A stretch of 58,262 bases of DNA, counting the filler, from Basidiobolus ranarum (lineage: Eukaryota): the NCBI GenBank assembly GCA_040143965.1. It is 9 parts of 9 records of this genome, joined end to end, with 100 filler letters (N's around TTAATTAATTAA, not from the genome) between each part and the next. Parts side by side here need not be neighbours in the genome. Positions count along the whole stretch, not along the records: positions 1 to 6,396 come from JASJQH010001325.1; 8 more parts are not named here. One strand, written 5' to 3'. Made by a program: the position numbers and the translations under genes. A model generated the notes under the pieces. That model had not been told where the DNA came from. It did no database searches and saw nothing but the letters and a program-made list of their open reading frames with translations. This document shows, in pieces, positions 1 to 58,262 of the stretch; positions within the stretch are counted from its first letter, which is position 1; the number at the start of each line of letters is the position of its first letter.

Positions 1-362
1 CTTCCTTAACATATTCTACACGTTGGTTTGCTTACATCTTGACAAAACTATAAATGTCAACTTTCTACTCAATAAATCAATAAGTGAAAACCACCAATTC
101 CTCTAATTCTCCAAACCACTTCCAACAGGCTCCTAGATACTTTAACAATGTTATGGAAGATCTCAGAAGCTTGTGTGCAAAGTTTGAGTCTTCTAGTACA
201 TATTTGAAAAATCTTTCTATCTGGAAACTTTTTGATTAGTAAATATATCTGAAGTAAATTCCAATAGAGACTAACAGGTGATATCTTAGTGAAGTATAGG
301 ATAACTGAATACTAAGCTATATCTACAACTATATAGGTGCTTAGGGAATGCTAATGTCAACA
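1..362. mobile_element. Two LTR-like remnants in opposite orientation (1-142 and ~149-362)
   Basis: The reverse complement of 1-142 aligns with 25091-25232. Positions 149-362 align directly with 39348-39572 and in part with 25220-25370. Termini are TGTT...AACA type (ccaaca ending 127; tcaaca ending 362). Confidence 0.7.
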
Positions 363-379
363 ACTGTACATATATTGTG

Positions 380-930
380 ATTTAATCACAGCCAGATATT
401 GCATCTTTTAAGAAACTTATGTGGCACTATCTTCACAATTACAAATCCAATCAAAAGTGGATTTTCAGATATTTGAAAGGAGCTTTGAATCTATACTTAA
501 TCACATATATTCTGGATTAAGCTTTGATCTGATAGGATACTCCAATACAAACTGGGGTAGAGATATGAATGGTAGAAGATCTACTACAGGATATATGTTT
601 CTGAACTGTAATGGTGCTATTTCTGGGAATTCAAAGTAAAAACCTACCATTGCACTTTCAACAGCTGAGGCTGAGTATATGACTGCTTTTGAAGCAAAAG
701 AAGAAGCAACATAGTTAAGGAAACAGTCAACATATATGGGCAATTCTCAACTTCACCAACTACTTAAATTCAGGAGAATCAGAGTTGATCAAATAAGCTA
801 AAAGTCCTACATTTCCTGTCTAAAGTAAACAATGAGATTGTGAATATGATGTTATTAGAGAGACCATAGAGAATAAGTTCATTGATTTAACTAGTTATTC
901 TACAGAAAACAAGAATGCCAATATAATTCT
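380..930 (+). mobile_element. Degenerate Ty1/Copia pol 3' end (RT C-terminus and RNase H)
   Basis: Translates as LIGYSNTNWGRDMNGRRSTTGYMF...GAISGNSK*KPTIALSTAEAEYMTA, matching the Copia RNase H consensus GYSDADWAGD..RRSTTGY..AISW.SKKQ..VALSTAEAEY, with stops and frameshifts. Confidence 0.9.
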
Positions 931-1456
931 ATCTAGATGCTAAGCAAGATGTATACTCTCTCCCGCTGACTGATCAATGTTTTACCATCCAGCAGCCATA
1001 ATGTGACTATTCGTATGAGGAATCTAGGCTATTTAATCATCGATTTTAATATGGATATTCTGGAACCCTCGACAGCTATTGGATACGAGTTATTTACTAG
1101 TGGAAAGAAAATCAAATTAATATAAGAATATCCATGTAAATGAGTTATAATGATGTGGGGCAGGGCTGCTCATCTGAACATTTACATAAGAAAGACCGAG
1201 CGATGTTGAGGGGAGTGAGTGTGAATATATAGGAGGGAGTGCGGGGATTGAGTCGAATCCAGCTGATGTCTCTTGACTGACATAGATGTTTCGTCCTTGT
1301 ACTTTATCCTCAACTTGCTCTCCAGACTGATAATCGTTGGTGATAAATATGTGAAAGCATCTTGGATATCAAATCCGATTAGATTTTAGGGATTATCCCC
1401 TAAAATAGGGGGAATATTTTATTTAATCATCAATTAGTAAGAATTTCTTTTCTTTA

Positions 1457-2084
1457 ATGGCTTTCTTTAACACGTTAGTATGTCAAACGAAACGGTTACA
1501 TCACATCTCTGGAGACTTTATAGGTCAACTTATGGGTTCTAGAGGGATTATAATAAATAATGACCTATTTACGTTGAAAGCAAGACCATGGAAGTCTCAT
1601 GAAACTGTGTTAAGTATGTCAAGTGACTTTCCTATATATTACTTAGAGCATAAAGAATAACCCCTCTATTGACAAGCCAGAAAAACCCAAGAACCTATCG
1701 AGACGTTTAGAGTCACTTATTTGGTTTCTAAGAAGAAGATAAGTAAACTTGCAGTTGTACGTAATAGAGTTAGTAGACGTTTGAAACAAGCTGCGATAAA
1801 AGTCATGCCAGAGCACGCTAAATCAGGTGAATATAGAGAACTTTCCCCGGTTTTCTCATGTTTCCTTATTAACTAACGGTATTTCCATAGGTTTTGATTA
1901 CGCTTTTATTCCACGGTTGAGTGTTTTGGATGTAGAATGGAATACTTTAATAGAGGAGCTTAAAAAATCCTTTAGGAATTCTAAATTACAAGGAAAGTCC
2001 TCTCCTCCTCCCTCCATGAGGAATACTTATAATGGTATACGGAAAGAAAAAAGACCAGTTAACAACAAACCTAAGGGACAGTAG
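1457..2084 (+). CDS. rnpA: Bacterial-type ribonuclease P protein component (RnpA-like), nuclear-encoded, 3 exons (1457-1613, 1677-1826, 1891-2084), 166 aa, probably mitochondrial
   Basis: Hand-spliced product: MAFFNTLVCQTKRLHHISGDFIGQLMGSRGIIINNDLFTLKARPWKSHETVLTRKTQEPIETFRVTYLVSKKKISKLAVVRNRVSRRLKQAAIKVMPEHAKSGFDYAFIPRLSVLDVEWNTLIEELKKSFRNSKLQGKSSPPPSMRNTYNGIRKEKRPVNNKPKGQ. It has the RNR motif (SKK..KLAVVRNRVSRRLK), the preceding beta strand (RVTYLVSKK), the G.D.hh..R strand and the C-terminal helix. Intron 2 is GTGAAT..CTAAC..TAG. Intron 1 is GTATGT(1614)..AAG(1676), or alternatively GTTAAG(1609)..CAG(1680); both keep the frame. Confidence 0.88.
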
Positions 2085-2199
2085 ACTGAATAAAACTCCA
2101 GATGAGGAGTTAATCTTCCGACAGTTATCTTCCATCATATTTCCCGTTCATAGAAATCCTGATTATTTGTACGTTGAACTAAATACATAGAAGTATTCA

Positions 2200-2472
2200 C
2201 TATTTGAACAATCCCCAAGTCCACCATTTATGCTTTTCACCAAAACGAGTAAATAGTTCTAGTATATATGCATCAGCCCTTTGTACACCTGTCATTAGTG
2301 ATCGACGATATCTATGGTATTGAATAGTAGTAGGGACTACAGTTGCAGTAGCGACTAACATTGCATAATTGCCCTACCTTGTCAGCTATTTATAGCAAAG
2401 TTATCAGTTTTTGTGCTAATTCTATTAAAGCAATCTAATGATGGTATAAGGACACCTAAGAATACCTACCAT
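2200..2472 (-). CDS. Putative 58-aa microprotein with an ATG-only first coding exon
   Basis: ATG at 2472-2470 is followed directly by a GTAGGT donor. Intron 2469-2374 has a CTGAC branch site and a TAG acceptor. Exon 2 is open to TAG at 2202-2200, giving MGNYAMLVATATVVPTTIQYHRYRRSLMTGVQRADAYILELFTRFGEKHKWWTWGLFK. No family recognised. Confidence 0.35.
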
Positions 2473-2900
2473 TCGTGATTATATGCCCATAGCTCACATT
2501 TATGGTTGGTTAAAAATCTCACTATTCTCGAGAATCCAGCAGTTTAGGATCAATTGAGGCCTCGTAATGATGGAACTTTTAATGAGATTGAGATGTGCCG
2601 GGAAAGGAGACAAATAGAAAGGGATATTTAAAAATGACCGGTTGATTCTATCCCAAGTGCCTTTAAGTGTATTCTTGAGGGGTTTCACAAAACCAACTCT
2701 TGACTCTCACTTATTCAGTTAGAAACCTTAGTAACCTTTCAGAAAAAAGCCCTCTCCCCCTTGAATCTAGTGGACTGCTTGTTCTTACCCTCCCCTCTCC
2801 CTAATTTTTTCCTTGTTACAAGGAAATACTGACGTAGTTGCATTTAGTTCATTTTGATTTACCCTTTTGAAGTGCAACTTTACGAGACATTGGCTTCAAC

Positions 2901-5900
2901 ATGGCGGATTATGAGCTTGAAGACGAGCACTGTAGTGGATGCGGCTTAGTCATCAACGAAGGAAACGTCATCACCTTTGACGACAACGTTTGGCATGTTA
3001 AATGGTAAGCTTTTCCGCACCCATAGTGATAGTCAAAGTAGAGTTATTCCTTTCCAGCTGAATTTCTTTAACACGTTCCTAGTTTTCGGTGTTCTAGTTG
3101 TCATGCTAGTTTTCAAACGAATTCCAATATACTTATCTTAAATGAACAACCCGTTTGTGAAAGTTGTTCGTATACTTGTGAAGTATGTAAAAACCATATA
3201 CACGACCAAGCTATTTTAATAGGTGAAGTATAGAAAGTTTAGTAAGCCTCTTTTGTTATGGGAATAACTAACTTTGGTGAATATATATAGGTGATAAAGA
3301 GGTTCAAGCATTTCATCAACGTTGCTTTAAGTGTTATTCTTGTCACCAACCACTTGAACCTAATGAGTACACTTCTACTAATAAGGTAAGGGGAATTCAC
3401 CCGCACACCGTTCTCATCTCGTTACATGGTCAGGATTTATTGAAATATATACTCAGGGTTTTCAATGTTCGCAATGCCACTCTTCAGATAGTCTTCTGAG
3501 TGAGGAAATCTCACCTGAAATCTCCACTGATGTCGGTTCTTTTTGATGATTCTTACCTGTAGTATACCTCTATTGGGACCGAATTTAACCTTGGTTTAAT
3601 TGAATTTAGATGGAATCGTTATCTCAAGATGATGTGGAGTTCATTCCACCCATAGCTAATCCAATTGAAACCAATACATCCCCGTTAATCCCAGGTCGAC
3701 CACATATCGAACCACCAACTCGTAGTTCTTCCATCACTAAACGACCTACACGTTCCCATTCACTTCGTACACCTACTGAACAGAAAAGTAAATTTAAAAA
3801 ACGACAATCTATGATGCCTCCAAGATCTCATTCAGATCTGGGACTGGAAGGAATTCATGGACCACCAACACTTCCACCTTTACCATTTGTAGATGATGCG
3901 ATATTAGAAGAAAATATCAATCAAATCATCGAAGGAGTTAGGCAAACTCAATTGAATTCAGTGGAAGATCCCTCTTTGTCTTCGAGTGTAACCGATGAAG
4001 AGAAATCTTCAGAAGATAATACAGATATAGGTACCGATGTCATAGAAACATCCGATATTGTTGAATCCTCTCCCCTCGATATCTCTTCCGAAGTAATCTC
4101 CTTAAAGGTTAGTCCACACCATCTATTACGTCCCCCCTCCCCCTCGTTAGCTCACATCTTTTAAACTTGTGTAGGCTTTGAATAGACAACTGGTGGAGCA
4201 ACTGGAGAACGTAAGAGAGGATCTTCTGAAGGAAGCCAAATCACGTCAAGATATAGAAGAGAAATACAAAGTGTTGGAAGTAGAACGGGATCTTTTATTG
4301 CAATCTCATGAAGAATACACGAACCAAAAGAAAGAAGCTGTTAATATGTACAAGATACTTTCAGATAATATTGAACATTTATCAGTACAGAAAGAAGAAA
4401 TGGAAACCATAATACATGAATTACAACTTCAAAAAGAAAGCTTATATCTGGAAATCGATTCAATGTCTAAGAAGAAACAGATCGAGTTGGATAGGTAAAT
4501 AGCATTCTCATAGTGCTTTGAATGATGTATAGATATATGCTTACCATTCATATTAAGCTTGTCAATTTCGGATGAGAAAAAAAGAGAGTCTTTCATGATC
4601 CTATCGAATGGCTATCAAGACTCTAACTATGCAAACTTCAACAATCCTCTGGTAGTAGAGCCATTGTCACCCTCCTTCAACTATCCTTTGGAGAAGCCAA
4701 ATGACGAGAAATTACGCAGAAGGTCCGCAGTGGTCAACCAATACAAAGACACCGACCTAAGTCAGAGTCTTGCGATATCATACGAAGAGAGCGAATTCCC
4801 ATCGATGAACGAGAGTGAATATCAAAATACCACCCCTTACAACAATGCTCTGGAAGTACCAGCATCATCTAAAGCAGACGGCAAAAAGGAAAGCAAGAAA
4901 TTCAAATGGATGGGTGGAAGTTCATTTAAATCTAAAGGAAAGAGTACAAGTGCACCTAACTCTAATGAAAGAGAGCCAGGTAAAGTGATGGATGTCACAG
5001 GCGAGGTTTCAACTCTTTCCACTAATCATCTGACTTGGATTTCAGAACCAGATAACACTCCTCCAGCTTCAAATTCCAAAATCAAATACAAAAAGTCCAA
5101 TAGCAGCTCACTGCTTACTAACAAATCTCACACCTTTATCATTCACACGTTCATTCGTCCTTTGAAATGTGATCACTGTGGTGAGAAGATGTGGGGTCTA
5201 CAGAACAAAGAAATGAGATGCCAATGTAGGTTTTACTCTAACTTCCCTTCGTCCTACTGAACATTGGCTTACATTTTCTCATCTTATAGTGTGCGGATTC
5301 CATAGTCACATCAAGTGCTCCAACTTAGCAGCACAGGATTGCCCGGGACATATTCAAACGGAAAAAGAAGCATCTGGTGGTGGTTAGTGATTACTTTGTA
5401 ATAAGATAGTTTGATCGGCAGAATATTTATTGTACCCATTTTTTAGTCGTCAACATGTTTGGAAATGAGTTAGAGGAGCAATTGCGATTTGAAGGAAGAG
5501 ATATCCCTTTGATTGTCGAGTTGTGTATTGATGCGGTGGAGAAGAGAGGTAAGAAATGAATTGACGCATAGAGTTACATCAACTGGATACTGAACAGAGA
5601 AATCGGTATAGGTATAATGCTAGAAGGAATCTATCGTAAATCGGGACCTACGTCACAAATGCGAGATATTCAAAGCGCGCTGGCACGTGCAGCGAATGGA
5701 GAAGGACCACCGCCTAACCTGGAAGATCCAGAGGAGTTTAGTGACATCACCGCCGTTACCAGTGTAGTCAAACAATACTTCCGAGAACTCCCAGTTCCTT
5801 TACTTACGTATGATCTGTACAAGGATTTCATGGATGCTTTATGTAAGATCTTTAAAATAGCGAGCTAACCAAGAGCATCATCCTAACCATAATTCACCAC

Positions 5901-6366
5901 AGATATCGACGTCGAGGAAGAAAGATTGGCCCAATTCAAATCGATCATCAGTCAACTGCCCAAGGCCAACTACGATACTTTGAAATATTTGATCATGCAT
6001 CTGATTCGGTAACTATAAGAACCACCACTAGTATTATCCTTCGTATGACTAAACCCATTCCTACGTAGTGTACAAGAATATGAATCGGTGAATTTAATGG
6101 GAACCAAGAATTTAGCGGTGGTATTTGGACCTACATTAATGCGTAGTTTAGACCCTAGTCAAGAATTTTATGATACAGCACGAAAGAATGCCGTAGTGGA
6201 GTATTTATTATGTTGTGCGGAAGATTTATTCGAAGAAGAATATCAAATTTCACCAACGATAACTTTCGATTATCCAGAACAATATGAAAGTGAACTCGTA
6301 ACTCAAGAACATGATTTAATCGATCTAGCTACTGACTATGGTGATAATACAAAGATATACACTTGA
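2901..6366 (+). CDS. Rho GTPase-activating protein with two N-terminal LIM domains, coiled coil, C1 zinc finger and RhoGAP domain (Rga1/Rga2-like), multi-exon
   Basis: LIM motifs CSGCGLVINEGNVITFDDNVWHVKCFRCSSC and CEVCKNHI..FHQRCFKCYSC; coiled coil at 4178-4495; C1 motif HTFIIHTFIRPLKCDHCGEKMWG..RCQ; GAP motifs IPLIVELCIDAVEKRG, EGIYRKSG, KQYFRELPVPLLT and NLMGTKNLAVVFGPTL; GT-AG introns throughout. Confidence 0.93.
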
Positions 6367-6396
6367 TTCTCTTTCCGCGCGCGCCGCCGCGGGGGG

Positions 6397-6496
6397 NNNN
6401 NNNNNNNNNNNNNNNNNNNNNNNNNNNNNNNNNNNNNNNNTTAATTAATTAANNNNNNNNNNNNNNNNNNNNNNNNNNNNNNNNNNNNNNNNNNNN
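6397..6496. other. Artificial contig spacer
   Basis: N44-TTAATTAATTAA-N44, with stops in all six frames. Confidence 0.99.
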
Positions 6497-8308
6497 GAAG
6501 GGATAGATACCCGAAGAAACAATGGGCAAATGTCTAGCTTAACAGAGTTTTTAATCGAAAGGGCGATCCGAAATCCGGTCCTTGGAAATAACTTTCACTG
6601 GTAAGTGGCTAGAAAAGGCATTTTCGAGTATTGCTTCTAATTGATTGCAAGGTATCTCATGGTGGAATGCGAGGATAAAACATTGGGGAAAATGTATGGT
6701 AAAGTGGCGTTTCAATACATGTCAGCTATGATGGAGGTAAGTGTTAGAATATGGTCACTTTCGTATGCAGTAGCTAAAGGGGCTCTTAGATATCTTCTGG
6801 CCATGTTCGTCGAGATGTGTTAAGACGTCAAGGTGAATTAATGAAAAATATTCTATCCATTGCAAAAGAACTTCGTGATTCCAAGGAAACCAGACTGAAG
6901 AAGGTAATTAACGTATTGACATTGATGGCATATCACTTCATTCTTGGTAATAGACTCCATCAGATTGAGCGACTTCGAGCGATTATATCCGATCCCAAAA
7001 GCGGATTAAGTTCTTTCCCACCTCTTCCCTTACCGTTGGATGCCAAAGTTCAAGTAACTTCGATAATTCCAGGTTTGTGAATTACGGCCATTGGTTTCTA
7101 GCGAATTAATGCTTACACACTGGTTATAGAGAAATCCACGATTTTCAAAAGCAGTCTTATGCCGTTGAAGTTAACTTTCCAGTGTGTTGATGGAACTGAA
7201 TATCCGGTATTTTTCTTTAAGTTTCGTATGATGCTTTCTAGGGCCCTAAACTTTACAACCTTTAGGTCATGTTCAAAACTGGAGACGACTTGCGACAGGA
7301 TCAACTAGTCATCCAAATCATTACGCTGATGGACAAGTTGCTGCGTAAAGAAAATTTGGATTTGAAGTTAACCCCATACAAAGTACTGGCTACAGGCTCC
7401 GATCATGGTTGGTTAAATAGGAGTTCGGCCGGCTTGTATCGTCTTTCTAATCGCTAATCTTCACAGGCCTCATTCAGCATATTCCTTCCAAATCATTAGC
7501 AGCAGTTTTAGCTGAGCATAACAACAGTCTGCTCTCATTTCTCCGCGAGAATAATCCTGACAATAGGGCCAGTAGTTACTATGGTGTAAGTCCAGCTGTA
7601 ATGGATGCCTACATAAAGAGCTGCGGTAAATAGATGGTTTTGCGTTCACTTCAAATACAACTGGCTAATAGATTTATCCTCAGCTGGATATTGCGTGATC
7701 ACCTATTTACTGGGAGTTGGAGATCGCCATTTAGATAACTTGCTCTTATCACCTAATGGTATTTCATTTCTATATCATCTGGATGTTGAGTGAAACTATG
7801 GTGAAAAATGCCCTGATTAACATCGAAATATGAATACTTTTAGGTCGATTGTTCCATATTGACTTTGGCTTCATTTTGGGGAGAGACCCTAAACCATTCC
7901 CACCACCCATGAAACTTTGTAAAGAAATGGTCGAAGCCATGGGTGGCCAGTCATCTCCTCACTATCAACGCTTCAAATCTTACTGCTACAGTGCATTCAC
8001 GATATTACGAAAATCCGCCAATCTCATACTTAATCTTTTTGCGCTAATGGTGAATGCAAATATTACCGATATCGCTATCGAACCTGATAAAGCAGTCACG
8101 AAGGTAAATTTCTGGTAATATTTGATTACTAGGCCCAGGGAATTGATTTTTGATATTCAATTTACAGGTTCAAGAGAAATTCCGCCTGGATTTGACAGAA
8201 GAAGAGGCGATTCAGTACTTTCAAAATCTTATCAATGATAGTGTTAGCGCCCTCTTCCCTCAACTTATGGAAACAGTTCATAAATGGGCGCAATACTGGA
8301 GAAAATAA
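6497..8308 (+). CDS. VPS34: Class III phosphatidylinositol 3-kinase Vps34, 5'-partial, multi-exon
   Basis: [68 protein letters not shown] and the diagnostic C-terminus [10 protein letters not shown] (stop 8306-8308). Confidence 0.97.
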
Positions 8309-8730
8309 GCGCTTATCCAAGGGGAGCAATCTTATGTCATATTAACATTTAGTACGTTACATGTGTGAATAAATACAGCCACTCTAAATTCAAAGTAACA
8401 TTTGTGCGAAAAGTATCGAAACTACAAGGAATATTACCATCCTATATTTCATGAAGAATCGGTATGTTCAGAGGTCACTTTTAGACAGTCATAAATGTGT
8501 ATGTCGATTTATTGTTCGAAGGGAGGAGCACGAATGAGACTGGTGCTGATTATAGAAGATGATGGTAATGAATATTTGGATACACTAGTCTATATAAATA
8601 GGTAAGGAGATGATGAATTTGAGTTTAGTACAACGCTATATGTGCATATATAGAGAACGATATAGTTGGTCAAGGTATAACATAAGAGAGATTGAAGCAG
8701 TGCGACAAAATTAGTTTGAATGGAGACACC

Positions 8731-9841
8731 CTAAGGAGCAGTCATTACAGTACCCTGTGAAGTGCTCACACAATCATACGAGGGTGGAAGAGACATCCGC
8801 CTGGCACATACGTCTGGAAACCATTCGGCCGTGTAAAGGGGGAGACTTTGATCAGGTCCATTATTCGACTCAGCCATGATAATGATGGGAAATTCTACGT
8901 AGAATGCCTTTTCCCCCTCTTCCAAAGAATCAATCTCAACGCGCATCTTCAATTTGTGTTGAATCTTAATTAATTCCGTACTGCAATCGAAGTGGATACT
9001 GTCAGATTCGGAAGGAATAGGAAGATGCAACGTTTTCTCAAATATTCCACTTAAATCATCACAATCAGTCGTGAAGTTAAGCCAGTGACGTTCTACCTTA
9101 AACCGACCACTTTCTGGTTTGCAATATGTAACGCATTCTTTCAAGTGACAACTAATGCTCTTAAAGGTTGCATCCTTAACCTCAGGGAATAGTTTAACGG
9201 TTACTGGAATGATATCACCGAGGCCAAACGACTTTACTGGTAGTGAGATTTCGTAAGGAATATTGTCATTCCAAACATCGTGTACGTTGATTGGCTGTAA
9301 ATGAGAGACAGAGCCGGGAAACGAAAACCGAACAATCGGAATCTCCTGACGATGTGTGGATTTTCTCTTAGGAAAAGGTCTATCAGCAATAACCTTCAAT
9401 ATATACTGAATACATCCATTCTTAACGCGGACAGTCTCAGGAAGAGAACCTTCGAAAGGGAGTTCAAAAGCAAACTCGTGCTTGCCCGGAGAAAGCACGT
9501 GAGGCTCACTTTTAAGTGGTAGAAGTGGCTTAATCATTTTGACGATCTCACGCTTTGCATGACGAACGTGAGTCTTACCATTATAGGCTAATTGATAGGA
9601 AAACATTCAGTAAAATGAGAATATAATAGAAAAATTGAAAGAAAATCCGGAGAAGACACATACTACACTTCCAAGAAGCTTTAGCTTTACCAGTCAATTT
9701 TAGCGAGAGAGACTTAATTTTGGTTTCTTCGAGTAAATAAATTACAACCTTTCCCTCCAACACTACACCGCCTGACTCGGCGGGAGGACCATGTAGAGTA
9801 ACCTGGTCCTCAGAGGGGATAATTTCCATTCGAACAGCCAT
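8731..9841 (-). CDS. Alpha-arrestin (Arrestin_N and Arrestin_C, PY motifs), 2 exons, intron 9588-9663
   Basis: LHGPPAESGGVVLEGKVV..KIKSLSLKLTGKAKASW, LSPGKHEFAFELP...LPET..IQYILK and IKIQHKLK; C-terminal LPLY and PPSY motifs typical of Rsp5/Nedd4 adaptors. Confidence 0.9.
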
Positions 9842-10518
9842 TTTAATGCTTAAATATTTATCAAATACTTTGACAAATTTGCTCTTCAAAATAGAGCCTA
9901 CCACTAGAATTTATATTCTTTTTACAGGTAAGAAAAAGGTCACAGAAATGTCATAATGTGAGGAGTATTAAGTGTACGTGAGATGATTGGGGGGATGTAG
10001 GTAAATTGAGTATCCATTAGCTTTTCTTTCTATAGCAACGTCGAAATCTTGGGGGTACAGATTTCAACATCACCAAGATAATCACAACCACGCCGATAAT
10101 CAGTTACATGGATAATATTTCAGGAAATTAGCAAAGGGGTGATCGCACCCTAAGAAAATAGCCTGTATTAGAGCGGATCGGACGTAATTGCTTTTGGACA
10201 AGCGTAGGAATTACAAGTACCTACCCGAAAATACGTGAGAATACGGCTTGAAAAGCAATCACGATCACCATCACATCTCATCTATATCTCAAATAGGATG
10301 CTGATAAACAAAACACTCATTTGCAGTCACTTTACGGTCACCAAATATCTACCATCTGCCTAGTCTCTAGTCGATCTCCGCAGGCGAAATTCTTTACATA
10401 CTTTATGTCTTTATTCAAACCCTTTTTTAACTTTAATTTATGCTACGCAATATGAAGCTTGTCTTCTTTAATGGTGGTTGTCGCACTTTTTTATGATTTG
10501 TTGGGTACTGCTAGCTCT

Positions 10519-11427
10519 CTAATCTTTATTATGTAGATGTGCTAATGCACGCCGAAGTTTCTGTATGATGCCCAGACTCATTGACAAATATCCAGCTCCA
10601 AATATATTGAGGTGATTAAGGGAGTGATACAATGAGTACAATTCATGGCGTTGGTCAAACCCCGGTGCTTGAGGGACGTATTCACGATACTCCTCCCAAA
10701 AGCATTGCGGTGGTCTGGAGAATAAGGTCAGGATTGATAATTCTGCTTCGGAATGACCCCAATAAGTGGCTGGATCGTACAACACCCATCTTCCTTCATT
10801 ATCAACGTCACAATTTCCAAGCCACAAATCACCATGTAGTAAACTGGGTTCGATGGAAGGGATATCCCTAAAGAATATACTGATGTTTTCAACTACTGGG
10901 TATGCCTGGTCGTATAACTCACTAAACTTTTCTCGACAAAGAGCCAGTTGATACTCTAGTCGAGCTTTGAAGAAGTCAATCCATGACTCCTCCCAGGTAT
11001 TGATCTGAGGAGTACTTCCAATAGTATTATCACAAATAAACCCAAACGATTTGACCTCAGCATCTCGATAGGAATGCAACTTCGCCAACTGTCTCCCTAA
11101 AGATTTGTAGTCTTCGTCAGTCGTATACCCATTTTTGAATTGAATATACTCTACTATAAGAAAACCTCCATGCTTCAATTCACCAAAGTGATATACTTCT
11201 GGAATACGAAAAGTCTGAGTTTCAGCAAGAGCGCGTAGCCCTTCAGCTTCAGCTTCAAACATTTTGACTGCTTTAGCGTCTTCGTTAACTTTGATAAAGA
11301 AAGGGCCTCTATCGGTAATATATTTATAATTGTCGTTGATGCAGCCTCCTGCAACAGGAATTGCCTTCTCTATCTGATTACATTTCAAGTGTTCACGCAA
11401 AGCAGCCTCTATTTCTGGGTAACTCAT
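10519..11427 (-). CDS. Fructosamine/ketosamine-3-kinase family protein, intronless
   Basis: GGCIN, FFIKVN, MFEAEAEGLRAL, FGFICDNTIGSTPQINTW, PSLLHGDLWLGN, YDPATYWGHSEAEL, LYSLYHSLNHLNIFGAGY. Confidence 0.93.
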   Translation of the reverse strand: MSYPEIEAALREHLKCNQIEKAIPVAGGCINDNYKYITDRGPFFIKVNEDAKAVKMFEAEAEGLRALAETQTFRIPEVYHFGELKHGGFLIVEYIQFKNGYTTDEDYKSLGRQLAKLHSYRDAEVKSFGFICDNTIGSTPQINTWEESWIDFFKARLEYQLALCREKFSELYDQAYPVVENISIFFRDIPSIEPSLLHGDLWLGNCDVDNEGRWVLYDPATYWGHSEAELSILTLFSRPPQCFWEEYREYVPQAPGFDQRHELYSLYHSLNHLNIFGAGYLSMSLGIIQKLRRALAHLHNKD

Positions 11428-11978
11428 TTAGATCAACTGGTTGTTCTTTCAGTGGGAATCCTTAGCAAAGTATACATATACCGCTGCTGGATGTTATTGA
11501 AGCCACCCTCATATCGACATGACGTAATATTTGGGCAATCAGATGACGATACATCCCCTCTCTGCCATATTGTCCAAACGTCTTTTTGTTAAATCTTATG
11601 AAATCTCAGTAGAGCAGATTAGCATGTTTTTGGCACGTCGACCTAGTAATATTATGGTATTGGCGAAGAGTCCATTCAACCTTGATAGTTGTTGGTCCGA
11701 GTATTTATTGTAGAAAATGAGAGCATTTAGCCACTTCATCGAATTTACTCAGCTTAGCTTCTGATTTTCATAACATTCGATGATCAGGATCAAGTTCTGA
11801 TTGGGATTAGAGGTAAATAGTCCGAGAATTTCACGATGAGTCTATTTTTTTTAATTTTTTTTTCCCTTTTCGGGGCACTAAGTTTTTTTTCTTGTTTGAT
11901 TTATTGAACACATTGTTAGTTCGAACGAATTTTGCTGAGCAACTTGACATAGACATTTTTAGATAGACTACGTACATA

Positions 11979-12885
11979 ATGACTAAAAAGAAGACACTGT
12001 CCAAACAATTTCACAACTCGCTTAACACACAAGTCGCCGAGGCTGTTGTAGCAAAGTTTGATAATGATGCTGATTTGTTCGCCATTGTAACTCAAGCGGT
12101 TGATCGTCACCGTCTTAGAGTATTCGACACACATACCGGTACCTTGAAATCCGAATTCTCTTCCGAATCTGAACGCAAGTTTACTTCCATGTCTTGGGGT
12201 GTTGCCCAAATTGAAGGAATATTGAGCGAGTCCACTGTAAGTCACTTTGAAACCAAATATATACCTATTACGGGTGGTCTAAAGTACTTTCTATTTTAGG
12301 AGACATCCGGAAGAAAGAAGAGAAGAGCCTCCAGAATTCAAACTGCTACTACTTCCAAAGTGGTTGCTCTTGGTCTTGAGAATGGTTCAATCATTATTTA
12401 TTCTATCGCGCTCGGTTCTATACAAAAAACTTTGAGTGGAGCTCATACTTTGCCTGTGCGTGACTTTATTTTCAATCAAAATGGGGAAAGAGGCTATTCT
12501 TGTGCTCAGGATGGCTTTATTGTTGAATGGGATTTGAAGACTAGCTCTGTTGTCAGGTATAGTATATTCAACTATCAGAGTTCAAATCAATGCATGTGCT
12601 AATTGGTATTTCTTTTAGAAAATGGAAGAGTGAAATCAAGGACATTCACACAATCAGTCTCAGCCACAACGAATCGGTCCTTGCGGTTGCTGCCCATAGC
12701 ATTGAGCTCTGGGATCTAGAGTCGCAGACAGTTATCAAGGTTTCTATTGAATTTTGTATGATGGTTATTCTCTTTACAATCCTAAATCATCTTGAAATCA
12801 TAGAAATTCATCGGACACGCTAGTGTGATTACTAATTTGGCGTTCTCCCCTAACGATGAAATATGTGCATCATGTGCTGAACATG
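11979..12885 (+). CDS. UTP5: WD40 protein, U3 snoRNP/SSU processome Utp5/WDR43-like, 3'-partial, multi-exon
   Basis: FAIVTQAVDRHRLRVFDTHTGTL, a basic RKKRR loop, VALGLENGSIIIYSIALG, GYSCAQDGFIVEWDL and IELWDLE..IKKFIGHASVI; the layout matches the WDR43 N-terminus. Confidence 0.72.
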
Positions 12886-12985
12886 NNNNNNNNNNNNNNN
12901 NNNNNNNNNNNNNNNNNNNNNNNNNNNNNTTAATTAATTAANNNNNNNNNNNNNNNNNNNNNNNNNNNNNNNNNNNNNNNNNNNN
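12886..12985. other. Artificial contig spacer
   Basis: N44-TTAATTAATTAA-N44. Confidence 0.99.
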
Positions 12986-15120
12986 ATTCACTTGAATTGA
13001 GAACATTTCTCATCCAAGATATAGCTGATTAGCAAGACTTATAGTCCCATATAGGCCTTCAAATGTTTCACAGTAGTTTTGACATTTTTAGCTGAGTGTA
13101 TGAGCTGTGATTGATAGGCTCTGAGTTGTAGACAATGGGCAGAGAGAGCTTTTGTCTGCATCTTGTAAAAAAAAAGGAAAGCTGCCAGTAGTCCCATTTG
13201 CTCTATTTCCTCTCCTGTAATATATCCCAAAACATCCTTGTCTTCCAGCAGCATTTGCATTGAGAACTTACAGTGATGAAAATCTTCACCATTAAACTTC
13301 TTGGTGGATGCAAGATTGTTGGTTACAGACAATATCAGGGTGCTTTGTGTCAACAAATACATATGATTGCTCCATCCAGTTCTATTCTATATAGATTTCC
13401 ATTCAGAAAGGCTGCTTTGACTTCCATGTGATGTAAATCAAGATTATGGATGGCTGAGAGTGCCAGGATCAATATAATGGTGTTAAGCTTAGCTGCTGGA
13501 TCAAAAGTTTTGTTAAAACTGACTCCTAGGATTGATGAATGACCCTTCATAGCTCATCATCTTTGTACCTCTCTATGGTTCCAGCAGCTTGGTTTCTGAC
13601 TTGGTAGACCAATTAGCAACCTATTAGCTATCTCCCCAATGGTAGAGGACTTGAAACCCATGTTTTGATATCCTGAAGTGAAAAAAATCCATTAGACTTT
13701 GCTTTTCCCCACAATCTAGATTCTGGACACTCCAGTGCTGGATCTGATTCTGCAGCTCAGCACAGAATGCTGCATAAGCATAGACATTATTATTGGAGGT
13801 TTTCACCAGTTTCTTGGTTTTTTTTCCTTCTGGAAGTTCTTCTAGGTCCCAAATCATCCTTTGATATAATGGGGGCCAGAAGCATGGTTGAGTTGTGCTC
13901 AAATACAGCTAGAATTTTGTCACACACTTCCTGAGTAGTGCTGATTATGTTTTCTGAATTAAGAACACTGATTTGAGAAAACAAATTTGCTGTTACATCA
14001 GAAATTGCATCTCCACACATTGTTAATGGCTGATTGCTGGAGTCAATCAGTCTGTAGCCTTTGAATCCATCACAGTAACTAATAAATATGCATTTTCTGC
14101 TTTTGGGATCCAAAGTATGCTATGCAACCAAAGATACTGAGATAATCCACACTTGGTTTTGATATGTATAGGGCTTCAACTGGAGAGAAATTTTGTAGTA
14201 ATCTTATTGGTCATTTGTTTCTGATATAGGCAGCAGTGCAGACAGATTCAGCCCAACATTTGTAATCTAACTTTTGAACTGGTGATATTGATCTTGTCAT
14301 CTTTGCTATTGCCCAATTAGCAGATTCTGCAACTCCATCTTGCTCTCCAATATAAGATAAAGTAGTTTGTCACTTAATTCTATGTTTAGAACAAAAGCTA
14401 GCAAAGTCTTCAGAGCTATATTCCCTACCATTATGAGCTCCTAGTTGCTTTATTTATTGTGTGGAATTTTTCTCTAACATTGCTTTATTGCGCTTAAATG
14501 TGGTCAAGGATTCAGGTTGTCATTTGCGAAAGAATACCCAAGGATATCTTGTTTTGTCATTATTAAAGATCACAAAGTTCCTTTTGTCACCTAGTGAGAC
14601 ATTTTGCAGGGGCCACATTAGTCAAAATAAAACAGCACAAAATGCTGAGGGGAGTTGATCTTACCAGAGCTTTGCAGTGGCTGTGTGTGATGTTTTCCAT
14701 ACATGTAACCATCACACATATCCAATTAGGTGATATTTTCAGTTTCTAAGCCTGAAGCAGGCTCATTTTGGTTCATTTGGGTAAGTTTTTGTTCTCCAAT
14801 GTAGCCTAATCTTGTATGCCATGTTTGAAAGTTTATTTCTCAGGCTTTGGCTAAGTTTGCATGCCCCAAATGCAATATATTGTTTTCTAGCTTGGATTAG
14901 TTTTGAGTCTTGATCCCAATAGCCTATTTGATGTTATTCTAATCTGCAATAGTGCATCTAGCCACGCTGAGCACAAACTTTAGTCCCTGAGCTGGGGCTT
15001 GGCTCACTAAAAATATATTCTTGGCTATATTTGGTATGCCAGGTAAACTTTTCCATGTTGCAGATGGTGTTGCTGAATTGCTGTCAAAGTTGGGTACAAT
15101 TGTGCCCTTACCAACTTCAT
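12986..15120 (-). mobile_element. Degenerate Ty1/Copia relics (GAG-pre-integrase, integrase, RT start, then a gag fragment of a second copy)
   Basis: WHTRLGYIG (~14820), QDGVAESAN and WAESVCTAAYIRN (integrase), LDPKSRKCIFISYCDGFKGYRLID, HHMEVKAAFLNGNL (RT HQMDVKTAFLNG) and KFNGEDFHHCKFSMQMLLEDKDVLGYITG (gag N-terminus); many stops. Confidence 0.9.
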
Positions 15121-15149
15121 CTCTGTGCCTAGTCTTAGTTTAGTTGACC

Positions 15150-17230
15150 GTAACAAGTATAAGCAATTTGATCCATATTGGATCCACCCTTCTGAATCCT
15201 AAAACAATCACAGAACCATCAAAATATTGGTGGCTAGCATTCTGCCAGGAATTCTGATGGCATGACAGCAGCTTCTTGATTGTATATGGACAATATTCAG
15301 ACATGATGAAATATTGATCCCCATATTTGACAAGAGTTATTTAATTTGAGGCAATTTTGGCAAAAATCTAATTTTTGAATGGCCAATTACTGGGTTTACT
15401 GTGGTAGGAATTCAAATTGGTAAGCATGCCTTTTGTAGATATTATTGGCCTTATATACCTTCCACAATGAGAATCAAAAGATACAAGAATCTCATTTTGT
15501 TTAGTCTGTACATATGCACATACTTGACTGATCAGACATAACTCAACAATATCAAAATACTTTACAAGCAAGCCATTGGTGGAAAAAAGGCTAAATATTG
15601 GATGTTTTGAATAGCACTGAAACTTGGCAAATAGCTAACTCTTGTTACCATTCATAATGAGAATAAGCTCTTGGATTTGAGCAAATTTCCATAAAGTGTT
15701 TGCCCAAAATATCCCCAACTTGCATTCAACAGATGTCCTGCCATAAGTAGATGGTCATTGCTTGAATAGATTACCCCAAGGCTAAAACAATAATATTGCT
15801 TATCTTGATCTATCTCACCAAGAAGTCTGTCTTGCAGCTTTCCAAAAAATATTATCAGATTATTACACAAACAAATTAGTCTAAATTACAGGAGTGCTTA
15901 CTCTGTGTCCATGGATTGGGCCTTGTTGCTGTTATTGTGCTCAAACAATGCAAAAATCTGTGAGCACATTGAAAAAAGCCCTATGTTAGAAGGTTAATAT
16001 ACTCTGGAGTCCCCTTAACCGATTGCATTACATCTAACACTGATTCTGCTGATACATTGTCAAGCAGATTAGCATATGGTAATAATTTCACACAGAGCAT
16101 CATTGCACCACAGCTGCACTCCATTGGGAACTCCCAGAATTTATCATCAGGGCCTATAATCTCTAAGCATTGTGAAAGATTCAGCAGGGAATGTATTGAA
16201 TACCAGCATATATTCAGTCTATCTGCTTTAAACCTGTAATAAAATTTTTCATGTTCAATTACAGAATCTTTGCAAAGTCACTGTATCTGCCTGAGATCTG
16301 CCAATGTGGGGTAATGCCATTAGAATATATTAACAATATTGACAAACAACTCCCAATGTTGCCAATACCTATCAGGCAGAAATCTTTTCAGGATTCCACT
16401 TGAATATATACAAATCCATAACTTTCAATCTTTGCATTTTTATAAACACCTAGAGGAGTGGATATTGATGGGAGTCCTGGTTAAGTATAATGGTGTGTAA
16501 GACAATTTCATATGGAGCAGCATTTCACTGCAAGTGTGCTCCATTGGGAACTCCCAGAATGTATAGCAGGGGCCAATAATCTCTAAGCATTGAGAAAGAT
16601 GCAGCAGGGAATGTATTGAGCACTGGCATAGATTAAGTCTATCTTCTTTAAACCTGGAATAAAGTTTTGCATATCCAACAACAGAATCTTCACACAGTTG
16701 CTGTACCTGCCTGAGATCTGCCAATGTGAGTTGATGCAATAAGAACATATCAGCAATATTTACAAACAACTCCCAATGTTGCCAATACCTATCAGGCAGA
16801 AATCTTTTCAGGATTCCACTTGAATATATACAAATCCAAAACTTTCAGTCTTTGCATTTTTATAAATACCTAGATGAGTGGATATTGATGGGAGTCCTGG
16901 TAAAATATGATGGCATCTTGATGTTTTCAAGCATTTTCCCATTTAATTCAAACTTTGATCCTATCTCAACTGGCTCATTCATATTGAATTTTGCACTCTA
17001 TAGCTGAGCAAGTAGTATTTAATGTTGTTAATTAGTAAGTGTATAGAACCTGTTGGGAAGCTCTGGCTCCATCTGATCCCCTTTAGCAACATAATCTTAG
17101 GCTACACAGCAATTACAAAGTTTGATGCCAGACTGACTATTTGGTGATTTGATATAAGTGATCATGTTGAAATCTGATCAGCTCTTGATGGTAAAATCAT
17201 GGAGTTTAGTAATGTATTTGGATAGTAGCA
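15150..17230 (-). mobile_element. Degenerate CACTA/EnSpm (Tnp2-family) transposase 3' region, with a 420-bp internal tandem duplication
   Basis: IHSLLHLSQCLEIIGPCYTFWEFPMEHTCS matches the Tnp2 motif H.L.H....I...GP....W.FPMER. Colinear with 32950-34580. Positions 16081-16500 are repeated at 16501-16920. Confidence 0.8.
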
Positions 17231-17239
17231 GTGCATATG

Positions 17240-19040
17240 CCTTATTGAGTAGACTCCATTGCTTTGACAAAATCTTGCACATGACTGGCTCCCAATATCA
17301 GGGAACTGTAGATCAATGCATATGCAAAGAACACAACCCAAATTTTATGTACTTACCACTTGAATGCTAATTTGTCACCTTCAAAATTCCTAGTTTCTTG
17401 TGTATATTCTCCTATATATTTTGATAGAGTTCTTCATACCCATGGTTTAGCTCATATTCAACACAAGTTTGTATCAATATCTCCATCAAAGCCCACCATT
17501 GTATTAATGTTGCTGAATCAACATTCTTCCAGCTATCTGGCAGATACAATGCAATATTGTACCACTCTGTATTAAGTTCTTCCCAGATATCTGCATGGTC
17601 AGCACCTGACTGAATGTCAAGTTGAATGTTCTTCTTCTGAAGCCACTTCCTACATATGTGCACAGTGTTTTTCCTTTCATACTTTTAAAAGTACTCCTCA
17701 AGCACTTTTACTATTTTCATATATCATTGTAGTGTGACAGAGGGAGCTTTGTGGTGTTTGTGTGGCTTTTTGCTTGCCTCTAACTTTGGGCCTAATTTCA
17801 ACACTTTGAAAAGTACCAGTTGAGGTTGGAGAGTTGTGAGTCTATATACTGATTATTGGCTTGTTGAGAAAAGCCAAGTGTTGGCTAAATGTATGCATTT
17901 AGCACTCTTCCAACTGGTGTACCCAGTTCCATGGTGAAATTTAAGCTTTTTTACAGTAGATCTGACTGTGGAAATGCAGATCTTTGTGATGGTGTGAAGA
18001 ATTTGGTCAGTGGAACAGTAAAGCCTAAACTCACTGGCTCCTTTGCTTTTCCCTTAGGCTTACTAGCTTCCTGCCTCTTGAGTACCTCTTTAGCTGCTAT
18101 TCTTTCTTTTCCAAGTCTATAATTGTGTACATTTTCAAGATGTTTCATGAATAGGCCTATACTAGCCCATTTGCCATTTGCTGGCAAAAACCAAGGATAA
18201 ACAACATGAAATAAGTCAAGAACCTTCAGAGTAATGCATGGTTTTTGGTTCTTCCACAATTGGGTCAAATCCAGGTGATTTTGGGCAAGATTTTGTGCGG
18301 TTTCCAAAATGATTGACTACTCATCATCAGCACAAGTGACAGCAGCACTGACATTTAGTGTCTTTTGGTTTGCTGGTTTTCCTATGAAATTTTTCTTTCA
18401 TGTGCCCAAGCAATTTTATGTTATTGTGTAGGCTTAAAGGTCCAACTCATATTCTGCTTGGCTAGATTGTGATGTTGATGTTCATATGTTTGGTGAGGGA
18501 TTCATTGAAGTCCCATATGAGAATGAATGAAGGGAGCAGCATGTTGCTGTAGCACCAATACAGCATTCTGAAGGGCTTGTATCATTCTTGAGTGACTCTC
18601 TAACTGTTGACTAGCTGCTTTCAAATGCTGCATTAATTGTAATATTGCAGTGTTATTGCTTGTCTTGGCCTGTATAGCAACTTTGTAGTTTTTACTTATG
18701 ATTGCATACAAATAATTATGGTGTTCTGCCTGTGATTCCACTATTGTAACAATTCTATCTAAATTTTGTGCAGAGAGCTTTTCAATAGTGGGCAAAGTAG
18801 CCATTTTAGTAGTTGATGATCTTGATGGTGTTTTGGTTGAACTTTGCTCAACTATTGATTTACTACGTAATTGGGGGATGATAATCTCTTCACTTGCACT
18901 ATTGCTGGAAAGGAACACATCTGGTAAATTTTTTAATGCTTCATCATTAGTTGAGTAAGTATCCCGCATGTTAATGCCTTCCAATGTGGATAGTGGATAG
19001 ATAGATGCCTCATCAATTAAGTCCTCTGTGGAGTTTCCAA
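17240..19040 (-). repeat. Dispersed repeat carrying decayed accessory ORF(s), probably the second gene of the CACTA-like family
   Basis: Colinear with 37040-38829. The peptide EEIIIPQLRSKSIVEQSSTKTPSR..KMATLPTIE...LQNAVLVLQQHAAP recurs at four places, always near Tnp2 relics. Confidence 0.75.
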
Positions 19041-19049
19041 TAGAGCACA

Positions 19050-19374
19050 CCTGTGATGAAGTGATACTTGGTGTGAAATTGTCAGTATTGCCATATGTAA
19101 ATCTGGTTAATAATGTATCAGCAAAATCAGCAATGGATGGAATGTAATGGGTCAAACAGACTCTGGCATATATTAACCTTCCAACAAAGGGCTCTTTTCA
19201 ATGAGCTCACAGGTTTTTGCATTGGATGAGTACAACAACAGCAACAAAGCCTAATCCATGGACACAAAGTAAGTACCTCAATAATTTGGACCAATTTGTG
19301 TGTGTGTTATTCTGATGATATTTCCAGGAAAGCTGCAAGACACACTTCTTGGTGAGATAGATCAGGATATGCAG
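19050..19374 (+). mobile_element. Further fragment of the Tnp2-like transposase 3' region, inverted relative to 15800-16100
   Basis: Reverse-complement match to 15800-16095 and 33600-33900. Contains GTAAGT...TTTCCAG intron-like signals before GKLQDTLLGEIDQD. Confidence 0.75.
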
Positions 19375-19474
19375 NNNNNNNNNNNNNNNNNNNNNNNNNN
19401 NNNNNNNNNNNNNNNNNNTTAATTAATTAANNNNNNNNNNNNNNNNNNNNNNNNNNNNNNNNNNNNNNNNNNNN
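19375..19474. other. Artificial contig spacer
   Basis: N44-TTAATTAATTAA-N44. Confidence 0.99.
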
Positions 19475-19928
19475 ATCTTTGATAAGGTGTCTCCTAGGGC
19501 GGAACTTTTGCGGGGCAAAGGATCAACGATATTTTGGATGCATATATAGCAACCTTACGCTATGACCCTATGCTAAAGCCTCTCAATTTAATTGTATTTA
19601 CCGATGGTGAAGCGAACGATGAGCCCAAATTACACGCTGTGATTGAAGAACACATTACAAGGATCATCCAACGTGGCCAAGTTACGTTGCTCATCAATTG
19701 GGTATTGAGTTAGTGAAGGTCGATGATGACTGGGAGGCGACGGCACATCTTCAACGTCTTGAAGAAGAGGTCAGTAGACATCACTTGAGTTTCCAGAGAG
19801 ACATTACGGATGTCACCCCAACTCTAAACATTTCAAGAATGGATTTTGAGATAGCGGTTCAGATTCTACTCAGTGAAATCGATGCCCGAGTGAACGGTTA
19901 CATGAGACAGCGCAGAATCAATGTTTGA
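19475..19928 (+). pseudogene. von Willebrand factor A (vWA) domain gene, 5'-partial, two apparent frameshifts
   Basis: IFDKVSP / GGTFAGQRINDILDAYIATLRYDPMLKPLNLIVFTDGEANDE...IIQRG / YVAHQLGIELVKVDDDWEATAHLQRLEE..RDITDVTP, matching the fungal vWA motif KPLNLIVxTDG. The frame changes near 19497 and 19680. Confidence 0.75.
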
Positions 19929-21093
19929 AGACATTAAAGAAAGTAATATGTAAATAAAATAGATGGAAAAGATTTGAAATGATGGATTTGATGGAGTTTT
20001 TAAATGGTCTCGTCGATGGTAATCATAATTTCTGCTGAACTGATGACACTTATATTAAGTTTAGAATAAATTGAGTAGGTATACGCTAATCTATGGAACC
20101 TGATAATCAAAACGGTGTAGTATCTTATTTGGATACGCTGATGTAGTTTTTAGTCTTGGATTTTTGCGATATGAGACCCTAATTTTGAATCTTAGTATCC
20201 CACATATTCATAAGATTAATGTACAATTAGACTCCAGCATAGAAGTGCCAGAATCTATATAATATAACATTGTCGCACAATAGCTGGATCTTTTATAGCT
20301 GGGGTAGGGAATGGTTGTATTAAAGTTCAGACCGAAATTAAATCTGATAGAAGTCAAGGATCCCTTGCCATCACTCGATTGACTTCAATGAGTGGATGGC
20401 AACGGAGACGAGGGCCAGTAAATATGAAGAATGGAGGGCACTACGACGGTGGCCACCAAAGACTGTCACGAAACACTATCGAAGTCAGTCCAAAATGTAC
20501 ATGCTGCTTCTACGGGAGCGACATCAGCGTACCACAGTTGCTGATAGATTGATGAGAGTTTGTGTTGGTGTAACCTTGAAATTAAGGACGGTGACATCTG
20601 CCGCCTATTTAGGACGTCGTCATAAATACAGATTCACGGGTGGGTCACAGTGATTGATATGTCTTCCATCAGTCATGTAAGATACACAAGTTCCATCCAG
20701 ATACATAGTCACAATTGGTTGTGTATGGAATTGGGTGGTGCCAAACGATCCTTTCCAAATCGAGTCAGTTGGTCACCTCGATATGGTGTCACTTGCATAC
20801 GCTTTGGAGTGCACCAAATTCCAGATAGGTGATTTAGAGATACATATATATATATACGTTAAGGAGAAGATGGATCGTTTGACCTGGGTGTTAGCTTAGT
20901 AGCTTCACTGGTAGCTTTGTCAGTGTTGGATATTCCGTGCTGTATGCGATTTGTTCGGGAAAATGCAGATTATAGGAGTTATGTTCGGTCCGTAGAGTTG
21001 ATCTACAGCAACTCGTCGCAAAAATACAAGCCGCTTGCTAGATATATATAAGCGGTGATTTCTAATAGAACTGCACGCTCACACTGGGTAAAA

Positions 21094-22620
21094 ATGGTGA
21101 TTATTGATGCGCTTAAATCTTTTCTAAACGTGGATGCTGTGCAATTCACGCTCGCTATAGTCATTGCCTGGGGTGTCGCGACCTCATGTTGGAATGCTTA
21201 CAAGAGAAATAAACGCCTTCCACCTCTGGTTCCATACACTAGTCCTGTTGCAGGCAGTACCGCCGAATATATTCAAAATCCTCGCCAATTTGTGGACAAA
21301 ATATTTGAGAAATATGGTAGCGTCGTTCGGGTTAATATATTTGGTCGGATATTAGTGGTCTTGGATTATGAATTTTCAAGAATGCTATTTACAACCCCAG
21401 ACTGGAATTTCGATAAAGGTACACAAGAGAATACCAATCTAGATTATCATCTACGTTTGGGCACGCATACCACAACTGCCACATCACATGCCGCCGTTGC
21501 CACTTACATCACGCCAAATCTTAAGAAATATACTCCGCGCGTGGTCAAGCAATTGGATCGAATTATTAAGCTTCGGGTTGGAGAGACTATCGAAACGGTT
21601 ATAATTGACAATCCAAAGAAACTCTTCCAAGAAATGATAGCTAATGCTATGGCTAATGTTTTCGTAGGAGAGCATCTATCGAATGACCCCCAGATGGTCG
21701 ATGTCTTTATGCAGCTATCGGGCGACATCAACACCATGATTCTACGTTGGAGAAGTTCTACATTCAAACCGTGGGAGAGGCTCAAGAGTAGATTCAACAG
21801 TATTGTTGACAAACACAGGGATATCCTACTGAAGAAACTGAACACCGACAGCGATCGCCGAATTAAGCAGAAAGAGGAAATGGGCCCAGAAAAATGGGAA
21901 AAAGAAAAGCCACTGGATGTGATCCAAGGGATGATGGACAAGTCTATCCAAGAACGGGGTGCACCGAATCTGAACGAGTCCATTTACACCACAATGGGCT
22001 TGATCTTTGCGTCCGTGGATACTACTACTACAGGCAGTTCTTGGGTACTATTCATGCTTGCCAAGCATACGGAGTATCATCAGGAGTTGCTGGAAGAGAT
22101 TAAGAAGTGCGTTGAGGCTAATCGCTCCGAGGAGGGTGAACTTGGGGTGGATGCGATAAAATCTATGGTGAAACTAGACAGCTTCTGCAAGGAGGTACTG
22201 CGCATAAGGGGAGATGGTATTGTCCTAAATCACAAGGCCACAAAAGATGTGATTCTCCCCAATGGAGTACTGATACCAAAAGGAATCCACGTAGCTACGG
22301 CAATGTATCGTACCCATATTAATGACGAGATTCAGATTGGTGGACCAGCAAATGAGTTCCGCCCCTTCAGGTTTGTGGGCGAAAACAAGTCGGCCACCAA
22401 GGTTGCAGGTGACTGGATTCTGTTTGGACTTGGGCGTCATGCTTGCCCTGGCCGATTCCTTGCCATCCAAGAAATTAAAACAATCGTGTGCCTCATCTTG
22501 GGCAACTATGAAATCTCTCTCCCTGATGGAGATTTCAAATACCCTAACTTGGCATTTACCTTCAATTTACCTCCTATTGGCCGCATTGCATTCAAACGCC
22601 GTCCTGAACCGATCTTTTAA
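21094..22620 (+). CDS. Cytochrome P450, intronless, resembling the ent-kaurene-oxidase/CYP512-type clan
   Basis: N-terminal TM anchor, I-helix LIFASVDTT, ExxR (EVLR), PERF-like FRPFRF and heme motif FGLGRHACPGRFLA. First ATG at 21094. Confidence 0.96.
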   Translation: MVIIDALKSFLNVDAVQFTLAIVIAWGVATSCWNAYKRNKRLPPLVPYTSPVAGSTAEYIQNPRQFVDKIFEKYGSVVRVNIFGRILVVLDYEFSRMLFTTPDWNFDKGTQENTNLDYHLRLGTHTTTATSHAAVATYITPNLKKYTPRVVKQLDRIIKLRVGETIETVIIDNPKKLFQEMIANAMANVFVGEHLSNDPQMVDVFMQLSGDINTMILRWRSSTFKPWERLKSRFNSIVDKHRDILLKKLNTDSDRRIKQKEEMGPEKWEKEKPLDVIQGMMDKSIQERGAPNLNESIYTTMGLIFASVDTTTTGSSWVLFMLAKHTEYHQELLEEIKKCVEANRSEEGELGVDAIKSMVKLDSFCKEVLRIRGDGIVLNHKATKDVILPNGVLIPKGIHVATAMYRTHINDEIQIGGPANEFRPFRFVGENKSATKVAGDWILFGLGRHACPGRFLAIQEIKTIVCLILGNYEISLPDGDFKYPNLAFTFNLPPIGRIAFKRRPEPIF

Positions 22621-24349
22621 GATCTCCAGCCCACCAAGACATCTTCTTAATCAACCCAACCTTCCATTTAATACTTTCATATACACAGTATAGTATTCAG
22701 CGGAAGCTGCGTAATCGTTGGCATTTTGTTGATTCTAAGTCGTTCCTTTAGCTCTTGGCATTCTTTGTGTCTGTTGTTTGAGGTGGTATCGTTGACTTTT
22801 AAATATATCATATGAATATAGCATGCGAGTTACTACCCACAGTGTTTTAATCTAGAATGAGAGGAATTAAAGAAATTGATTAGATATTTCAGTTAGGGTT
22901 AGGGGGATGAATAGCACCAGGTGGTGTGGACTTTATTTAGCTTATATACTAATCTAGAAAAAGACAATCAAGACATCAATCTTTTAAGATATTGTGACAA
23001 TACTGGATCATATCCATACTTAACTTGATTACCAATGTAATCAAGTTCTGAGGATGTAAATATAGTGTTAAGGGGGAAAGGTGGTATGCATAAAGGAAGA
23101 TACTCAATACAAACTAAATGGACAATAGGACAAAAACCTTACGGGAATGAAAAGCACCAGAGGGCATAATCTTTATTTATCTCAAGCCATACAACACAAA
23201 TAAACAAAGAAGTCAAGATGAAAGTAAAAGTCAAAGATTAAGCTAACTAAGACCAGTTTAGGCCAGCTTCCCAAATCTCATCATATAAGATAAAAGTGTG
23301 GGGATGAAAAACCTTAGCTTGGGAAATGTAGAAGTCTTTCAAAAATGTTATAGCAACTGGAGAGGGGGAATGTTTTAGAAGTGAAGTAAATCTTGTAAGC
23401 ATAGTGTCTTTCAAAGAAAAGGGAACATAAAGTGGTATAGGGTATAGATGTTGTGCTAAGGGTAATGATGAAAAGAGAGGGTATGGGGGACACAATCCTC
23501 CCAATATAAAAAGAAAGCAGTAGATATGGGAGATGCAATCCCCCATGTGCTCCTCTCTCACACAACATACATAAGATACTAGTATATAGGAAGAATTGGG
23601 TTTGACCGAATTTTCCTAAGGTCTGAAATCTGACCATAGACTCAGGTGAGTAAGAGAGAGTTTTTCTAATATGGTGAAAAAGTCATTGCCTACCTCTGCA
23701 ATTATTTTTAACTTTGCTAAATCTCTTAATAGTTGTGTCTAGGTAAGATTTCTGTAGCACCTAGTCTATAAACATGTCATATGCAACACTTGTACAAATT
23801 AACTGATGTAATTAGTGCTAAAATTCAGATTTCAAATATACAGTCAGCAAAAACAAACATGTCCTTGTTAAATTGCACAAAAGTTCTGAATATATCTCAT
23901 TTTACTATTAATTGACTTCCTTCTTTTTTTGCTTGAAGTTTGGATATTACTGATTAATAACATTTATACTAAGTAAGTAAATAGGGACTAATGTAAAAAT
24001 TGTCAATAAAATTTTTATTGAACAAGCCAAAAATATGGAAACTTGAAAATAACATATTGCTAATCTTTTGCAACAATTTTTCCTGTAGAAGTGTTTATAT
24101 ATTGTTTGCATAGTTATAGACTTGTTTATCAATATAGAAAAATGCATTAAAGTAGTGAAAGTAACTATGAGGCTACATAACCTGCGCAGCACAAGGGTGC
24201 TATAAATTTTCAAAGTGGTGTAACATGCAACATGTTAGTAACTCAAGTATTACAACTTAGATAAATAAAAGAAATATGCACCACAGAATCCACTTAAGTT
24301 AAACAACCTTCTTAGTTCCAAGAAGCATAGTACTTGTAACAAGCTTTAT

Positions 24350-25090
24350 ATTTCACACACAATTTTTTAGGGGCTACTATGATTGTAGCTCATTCAACAT
24401 GTGGTGCAAACATAAATATCTTTTCAAACACTTGTTTACTTCTGTAGTGTGTATAACAGTTACCATGTCATGATATTTCATCTTGGACTTCCAAGCAGTT
24501 ACCAAGTTTGTACACCTTCCAACATGCACCACAAAAGTAAGCATATTTTGAAAACATATTTCCTTTTGATGTGCATATGACAGAGACCATGCCATGATGT
24601 TTCAGGTTTGAATTTGTAGGAATTATGAAGATTGCTCATCCCTTGATGCTCACTACACACATGAGCATATTTATCAAAAGATATTTACTTTTGGCATGTG
24701 TATAAAGGAGATTACATAATGAAATTCTATTGGTAACTTTATAGAAGCTACAAAGATTGGTCATCCATCAACATGCACTACAAATGTGAGCACCTTTTTA
24801 AATATTTATTTACATTTGGCATGCATACAGTAGTTACCATATTGTAATATTTCACCTGCAACTTTATGGCAGCTATGACTGACATTCATCCCTCAATATG
24901 TACTGCAAATCTGAGCATCCTTTTAAAAGTAATTTACTTTTAGCATGCCTATGGCAGATACTACATTGTAATTTTTCGCCTGTGACTTTATAGGAGTCTC
25001 AATGACCATTTATCGCTTGACAATCACTACAAAGGTGAGCTACTTTGTAAAAAATTTACTCACTTTTAGCATGCATGTAACAGATACTAC
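24350..25090. repeat. Degenerate tandem array, about 6 units of 124-125 bp
   Basis: The anchor CACTACAAAnnTGAGCA recurs at about 24402, 24527, 24651, 24776, 24901 and 25025, each followed by TTTACTTTTRGCATG-like and AACTTTATRG-like blocks. Confidence 0.85.
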
Positions 25091-25375
25091 TAAGTATTTG
25101 GGTGCCTGTTGGAAGTGGTTTGGAGAATTAGAGGCATTGGTGGCTTTCACTTATTGATTTATTGAGTATTTGGTTGACATTTATAGTTTTGTCAAGATTT
25201 AAACAAGCTAACATGTAGAATGTATTAAGGAATGTCCCACAAACATGTGTGCAAAGTTTGGGGCTTCTAGCACAAATTTGAAAATTCTATATATTTGAGA
25301 ACTACTAAGTTGGTAAAAATGTTTGAAGTAAATCAAATTGAAAATAATGGATACTATTATAGTGAAATATGAAAG
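25091..25375. mobile_element. LTR-like remnant, same family as 1-362 and 39348-39572
   Basis: Begins TGTTGGAAGTGG at about 25107 and shares the TGTGTGCAAAGTTTGGGGCTTCTAG block with the other copies. Confidence 0.7.
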
Positions 25376-25389
25376 AGTACATTGCAGAA

Positions 25390-25860
25390 AATCTGGAGAA
25401 AGGATTTATCCAACATTAGAAGTCTCCGGCAGGCTCTCCAATCTTATTTATTAAGAAAAAGGATGGATCCCTCCATCTCTGTGTTGATTATTGAGGCCTA
25501 AATAGCATTGAAGTCAAAAATTGGTACCCCTTGCCATTAATCATCTCACTCTTGAATCAGCTTGCTTCAGCCAAGGCACTTACAAAGATTGATTCAAGAG
25601 GTGCTTACAATCTTGTGAGAATCAAACCAGGAGACCAATAGAAAATTGCCCTTTGAACTTGCTATGGACACTTTGAATACAGTGTCATGCCATTTGGACT
25701 TACCAATGCCCCTGCAGTCTTTCAACACATGATGCATGATATCTTAAGAGAGTATCTTGACCAGTTTGTCGTAATCAACCTTGACAATATCTTGGTCTTC
25801 CCAAGCTCTCAACAAGAACATAATATTCATGTATCCCAAGTCCTACAAAAGTTGGAAACC
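25390..25860 (+). mobile_element. Degenerate Ty3/Gypsy reverse transcriptase fragment
   Basis: [80 protein letters not shown] (decayed YLDD). Confidence 0.95.
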
Positions 25861-25960
25861 NNNNNNNNNNNNNNNNNNNNNNNNNNNNNNNNNNNNNNNN
25901 NNNNTTAATTAATTAANNNNNNNNNNNNNNNNNNNNNNNNNNNNNNNNNNNNNNNNNNNN
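25861..25960. other. Artificial contig spacer
   Basis: N44-TTAATTAATTAA-N44. Confidence 0.99.
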
Positions 25961-26401
25961 AGCAGGAAGCATGGTTTTGTCGTGATGCAATCACAAGGAC
26001 ATGATAATGGTCGTGCAGTATAGTGGCGTGTGAGGTTAACTGTCACCGGTGAGACTATTGAGTTGGCGCTGTAATGGATGTTTATAAACAGGAATAATGA
26101 AGGAGTTACTTCGATAAGTATCGAGTAGTGGTGGCGATAGCATTGTTTCTGTTGATAGAGGTGTGAGTGTGAGCATGTTGCTAGGAGTGGGACAGGGGAT
26201 GGCTTGGTAGTACCATAAACCTTTCCAATTTCCCCCGAGATCGCCAGGCAATAAGGAAGCTACCAGATAGCAAGAGAGAATTGTGGATCAGATAGCGAAG
26301 TGTGGGCTATACTGTCCTTAGAATCGTACTACACAACACCATACCACGCTACATCACAATCCTCATCATCACTCGTGACTCTGAATCCTTGAAGTGAGAC
26401 A
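25961..26401 (-). repeat. Left arm of a long inverted repeat pair (LTR-like, starts TGTC at its inner boundary)
   Basis: The reverse complement aligns with 31828-32345. The inner end reads TGTCTCACTTCAAGGATTCAGAGTCACGAG. Confidence 0.9.
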
Positions 26402-28544
26402 CAAAAGTAACCACCTTCTCCAATAATGGTGTTTACTACTGTGCCAGAAATGGGATATTCCTAATTAAAAAATAGGCTACGGCATGGGAACCTTGCTATC
26501 CAAGATTGAACACCTATTCATATTATCATAAGCGCTAAAAGCCATTTCGTAGCACCATTAGAATTAACTTCTGTGTATGGGAAGATTTGCTAGTGAGACA
26601 TTTTCCTTTACTCGTTGATCTCTATGTATGACCATAACCATACTATAGCCATGACCATGACCATGAAGGTGAGGCAAATCTAAAGATTAGATCTGGTTTG
26701 ATACTCTTCAATTAATACTCGCCAGTATTTAGTAAGCACCCGAGTAACGAATTCTTTAATACAGATTCTGCATGCCACGTAGAAAATACCTCAGACATAC
26801 AGAATATGGTAAGAAACACTCAAACGGGACAAGGTACTAAATGTATTACCTTATGAAATGATTAGCTCACCGGTATTTTCCCCATAGTTTCTGTATTTAG
26901 TTGTTTTTAAATGGTTTAACGAATCCCTATAAGCAAGAACCAGGGCTAGGGTTGGCGGTGTGAAATGAAGGGTAAGGATGATAACGTCTTAGTGGTCAAG
27001 CTCTATTGGTTCATCATCATTTATTGTATAGGAAGCGGATTTAGAAATGGTGTAATCATGTTCGGGAAAATCTCTTAATGTAAGGAGCGGAGAAGCCGCC
27101 ACTACAATTTCCGATTTATTCCTCAGTTAGGCCAGTTTCAAGTTGACCTGTTCATAGCAGGTTATCTCGATTCATATACCAAGGATGGGTTCAAGTGTAA
27201 ACAAGCTTCTGGTAACAGGATTGTAAGCATCAACCGATCGTTTGCAGAGTTAACCTAGAATTCAAGAAATGGTTGATGCAGGATTATCCTTCCTATTTGG
27301 ATTAACCTGAGATGAACGATAGTCACACGATCGTCTTGTAATTTTCCCCACTATATTCACCAAAGTCATCTTCACAAACCGATACTTTCCCCCACCAATA
27401 CCTCCTGGATGGTTCCTAGACTAATTTTTTGCGTTACATCCACAATTCGAGCATTTTATAATGTGGTGACACGAAGTTTCAGTGAGTATAGGTGGCCTCG
27501 TACGAACTCTATACTGTTAGACAGTGCTTAATCAAATATACGTGCAAGATTTTGTGCCAAGGTAAGCCCCCTCTTTCCCAAATTTTCCTTTTACATCTCT
27601 GTAGAATGGGTGGCTACATACTTCATTTCCCACAGCCTTTGACTAACACTTTGTTTTCCTTTTATGTGATGACTCGTTGGGTTTCAAGAAGTCCTTTGGA
27701 TTGGCTATCATTCCACTGCTTTTCATCGAATGATCACCAAATGTCTAAGCCAAGGTGTTGTTGAAGCTGTAAGTTTCAAGCAACTTGTACATCTCTTAAA
27801 AATGAACAAATCTCCATTCTATATATCATATAGGCACAGTAAATGAGTTATTGATATCTGCACTATGACTAACGATATTTCGATACTTTAATCGAGATTG
27901 TCGTTGATAAGGAGAAAATTGATAGATCCAAATCTCCATTTTGGTCATTTCCAATGTTGCGCGCAAATGACTTGTTGGGTACAAAAGTTCCGTGGCGTGT
28001 GTTTAGTTACTGAACTGGCCTAGTTTATAGAATATATTTTCCAATGGTTTAATTTCATACCCCTAGGCTCTGGTCATTCAACATACATTTATGGTTGTGG
28101 CACTTTAGATTGCACCAACATATTCCATTGCTCTTGGTCGATGTTCTTGACTATATTTTACAGTATAGCCGTATGCCCGATTTTCTTAGAGACATGCCTT
28201 GATATAGTCAAAGGTTTTGGTCAAGAAAAGATTGAATTATTGATATTCGACTAGAAAAAGCAATTTTGCCATAAAACACTTACGAATTGCGATGAATTAG
28301 CTGAAAGAGGCAAACAAAGTTAACCAGCGTTTATTACTTGGTTGTAGAGATTGTTTTTGTAATCCACGCATAATTCACGCATAATCCACTCTGTTACTGA
28401 AGCAAATCATCCACGAGGAAAGGATTAATCCCGTTCCGAAGTTAATGGCCCTAAAGTTCATCCACCCATGAAATGCTCTCTGAAATGGTCCATGAATTAC
28501 GAATCACCAATTTGATAAAAACTTTAATTAAAGTATATATAGAC

Positions 28545-28595
28545 CAATATAGGTGCTCAAACAATATAGGTGCTCAAACAATATAGGTGCTTAAA
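28545..28595 (+). repeat. 3 x 17-bp tandem repeat upstream of the GATA gene
   Basis: CAATATAGGTGCTCAAA twice, then CAATATAGGTGCTTAAA. Confidence 0.95.
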
Positions 28596-29283
28596 ATATC
28601 CTTTTTAATACTGTAACTCAAAGTCAGGTGAGTTTCAACTTGATTGGCTAGATATTCCTCCAGAAAATAGTTTTAGTTGTTGTTAGTCTGCCATGCGTGC
28701 TTAGCATCCAAGAAGTGGCGTAGAAGGGTTTGCTCATCCTAATGGTGGACACCTCCTAATAGTGCCGGATGGGTTTCATATCCAGATCTAACGGAAACCT
28801 GACAATGACCATGGCTGTTGAGAGAAAGCATTGACATGGTCAACCTCTGATTCGACTGAATAGAGAATTCCATGTTCATCTGAGATTCAGGTAGGGCTAG
28901 GTCACTTGATCACGAGCGTCCAAAAAAGTCCATTTCTATTTTGGTTCATTGCGACATTTATTTCAATCGATCTTTAATAAAGTATTTCTTTTGAGAATTA
29001 GTGTAACAACCCGAAGTTCACTTTTCACTTTTACTCAGTTTACTTTTACTTGCGCTTTTGCTTTCACTGTATTCGAATTATTTACTCATCGTTGATTGGT
29101 CAGAATATCGAGAACAATCATATAAAACCCCACTTATTGCCCATCGAGAAAAGGAACACTCATCTCCAATATCATTTATTCTTTCACTTTTGTATACATC
29201 GAATTGTATTAGAAAACCGACGTTTTTTAACTTTTACATAGCGTTTGCCATATTCATATATCGTTCATAAATCTCCATTTACT

Positions 29284-30507
29284 ATGTCCTTCAACTTTGA
29301 CTTCGTCAATCAAGATTCTTGCAAACAGCCTTCTGAAGCCAGTATGGTATCTCAGTATCAAGATATGAAAATTCCTGTTTCTGACTCTTTCTCGTGGGCC
29401 ACACCACGTTCCGGACTTTCCCTTACTGAGAGCTTCAACAACTCTAATGTTTCCATGGGCTCCAATTCAACACACGCTTTTGACTTCACAAACATGCTGA
29501 CTCCTGACTTCAGCCCTATTGAGAGTATCTGCAGCAGTCCAGATAGCCCAGGCTTTCTTGCTAATGAACTCCATCGCATGGAACATGTCAACAACTCCAT
29601 GATGAACACCATGTCTCCACTAGACATCATCACACTGCAGCAACAATTGGTTGCCAACGGCACAATGACTCTAAATCAAGCTCAAAATGAACAGCAAACC
29701 AGAAACAATTATTCCATGATGGACGAAAGTGGTTTCGATTTATATTTTGACCTCAATGAAGAAAACTATGCCTCAGGCCCTGATGCCTCACCTTTGATGA
29801 AGCATTCTAACGATTCCACCGACCCTGAGAAGAAATCAACCGGTAAAACTAAGTCTCACCGCGACTTGGTTTGCTTTAATTGTGGTGTCACTAGTACTCC
29901 ACTTTGGAGACGTACTCCTGATCGCAAACACTCATTATGTAATGCATGTGGACTTTACTACAAACAATATCAAGCTCATCGTCCTTTGCACATTCGACAC
30001 AAGCCTTCTTTACCCGATCATGTCAAACCTTATCCTAGTCAAAGCCCTCGTAAGGTTACTCAACCCAGTATTACAAAGGCTAAGGATGGTGATGAAGCAA
30101 CAATCGAATGTGTCAATTGTCATCAAACCAAAACTCCTCTTTGGAGAAAGAATGACAAAGGTCAACCTATCTGTAACGCATGTGGATTATATTCTAGGCT
30201 TCATCACAAAGATCGCCCAGTCACTATGCGCAAATCAAAGATTCAGCGTAGAAGAAGAGATTGGTCTTTGGTCACTCCTGAACAGCAGAATGTTGATAAC
30301 ATGCCACCATTGACTCCTCCACATACACCATCTATTTCCTCACCCTATGTGGACCAATGCTCGATAAATCCTCTCTTCGATTTCAACGAGTCTCGTTTCC
30401 AAGAGTCTTTATCACAACTTTCTCCAAACGAGCTTAATACATGGTACAATTTCTTTGAAAAGAGGGCCAAATTATTGGAAGATGCAATGATCTCTCAGCA
30501 GATATAA
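29284..30507 (+). CDS. GATA transcription factor with two zinc fingers, intronless
   Basis: CFNCGVTSTPLWRRTPDRKHSLCNACGLY (CX2CX18CX2C) and CVNCHQTKTPLWRKNDKGQPICNACGLY (CX2CX17CX2C), followed by the basic tail RPVTMRKSKIQRRRR. First ATG at 29284. Confidence 0.96.
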   Translation: MSFNFDFVNQDSCKQPSEASMVSQYQDMKIPVSDSFSWATPRSGLSLTESFNNSNVSMGSNSTHAFDFTNMLTPDFSPIESICSSPDSPGFLANELHRMEHVNNSMMNTMSPLDIITLQQQLVANGTMTLNQAQNEQQTRNNYSMMDESGFDLYFDLNEENYASGPDASPLMKHSNDSTDPEKKSTGKTKSHRDLVCFNCGVTSTPLWRRTPDRKHSLCNACGLYYKQYQAHRPLHIRHKPSLPDHVKPYPSQSPRKVTQPSITKAKDGDEATIECVNCHQTKTPLWRKNDKGQPICNACGLYSRLHHKDRPVTMRKSKIQRRRRDWSLVTPEQQNVDNMPPLTPPHTPSISSPYVDQCSINPLFDFNESRFQESLSQLSPNELNTWYNFFEKRAKLLEDAMISQQI

Positions 30508-31827
30508 GTCATCGGAACTTCCTAATGCATCACATACTACCCTTCTGAATAAGATGGGTTACAATCACCAATACACACACACACACACATGGACATTTGT
30601 TTTCTTTAGATACTGCACGGCATTATTTCACTCAAGCTCTATATTCTTTACTATGGATGAATTTTTTCACTATTTCACCGCAACTGTAGTACTTAATTTT
30701 GATATCACCAAGGTTATTTTTCTTTCCATTGTAAATAAATGAATCTGTAAATTACAAAAGATATGTCGGCTTTAGATATACTATTACTCATAGTTCATAA
30801 TATTATTGGATACTAACCTTTGGACGGCTACTCCCTAGTGCAGATGTTCTTTTAGCTTTGACGTGGTGTTTCATCACATCCTATAAGGAAACCCACGGCT
30901 CTCCCAATTTAGTGATCTCCTAATTGATTTGTAGAAATCCCATTTAGAATTTTTCTAAATTAAGATTCTTCCACCAATGATCTTTTGTCAGAGGCCACCT
31001 ATACCATTCGACCAGCCAATCGTTAGTCTTGTTACTCTGGAGGCAAATTGATAGAGTGATGGGATAAACTGAAGTCTGATTCGCAGGGAGGATGGTATAG
31101 GTGGCCTCGCACAAAAATGAAGAATCTTTCCGATTTGAAGGAGAGAACTGGTAACTACAACCAATCATACTTGGTGTACATGCTGATTAGTTGTTGAAGT
31201 TCATTCTAGTAAATATTAGGTAGGAGAGTGGGTGAAGGTCTCGTCACTATACGTAACGGACTCGGACCATTTTAACTAAAAAAGTGGCCGGTGAGTTCTA
31301 TATTACTAGCGCTAGATACATCTCAGGTGATATATTTCTTTTGCTAAGTGACGTAGCACTTACTACAGCAATCCCATCTAGGATGTTGGTTTGAAGTGAA
31401 ATCTCACAGATCAGATTTAGTTTGAATAGAGGTAAATCCTGACTCGGTGGTGGTATCCCACATGCCTATCAAATTGATGCACAGATGATAAGTTATCTGT
31501 AATAACGGGAGGGGGGGGCTCCACCGAGTCAACCGAACTTTGGGACCTCTTGTAAACAAGTATCGAGATTTGTCATCAGGATACTTCTTACGTGAGAGAA
31601 ATATGAAAAAGTAAGAACCCGATTTGGTCATCTACTGTGGCTTTACTGGATAAACTTCAGTTCCATTAATGCATATCATATCCCCTTATTTAGTCATTTG
31701 AGCCAATATGAAATAAAGCCATAAAAATATAGGACTTCTTTTCTACATCTATGTTTCAAGGGAGCTTTCCATTGTAACTTTTGGATAGTATAGTATATAC
31801 AATGTTTGAGTAAAATAGCTCCGGCTT

Positions 31828-32345
31828 TGTCTTACTCCAAGGATTCAGAGTCACGAGAGTATTGTGACAGAGTGTAGTATTATGTAATACTGATTCTGAA
31901 AACAGCAATATCGCATCAAAACTATCAAGTTGGCTAGACAGATCAGCTGAGGATTAAGCAATCAACTCAAATACACAAGTAACTTGGCTCATACTGCACT
32001 TTATGATCCAACACCTCTTTTGCTATCTAATGCTAGCCTCATTATTGCCCGGTGATCTCGGGGAAAATTGGAGTGATCTATGGCGTTACCAAGCTATCCC
32101 TTGTCCTACTCCCAGCAACTTGTTCATACTCGCACTTACTCCCATTAGTGGTGGCAATACCTCTACTATCGCCATTACTATTCGATACTACTCGAGGTAA
32201 CTCTTTCATTATTTCTGTTTATGAATATCCATTGTAACGCGAACTCGACGGTCTCACCAGAGACAGTTAACCTCACACGCCACTATACTGCACGACCATT
32301 ATCATGTCCTTGTGATTGCATCACGACAAAGCCATGCTTCCTGCC
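31828..32345 (+). repeat. Right arm of the long inverted repeat pair
   Basis: Starts TGTCTTACTCCAAGGATTCAGAGTCACGAG. The last 84 nt match the reverse complement of 25961-26044 at 82/84 positions. Carries an extra segment at about 31910-31990. Confidence 0.9.
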
Positions 32346-32445
32346 NNNNNNNNNNNNNNNNNNNNNNNNNNNNNNNNNNNNNNNNNNNNTTAATTAATTA
32401 ANNNNNNNNNNNNNNNNNNNNNNNNNNNNNNNNNNNNNNNNNNNN
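32346..32445. other. Artificial contig spacer
   Basis: N44-TTAATTAATTAA-N44. Confidence 0.99.
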
Positions 32446-32935
32446 TTGTCATGGTAATGTTCATATGTATGGTGTGGGATTGATTGAAATCCCATATGAG
32501 AATGAATGGAGGGAGCAGCATGTTGCTGTAGCTCAAGTACAGCATTCTGAAGGTCTTGTATCATTATTGAGTGACTCTCTAACTGTTGACTAGTTGCTTC
32601 TAGACACTGCATTAATTGCAATATTGCAGTGTTATTGCTTTTCATGGCCTCTATAGCAACTTCATAGTTTTTACTTATGGTTGCATACAAATCATTACGG
32701 TGTTCTGCCTGCAATTCCCTTATTGTAATAATTCTATTCAAATTTTCTACAGGGGGTTGTTCAATAGTGGGCAAAGTAGCCATTTTGGAAGTTGATCGTC
32801 TTGATGGTGTTTTGGTTGAACTTTGCTCACCTATTGATTTACTACATAATTGGGGGATTACAATCTCTTCACTTGCACCATTGCTGAAAAGGAAAACATC
32901 TGGAAAATTGATCAATGCTTCACCATTACTTGAGA
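32446..32935 (-). repeat. Copy of the TE accessory-ORF repeat
   Basis: EEIVIPQLCSKSIGEQSSTKTPSRRSTSKMATLPTIE...LQNAVLELQQHAAP, homologous to 18470-18960. Confidence 0.85.
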
Positions 32936-32949
32936 TCTATTTACTCTAA

Positions 32950-35900
32950 CAAAAATAAAATTGATTTGATCTGGATTAGATACACCCCCATGAATAGTGA
33001 AACCATCAGAGAACCATCACAATATTGGTAGCTTGCTTTCTGCCAGGGATTTCAATGGTGTGATGGCAGTTTCTTGATGGTATTTTGATGGTTTTCATAC
33101 ATGTCAAAATATTGACCACCAAATTTGGCATGCATTATTCAATATCTGGCAATTTTTCCAAATCATATTTTTTGAATGGTAAATTACTGGGTTTACTGCT
33201 GTAGAAATTTGATTTAATATTCATGCCTTTATTTAGATATTTTAGGCTTTGTATTCCAACAATAATGAGAATCAAAAAATTCAAGGATCTTCTTATGCTT
33301 AGTCTCTACATATGCACATACTTGACTGATTAGACATAACTCCACAGCATCAATATGCTTTACTAGCAAACTAATGGTGGAAAACTTGCTAAACATCTGA
33401 AATTTTGAATAGCACTGACACTTGGCAAAGAGCTGACTCTTGTTACCATTCATGATGAGAATAAGCTGTTGGATTTTGGCAAATTTCCATATAGAATTCA
33501 GCCAGTATATCCCTGACTTGCAGTCAACAAATGTCCTGCCACAAGTAGATGTGTCATTGCTTGAATAGATTACCTCATGGCTAAGACAATAACACTGTGT
33601 ATCTTGATCTATCTCACCAAGAAGTCTGTCTTGCAGCTTTCCTAAGAATACTGCCAGATTATCACACAAAAAAATTAGTCTATAGAGTTACTTACTCTGT
33701 GTCCATGGATTGGGCTTGTTGCTGTTGTTATGCTCAAACAATGTGAAAACCCATGCACACATTAAAAGAGCTCTTTGTTGGAAAATTTATATACTCCGGA
33801 GTCTCATTAACCCATTGCATTACATCCATCACTGATTTTGTTGATACATTGTTAATCAGATTAGCATACGGTAATACTGACAATTTCACATGGGGCTTCA
33901 TTTGACTGCAAGTGCACTCCATTCGGAACTCCCAGAATGTATTGCAAGGGCCTATAATCTCTAAGTATTGAGAAGGATGCAGCAGGGAATGTATTGAATA
34001 CCAACATAGATTCAGTCTGTCTTCTCTAAACCCGTAATAAAGTTTTTTATATCCAATTACAAAATTTTTGACAGTTGCTGTATCTCCATGAGATCAGCCA
34101 ATGTGAGTTGATGCCATAACAATGTATTTACAATATTCACAAACAACTGCCAAGGTTGCCAATACTTATACTTCAAAATTCCACTTGAATATATGCAAAT
34201 CCAATACTTCTAGTCTTTGCATTTGAATAAACGCCTAGATGGGTAGATATTGATGGGAGTCCTGGCAAGATATGATGGTATCTTGATGTTTTCAAGCATT
34301 ATCCCAATCTATTCAAACTTAGATCCTATCTCAAATGGCTCATACATATTGAATTTTCCACTATATAGCTGAGTAAGTAGTATCAGAATGCTGTTGAATA
34401 TTAAGTGCATAGTGCCTAAGGGGTAGCTTGGGCTCCAGCTGATCCTCTTTGGCAATGTAATCTTATGCTTATGGCTAATACCATGCTAGATGTTAGAGTG
34501 ACTATTGGGTGAATTGATATCAGTGATCATGTTGAAATCTGACTTGGCTCTTAATGGTGAAATCATGGAGCTTACTGCTATATTTGGATTGTAGTAATGT
34601 GTATACCTGATAGAGTAAACTTCATTGATTTGACAAAAACTAGAGCAAGATAGTGCATTGTGCCTGCAAAAACCTCCAAGTTAACTAATGGTAGGAGTGT
34701 CACCAATACATACAATGATATTGGCTTTAATAACATATTCACCCATCTGAACCCCATTAGATAACCATTCAAATTCCACAATCAAAGGCTCCAAGAAGCT
34801 GTCTATATGCACCGGTGATTTAGGTCCAGATAAAATGGATAGTATCAAAATATTATGACTCTTATAATATTCAGAAGGAGGAAGAGTTTAGTTAATTAAA
34901 ATTATTGGTCAGCAAGCCTTTCCAACAGGATATTTGATTAGTGAGAAACCATCCAGAGCCAATGCAAATGCATGATCACACGTGTTCTCAAAGAAACGTT
35001 GACTTTCCAGATTCTGATAGTGATATCCATCATAAATATTGGTAATACCATCAGCTTTATGGTGAGTACTTTGGTATTGGATCAATGATCTATATTTGGG
35101 TGATTTTATCCAAATTTCAAGACAAGGACTCAATGGTATGTAAGCCAAATACAAACAACATTTACCTGATTCAGTGATTGCCAATTGTGTGCAAACAGTA
35201 CATGACTTCAGGTTTCCCAGATCACCAGTGAAAGCCAAACCACCATTTGGACATGAAGGTAGTTCAATTACTGATGATTATAAGTCATACAATTTGACAT
35301 TTGTTTTCCACTTGTACCAGGTCTGTGGCAAGTAACAGTTGCCAATAAACTGTGGTAAAAGTGTAAGAAAACTAATAAACACCTGGCTGCTAAGATTGCA
35401 TTGAACTCTCCACTCCTCAATACTCAAAGCTGCTTCCTCTACAGTAGGTGTAAAGAGTGTACTAATGTTTGCCAATAACAAAGAGTCCATAGCAAAAACA
35501 TTATATTCTTCTTCAACTTCTGATATACTACCATTGGTACTGGAATAACAAAGGTTAACATCTGGCAACAAGTCTTCAAAGTTGTCTGGACTTATTGGTT
35601 TGACCAAAGTTGCATTTCTACCTACATCATTCTGGTCATATAACTCTGGTAACTCCACCGTATCTTGACTTTTGGCAGTGTTACCAGAACTTTGAGGCAA
35701 AGTACAGTCAGTGGACTCAATGGCCAAAACTAAAGGGAATTTAGTGCACTTGTTGCTGGTGATATATACCAGGCTTTGTGCAGTTGGTGGTTTTGTACAG
35801 TGACGATGCTTATGATTATTCTTTCTATGAAGCCTCTGGCTTTCATAGCACAAGAATTTGTGACAATAATAGCAAGGTTTTTTTAAATGTTTGTGTTGTA
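32950..35900 (-). mobile_element. Degenerate CACTA/EnSpm Tnp2-family (Transposase_21-like) transposase
   Basis: CPNGGLAFTG..LKSCTVC, YIPLSPCLE, ITNIYDGYHYQNL..FALALDGFS, WPI-type *PIILIN.LPP, SGPKSP..DSFLEPLI.E and the GP....WEF.ME motif; many stops and frameshifts. Confidence 0.88.
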
Positions 35901-36224
35901 GCAGGAGAAGGATAGTGTAGAAAAAAGAATATCTCCTACCAAAGGGTGGTATTTAGATATTACCATTTAATATCATCAGCCAAATCTGAGACAGTGCCAC
36001 ATATGAGTCATGAGGTGATTTACAAGATATTTCTGGTAATGGATGGCAATTTTGGTTTATCATAAGCTGTTTCCAAGCAATTTCATTACACCAAGTTTAG
36101 TATCTGAAAATTTCAGTGCATTCAAAAAGCATTCAAAATCTAAATTAAAATTGGCTTCCAAGCCCAAGCCTATGGCACAAAAGAAAAAAACCAGCAAGAA
36201 CAAAGGACTTAACTGATGAGCAGT

Positions 36225-36910
36225 CTGGCAATCCACTATCTACTTAGGAAGGCATTGACATGCTGAAAACTAACCCAAGTGATGAAGAGCAAATAATCAA
36301 TTTATCAGATGTGTTCCCTTCCAGCAATAGTGCAAGTGAAGAGATGGTAATCCCCCAATTACATAGTAAATCAATAGTTGAGCAAAGTTCAACCAAAACA
36401 CCATCAAGACCATCAGCTACCAAAATGGCTACTTTGCTTGCTATTAAACAACCCTCCATAGAAAATTTGGAAAAAATTATTAACACAAGGGAATTGCAGC
36501 CAGAACACTGTAATGATTTGTATGCAATCATAAGTAAGAACTATAAAGTTGCTATACAGGCCATGACAGGTAATAATGCCTCAATATTGCAATCAATGCA
36601 GCTTTTGGAAGCAACTGGTCATGAGTTAGAAAGTCACTCAACAATGATACAAGACCATCAGAATACTGTACTTGAGCTACAGCAACATGCTGCTCCCTCT
36701 ATCCATTCTCATATGGGATTTTAATCAATCCCACACCATAAATATGAATGTCACCATGACAATCTAGCAGAGCACAATATGTGTTTGACTATAAAGCCTA
36801 CACAACATTCTCAAATTGCTTGGGCACATGAAAGTAGAAATCTCACAGGAAAACTGGCAAACCAAAAGACTCTGAATGTCAGAGCTGCCATCACTAGCTC
36901 TGATGATCTC
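36225..36910 (+). repeat. Copy of the TE accessory-ORF repeat, opposite orientation
   Basis: ORF 36260-36724 EEMVIPQLHSKSIVEQSSTKTPSRPSATKMATL; inverted relative to 38110-38820 and 32446-32935. Confidence 0.85.
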
Positions 36911-37039
36911 TAACAGATATTGAAGGATTGTTATTGTAGGAAAACCATCACAATTTTAATTCATTTGGGGTTGACCTTTTACTTACCATCATTAATTTGT
37001 CAAGTTAGATTTGATTTTAATCAATTTTTTCAGTTACAG

Positions 37040-38829
37040 GAGTGAAATTTCAAGATCTTGCAAAATAGTTGCACATGATTGGCTACAATCTCAGAGAACT
37101 ATGGATCAACAAATGTGCAAAAAACGTAACTCAAATTTTACACAATTACCACTAGAATGCTAATTTGTCACCTTTAAAATACATGGTTTCTTTGATATAT
37201 TCTCCTGAATATTTTTATATAGTTCTTCATACCCATGGTTTAGCTCATACACAACATATGTTTGTATCTATATCTCCATCAAAGCCCACCATTGTATTAA
37301 TGTTGCAGAATCGAGATTCTTCCAGCTATCTGGCAGATACCCTGCAATATTGTGACACTGTGTATTAAGTTCTTCCCAGATATCCTCATGGTCAACACCA
37401 GACTGGATTTTAAGTTGAATGTTCTTCCTCTGAAGCCACTTTCTGCATACTGGCACTGTGTTTTTCCCTTCATACTCTTGAAAATACTCCTCAAGCATTT
37501 TGACTATTTTTGTACATCCTTGTAGTGTGACACTACTGAGGGTGCTCTGTGGTGTTTGTGCAGCTTTTTGCTTGCCATTACCTTTGGGGCTAATTTCAAC
37601 ACCTTGAAAAGTACCAGTTCAGGTTGGGGAGTAGTGAGTTTTATTTGCTTGTGTTTGGCTTGCTCAGAGGTGCCAGCTGTTGGATAAACTTCCAAATTTA
37701 GCACTTTTCTAACTGGTGTACCCAGTTCCGTGGTGAAATTAAGCTTTTGCCAGTATATCTGACTCTGGAAATGCATATCTTCATAATGGTGTGAAAAATT
37801 TGGTAAGTGGGACAGCAGAGCCCAAACTCACTGGCCCTTTGCTTTTCCCTTGAGTTTACTAACTTCCTGCTCCATCAGTACTTCTTTAGCTGCATTTCTT
37901 CCTTTACAAGTTGATAATTGTGTAATTTTTTGAGGTGTTTCATGAATAGGCCTAGACTAGTGCAATTGCCATTTGTTTGCAAAAACCCAGGATAAGCCAC
38001 ATGAAATAAGTCAAGAACCTTCAGAGTAAAGCCTGGTTTTTGGCTTTTCCACAATTGGCTCAAATCCCTGTGATTTTGGGCAAGATTCCCAAAGTTTCCA
38101 AAATGTTAAACCACTCATCATTAGAGCAAGTGATGGCAGCCCTGACATTCAGAGTGTTGTGGTTTGCCGGTTTTCCTATGAGATTTCTACTTTCATGTGC
38201 CCAAGCAATTCTGGGTCATTGTGCAGGCTTAATGGTCCAACAGATATTCTGCTCTGCCAGATTGTCATGGTGACATTCATATGTATGGTCTGGAATTGAT
38301 TGAAATCTTGTATGAGAATGGACAGAGGGAGCAGCATGTTGCTGTAGCTCAAGTACAACATTCTGAAGATCTTGTATCATTGTTGAGTGACTCTCTACCT
38401 GTTGACTAGCTGCTTCCAAATGCTGTATTAAGTGCTATATTACAGCGTTATTGCTTGTCATGGCCTGTATAGCAACTTCATAGTTTTTACTTATGATTGC
38501 ATACAAATCATTATGGTGTTCTGCCTGCAATTCTCTTGTTGTAATAATTCAATATGAATTTTCTATGGAGGGTTGTTCAATAGTGAGCAAAGTAGCCATT
38601 TTGGAATTTGATGGTCTTGACAGTGTTGTGGTTGAACTTTGCTCAACTATTGATTTAATGTGTGATTGGGGAACTACAATCTCTTCACTTGCACTATTGC
38701 TGGAAAGGAACACTTCTGGTAATTAATTAATGCTTCATCAATATTTGAGATAGTTTCCAGCATGTTAATGCCTTCCAAAGTGGATAGTGGATCACTAGAC
38801 TGCTCATCAATTAAGTCCTCTATTCTTGC
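37040..38829 (-). repeat. Copy of the TE accessory-ORF repeat, long form
   Basis: Colinear with 17240-19040; SQLWKSQKPGFTLKVLDLFHVAYPGFL..LGLFMKHL and DHEDIWEELNTQCHNIAGYLPDSWKN. Confidence 0.85.
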
Positions 38830-38929
38830 NNNNNNNNNNNNNNNNNNNNNNNNNNNNNNNNNNNNNNNNNNNNTTAATTAATTAANNNNNNNNNNNNNNN
38901 NNNNNNNNNNNNNNNNNNNNNNNNNNNNN
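38830..38929. other. Artificial contig spacer
   Basis: N44-TTAATTAATTAA-N44. Confidence 0.99.
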
Positions 38930-39572
38930 CTGTAAAGGTTAGAACATGGGGCTCATAACCTATTGGGAAAATATGGGCTGTTTGGAGGAACTTTAGAAAA
39001 GTGGAGTTGTGAATAGCTTCTGTGAGATGATTATTTATTGTCCAGAAATGAAGCATTTATACATTTTGGTGGAAATACAGAAAACTAACACTGGGGTTAA
39101 ACCACTTACAACAGGTTCCTAAATACTTTAATAACAAGCACTGTGTTCTGCACTAACCTGGAGTAAAAGTTTGATTTCAGATAATTTTGCATTATTTTCT
39201 TCTATGATAGCATCACAAAGTGTTCTCTTTTGTGGCAACATTTTCCATGCTTGGTAATTACTTCTATCAAATTCTCCCAAAGAGGAAAGAGGTCCAGAAG
39301 CTTGAGAAGTAGATATTACAGAGAATGCAAGCTTGGGGCTCATAACCTGTTATAGAATGTGTTAAGGAAGGGCTCAGGAAAATGTGTGCAAAGATTGGGG
39401 CTTCTAGGACAAGTATGATACAATTTATACATCCAAGAACTTCTAACTGGATAAAAATATTCCAAGTAAATTCTAAATGATAATAATGGGTGATATCTTT
39501 GTGAAATGTAGAATAACCAGATACTAAGCTATATATGACTATATAGGTGTTTAGCCAGTGCTAATTTCAACC
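38930..39572 (-). mobile_element. Copia 5' end relics: LTR (39572-39348), half-tRNA-iMet PBS (39347-39336), gag start, and a second PBS at 38960-38949
   Basis: The minus strand reads ...TATAACA|GGTTATGAGCCC followed by MSPKLAFS..LGEFDRSNYQAWK, resembling the Copia gag N-terminal NY..WK motif. Confidence 0.8.
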
Positions 39573-40458
39573 ACTTTCATCTGCTTAGCTGCAAGAGAAA
39601 ATGTATTGTCAGCTAGACTAAGAAACCATAGTCTTTGCTTAAAAGGATTGTCTACTTTGAGCAAGCTGCTTTCTTTTAATTCCTATAAGTAATTTGTACT
39701 CATCGGCATTGCCACCTAATTTTCCCCACTTGGAATGTTCTTACATTTAAATGAAAGATTAGCACTTTGAAATCCCATTCGTTACATTGGATATTTGCAT
39801 ATTATATATACCCTGCATTCCCCTGTAGAAGGCTTTCACTTCAATGGGTTCAATCGGCCAGAATCATAACGATGAAAGTTGAAGCATTTTCTCTCGTCCC
39901 AATAATGTACTAAGTACTATGCTAAAAAAAACTGCATAGCATGTAAGTAGTTGTAACAATATTGTTGCTACCTCTGACTGCCCGGAGGTCAAGAGCGGCC
40001 GTAGTGACTTTCCTGGGGTCAAGTACAGGCAAGATCCCCAAGTGATAGTTGGTAGGGCTAGGGTAAGCTGAGCTGCCGGTACATGCTAAATCATAGTTAT
40101 AATACGAGCGATATATGCAAATATATAATGTTTACATCTTTATTACACATTCGCAAGTATGTTGTGATCCAAATAGAAAATGGCTTGTTTAATCATTCTG
40201 CGTCATTAGCCTTCTGCACGGAAATCAACGCCTTTCAATACAATATTAATCCCATAGCTGCAACTTAGAGTATGGGTTCCCTCCATAGAGTTATTTAAGG
40301 TGAGGACAAGAAATGCTCTATATTTGCTCAAGCCTTCCAGAGTGCAAGGTCAAGATGGATTAGAAATTTATTACTTCTACCGGTCTAAATTTTTCAAGCA
40401 TTGCCAACGACTAGACTCTCTTAGAGTTATTGGACTACTCGGGAATAGAGCCAATTTC

Positions 40459-41061
40459 TCAATTTATTGCTTGCTTTTGCTGCTCTAGAGCGCCATCTTC
40501 CTCATTCTCCTCTGACCCCTTAGGCTTGAGGTTATCAATTCCAATCGAGTTTTTTAGCGAATCTCGCCGAATTCGTGCATTTTCCTGTTTGCGTTGCTCG
40601 CTCGCCATGTCCTGGGAAAATAGTCAGAATCAAAGTTGGTTATATCATTAGCAAACACAAATTACCTCCGAGTTCATCTCAGAGAATTGCTCGACTGAAA
40701 TATCCCCCAGAATGATGCTTCGACGAAGATCTGGATTAGTGGGATCCTTGAGGTTGAGAACTTTGGATCGAATTTTGGACCGATAGTTGTGGCTTGTATT
40801 GTGCTCCTCATTGAAAATACCTATCTTTTGAATTTAGAACTGAATGAGCAGAGAATGATGCCTATGCCAACATTACCTTCTTCAATTCGCATTGCTTTGT
40901 CAAGTAACTGGGTTTCTTGCTTATCCGAAGCCAACCGATCCTCTTTCAACGCACCGAATATCATATCAATTCCTAGACGTCCGGGTTAGAATTTAGCGCG
41001 TAATGGTATTGAAAGCTCTTCACTCACCTTTCTTGCGTACTGTATCAGTAGAGAGATTCAT
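40459..41061 (-). CDS. Stand-alone TFIIS central (TFIIS_M) domain protein, 4 exons, about 145 aa
   Basis: Hand-spliced: MNLSTDTVRKKGIDMIFGALKEDRLASDKQETQLLDKAMRIEEGIFNEEHNTSHNYRSKIRSKVLNLKDPTNPDLRRSIILGDISVEQFSEMNSEDMASEQRKQENARIRRDSLKNSIGIDNLKPKGSEENEEDGALEQQKQAIN*. It matches the TFIIS_M consensus Y+.K.RS...NLKD..NP.LR..hh.G.I.....M...EMAS. Three GT-AG introns keep the frame. Confidence 0.85.
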
Positions 41062-41777
41062 CCTTGCTAAAGAAAGAGAACAATGAAGTATCCGAAGTCG
41101 GTTTCGGATTTTATAGCTTTCAAGAAGATGATTCATTTACTATCGCGCCTCTTCCAGTTTGACTTTCCTTCAAATCCGTACCAATCCCACTGAGGTTCGT
41201 GATTGCATTCGCAAATGATTTTACATCCTTAACCATACTTCGCGCTTATTTGCTCCAAGACTTGAGCCAGCTATCAGTTGGTGATGTCACTCGACATCGT
41301 ATTTCATGTGATTCGTACTCCGAAGCCATTGGATTACCAATGAAGAGCTAGACCTACTTGATCGCCCTCCGCAAGCCAAGATACACTTTGCCGCTCTTTT
41401 TCAATATCCAGCACGTGATTCCAAGGAATTGTCACTGATGAATGCTACGCTAGCGTTGAATCTCACCAAGCGCTTATAGCATGGCCAAAGGAGATGCTAG
41501 ATTTGGAGAAGATACAACCAGTATGCAGGCAGAACGTCAACCTCGAAATAGAAACGAGGCGAATCAGGGGTATATATGGAGCAAACACATCGATCATGGC
41601 TCACGAAACATGCCATCCAAGAGAGTAATGGTAGAAGCATGAAGTGATAAACGTGTTTGCGGCATGGCCACATCCTCCTGCATAGTCGGAAAAGTATAAA
41701 GATGGTGTGAAGCATTTCGGTACAAGTCAAGCTGATCATCTGCAACCATTTACATACAAACCACTACACCAATCACC

Positions 41778-42251
41778 ATGAGACTGTCCGTTACTTTTGC
41801 TGCTTGTTTGTTCTTAACCTCCTCGTTGGTGTGCCAAGTGTTTGGCGCGGCTGTGACTTCGGAAGAGGAAGCGTGCGAGTCAGGGCTCTCGAAATGCTCC
41901 GATGATGATCCAGCGCAATTCTTTGATTGTGCTGAAGGTCAATGGATAGATAGAGTGTGTGCCCCGGGAAGCATTTGTGTTCTAGAGGGAGAAATGCCAA
42001 CCTGCAAACTCTTGGGCATCTTGAACAACCTGGCAAATGGTGCCGAGATCCAAGAAGAGGCTGCTGATCAACTGACCGATCAAGAGGGTATTACTGAACC
42101 AAATTCTCTAGAAGAGCTTGATTCAGATGAGGATGCAGGTGATGGAATGGAGGACACCACTGAAGAGGAATCAGTCATGTCCGACCCTGAAGTAGGATCA
42201 GAGGACCAATTTGTGGAGACTGGTGATGGTGACAACGTTTCCAGCGAATAA
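41778..42251 (+). CDS. Secreted protein with a CBM19-like chitin-binding module and acidic low-complexity tail
   Basis: Signal peptide MRLSVTFAACLFLTSSLVCQVFG; Cys pattern CESGLSKC......FFDCAEGQWIDRVCAPGSIC; D/E-rich C-terminus. Confidence 0.8.
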   Translation: MRLSVTFAACLFLTSSLVCQVFGAAVTSEEEACESGLSKCSDDDPAQFFDCAEGQWIDRVCAPGSICVLEGEMPTCKLLGILNNLANGAEIQEEAADQLTDQEGITEPNSLEELDSDEDAGDGMEDTTEEESVMSDPEVGSEDQFVETGDGDNVSSE

Positions 42252-42915
42252 GCACTAATTGATTGGAATATCATAAAATATCACACATTCAGATTGGAGT
42301 CCTAAAAGAGGCCAGTAAGTTCATGCCACTAGCGCTTCTTATATTCCCGTGCTTGAGTGTTCCCCACTAGAAAATATTGATATCAAAATATATTACTTGA
42401 ATAAACTATCAACTATATGCATTTACCAAAAAGTTAACTGGTCTACTTCTGAATCATACCCGACATTTGCTGCACGATGGAACTCTTGTCATGCTCACCT
42501 GGGAGAACTTATTTAAGGCATGAATGGAACTTCAGATTGTTTGCAAGAAACTGCAACTACATCACTGTATTAGAAGTCAACAAGGTGCTCAGCCAAACTC
42601 GCACTTTCGGTTAGTTAGCTGATTTAAGCTGGTCAGATCATTTCTCTATAGGGATGTGACGGGACATGGGAGACGGCACATGAGAGATGGCACCTAATAG
42701 AAAGGCCACAGATTTCATTTCTGTTATGCATAGCGTGCAAAGTAAATACTGTCCCAGACAGGTGCCCTTGTGTGTTGAAACCTAAGGTTGTCAAGTTCTC
42801 TGTAGGCTACAACACTGAGGAAAGCACTTCGGGAGAAAGCATACTATAAAATGGTTTTATTTGTCACTATTTAGAATATGGGAATATACATGAATATGAA
42901 GTGCTAAGAATATGA

Positions 42916-45310
42916 CTATGGTTTTTCTTCAATTATGTTAATTTGACATGTAGCAGAACTGTATGCCACAGGAGGTATTTGATCACCTGTTGATCGATTT
43001 CGCATGGGATATGCGTTTTCAGGTATTTCGATACAAGTAAGGTCAGATGGCTGCTCAAGCTCCGCTGGCGTATGTCTGGACTCGATTTCTTGTACCGAAT
43101 CTAAAATAGTTTTGGCATCCGTAGGTCGTGTGCTGCCCCAGCTGAAATCATCCATCTTCCACAAGCTATATAGCGGTATGACTACAGCCCATAGTGGCAG
43201 CCCAGCAATAAACATCAGCCACCAACACGCCTGTGTTTTTCTACCTGCCATTAATGCAATGAGCCCTGGAAGACAGAATAGTACCAACGTGAATGCAAGT
43301 GACAACCAAGTGAGATGAGTCCATAAACCCCAGATAGCAATACAGCATCCAAGTGGAAGGAAAAATGGAATTGCCGAGGCTGACCACAATTCAGATACCA
43401 TTACAAGTTTCATACTCCATCGCATACGTCTAGTCGGGAAAGCAGGTGGATTGACAAAGAGATCGAAATGATTATGAATTAGTGAATTAGTCCACCTCCT
43501 TCTTTGGCACAGTAAAATACTTAGTTTGTCAGGGACAGTAGTTGTGCATACGGCGGATGGAATATATCGAGTTCTCATATCAGTAAGATAACGGATGACT
43601 AATGTACAAAGATAACGATCCTCACCGATGGTGAGTAAATTGTGTTCTCTCATTAGCTTGGGCTCGGCCATATAATCTCGCATAATACGTGGGTCGAGTA
43701 CCGCTGGCTTGATCTCCTCTTTCTGAGTAATTGGATCTTTAACATGACGCTTAAGTCGATAGATAGTGAAGCATCCGGAAAGTACTAACACGTTTGCATA
43801 AAACGACTCAAATGACTTGAGCAAACAATGAGTAAGGAAGTATTCAAAGACCTGGATCATTGTAATATAACTCTGAGTACGATTCTCCACCTTCGTCTCA
43901 CCGCATACTCCTGACAGGTTCTGGTCCTTTTCCAATGTGTGAACAAGAATATCAAGTCCGTTTGGGCGAATGAATGTATCTGCATCAGCCACCAGTACAT
44001 ATTCCACACTTTTTGCATCGCAACCAATTTTCTTTAATGAACTGTACATCTCAGCAAACATTGGGCAACTGAAACGAATTTTCCTGCGTCTACGCTGACC
44101 ACCAGGTTTAGTGACATCCAAAGAGGATTGTCCAAGTGGAGTCCCTGGCATTGAATCGGTACCAGAGTAATACGAAGCAACACTATATCCGTTTCCAGGC
44201 GCTGCACCCCAGAGTGACATTCCTTGGAATCTGGCACTGGTCTCAGCAATGCCTACATTGAAGCTACTTCCACTTTGATTTAAGTCACTCATCATATCCT
44301 GAAGTGGATTTTCATCTTCTGTGGCTATCTCTTGCAACATTTCGTCAAGAAAGAAGCCGTTGGCTTCTCTAAAGAAATTGTACACGATTAGTTGAGAATC
44401 CCGTTTGGATCGATTGCCCGGCTTTGCTGCTTCTTTCTCATTCTCTAGCCCCACCTTCACAACAAGTAAGTACTTAACTCTGCGCTCTGACTCATTTTCA
44501 GGGGAGTAGTAGCCAGTGTACACGCAAGCTTTATTCAAGCTTTGGTCTCCATGTCCGACAGATTGGTATATCAATGATCTAGGCTCGATCTCACATTTGA
44601 ACACATCCTCGATCAATATTCTGGGAGTGGATTTATCATTTCCCGACCCGGTTACATTTCCATCTGCTACTACAAAGAGCAATTTTGAATCATCATCGTA
44701 ATCACTCTGAACCACCGAGTTGATCGTCTTTAGGATCACCTCTTTGCTCTCACTGTAGCAGGGAATGTGTAACGCTAGTAACTTTTTAGGCCTCTCTGCC
44801 GGATCTGTCGGTGGTTTGTACTTCCCACCAGTTCTTTGCACAATGATGGCTGCCACAACGTTCATAAGCATTATACCAACTGCTGACGCCATAAAAATGA
44901 TATAGATGACATCCAGGAACATGCAATACGGAAGTTTTACTGTTAGGATACCTTTTTCCGCTTTACTGCTGCTGCAAACCACGAATGGCAAGACAAACAG
45001 GAGCGTGATCATGACCAACACCATAAATATCATAGCACGAAAGTAACGGATCTTCTCACGCCAGGCCTCTCTCTTCTCTTTGGTATTTAGACCAAACGGT
45101 TTAAGGAGGGTTTTGATGAATAGAATATCAATTACACTGTTGATAGCAATCCATATCTTTTGAGCAGATGGAGAAGTGATAGGCTTGTCAAGTGGTGGTA
45201 GCTTGTATTTTTCATCCCATTCCACGTAGTCATCCTCCCAGGCAAGTTCTTCCGGGTTTGGAGACGCTTGGCTGTTGACGGGGAAATATTCAGAGGAGTT
45301 ATCTACTCCA
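42916..45310 (-). CDS. Chitin synthase (GT2, division-2-like), intronless, 5'-partial (frame open to the contig end)
   Basis: IPCYSES, LLFVVADG.VTGSGNDKSTP, KPGNRSKRDSQ, VLVADADT, GVCGETKVEN, IQVFEYF, IGEDRYL, QRRRWTNS and DDFSWGSTR; TM segments on both sides of the catalytic domain. Confidence 0.95.
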
Positions 45311-45410
45311 NNNNNNNNNNNNNNNNNNNNNNNNNNNNNNNNNNNNNNNNNNNNTTAATTAATTAANNNNNNNNNNNNNNNNNNNNNNNNNNNNNNNNNN
45401 NNNNNNNNNN
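45311..45410. other. Artificial contig spacer
   Basis: N44-TTAATTAATTAA-N44. Confidence 0.99.
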
Positions 45411-45612
45411 GGGTAAATACTTACGATACGCATTGTTCGATTGCACGACCTCATTATAATATTGAGTCACACTGTGAAGTGAGGGTGTTTCCTTTGCTAT
45501 ACAGCTCGAAGTGGATTCTAGCGCAAGAATTATCTTTATTTGATAATCAAGTAGTGAAGTAATGGAAACTATCGAATACTCATAATCCTTGAAAATATAA
45601 TTTAACTTTACT

Positions 45613-46294
45613 CTATAATTTAGCTTTTTGAACACCTGCTTCGGAAAGAAGGAATTCAACCGTGGACTTTATCCCTTCTGGCTTGATCTTGGGATCGAAG
45701 CGAGCGACTAATTTACCATCTTTGTCAATGATAAATTTCTGAATAAAAATGAAATAAAAGAGATAAATAATCCATTAAAGATAATGTTGTTATGTTTGTA
45801 CTTTACCTCGAAATTCCAACGAATGGACTTTCCTGAGCTCAAGAATTTATAGAGGGGGTGAGCTTCTTCAGCGTTAACATTACTTTTCATAGATAAAAAG
45901 GGGGTTAGTTATGGTTTAAGTAATAGGATAAGAGGAGAACCATACATCTTCTTCATTATTGGGAAAGTCACCCCATAGTTGAGGGAGCAGAAAGCTTGAA
46001 TCTCTTCCTCAGAACCAGGCTCTTGATCTTTGAATCTTTAACAAGAATAAAATGTTAGGTAAATCACTGGAAAGATCTTAAGGATAGTACGTACTGGTTA
46101 CAGGGGAAGCCGAAAATCATGAGACCTTGTTCTTTGTGTTTCTGATAAAGCTCCTCAAGGCCCTCATATTGCGGTGTGAGACCACACTTTGAGGCGACGT
46201 TAACAAAGATAACGACACTGCCTTTCAAGTCGGAAAATTGAATGGTTTTCCCTTGAGCAGTAGTAGCAGAAAAATCATAAACTGTGTTGGCCAT
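45613..46294 (-). CDS. Cys-type glutathione peroxidase (Hyr1/Gpx3-like), 4 exons, C-terminal AKL
   Basis: [39 protein letters not shown] and [14 protein letters not shown]; ends GVQKAKL* (stop 45615-45613). Confidence 0.94.
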
Positions 46295-46491
46295 CTTCTC
46301 AATTCAGCATCAAGGCACTCCACTCCAATATAAACCATATCCACACATATTATCCATCTAATCTAAATCTCGATAACTATCCTGATCATCAGTTGAATTG
46401 AAAATCATATGCTAATTTATTGCATGATCCAATGGATGCAAAGTTGATGAGGAAAAGTTACATGAAATGACTAAGAATGAAAAATATTGCC

Positions 46492-47077
46492 CTACGAAAT
46501 GTTGCGGGTAGCTGATGGTATTTTGCAGATAATCCCATCAAGCTCCGGCCTCATAATGATTTGGCAACCAAGTCTAGAACTAAGCAATGGGGTAAGCAGG
46601 TTGTAAGTCTCTTGCAATAATTTGAATCTGTCACTTACGTATCAGTTAACCCAAAGGCTAGATCGAGCATGTCGTTTTCTTCCTCAGACGGCTCCTCTAA
46701 CATGTCATAATATTTCTGAGGAAGTATCACGTGGCAAGTGGAGCATGCAAGAGAACAATCACAAGCGCCTTAAAGTGGAGATTGGTTATGTTGGTTACAT
46801 TTTCAAGTATGATAAAGAAACAGCTACCTTCGAGATCTATATAGTTATTGTGGGCGATTCGCATAATATTCTCCCCAACTGGGGCTTTAACGGCAATCAA
46901 CTCGTCATCTTCAGTGATGAAATTAACTGTCAGGCTATTATAGTTAATGTAGCTTTAGTTCCAACTCTACTAGAATTTGGGGAAGTAGGTATACCTCTTG
47001 TTTGACATAAAACGCGTCTGACTTAGGCGAGAAGCCACAGGGGCTACACGTCGTAGGGTAAAGGCGAGTAAAGACAT
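46492..47077 (-). CDS. YAH1: Mitochondrial 2Fe-2S ferredoxin (adrenodoxin/Yah1-like), multi-exon
   Basis: Arg-rich presequence [64 protein letters not shown] and IPSATRNIS*. Not present in the ORF track. Confidence 0.9.
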
Positions 47078-47328
47078 CTAACTAAGTAAACTTTAACAAG
47101 CTATCTGGCGGGTTTAATATATCATCCAAGAAGCATCTTGATTTTGAAAAAATCTTTCCAATTTTCGTGACACATTAATAAGCCACTGATTGATAAAAGT
47201 GCATACTTTATGATTATCTTTTAGATATGGCAACAGAATATAAAATTAAACATGACTTGCGCACTAAGCATCGATGATGTTCACAGAGGTGAACCATCTA
47301 CAATATTCCAAGTTTATTGAAAAAGTGC

Positions 47329-47861
47329 TTATTTTTCATTGACCAAAGTTCCTACATACAAGTACTTTTCAGAAAACATGTCGTCCCAGCCCTTAAGACT
47401 TTCCAATTCCTCTACATTAAGATCAGATAGTGTATCGATGGGCTCCTCTAAAGAGGTAAGCATGTCTTCGTCAAACGAATGTTTTGCCAAACCACGACTA
47501 GCATCACGCCCAGCAAAGTTACCATAAGGTCCATCTACAAAATGAATATGAATTTTTGGAAATACACGCAAAGTACTGAAGCATTCCTCAAGTACTTACC
47601 AGGCCCGTAAAACTTTTTTCCGGCTGTAACGTCGTATATTTTGCCTTTGACGCCCATGAAAATCTTTGAATTTTTAATCCCGTCAAACTCAGTTAATTCC
47701 TTCGGAGTATAGCATTTGAAGATTGTGGTTTCGGGATGTTCTGGTGGTGAGAGTTCCTCTGGTTCGGAAGATAAGTAGGAATGTATTATGTAGAAAGTGC
47801 CGAGGAGAAGTATCCAATTAACTGGGTTTTGCACCAGTTGCTCGTATAGCTGAGTGAACAT
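47329..47861 (-). CDS. DAP1: Membrane-associated progesterone receptor family cytochrome b5-like heme protein, 2 exons
   Basis: N-terminal TM; YTPKELTEFDG, IFMGVKGKIYDVTAGKKFYGP / GPYGNFAGRDASRGLAKHSFD and W...FSEKYLYVGTL. Confidence 0.92.
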
Positions 47862-48245
47862 TTTTGAGCGTACACAAGTAGAGTAGTAACAAACAACCTG
47901 GCTTTACGAATGCACTTTATAGTGCATTAATTTTATCCAATAGCCTATTGTGAAACTCGATGATGCTAGAGGGCACTTATCCTGGAACGTACTATATTCT
48001 TACACTGGCTTTATTAACGGGTAATTTCTAATTGAGTTAAGAGAAATTGGCAGACAAAAATTAGCATTCCCCCGGCATTCAGTGTAATACAATACCAACA
48101 CCAAATGAAGGGAAACACCGGAATATTAGATGGAGGGGCCAAAAAGGAGTATGTGTCAGTAAGCAATGGGTAAGCAAGGGAAATGATGATCAGTAAATTA
48201 ATAAATACAGTTTTTGGGAGACTAATATATGTATAATGATGGGGT

Positions 48246-49233
48246 TTAGCTGGCGGATTTGCATGTGGATTGAGGGGATGGGGATCTAAGACTTAATATA
48301 CTACGCACATCCTCAACTCCACTCAAAGCAGCAAGAAATGGGATAAGGTCAGTCAAGCACTCATCATACAAGTCGTCATTCATCCATGTCTTGATGGGAA
48401 CTGCGTTGTTCTGATTGATGGCATAGGAGAAGGGTGAATTATCCACCAGCAAAACGCTTGAAAGATCAGAGTCAACAATGGCAAGATCCTTCATGAAAAC
48501 ACCGTTGCGGTAGGTGCAGCTCTAAAGAAAAAGATTACTAAGCATTCACAGCAAGTGATCCACGAAATTCAATTTACCTCTCTATACAATCGCTTGGCAA
48601 ATAGTTCCGAATTCAATCCGTATTTAGCCATAACTTGGCCTTCGAGCCAATCAATAATAGGGTCTGCATATTCCGCAACCGAAGCGGTGAAAATCACAAG
48701 CGTGTACCATTGACTAACCTAGAGCATACAAATGAACTTTGGTCAGCACCTCATAGTGTTCTAAGAGTCGTCTTCAACATACTAACCATATACAAGAATT
48801 CAAAGACACTCGGACGCTGATAAACATAATAAATGCAACTTTGCTCGTCAAAGGGGACATCAATTTGGAAATGGGGTCTACCATTTTCTTGCATCATGCT
48901 GTGAATCAGAGTCTCGTCTAGATCTAAAACTAGAGTCTTTTTCTCGGTAGTAGGAATGGGAGCCGAAAAACTAGGTATAGGTTTAGGAACTGACACCCTC
49001 TCTTTGTACAAACTGCCTAAAGCGGTAAGTACGAAAGATGTAGCATACGTAGTTCCCGAATAGAGAGCCTTTGAAAGCTTCCCAACAGGAGAACTACGGA
49101 GATATCCCGAAAGTTTGTTACGAGTATCCTCCTTGTCCATGCTCACTGCAGCAGCGGCAGCGGCCGCAGCGAATACACCGGCATCAAACGACAGTGGCGT
49201 GTTGAGAGAAGGAGATTGAATTTGTAGCTCCAT
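48246..49233 (-). CDS. NIF/FCP1-like HAD phosphatase (Nem1/Dullard/Psr family), 3 exons
   Basis: KKTLVLDLDETLIHS, YYVYQRP, LVIFTASVAEYADPIIDWL, FAKRLYRE.C and KDLAIVDSDLSSVLLVDNSP. Confidence 0.92.
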
Positions 49234-51787
49234 AGGAAGATGTAATTAGATTATGAAGTAATGTGATTAAGAAATTAAAACAGCTGAGAATAACACAAAA
49301 ACGGATGAAGACCGCAGATTTAGAAGCAGTTGAAGACACCAATAATTGAACTGTGTCTGCGAAGGTAATCTAGTCAGAAAGCGTTACAAAATCAGTACTA
49401 ACGAATTTCAAGCAACTAGTCTGCTTCAGATACAGATTTATATACCTCGGGATCAGGGTTAATGAGAAATCCACCAGTGAATCAAATCCGCTGATTGTTG
49501 ATGAAAAACGTCTGGATTGGACAGAATTGCAATAGCTACTTACTTGGAATTTCCATATTGGGTTTCGAAAAAGAACTAATTCAGTCGACGAAACAATGGC
49601 TTTCCTTGTGAGATCGTGAATGGATGTTTCGTACATCGACAAGAGTGGCGAATAACAGGCGGTGGGCTCAGCAACGAGCTTAATTAAATTGCAGAACACA
49701 TAAATTACTGAATAAATGAATTTGGCATTCCTAGTATCAACCTAGTTTGGGGCGATTTCCTAATACGTCGTTGCAATTCCAATTAGCGTGCTGCAGGAAT
49801 AACAAATGGTGCAGATGATACCAATCCATTGATGACCGCTCCCCACATTGCGTTGACTCAAGTGATCGCTTTCATTTAGCTTGAATGCATTGTAATAGCG
49901 CATCATTGTTGCCATAGGTGCTGTCGTTATAATGATTAGTAATGTGCTTATTGTCTACATATCATTTGTTTGACGATGAAACAGCACTGCTGCTGGCGTA
50001 ACATGATAGTGAGGCTCTGAATGTATGTGTTTCAATACCCAGCTCAGCTTTGTTTTGTTGTCCCAGGCCAGCGCGAAAAAGAGCCAACCTTGCCATATAT
50101 ATCCATCTAAGCCGGTTTTGTGCAGGCTTAGAGCAGTCTTAATAAAACGAGCAATTGGGGAAGCAGATCACTGTTTTTACCAGTTAGTAACTGGCCCTCG
50201 TTTTCTTTATATGCACCAAGCAACATGTGCTAAGAACTTTCCCTTTCAACCGAGAGTGACACAGCATATCAGATACGATGAAATTATGTCTGTTCAAGAA
50301 TTGGTGTGAATGCAACTATAAAAGTACTACTTGAGAATATGAAGCTTGTTAAGTAGGTTGAGAAAATGGATTTTGTGGAGCTAGTCACAGATCGGTCTAG
50401 CGTTAAACTATATTCAGGATTTTGTAATCTGTACAATACAGGAAATGCAGTCCTATCTTATCATACGTGTAATATCCAAATGCCCAAGCTCGCTTATCGA
50501 ACTCTCCCAAACAGCTCTACTTGTTCAAATCTCATACAGGATGTCTTTTGTTTTTATTCCAGTACAGATAGAGAGTTCTTCGCAATCTTCATCTTCAAGT
50601 GCTTTACTAAAGGGACTATTGGGAACAATTCACTTTGCTTGTGTGGTAGTTTAGTTCTAATGAGTTTCGTATCGATGCCCATTCGTCTTTAGCCATCTTG
50701 TCTTTACCTTTTTCGGTAACTCTATTACCTTCACGAGTGTAAATACTTTAATTCAGACTCATGAATAAACGTCTCTCAAGCCTGCAATAACCTTTTAACG
50801 TCGCTAAGAGGGGTTTTCCTTATTTCTCTAGCTATTGAAGTATTCGAAATTATCATCAAGGTCTGTCGGTATCTAAATTAACTTGACACCCTCACCAAGG
50901 GTTTTAATGTCGGCAATCATCGTCGTAAAAATGCTGGTGCAGAGCAACCACACGGTTTCTTTGGCTCAGTCAATCATCATAGGGTAATTGCTCGACAATC
51001 TGCAGCAGTCGAGGCTTTGGTAGGAAACATAAATCTCTTGACTGTGCGCATACCAATCCTGAGAATGCAGTGGAGATTTCAAAGCGCCTATATCGCTTCA
51101 TCGGAAAGCCTATGAAGCCATTACCGTGCCTTCACTGATATTGATCAAACTGATTAACCTTGGTAGCCCAGTTATCATCAGCAAATCCAAGGCTATCTTC
51201 AGAGTAGATATTTTATATAGATGTGCTCTCGCAGAGCTAATTGAAAATCATTTGGGCGACGAAAGAGTATTTTAAGGGTAGGTTATGTCCTATCTTTAAC
51301 GATTGGAATACTTCAACACTTCGTCGCACTATTGCTACTATTTACCCAAGCGTCGTTAAAAAGCTTTGGATAAATTAGATGCGACTGTTTGCGATAGAAT
51401 AACCTATGCGGAGATAGAAGCAATGTATCTCTACCATTGGCATTCCTGCCGATATCAACGCAAATTATTTGCATAAAATAGAAGTAATTCCTCGAAGATT
51501 TTGCCAATAGAAATTAGGACAGGCTCAATTATGGTTACCGTGGTGGAGATGGTGCTATATTTTTTGTGTTGATACGTACTTTATAGTTAGATAGATGTCT
51601 TGATCAGGATTCTAGTCCTGCTGCACCGGTGTTCATCGCTTCGAGTTGGTCATCCTAGGGCGTGAGAGGCAGCACAACATACTCATTGTTGGCTATCGCG
51701 CTATGGTGAGATCTATGCCAATTTTTGAATCACTCTCACGATGAACTACCATACATTCAAATCCCTCTACATACAATATTCGGGCTC

Positions 51788-51887
51788 NNNNNNNNNNNNN
51801 NNNNNNNNNNNNNNNNNNNNNNNNNNNNNNNTTAATTAATTAANNNNNNNNNNNNNNNNNNNNNNNNNNNNNNNNNNNNNNNNNNNN
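51788..51887. other. Artificial contig spacer
   Basis: N44-TTAATTAATTAA-N44. Confidence 0.99.
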
Positions 51888-52213
51888 AAAACGAACATGG
51901 CATTCTTCAAAATGTTGAAGTAAATCATGAAGGTCTTCTAAAACTAGACCACAGCATGAGAAATCTCTACAGAAAGAACCCTCCAAATCTCTTGGCTGCA
52001 AGAAATCCTCCTCAATAGTTGAGGTTTCATAGACATTCGGGAATTGAAAGTCAAAACTTCTGGAAAAACAGAATTGTTAGGAAACCATTTAAAACCAAGC
52101 TTAGTTGCTGATTAGAATGCTTACTCGAAGTTGGCAATTTCCTCAAGCTCAGTTTTCTGAACTTTTTGGAATGTTTGAGTACATTGAGCAGAATAGTCGA
52201 TAGGAGCAGGCAT
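51888..52213 (-). CDS. SFP1: Sfp1-like split zinc-finger transcription factor, 3'-partial, intron 52060-52124
   Basis: Spliced: MPAPIDYSAQ...EIANFESFDFQFPNVYETSTIEEDFLQPRDLEGSFCRDFSCCGLVLEDLHDLLQHFEECHVRF. F.CCG..L..LH.LL.H.EE.H is the Sfp1 N-terminal motif. Confidence 0.8.
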
Positions 52214-54327
52214 GATATACAGTGTGGAGTATGAGATGTATATAAATAATATAGGCTTTGGTAAAGGCTGCAATAAAACGCAGGATGGTTTGGTCAGGTT
52301 CTTGGCTGCTGGCTTTATATACAAACCTCGAGAGATGCCCAATGGTCTATAATTGGTTCTATTCTATATCTGACTATGATTGGTAACAAGCATATTTCCA
52401 AATTAGGTGATAGTAATACGGTTGGTCAAAACTGGAAAAGTACGAATGGATCAGTTATCCGAGATGTGGATTTATTTAAGATTTGATTAATATATACAGA
52501 GCTACTCAGAATGCATGGAACAATCATTAATATCGCCAGCCAAAAGAGTTGATAGGCCATAATGTTCATGAGCTATTCTCCACATCTCAGTTAAAGTGGA
52601 ATATGATTCAAATGAAATGGATGATCACTGATATTCAGCTTTCTATATTCTGTATTCTATGTGCCATTCAGCCATTGATTATCTATGTTTCGGTCCTTTG
52701 TGCCACTTAGGATAAATTGCACGATAAATGACACTCGGGCTTTCCAACGATCCATGATCACCCCAGCGGCTCTGAGCAATTTGGAAATTCCTCTCAAATA
52801 TCCTTCGCTTAATGTGTTCCATGTAGATTAAGATCCTCTGGTGCTTTAGTTTCTGACATATTACCCAGTTCCCTAACCCTTTGATTTTGAGAGCAATTTC
52901 AACAGGTTCTACTCAGCCGGCCTTCTTGTTTCCTCTTCACCATATTCGTTTGATTGAATTGATGCGCTCATCCATCAGTAGGCCACAGTCTCAATTGGCT
53001 CGTGGGTTCGGCAAAAGTGAATCATTCTTTCTTTTTGGGTCCATTATACCTGGAGGGAGTATTCCCTAATATCCCTTGTACTAGAATAAATTGAGGTGTT
53101 ACTGTCCAGATTGAGCTACTATGTTGTGCTTATTGTACACTAGCTGCATACTAGATGTCATATATGAATGTATATATAATACGAATATATGCCAGTGGCT
53201 TTATAAGCGGTAGAGGCGTAGTCATCTATATCACGCTTAAAAGTTCATCTGTCTGTATGTGGCAATATCATTAATTACCCGATCGATTAACACTTTGGAT
53301 CTGTAATCTTTGTTGCCTTATATATCTTATAATGGGTGTAATGACCAGTTAAGCGTAATGATAAGCGCATTAATCAAGGGATCTATGTTACTACTGCCTG
53401 AGCTCAGAACTGAAAGCTGATATATGGAATCAGGGTGTAATGTGGAAGCATGGTTAGATGCTCACTTCCACATAATAAATTGTTGATATGGATTTTTGAC
53501 ATAGTGAGTGTTTGATCCAAATACACCAAATATGGTTGAAAAGGTGTTCGTACTCTGCCTAGAGCGTGCACATGAAGCCGACTTGGATGCCGCTTTCCTT
53601 CGTGCACTTTATAAACGTATCTAACTTTACCATTATCATCCTACAACTTTATTCTATGAGTGACCATCATAAGATCAATTTATTGTTAGCATAGAGGTTT
53701 CGGGAATGTAGGTACTAATGAGTAAACTTTATAACTCTGTATTCTAAAACTAGGGCTCAATCTGATATGTTTGACTAAAAGAGTGTTGTCTTGGATTCAA
53801 AGGATCTGTTCTATTTCTCTACATTATGTGGCAGAAATTCAGTTTTGTGTACAAACTAGTGCTTGTTGAAATATTAGAATCAACCTAAATAGTCATAAAT
53901 TTTGTTTAGTATATTTGATATTTATTTGTTGAATGGTTCATTAGATATATCTTGAATATGTATCAGTCTTTATTTTCCAAGAATGTCTTGGACCCAATTC
54001 ATTTCAGTATCTTGTATTAAAATGCTCAAGTCAATGTTAATGGTTTAAGTCAAATGCATATTTGAAAGGAAGATTAGACAATATGTATTAGTTAAAAATA
54101 TGCGCATCATGTGGCTTGGTTTTAAATGTAATTGATATATGCTAGTTACATCCCTACTAATGTCTAGTTATGCTCAATTGTTGAGAATTGATAATTTCAA
54201 ATACCTTGATCCAGCCTGATTCTTACCTCTAAATAAATTGATCGATAATATAAACTGGACTTGTTTCCGTTTCATCTAGAGGAAGTTATTGGAACAGATT
54301 ACGTTACATTCTTAACCAGATCCCCTC

Positions 54328-57300
54328 ATGAGTTTTCTAAACAAGAACGGCCAAGTTGAAGGTACTCAAAACAATCGAACTGGTAACTCTTCGTGGGGTG
54401 GCTTTTTAAAGCAGGCCATTAATTCAGTGGAAACTAGTTTGGAAAAAGCCGCTCAAGATAAACATATAGAACGAGAGCCTTTAACTAAGTGTGAGTAAGT
54501 GTGAAGAATGTATAGGATTCAAGATGCAAATTAACTTATTGACGAATTTTCCTTTTTGTTTACGTTGGCTTGTTTTGCAGCTAAACCCACCCCAAATGTT
54601 ATTAAACCTTCTTTAGACCAAGACCGCTTAGCAGCTAGATTGGCCGCCGCTGTGTCTAGTGCTAATGTGCCTAAAAAGTCTCAAAAAGGACGTAAAAGCA
54701 AGGCGGGGGCGGGCAAAAAACAGTTAGATAAAGCTTCAGCCACTTCTGCTCAACAACAATCTTCTAATACAAACATTGACCTGAAGCAGCAAGATGCTTT
54801 ATCCATTAAAAGTGTATCTCCAAGATCCTCAACAGAGATTGCATGGGATCCTTTACAAAGTACAGATCTAGTTAGTGAAGCTAGTTCTATTTTAGACACT
54901 GATGGAGCTTCGGAGTCAGCAAATGATATCCCCACTTCTCCAAATACACTTGAAGACTCTAATAATGTAACACTGGATACCTCACAGGATATCCTGAACC
55001 TCGCTACTGAGATACCACTTCCAAAAGTTGAAACCGATGAAGCAATTGACAACATCTCCGCCGATTCGGAGGTCGTGAAGACTAACGAGGACTTTGAGGA
55101 ACACCCTAGTGACAAAGTAGAAGACAACAAAGAGAAAACGATATTACCAAAGCTTACAAATGAACCTGAGGAAACAAACCTCGACCAAAAGATTAGTTTA
55201 TTGGAAACTGAGAATGAATCCAACCCAGAAGAAGTCAAGCCGGAGAGAGATGAAAGTGAACACTCGACCGACATTACCAATATTGAACTCCAAAGCGAAG
55301 GTGTAGATATGGCCTCTACTGATACTGTTTCTTCAAAGACAAGCGAACATGTTGATCTTCCTGAAAATAGTAATGATGATATGAAGACGGATCCCGAAGA
55401 AAGTACGATTGAGATGCCCCAACAGGTGCTACTGAATTATTCCACCCAGGAGATAGACTCAACCGAAAGTAAAGTAAATGATGATAATACCCATGAAAAT
55501 CCTGTCAAACAGGGTGCCAACTTGGATGATGAGCCACACTTAAAAGATGTAGAGGAGATAAACAATGATGCTAAGAAACTAGATGAAACTACTAATGAGA
55601 AACTGAAGCAACGTGAGGCGGAATTGACCGAAAAACTCAGAGAAAATGCCACATTAAGTGCAGTTATCTCAACTCTCAAAGATCGTTTAAGAAGCGCACA
55701 AGAAAACCAACAAAGTACTCTTAAATTAAATTCAGTAGGCAATAGTGCCCTAGAAAAACGTATCGACAATATCACAAAGGTTTTGATTTTCTAGCGTTGT
55801 CATTTTTACTCGGAATGTTTAATGATCTTATATTAATTTAGGAAAGAGACCAAGTTCGTGAAAAGATGACTGCTCGTCAAACAGAGATGCAGCAGGTTAT
55901 TGCTCAAAAAGATCAGAAAATTTCGGAGCTTTTTGCCGAAGGTAATTGCAATTATTGTGCAGGGAAAGTATGAAATATCTACTGATTATTTTGAGTTGAA
56001 TGTTACAGGAGAAAGGTTATCTAAACAGGAGCTTAAGCTTTCTAATATGATAAAGCAGTTGCGAACAAAAGGAGTGGAAAGTGAAAAAGCTTTCGCTGAA
56101 CTCAAAAAAAAATTCAACGACTCACAAAAAGAAGCGACTGCACTCAAAGCCAAGAGCACCAAGTTGGCTGAAAGCGAGAAAAAACTGAGTGGTTAGATAA
56201 AGACCTTTTTTTAACTATTACATTTGATCATTGACACTTCTTTTACAGATGCCTGCAAATTGCTCCGAAAACAAAATGAGGAACATGCTCTGAAAATTAG
56301 TAAATTGGAGTCTCAATTGCAAGAGTCTAAAGAGGCACAAATCGATTTGCAGGTAATACATACAATTACAATTAACATCATTGCATTCGCGTAACCTTCC
56401 TATTTGATTCAAGGTTGCTTTAGAACGTGCGTGGGATGACTTGAATAAATCACGTAAAGTTCACAATGAAACCATTGCTGATTTGAAGAAGCAAAATCAA
56501 GAAAACGAAGTTGAACACAATTCTAGACTATTTATGGAAAGTGTACTTTACTAACCAGTATTTTGCTTCACAGGATAAAATCCGGGAGGAGCTAAGTAAG
56601 AACCTGCAAGAAAGTCAAACAAAGTATGAGAAGACTATTGAGAGTCTTAATCAAGAGGTTTGATATTAGATCCATGAATGTGATATACCTATTTCAATAT
56701 AACTAATCATTTTTCTAAAGATTTCCGAGCTTCAAAGCACGATAACTAGCTTAAATGATGATGCCGGTGACAACGAGGACGAGCTCCGTAAAGAAATTTC
56801 GGTATAAATGATACAAACTAACAAAAGGCAATGATGAAGTCTAACATTCGATTAATAGGCTCTTCAGATGCGACTACAATCCTCTGAACAACGCTTCCAG
56901 GACCTCAATGCAGGTTACATGAACACCACTCAGCCTTTGTTGAAGCAGATAGAGGCTCTTGAGAATCGTCATAACACAGCTCAAAAGCATTGGGAGAAGA
57001 TAGAAGAAAGGTATATGAATATCAAGACTTGGTAAAGCAATAATGTTCAAACTATTAAGCACACTTATTAAGATTAACTAAAGAGCTATCAGAGGCAAAG
57101 AGATTGTTTGATTCGAGTGAAAGCAAGTGTAAGGAGTTGAGGGGGAGTGTGGATGAATTGGTACGTTTTATGCCGTGTTCCGTCTCCAATTCCAATTCCA
57201 GATCTAATAATCTATATTAGAGTCGCACCAAAACAGAGCTTGAAGCACGTTTACAAACCTATGAAAAGGATATGGTAGTGGCTCGGGAGCATCTACAGGT

Positions 57301-58262
57301 TATTCTTACTGGTGAATATTTACTTTTTATTTTTTTTACTAACGATATGATTGTTAGACTGAGGAAGAAGAGCATTCCAAATCTCGCTCGCGTATTCAAG
57401 AACTCTCTGAAAAACTTGAGAGTGCTCAAAAAGCCCATGACAAGTATATAGAGCGAATCAAACAAGATTATGAGGTTAGAACCGATGGAAACTTAACTCG
57501 ATATCTATTTTCGCTCAAAATCTCGTAATTTTAACAGGAGCAATTGTCAAAGCAACGAGAGGAATTAACACGAGTATCATTGGATATTGTTAAAGACACA
57601 GACGACGATAAACCCATTTCTAATGAAGATGATAAGGCCAATGATAGAAGCTTGGTAAGTTTATGTCAACTAAATAAGTAGATGCGCATGGCGAGACTTA
57701 CGTGATGGAAATTTATAGAGAGGCTCAGATAGTGATGTACTTAGTCCAACACGCTTGAGTTTTGATAGCTTAACATTCCCTCTATCGCCTATTATGGCGT
57801 CATCTTCAATCGAGGTTCTACGTGCTCAAATCAAGAATCTGGAGAGCCAGGTCACTTCCTTACAAGCTCAATTGCAATTGACTATCAAAGAGCGAGGTGG
57901 GTTATTACTTGACTAATGCTTCTCCACGTGTTATTAATATCGATCTACTATATTAGATGAGATATCCGATGAACTAGTCCAAATGACCCTCGACCATAAA
58001 GAAACGTACGTAAAATACCAACTCAGGGATGTTAGTGAACATCTGCTAACTAGTATGATCTTTTCAACAGCAAAGATACCTCCAGAGTCAACCGCGAGGA
58101 AGAAGATAAAACTGAGCTGGAAGAACGGTAATTCTTTGTTGTTGTAGAGCATTACGTCCACATAACTAACCAACAACTATAAAACATCCAGATACACCTC
58201 TGTTCTCCAAGAATTGACTGAGAGATCTGAGCAAGTAGAGGAGCTGAAATCGGATATCTCTG
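54328..58262 (+). CDS. SGM1: TATA element modulatory factor / Sgm1-like golgin, multi-exon, 3'-partial
   Basis: N-terminal SWGGFLKQAINSVETSLEK; acidic disordered region; EGERLSKQELKLSNMIKQLR (TMF DNA-binding-like motif); long coiled coil; C-terminal IEVLRAQIKNLESQV..ERDEISDELVQMT..RYTSVLQELTERSEQVEELKSDI (TMF TATA-binding motif). Confidence 0.88.

What the first reader, a model, noticed from the sequence alone, without database searches (positions are those of the whole stretch)
1457..2084. Spliced nuclear gene for a bacterial-type RNase P protein (RnpA) in a fungus: candidate subunit of an ancestral-type mitochondrial RNase P
Seen: the ORF track splits this locus into two meaningless peptides and omits exon 2. 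Removing two short GT-AG introns gives a 166-aa basic protein with FRVTYLVSKKKISKLAVVRNRVSRRLKQAAIKVMPEHAKSGFDYAFIPRLSVLDVEWNTLIEELKKSF. Established: bacterial RNase P is the rnpB RNA plus one RnpA protein with the RNR motif (K..AV.RNR..R.L+). The eukaryotic nuclear enzyme uses unrelated Pop/Rpp proteins, and budding-yeast mitochondrial RNase P uses the unrelated Rpm2. Several zygomycete mtDNAs encode bacteria-like rnpB RNAs. Nuclear RnpA-like genes are best known from prasinophyte algae and jakobids. Inference: the segment after the RNR helix (..PEHA..G.DY) resembles alphaproteobacterial RnpA. This would be an endosymbiont-derived gene retained in the nucleus whose product is imported to partner a mitochondrial P RNA, giving a minimal one-RNA/one-protein RNase P in a fungal mitochondrion. 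The spliceosomal introns and the intron-rich RhoGAP neighbour on the same contig argue against bacterial contamination. I cannot check whether fungal homologues are already described.
Basis: partly seen in the sequence, partly recalled or inferred. Interest (0 to 1): 0.92.

Follow-up and report, generated by a model that had tools for sequence, protein, structure and literature searches.

The report
Bacterial-type RNase P protein gene in Basidiobolus
A three-exon nuclear gene of the fungus Basidiobolus encodes a protein of the bacterial RNase P subunit family (RnpA) that is shared by many early-diverging fungi, and it is the likely missing protein partner of their bacteria-like mitochondrial RNase P RNA.

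Summary
Exons 1457-1613, 1677-1826 and 1891-2084 (+), joined across two GT-AG introns of 63 and 64 nt, give a 166-aa basic protein. A GenBank model of Basidiobolus ranarum (K7432_013422, "hypothetical protein") uses the same junctions but starts at Met26.

It is an RnpA. It scores 45.4 bits on PF00825 (cut-off 22.3). The RNR motif is present. The AlphaFold model's 16 best PDB matches are all bacterial RnpA.

It is not a recent transfer. Orthologues occur in 19 named genera of zygomycete-grade fungi and form one clade with 99/99 support. Similarity favours Alphaproteobacteria, but an AU test does not reject another origin.

Mitochondrial import, a partner P RNA in Basidiobolus mtDNA and expression could not be tested. 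The N-terminal extension is short. Glomeromycotina carry the gene although their published mtDNAs list no rnpB.

Some orthologues are already auto-annotated as "ribonuclease P protein component". I found no paper describing fungal RnpA, but key papers were not readable. Verdict: a real new member of a known kind, of moderate interest.

The parts
1457..1613 (+). Exon 1: start codon, a short N-terminal extension, helix alpha1 and strand beta1 of the RnpA fold. It ends with the first base of a split Thr codon.
   Evidence: Sequence read and joined by coordinates. Residues 26-52 are identical to the start of GenBank model P0001.
1511..1537 (+). Probable helix alpha1 (residues about 19-27 of the 166-aa model). 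It contains Met26 (1532-1534), the start codon used by the GenBank model.
   Evidence: In the alignment this stretch pairs with residues 84-92 of the Syncephalis fuscata orthologue P0005. Those residues form a confident helix just before beta1 in its AlphaFold model. It also pairs with the N-terminal 'RL..R.DF' segment of bacterial RnpA taken from loci. This part is inferred, not folded for the window's own 166-aa product.
1614..1676 (+). Intron 1, 63 nt, GTATGT...AG, phase 1.
   Evidence: The same junction is used by GenBank model P0001. No RNA-seq check was possible.
1677..1826 (+). Exon 2: strands beta2 and beta3 and the RNR helix alpha2.
   Evidence: Alone it scores 27.2 bits on PF00825, profile positions 40-74. 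It is 82% identical to the partial B. meristosporus model P0004.
1751..1780 (+). RNR motif (A-V-V-R-N-R-V-S-R-R), the P RNA-binding helix of RnpA.
   Evidence: A53, V54, R56, N57, R61 and R62 of P0001 are the only columns at least 90% conserved in the 126-sequence alignment A1. They lie in helix H53-74 of the model.
1827..1890 (+). Intron 2, 64 nt, GTGAAT...CTAAC...AG, phase 1.
   Evidence: same junction as P0001. The partial B. meristosporus model P0004 ends in ...KSGE. That is what read-through of this donor gives here (ORF 1673-1876), which suggests the same exon boundary.
1891..2084 (+). Exon 3: strand beta4, helix alpha3, a basic low-confidence C-terminal tail and the TAG stop.
   Evidence: The model has E79-85, H87-90 and H94-107, then pLDDT 53-72 from residue about 111 of P0001.

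Best explanation
The gene encodes the protein cofactor of a bacterial-type, RNA-based RNase P. The product most likely works in the mitochondrion.

Proposed mechanism: the nuclear gene is transcribed and two short spliceosomal introns are removed. The 166-aa basic protein is made in the cytosol and imported into mitochondria. There its RNR helix (encoded at 1751-1780) binds the catalytic domain of a mitochondrially encoded P RNA (rnpB). The cleft formed by helix alpha1 and the central beta-sheet holds the 5' leader of mitochondrial pre-tRNAs. This raises substrate and Mg2+ affinity, so that the RNA cleaves the leader.

Shown here: the gene structure, RnpA family membership, the RNR motif, the RnpA fold, conservation as a single clade across zygomycete-grade fungi, and greatest similarity to alphaproteobacterial RnpA among the groups sampled.

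Inferred: expression, import, the partner RNA in Basidiobolus, and catalytic stimulation. The roles of the RNR helix and the cleft are taken from the review PMC4919922 (passages seen).

The GenBank start at Met26 falls inside helix alpha1.
For: Family:
- PF00825 scores 45.4 bits, E 9.5e-12, against a cut-off of 22.3, covering profile positions 25-107 of 109.
- TIGR00188 rnpA (equivalog) scores 38.5 against a cut-off of 38.35.
- By sequence against the PDB, RnpA chains match weakly: 36uk_B at E 0.0018 and B. subtilis 1a6f at E 0.0034.

Fold:
- The AlphaFold model of P0001 has pLDDT 88.3 and pTM 0.74.
- The 16 best Foldseek PDB matches are all RnpA from S. aureus, B. subtilis, T. maritima (including the holoenzyme 3q1q) and E. 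coli. E-values run from 6.8e-7 to 1.5e-3, target TM 0.52-0.69, about 107 aligned columns. The next hits are EF-G at E 6e-3 or worse.

Motif: the RNR residues are the only columns at least 90% conserved in 126 sequences, and they are present here.

Conservation:
- phmmer over 1.84 billion representatives gave 487 hits at E <= 1e-3. The best 9 had E <= 1e-10.
- Of the first 10 hits looked up, 9 carry organism names and all 9 are fungi.
- 8 of 10 further members of the fungal-side group are named fungi.
- Further named fungi appear.
- 5 of 6 orthologues tested hit PF00825 above its cut-off.
- The ESM Atlas holds a 77-member all-eukaryote cluster, commonest phylum Zoopagomycota, with PF00825 on 82% of members and TM 0.72 to this protein.

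Single origin: in the careful ML tree (101 rows x 123 columns), 28 fungal rows plus 5 unnamed rows form one side of a branch with UFBoot/SH-aLRT 99/99.

Alphaproteobacterial leaning:
- 28 of 29 fungal sequences score best against the alphaproteobacterial sample, compared with three other bacterial samples of about 30 each.
- 94 of 111 non-fungal top hits are closest to that same sample.
- In the tree, fungi plus all 31 alphaproteobacterial rows form one side of a branch, with weak support of 60/32.

Link to mitochondrial P RNA (literature, passages seen):
- rnpB = 1 in Smittium culisetae, Mortierella verticillata and Rhizopus oryzae (PMC3630166, Table 1).
- Fungi lack PRORP (PMC10941002).
- Precedents for a nuclear RnpA paired with an organellar P RNA exist in Ostreococcus (PMC4919922) and Andalucia (PMC7050145).

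Targeting: several orthologues have long N-terminal extensions that fold with low confidence. One example is the first 80 residues or so of P0005.
Against: - There is no expression or splicing evidence.
- No Basidiobolus mitochondrial genome could be searched. No whole genome is held, the window has 0 Rfam matches, and no paper on Basidiobolus rnpB or its mitogenome content was found.
- In this gene only about 11-18 residues precede helix alpha1. The Mucorales gene models (Chlamydoabsidia, Cokeromyces, Syncephalastrum, Pilaira, Phycomyces) show almost no extension. No targeting predictor was available.
- Glomeromycotina (Gigaspora, Rhizophagus) have the protein, but the published gene tables give rnpB = 0 for Glomus and Gigaspora mtDNAs. 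Either the RNA was missed there or the protein can do something else.
- The TIGR00188 score is only 0.15 bits above its cut-off.
- The endosymbiotic origin is not established. Constraining fungi with the gamma-type Pseudomonadota costs only 8.56 lnL units (AU p 0.339). Only four bacterial groups were sampled.
Confidence: 0.7

Rival explanations
1. Same protein and same function, but a different origin. The gene entered an early fungal ancestor by horizontal transfer from some bacterium, rather than descending from the mitochondrial endosymbiont.
For: The AU test does not reject a tree joining the fungal clade to the gamma-type Pseudomonadota sample (delta lnL 8.56, p 0.339). Support for fungi plus Alphaproteobacteria is weak at 60/32. 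No named Dikarya, chytrid or non-fungal opisthokont homologue was seen among the names retrieved.
Against: 28 of 29 fungal sequences and 94 of 111 top bacterial hits lean towards the alphaproteobacterial sample. Jakobids and prasinophytes also keep a nuclear RnpA for organellar P RNAs, so retention from the endosymbiont has precedent. Only 150 of 487 hits were listed and only some were named, so absence elsewhere in eukaryotes is not shown.
Confidence: 0.2
2. The protein keeps the RnpA fold but acts without a mitochondrial P RNA. It might be a general RNA-binding or RNA-turnover factor, or a partner of another RNA.
For: Gigaspora and Rhizophagus keep the gene, although Glomus and Gigaspora mtDNAs are tabulated with rnpB = 0 (PMC3630166, Table 1). 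This gene and the Mucorales models have little N-terminal extension. One PDB entry title (6ov1) refers to an mRNA-degradation activity of S. aureus RnpA.
Against: The RNR motif, which binds P RNA in bacteria, is the most conserved feature of the fungal family. The named carriers belong to fungal groups whose mtDNAs were reported to carry rnpB. Very reduced mitochondrial P RNAs, such as the 188-nt one in Smittium, are easy to miss in annotation.
Confidence: 0.12
3. Recent horizontal transfer from a bacterium into Basidiobolus alone.
For: The protein family is otherwise almost entirely bacterial. From my own recollection, not checked here, Basidiobolus genomes are reported to be rich in bacterial-derived genes.
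Against: Orthologues occur in 19 named genera of other early-diverging fungi and form one 99/99 clade with the window's protein. The best matches are fungal at 35-52% identity, ahead of any bacterium. The gene has two spliceosomal introns and host-like GC. B. meristosporus has the gene, apparently with the same exon-2 boundary.
Confidence: 0.02
4. Bacterial contamination, an assembly artefact or a dead pseudogene.
For: The contig is short (6396 bp) and there is no expression evidence.
Against: The reading frame is open only after removal of two canonical introns. A C1-RhoGAP gene split by introns lies on the same contig. The frame is intact, and the functional motif is conserved across the fungal clade.
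Confidence: 0.04

Closest known systems
Bacterial RNase P protein RnpA (C5 protein; PF00825, TIGR00188). Solved examples include B. subtilis 1a6f, T. maritima 1nz0 and 3q1q, S. aureus 6d1r and E. coli 2ljp.
   Same: It has the same family by profile scores. The predicted fold matches over about 107 columns at 2.2-2.8 A rmsd for the best crystal structures. The RNR motif is the same, and the core is of similar size and basic.
   Different: It is encoded in a eukaryotic nucleus with two spliceosomal introns. It has no rpmH/yidC-type neighbours; the neighbour is a C1-RhoGAP gene. The fungal clade has an insertion between beta1 and beta2 (W...K.....P...R in the consensus) and a basic C-terminal tail of about 35 residues modelled at low confidence. 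Identity to solved RnpA is only 18-28%.
Nuclear-encoded bacterial-type RnpA of prasinophyte algae (Ostreococcus tauri; Lai et al. 2011, known to me only through PMC4919922 and PMC7050145).
   Same: It is a nuclear gene for a bacterial-type P protein in an organism whose organelle genomes encode P RNA. The Ostreococcus protein is reported to work with those RNAs in vitro and to complement an E. coli mutant (passage in PMC4919922).
   Different: The lineage differs (fungi, Opisthokonta), and no biochemical data exist here. I did not retrieve the algal sequences, so their relationship to the fungal clade is untested.
Mitochondrion-targeted RnpA of the jakobid Andalucia godoyi (PMC7050145).
   Same: It is a nuclear RnpA paired with a bacterial-type mitochondrial P RNA and is listed there as an ancestral mitochondrial feature.
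   Different: Jakobids have the most bacteria-like mtDNAs. Finding the same arrangement in fungi would extend it to opisthokonts. Targeting is predicted in Andalucia and not tested here.
Yeast mitochondrial RNase P protein Rpm2.
   Same: It has the proposed role: a protein partner of a mitochondrially encoded P RNA in a fungus.
   Different: Rpm2 is a 105-kDa protein with no homology to any other RNase P protein, and it is restricted to budding yeasts (PMC3790967). The window's protein is a small RnpA homologue.

Membership tests
RnpA (Pfam PF00825 Ribonuclease_P) | Score above Pfam's gathering threshold. | tested here: met
   P0001 scores 45.4 bits against 22.3, E 9.5e-12, covering profile positions 25-107 of 109. 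Exon 2 alone scores 27.2 bits.
RnpA (NCBIfam TIGR00188, equivalog) | Score above the curated equivalog cut-off. | tested here: met
   38.5 bits against 38.35, so only marginally above. This was measured on the N-terminally shorter GenBank model P0001.
RnpA | RNR motif on helix alpha2, the P RNA-binding region. | tested here: met
   A-V-V-R-N-R-V-S-R-R is encoded at 1751-1780. A53, V54, R56, N57, R61 and R62 are at least 90% conserved in 126 aligned sequences. They lie in helix 53-74 of the model. The motif's role is taken from PMC4919922.
RnpA | [quoted passage not shown] | tested here: met
   The P0001 model has three strands, then the long helix, a strand and a helix. All 16 best PDB matches are RnpA, with target TM up to 0.69. 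The first helix is cut off in P0001. It is seen in the orthologue model (H84-92 of P0005) and aligned to window residues about 19-27. The window's own 166-aa product was not folded.
RnpA | Binds P RNA and stimulates pre-tRNA 5' cleavage; complements rnpA mutants. | not testable with these tools
   This needs biochemistry or genetics.
Organellar RnpA of eukaryotes (Ostreococcus / Andalucia type) | Nuclear-encoded. | tested here: met
   The gene has two GT-AG introns. An intron-split C1-RhoGAP gene lies on the same contig. CDS GC is 36.7% against 37.6% for the contig.
Organellar RnpA of eukaryotes (Ostreococcus / Andalucia type) | The organelle genome of the same organism encodes a P RNA. | not testable with these tools
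   No genome is held for the window. The window has 0 Rfam matches. No paper on Basidiobolus rnpB was found. Other zygomycete mtDNAs have rnpB, but Glomus and Gigaspora are tabulated as 0.
Organellar RnpA of eukaryotes (Ostreococcus / Andalucia type) | N-terminal organelle-targeting sequence. | tested here: inconclusive
   About 11-18 residues precede alpha1. The first acidic residue is at position 20, and K12 and R13 are present. Several orthologues have extensions of 50 aa or more, and Mucorales models have none. No targeting predictor was available.

The most novel reading that the evidence does not exclude
Zygomycete-grade fungi, Basidiobolus included, still run the ancestral two-part bacterial RNase P (mitochondrial P RNA plus a nuclear-encoded, imported RnpA) in their mitochondria. 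This would be the first such case in opisthokonts. It would name the long-unknown protein subunit of fungal mitochondrial RNase P outside budding yeast. The gene was then lost in Dikarya, where P RNA degenerated and other proteins took over. A bolder corollary follows from Glomeromycotina, which keep RnpA without an annotated mitochondrial rnpB. They either hide a very reduced P RNA, or they show RnpA working with another RNA.
Probability: 0.55. Interest if true: 0.72.

Novelty: new member of a known kind. Interest (0 to 1): 0.55.

Why it matters
A 2012 review states that yeast Rpm2 was the only protein component identified for any organellar RNA-based RNase P. It also states that zygomycete mitochondrial P RNAs are close to the bacterial consensus (PMC3790967). 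A conserved nuclear RnpA in exactly these fungi gives a concrete candidate for their protein subunit.

That makes a minimal one-RNA/one-protein mitochondrial RNase P directly testable in culturable fungi such as Mucorales, Mortierella and Basidiobolus. It also gives a marker for when the bacterial-type enzyme was replaced during fungal evolution.

On the practical side, the finding corrects the start codon of the GenBank model. It also flags misjoined or truncated models of the orthologues.

Tried and rejected
Steps that were unavailable or found nothing:
- Whole-genome search of the window's own assembly for PF00825 and rnpB: no genome is held.
- Rfam scan of all 58 kb: 0 matches, so none of the nine joined contigs carries a recognisable P RNA.
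- Earlier notes of this scan: nothing by place, words or sequence.

Searches that gave little:
- Word-indexed protein searches with exon 2 or with P0001 found only the protein itself. The exhaustive phmmer search was needed.
- The search for related loci with the single protein gave only 8 bacterial loci, biased towards AT-rich genomes. I should have used an alignment. I compensated with the genome search samples.
- Organism names for bacterial top hits: 9 of 10 looked up were unnamed metagenome proteins, and the tenth turned out to be the fungus Dimargaris. Bacterial affinity therefore rests on four labelled samples only.

Literature:
None returned a paper that describes a fungal RnpA in its title, abstract or the passages I read.
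- Lechner et al. 2015, Seif et al. 2005 and Jovanovic et al. 2002 are not held. I did not try to fetch Lai et al. 2011 or Schencking et al. 2020.
- Supplements were not consulted.

Rejected readings:
- Contamination and Basidiobolus-specific HGT (see rival explanations).
- An extra upstream mini-exon. I looked by eye at 1203-1441 and saw a possible ATG...GTGAGT donor and an AG acceptor. Without transcripts this is no better than chance in AT-rich DNA, so I do not propose it.
Full report
**What is in the sequence**

- The ATG is at 1457.
- Exon 1 runs to 1613.
- Intron 1 is 63 nt (GTATGT...AG).
- Exon 2 is 1677-1826.
- Intron 2 is 64 nt (GTGAAT...CTAAC...AG).
- Exon 3 runs to the TAG at 2082-2084.

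The joined CDS is 501 nt and gives a 166-aa protein with pI 10.7. Both introns are phase 1. The three exons sit in three different stop-to-stop ORFs, so an ORF list cannot show the gene.

An independent gene model exists. P0001 (GenBank K7432_013422, "hypothetical protein", Basidiobolus ranarum, 141 aa, on a 6396-bp contig) is identical to residues 26-166 of the joined product. It therefore uses the same two junctions.

No RNA-seq check was possible.

**Context**

The window is not one contig. It has sixteen runs of 44 N, in pairs around TTAATTAATTAA, spaced about 6.4 kb apart. These divide it into nine pieces. The gene's real contig is 1-6396, which matches the contig length recorded for P0001.

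That contig also carries a C1 domain (4526-5257). RhoGAP profile pieces 15-84 and 117-146 lie in separate ORFs at 5572-5865 and 6049-6363. This is an intron-split eukaryotic gene.

CDS GC (36.7%) matches the contig (37.6%). A six-frame scan of the window with a profile built from alignment A1 finds only the three exon ORFs. Rfam finds nothing in the window. Contamination is excluded.

**Identity**

By sequence:
- Exon 2 alone passes Pfam's threshold for PF00825 (27.2 against 22.3 bits).
- P0001 scores 45.4 bits, E 9.5e-12.
- P0001 just passes the NCBIfam rnpA equivalog (38.5 against 38.35).
- Against PDB sequences it matches RnpA chains weakly: E 0.0018 for 36uk_B and E 0.0034 for B. subtilis 1a6f.

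By structure:
- An AlphaFold model built on a 126-sequence alignment is confident (pLDDT 88.3, pTM 0.74; the tail from about residue 111 is low).
- Its 16 best Foldseek PDB matches are all bacterial RnpA, including the T. maritima holoenzyme chain 3q1q_A. E-values run from 6.8e-7 to 1.5e-3 and target TM is up to 0.69.
- Unrelated EF-G domains follow at E 6e-3 or worse.

By motif:
- The only columns at least 90% conserved across the 126 sequences are A53, V54, R56, N57, R61 and R62 of P0001.
- These form the RNR motif, encoded at 1751-1780, on the long helix.

**Start codon**

P0001's model lacks the first helix. In the alignment, window residues about 13-28 (exon 1, upstream of and including Met26) line up with two things:
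- the N-terminal "RL..R.DF" segment of bacterial RnpA taken from genome loci;
- residues 84-92 of the Syncephalis fuscata orthologue.

In the AlphaFold model of that orthologue (pLDDT 79 overall, above 90 from about residue 81 to 200), residues 84-92 form helix alpha1 just before strand beta1. The first 80 residues or so are of low confidence.

The GenBank start at Met26 (1532-1534) therefore falls inside alpha1.

The consequence cuts the other way for targeting. Only about 11-18 residues precede the fold. They carry K12 and R13 and no acidic residue before position 20. That is short for a presequence, and I had no predictor.

**Relatives**

Word-indexed searches found only the protein itself. 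An exhaustive phmmer search of 1.84 billion representatives gave 487 hits at E <= 1e-3, of which the best 150 were listed.

The top hits (35-52% identity, mostly covering the query from about residue 8) are fungal:
- Of the first ten looked up, nine are named and all nine are fungi: Syncephalis plumigaleata, S. fuscata, Gigaspora rosea, G. margarita, Rhizophagus clarus, Smittium culicis, Calcarisporiella thermophila, Chlamydoabsidia padenii and a partial Basidiobolus meristosporus model.
- Eight of ten further picks from the fungal side of a first tree are Piptocephalis, Podila, Entomortierella (with Haplosporangium), Syncephalastrum, Neoconidiobolus, Umbelopsis, Cunninghamella and Cokeromyces. 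The other two are unnamed.
- Dimargaris turned up among picks I had taken for bacterial.
- A profile search added Umbelopsis ramanniana, U. isabellina, Phycomyces and Pilaira.

That makes 19 named genera. NCBI files the four I looked up under Basidiobolomycota, Calcarisporiellomycota, Kickxellomycota and Zoopagomycota. Placing the rest in Mucoromycota, Mortierellomycota, Glomeromycota and Entomophthoromycota is my own knowledge.

I saw no Dikarya or chytrid name. Only part of the hit list was named, so absence is not shown.

Other points about the orthologues:
- Three are already auto-named "ribonuclease P protein component" (Smittium culicis, Rhizophagus clarus, Gigaspora margarita).
- Five of six tested pass PF00825.
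- The ESM Atlas has a 77-member all-eukaryote cluster, commonest phylum Zoopagomycota, with PF00825 on 82% of members.

**Origin: sampling**

I drew labelled bacterial RnpA samples with the genome search and PF00825:
- The class of the genome behind L005 (record title "Alphaproteobacteria bacterium"): 41 of 41 genomes matched. I used 29 loci plus L011 and L012. L028, from an unpublished genome, was left out.
- The same genome's phylum: 61 of 61 matched. I used the 29 best-scoring loci other than L010. Their class is unknown and they look gamma-type.
- The phylum of a Ureaplasma MAG: 40 of 40 scored genomes matched.
- The phylum of a Paceibacterota MAG: 38 of 41 matched.

**Origin: results**

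Similarity favours Alphaproteobacteria:
- 28 of 29 fungal sequences score best against the alphaproteobacterial sample. One, P0063, scores best against the Patescibacteria sample.
- 94 of the 111 non-fungal top hits are closest to that same sample. Ten are closest to the Pseudomonadota sample, six to Patescibacteria and one to none.

The careful ML tree had 101 rows and 123 columns. It included all 31 alphaproteobacterial rows, 15 of 29 Pseudomonadota rows, 10 of 30 rows of the Ureaplasma MAG's phylum and 12 of 30 Patescibacteria rows. Fungal fragments and near-duplicates were left out. The bootstrap had not fully settled.
- The 28 fungal rows plus 5 unnamed rows form one side of a branch at 99/99.
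- Fungi plus all 31 alphaproteobacterial rows form one side of a branch, but only at 60/32.
- Forcing fungi together with the gamma-type sample costs 8.56 lnL units and is not rejected (AU p 0.339).

So a single, old origin within fungi is well supported. An alphaproteobacterial, and hence endosymbiotic, source is favoured by similarity but not proven.

**Function**

The literature I could read states the following:
- Fungi lack PRORP (PMC10941002, passages).
- Rpm2 is confined to budding yeasts. In 2012 it was the only protein known for any organellar RNA-based RNase P (PMC3790967, passages).
- All zygomycete mtDNAs then sequenced carry rnpB, mostly close to the bacterial consensus. None is known in basidiomycetes or chytrids (PMC3790967).
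- Nuclear RnpA genes accompany organellar P RNAs in Ostreococcus and Andalucia.

The distribution found here matches the rnpB-bearing fungal groups. The simplest reading is that this protein is the imported cofactor of the mitochondrial P RNA.

Two facts resist that reading:
- The published gene table gives rnpB = 0 for Glomus and Gigaspora mtDNAs, against 1 for Smittium, Mortierella and Rhizopus (PMC3630166, Table 1). Yet Gigaspora and Rhizophagus keep the protein.
- N-terminal extensions are long in some orthologues but short or absent here and in the Mucorales models. Some of those models may be truncated.

I could not examine any Basidiobolus mtDNA.

**Novelty**

The kind is known: bacterial-type RnpA encoded in a eukaryotic nucleus for an organellar RNase P. 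The fungal proteins are in public databases, some with automatic RnpA names.

Ten literature searches found no paper describing them. The most relevant surveys were not readable: Lechner 2015 and Seif 2005 are not held, and I did not try to fetch Lai 2011 or Schencking 2020. I put roughly one chance in three on fungal RnpA having been noted in print already.

I rate it a new member of a known kind. Interest is moderate because it turns an old open point, the protein make-up of fungal mitochondrial RNase P outside yeast, into a simple set of experiments.

Noticed in passing
window 6397-6496, 12886-12985, 19375-19474, 25861-25960, 32346-32445, 38830-38929, 45311-45410, 51788-51887: The window is nine short contigs of about 6.4 kb each, joined by N44-TTAATTAATTAA-N44 spacers. 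Genes on different pieces are not physical neighbours.
   Followed up: yes
P0003, P0006, P0008 (Gigaspora, Rhizophagus proteins); PMC3630166 Table 1: Glomeromycotina keep an RnpA orthologue, although the published gene tables list no rnpB in Glomus or Gigaspora mtDNAs. Either a reduced P RNA was missed there or the protein has another partner.
   Followed up: partly
window 1532-1534 (Met26 of the 166-aa model): The GenBank model K7432_013422 starts at an internal Met inside the predicted first helix of the fold. The upstream ATG at 1457 restores it.
   Followed up: yes
P0004 (Basidiobolus meristosporus, partial, 58 aa): This partial model covers only the equivalent of exon 2. It ends in the residues expected from reading through the intron-2 donor, so the B. 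meristosporus gene is probably mis-modelled but has the same exon boundary.
   Followed up: partly
P0009 (Calcarisporiella, 668 aa) and P0020 (unnamed, 410 aa): These are long gene models that join the RnpA domain to a PALP + CBS enzyme (P0009) or to a Sec63 Brl domain (P0020). They are probably neighbouring genes fused by the gene caller rather than true fusions.
   Followed up: partly
P0012, P0026, P0113, P0127, P0129: These five unnamed proteins from run assemblies form a 100/99 clade nested among the fungal RnpA rows. Their organisms are unknown.
   Followed up: partly
window 4526-6363 (+): A multi-exon gene with a C1 (phorbol-ester/DAG-type) domain followed by a RhoGAP domain runs to the end of the 6396-bp contig, where it is probably cut off.
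   Followed up: partly
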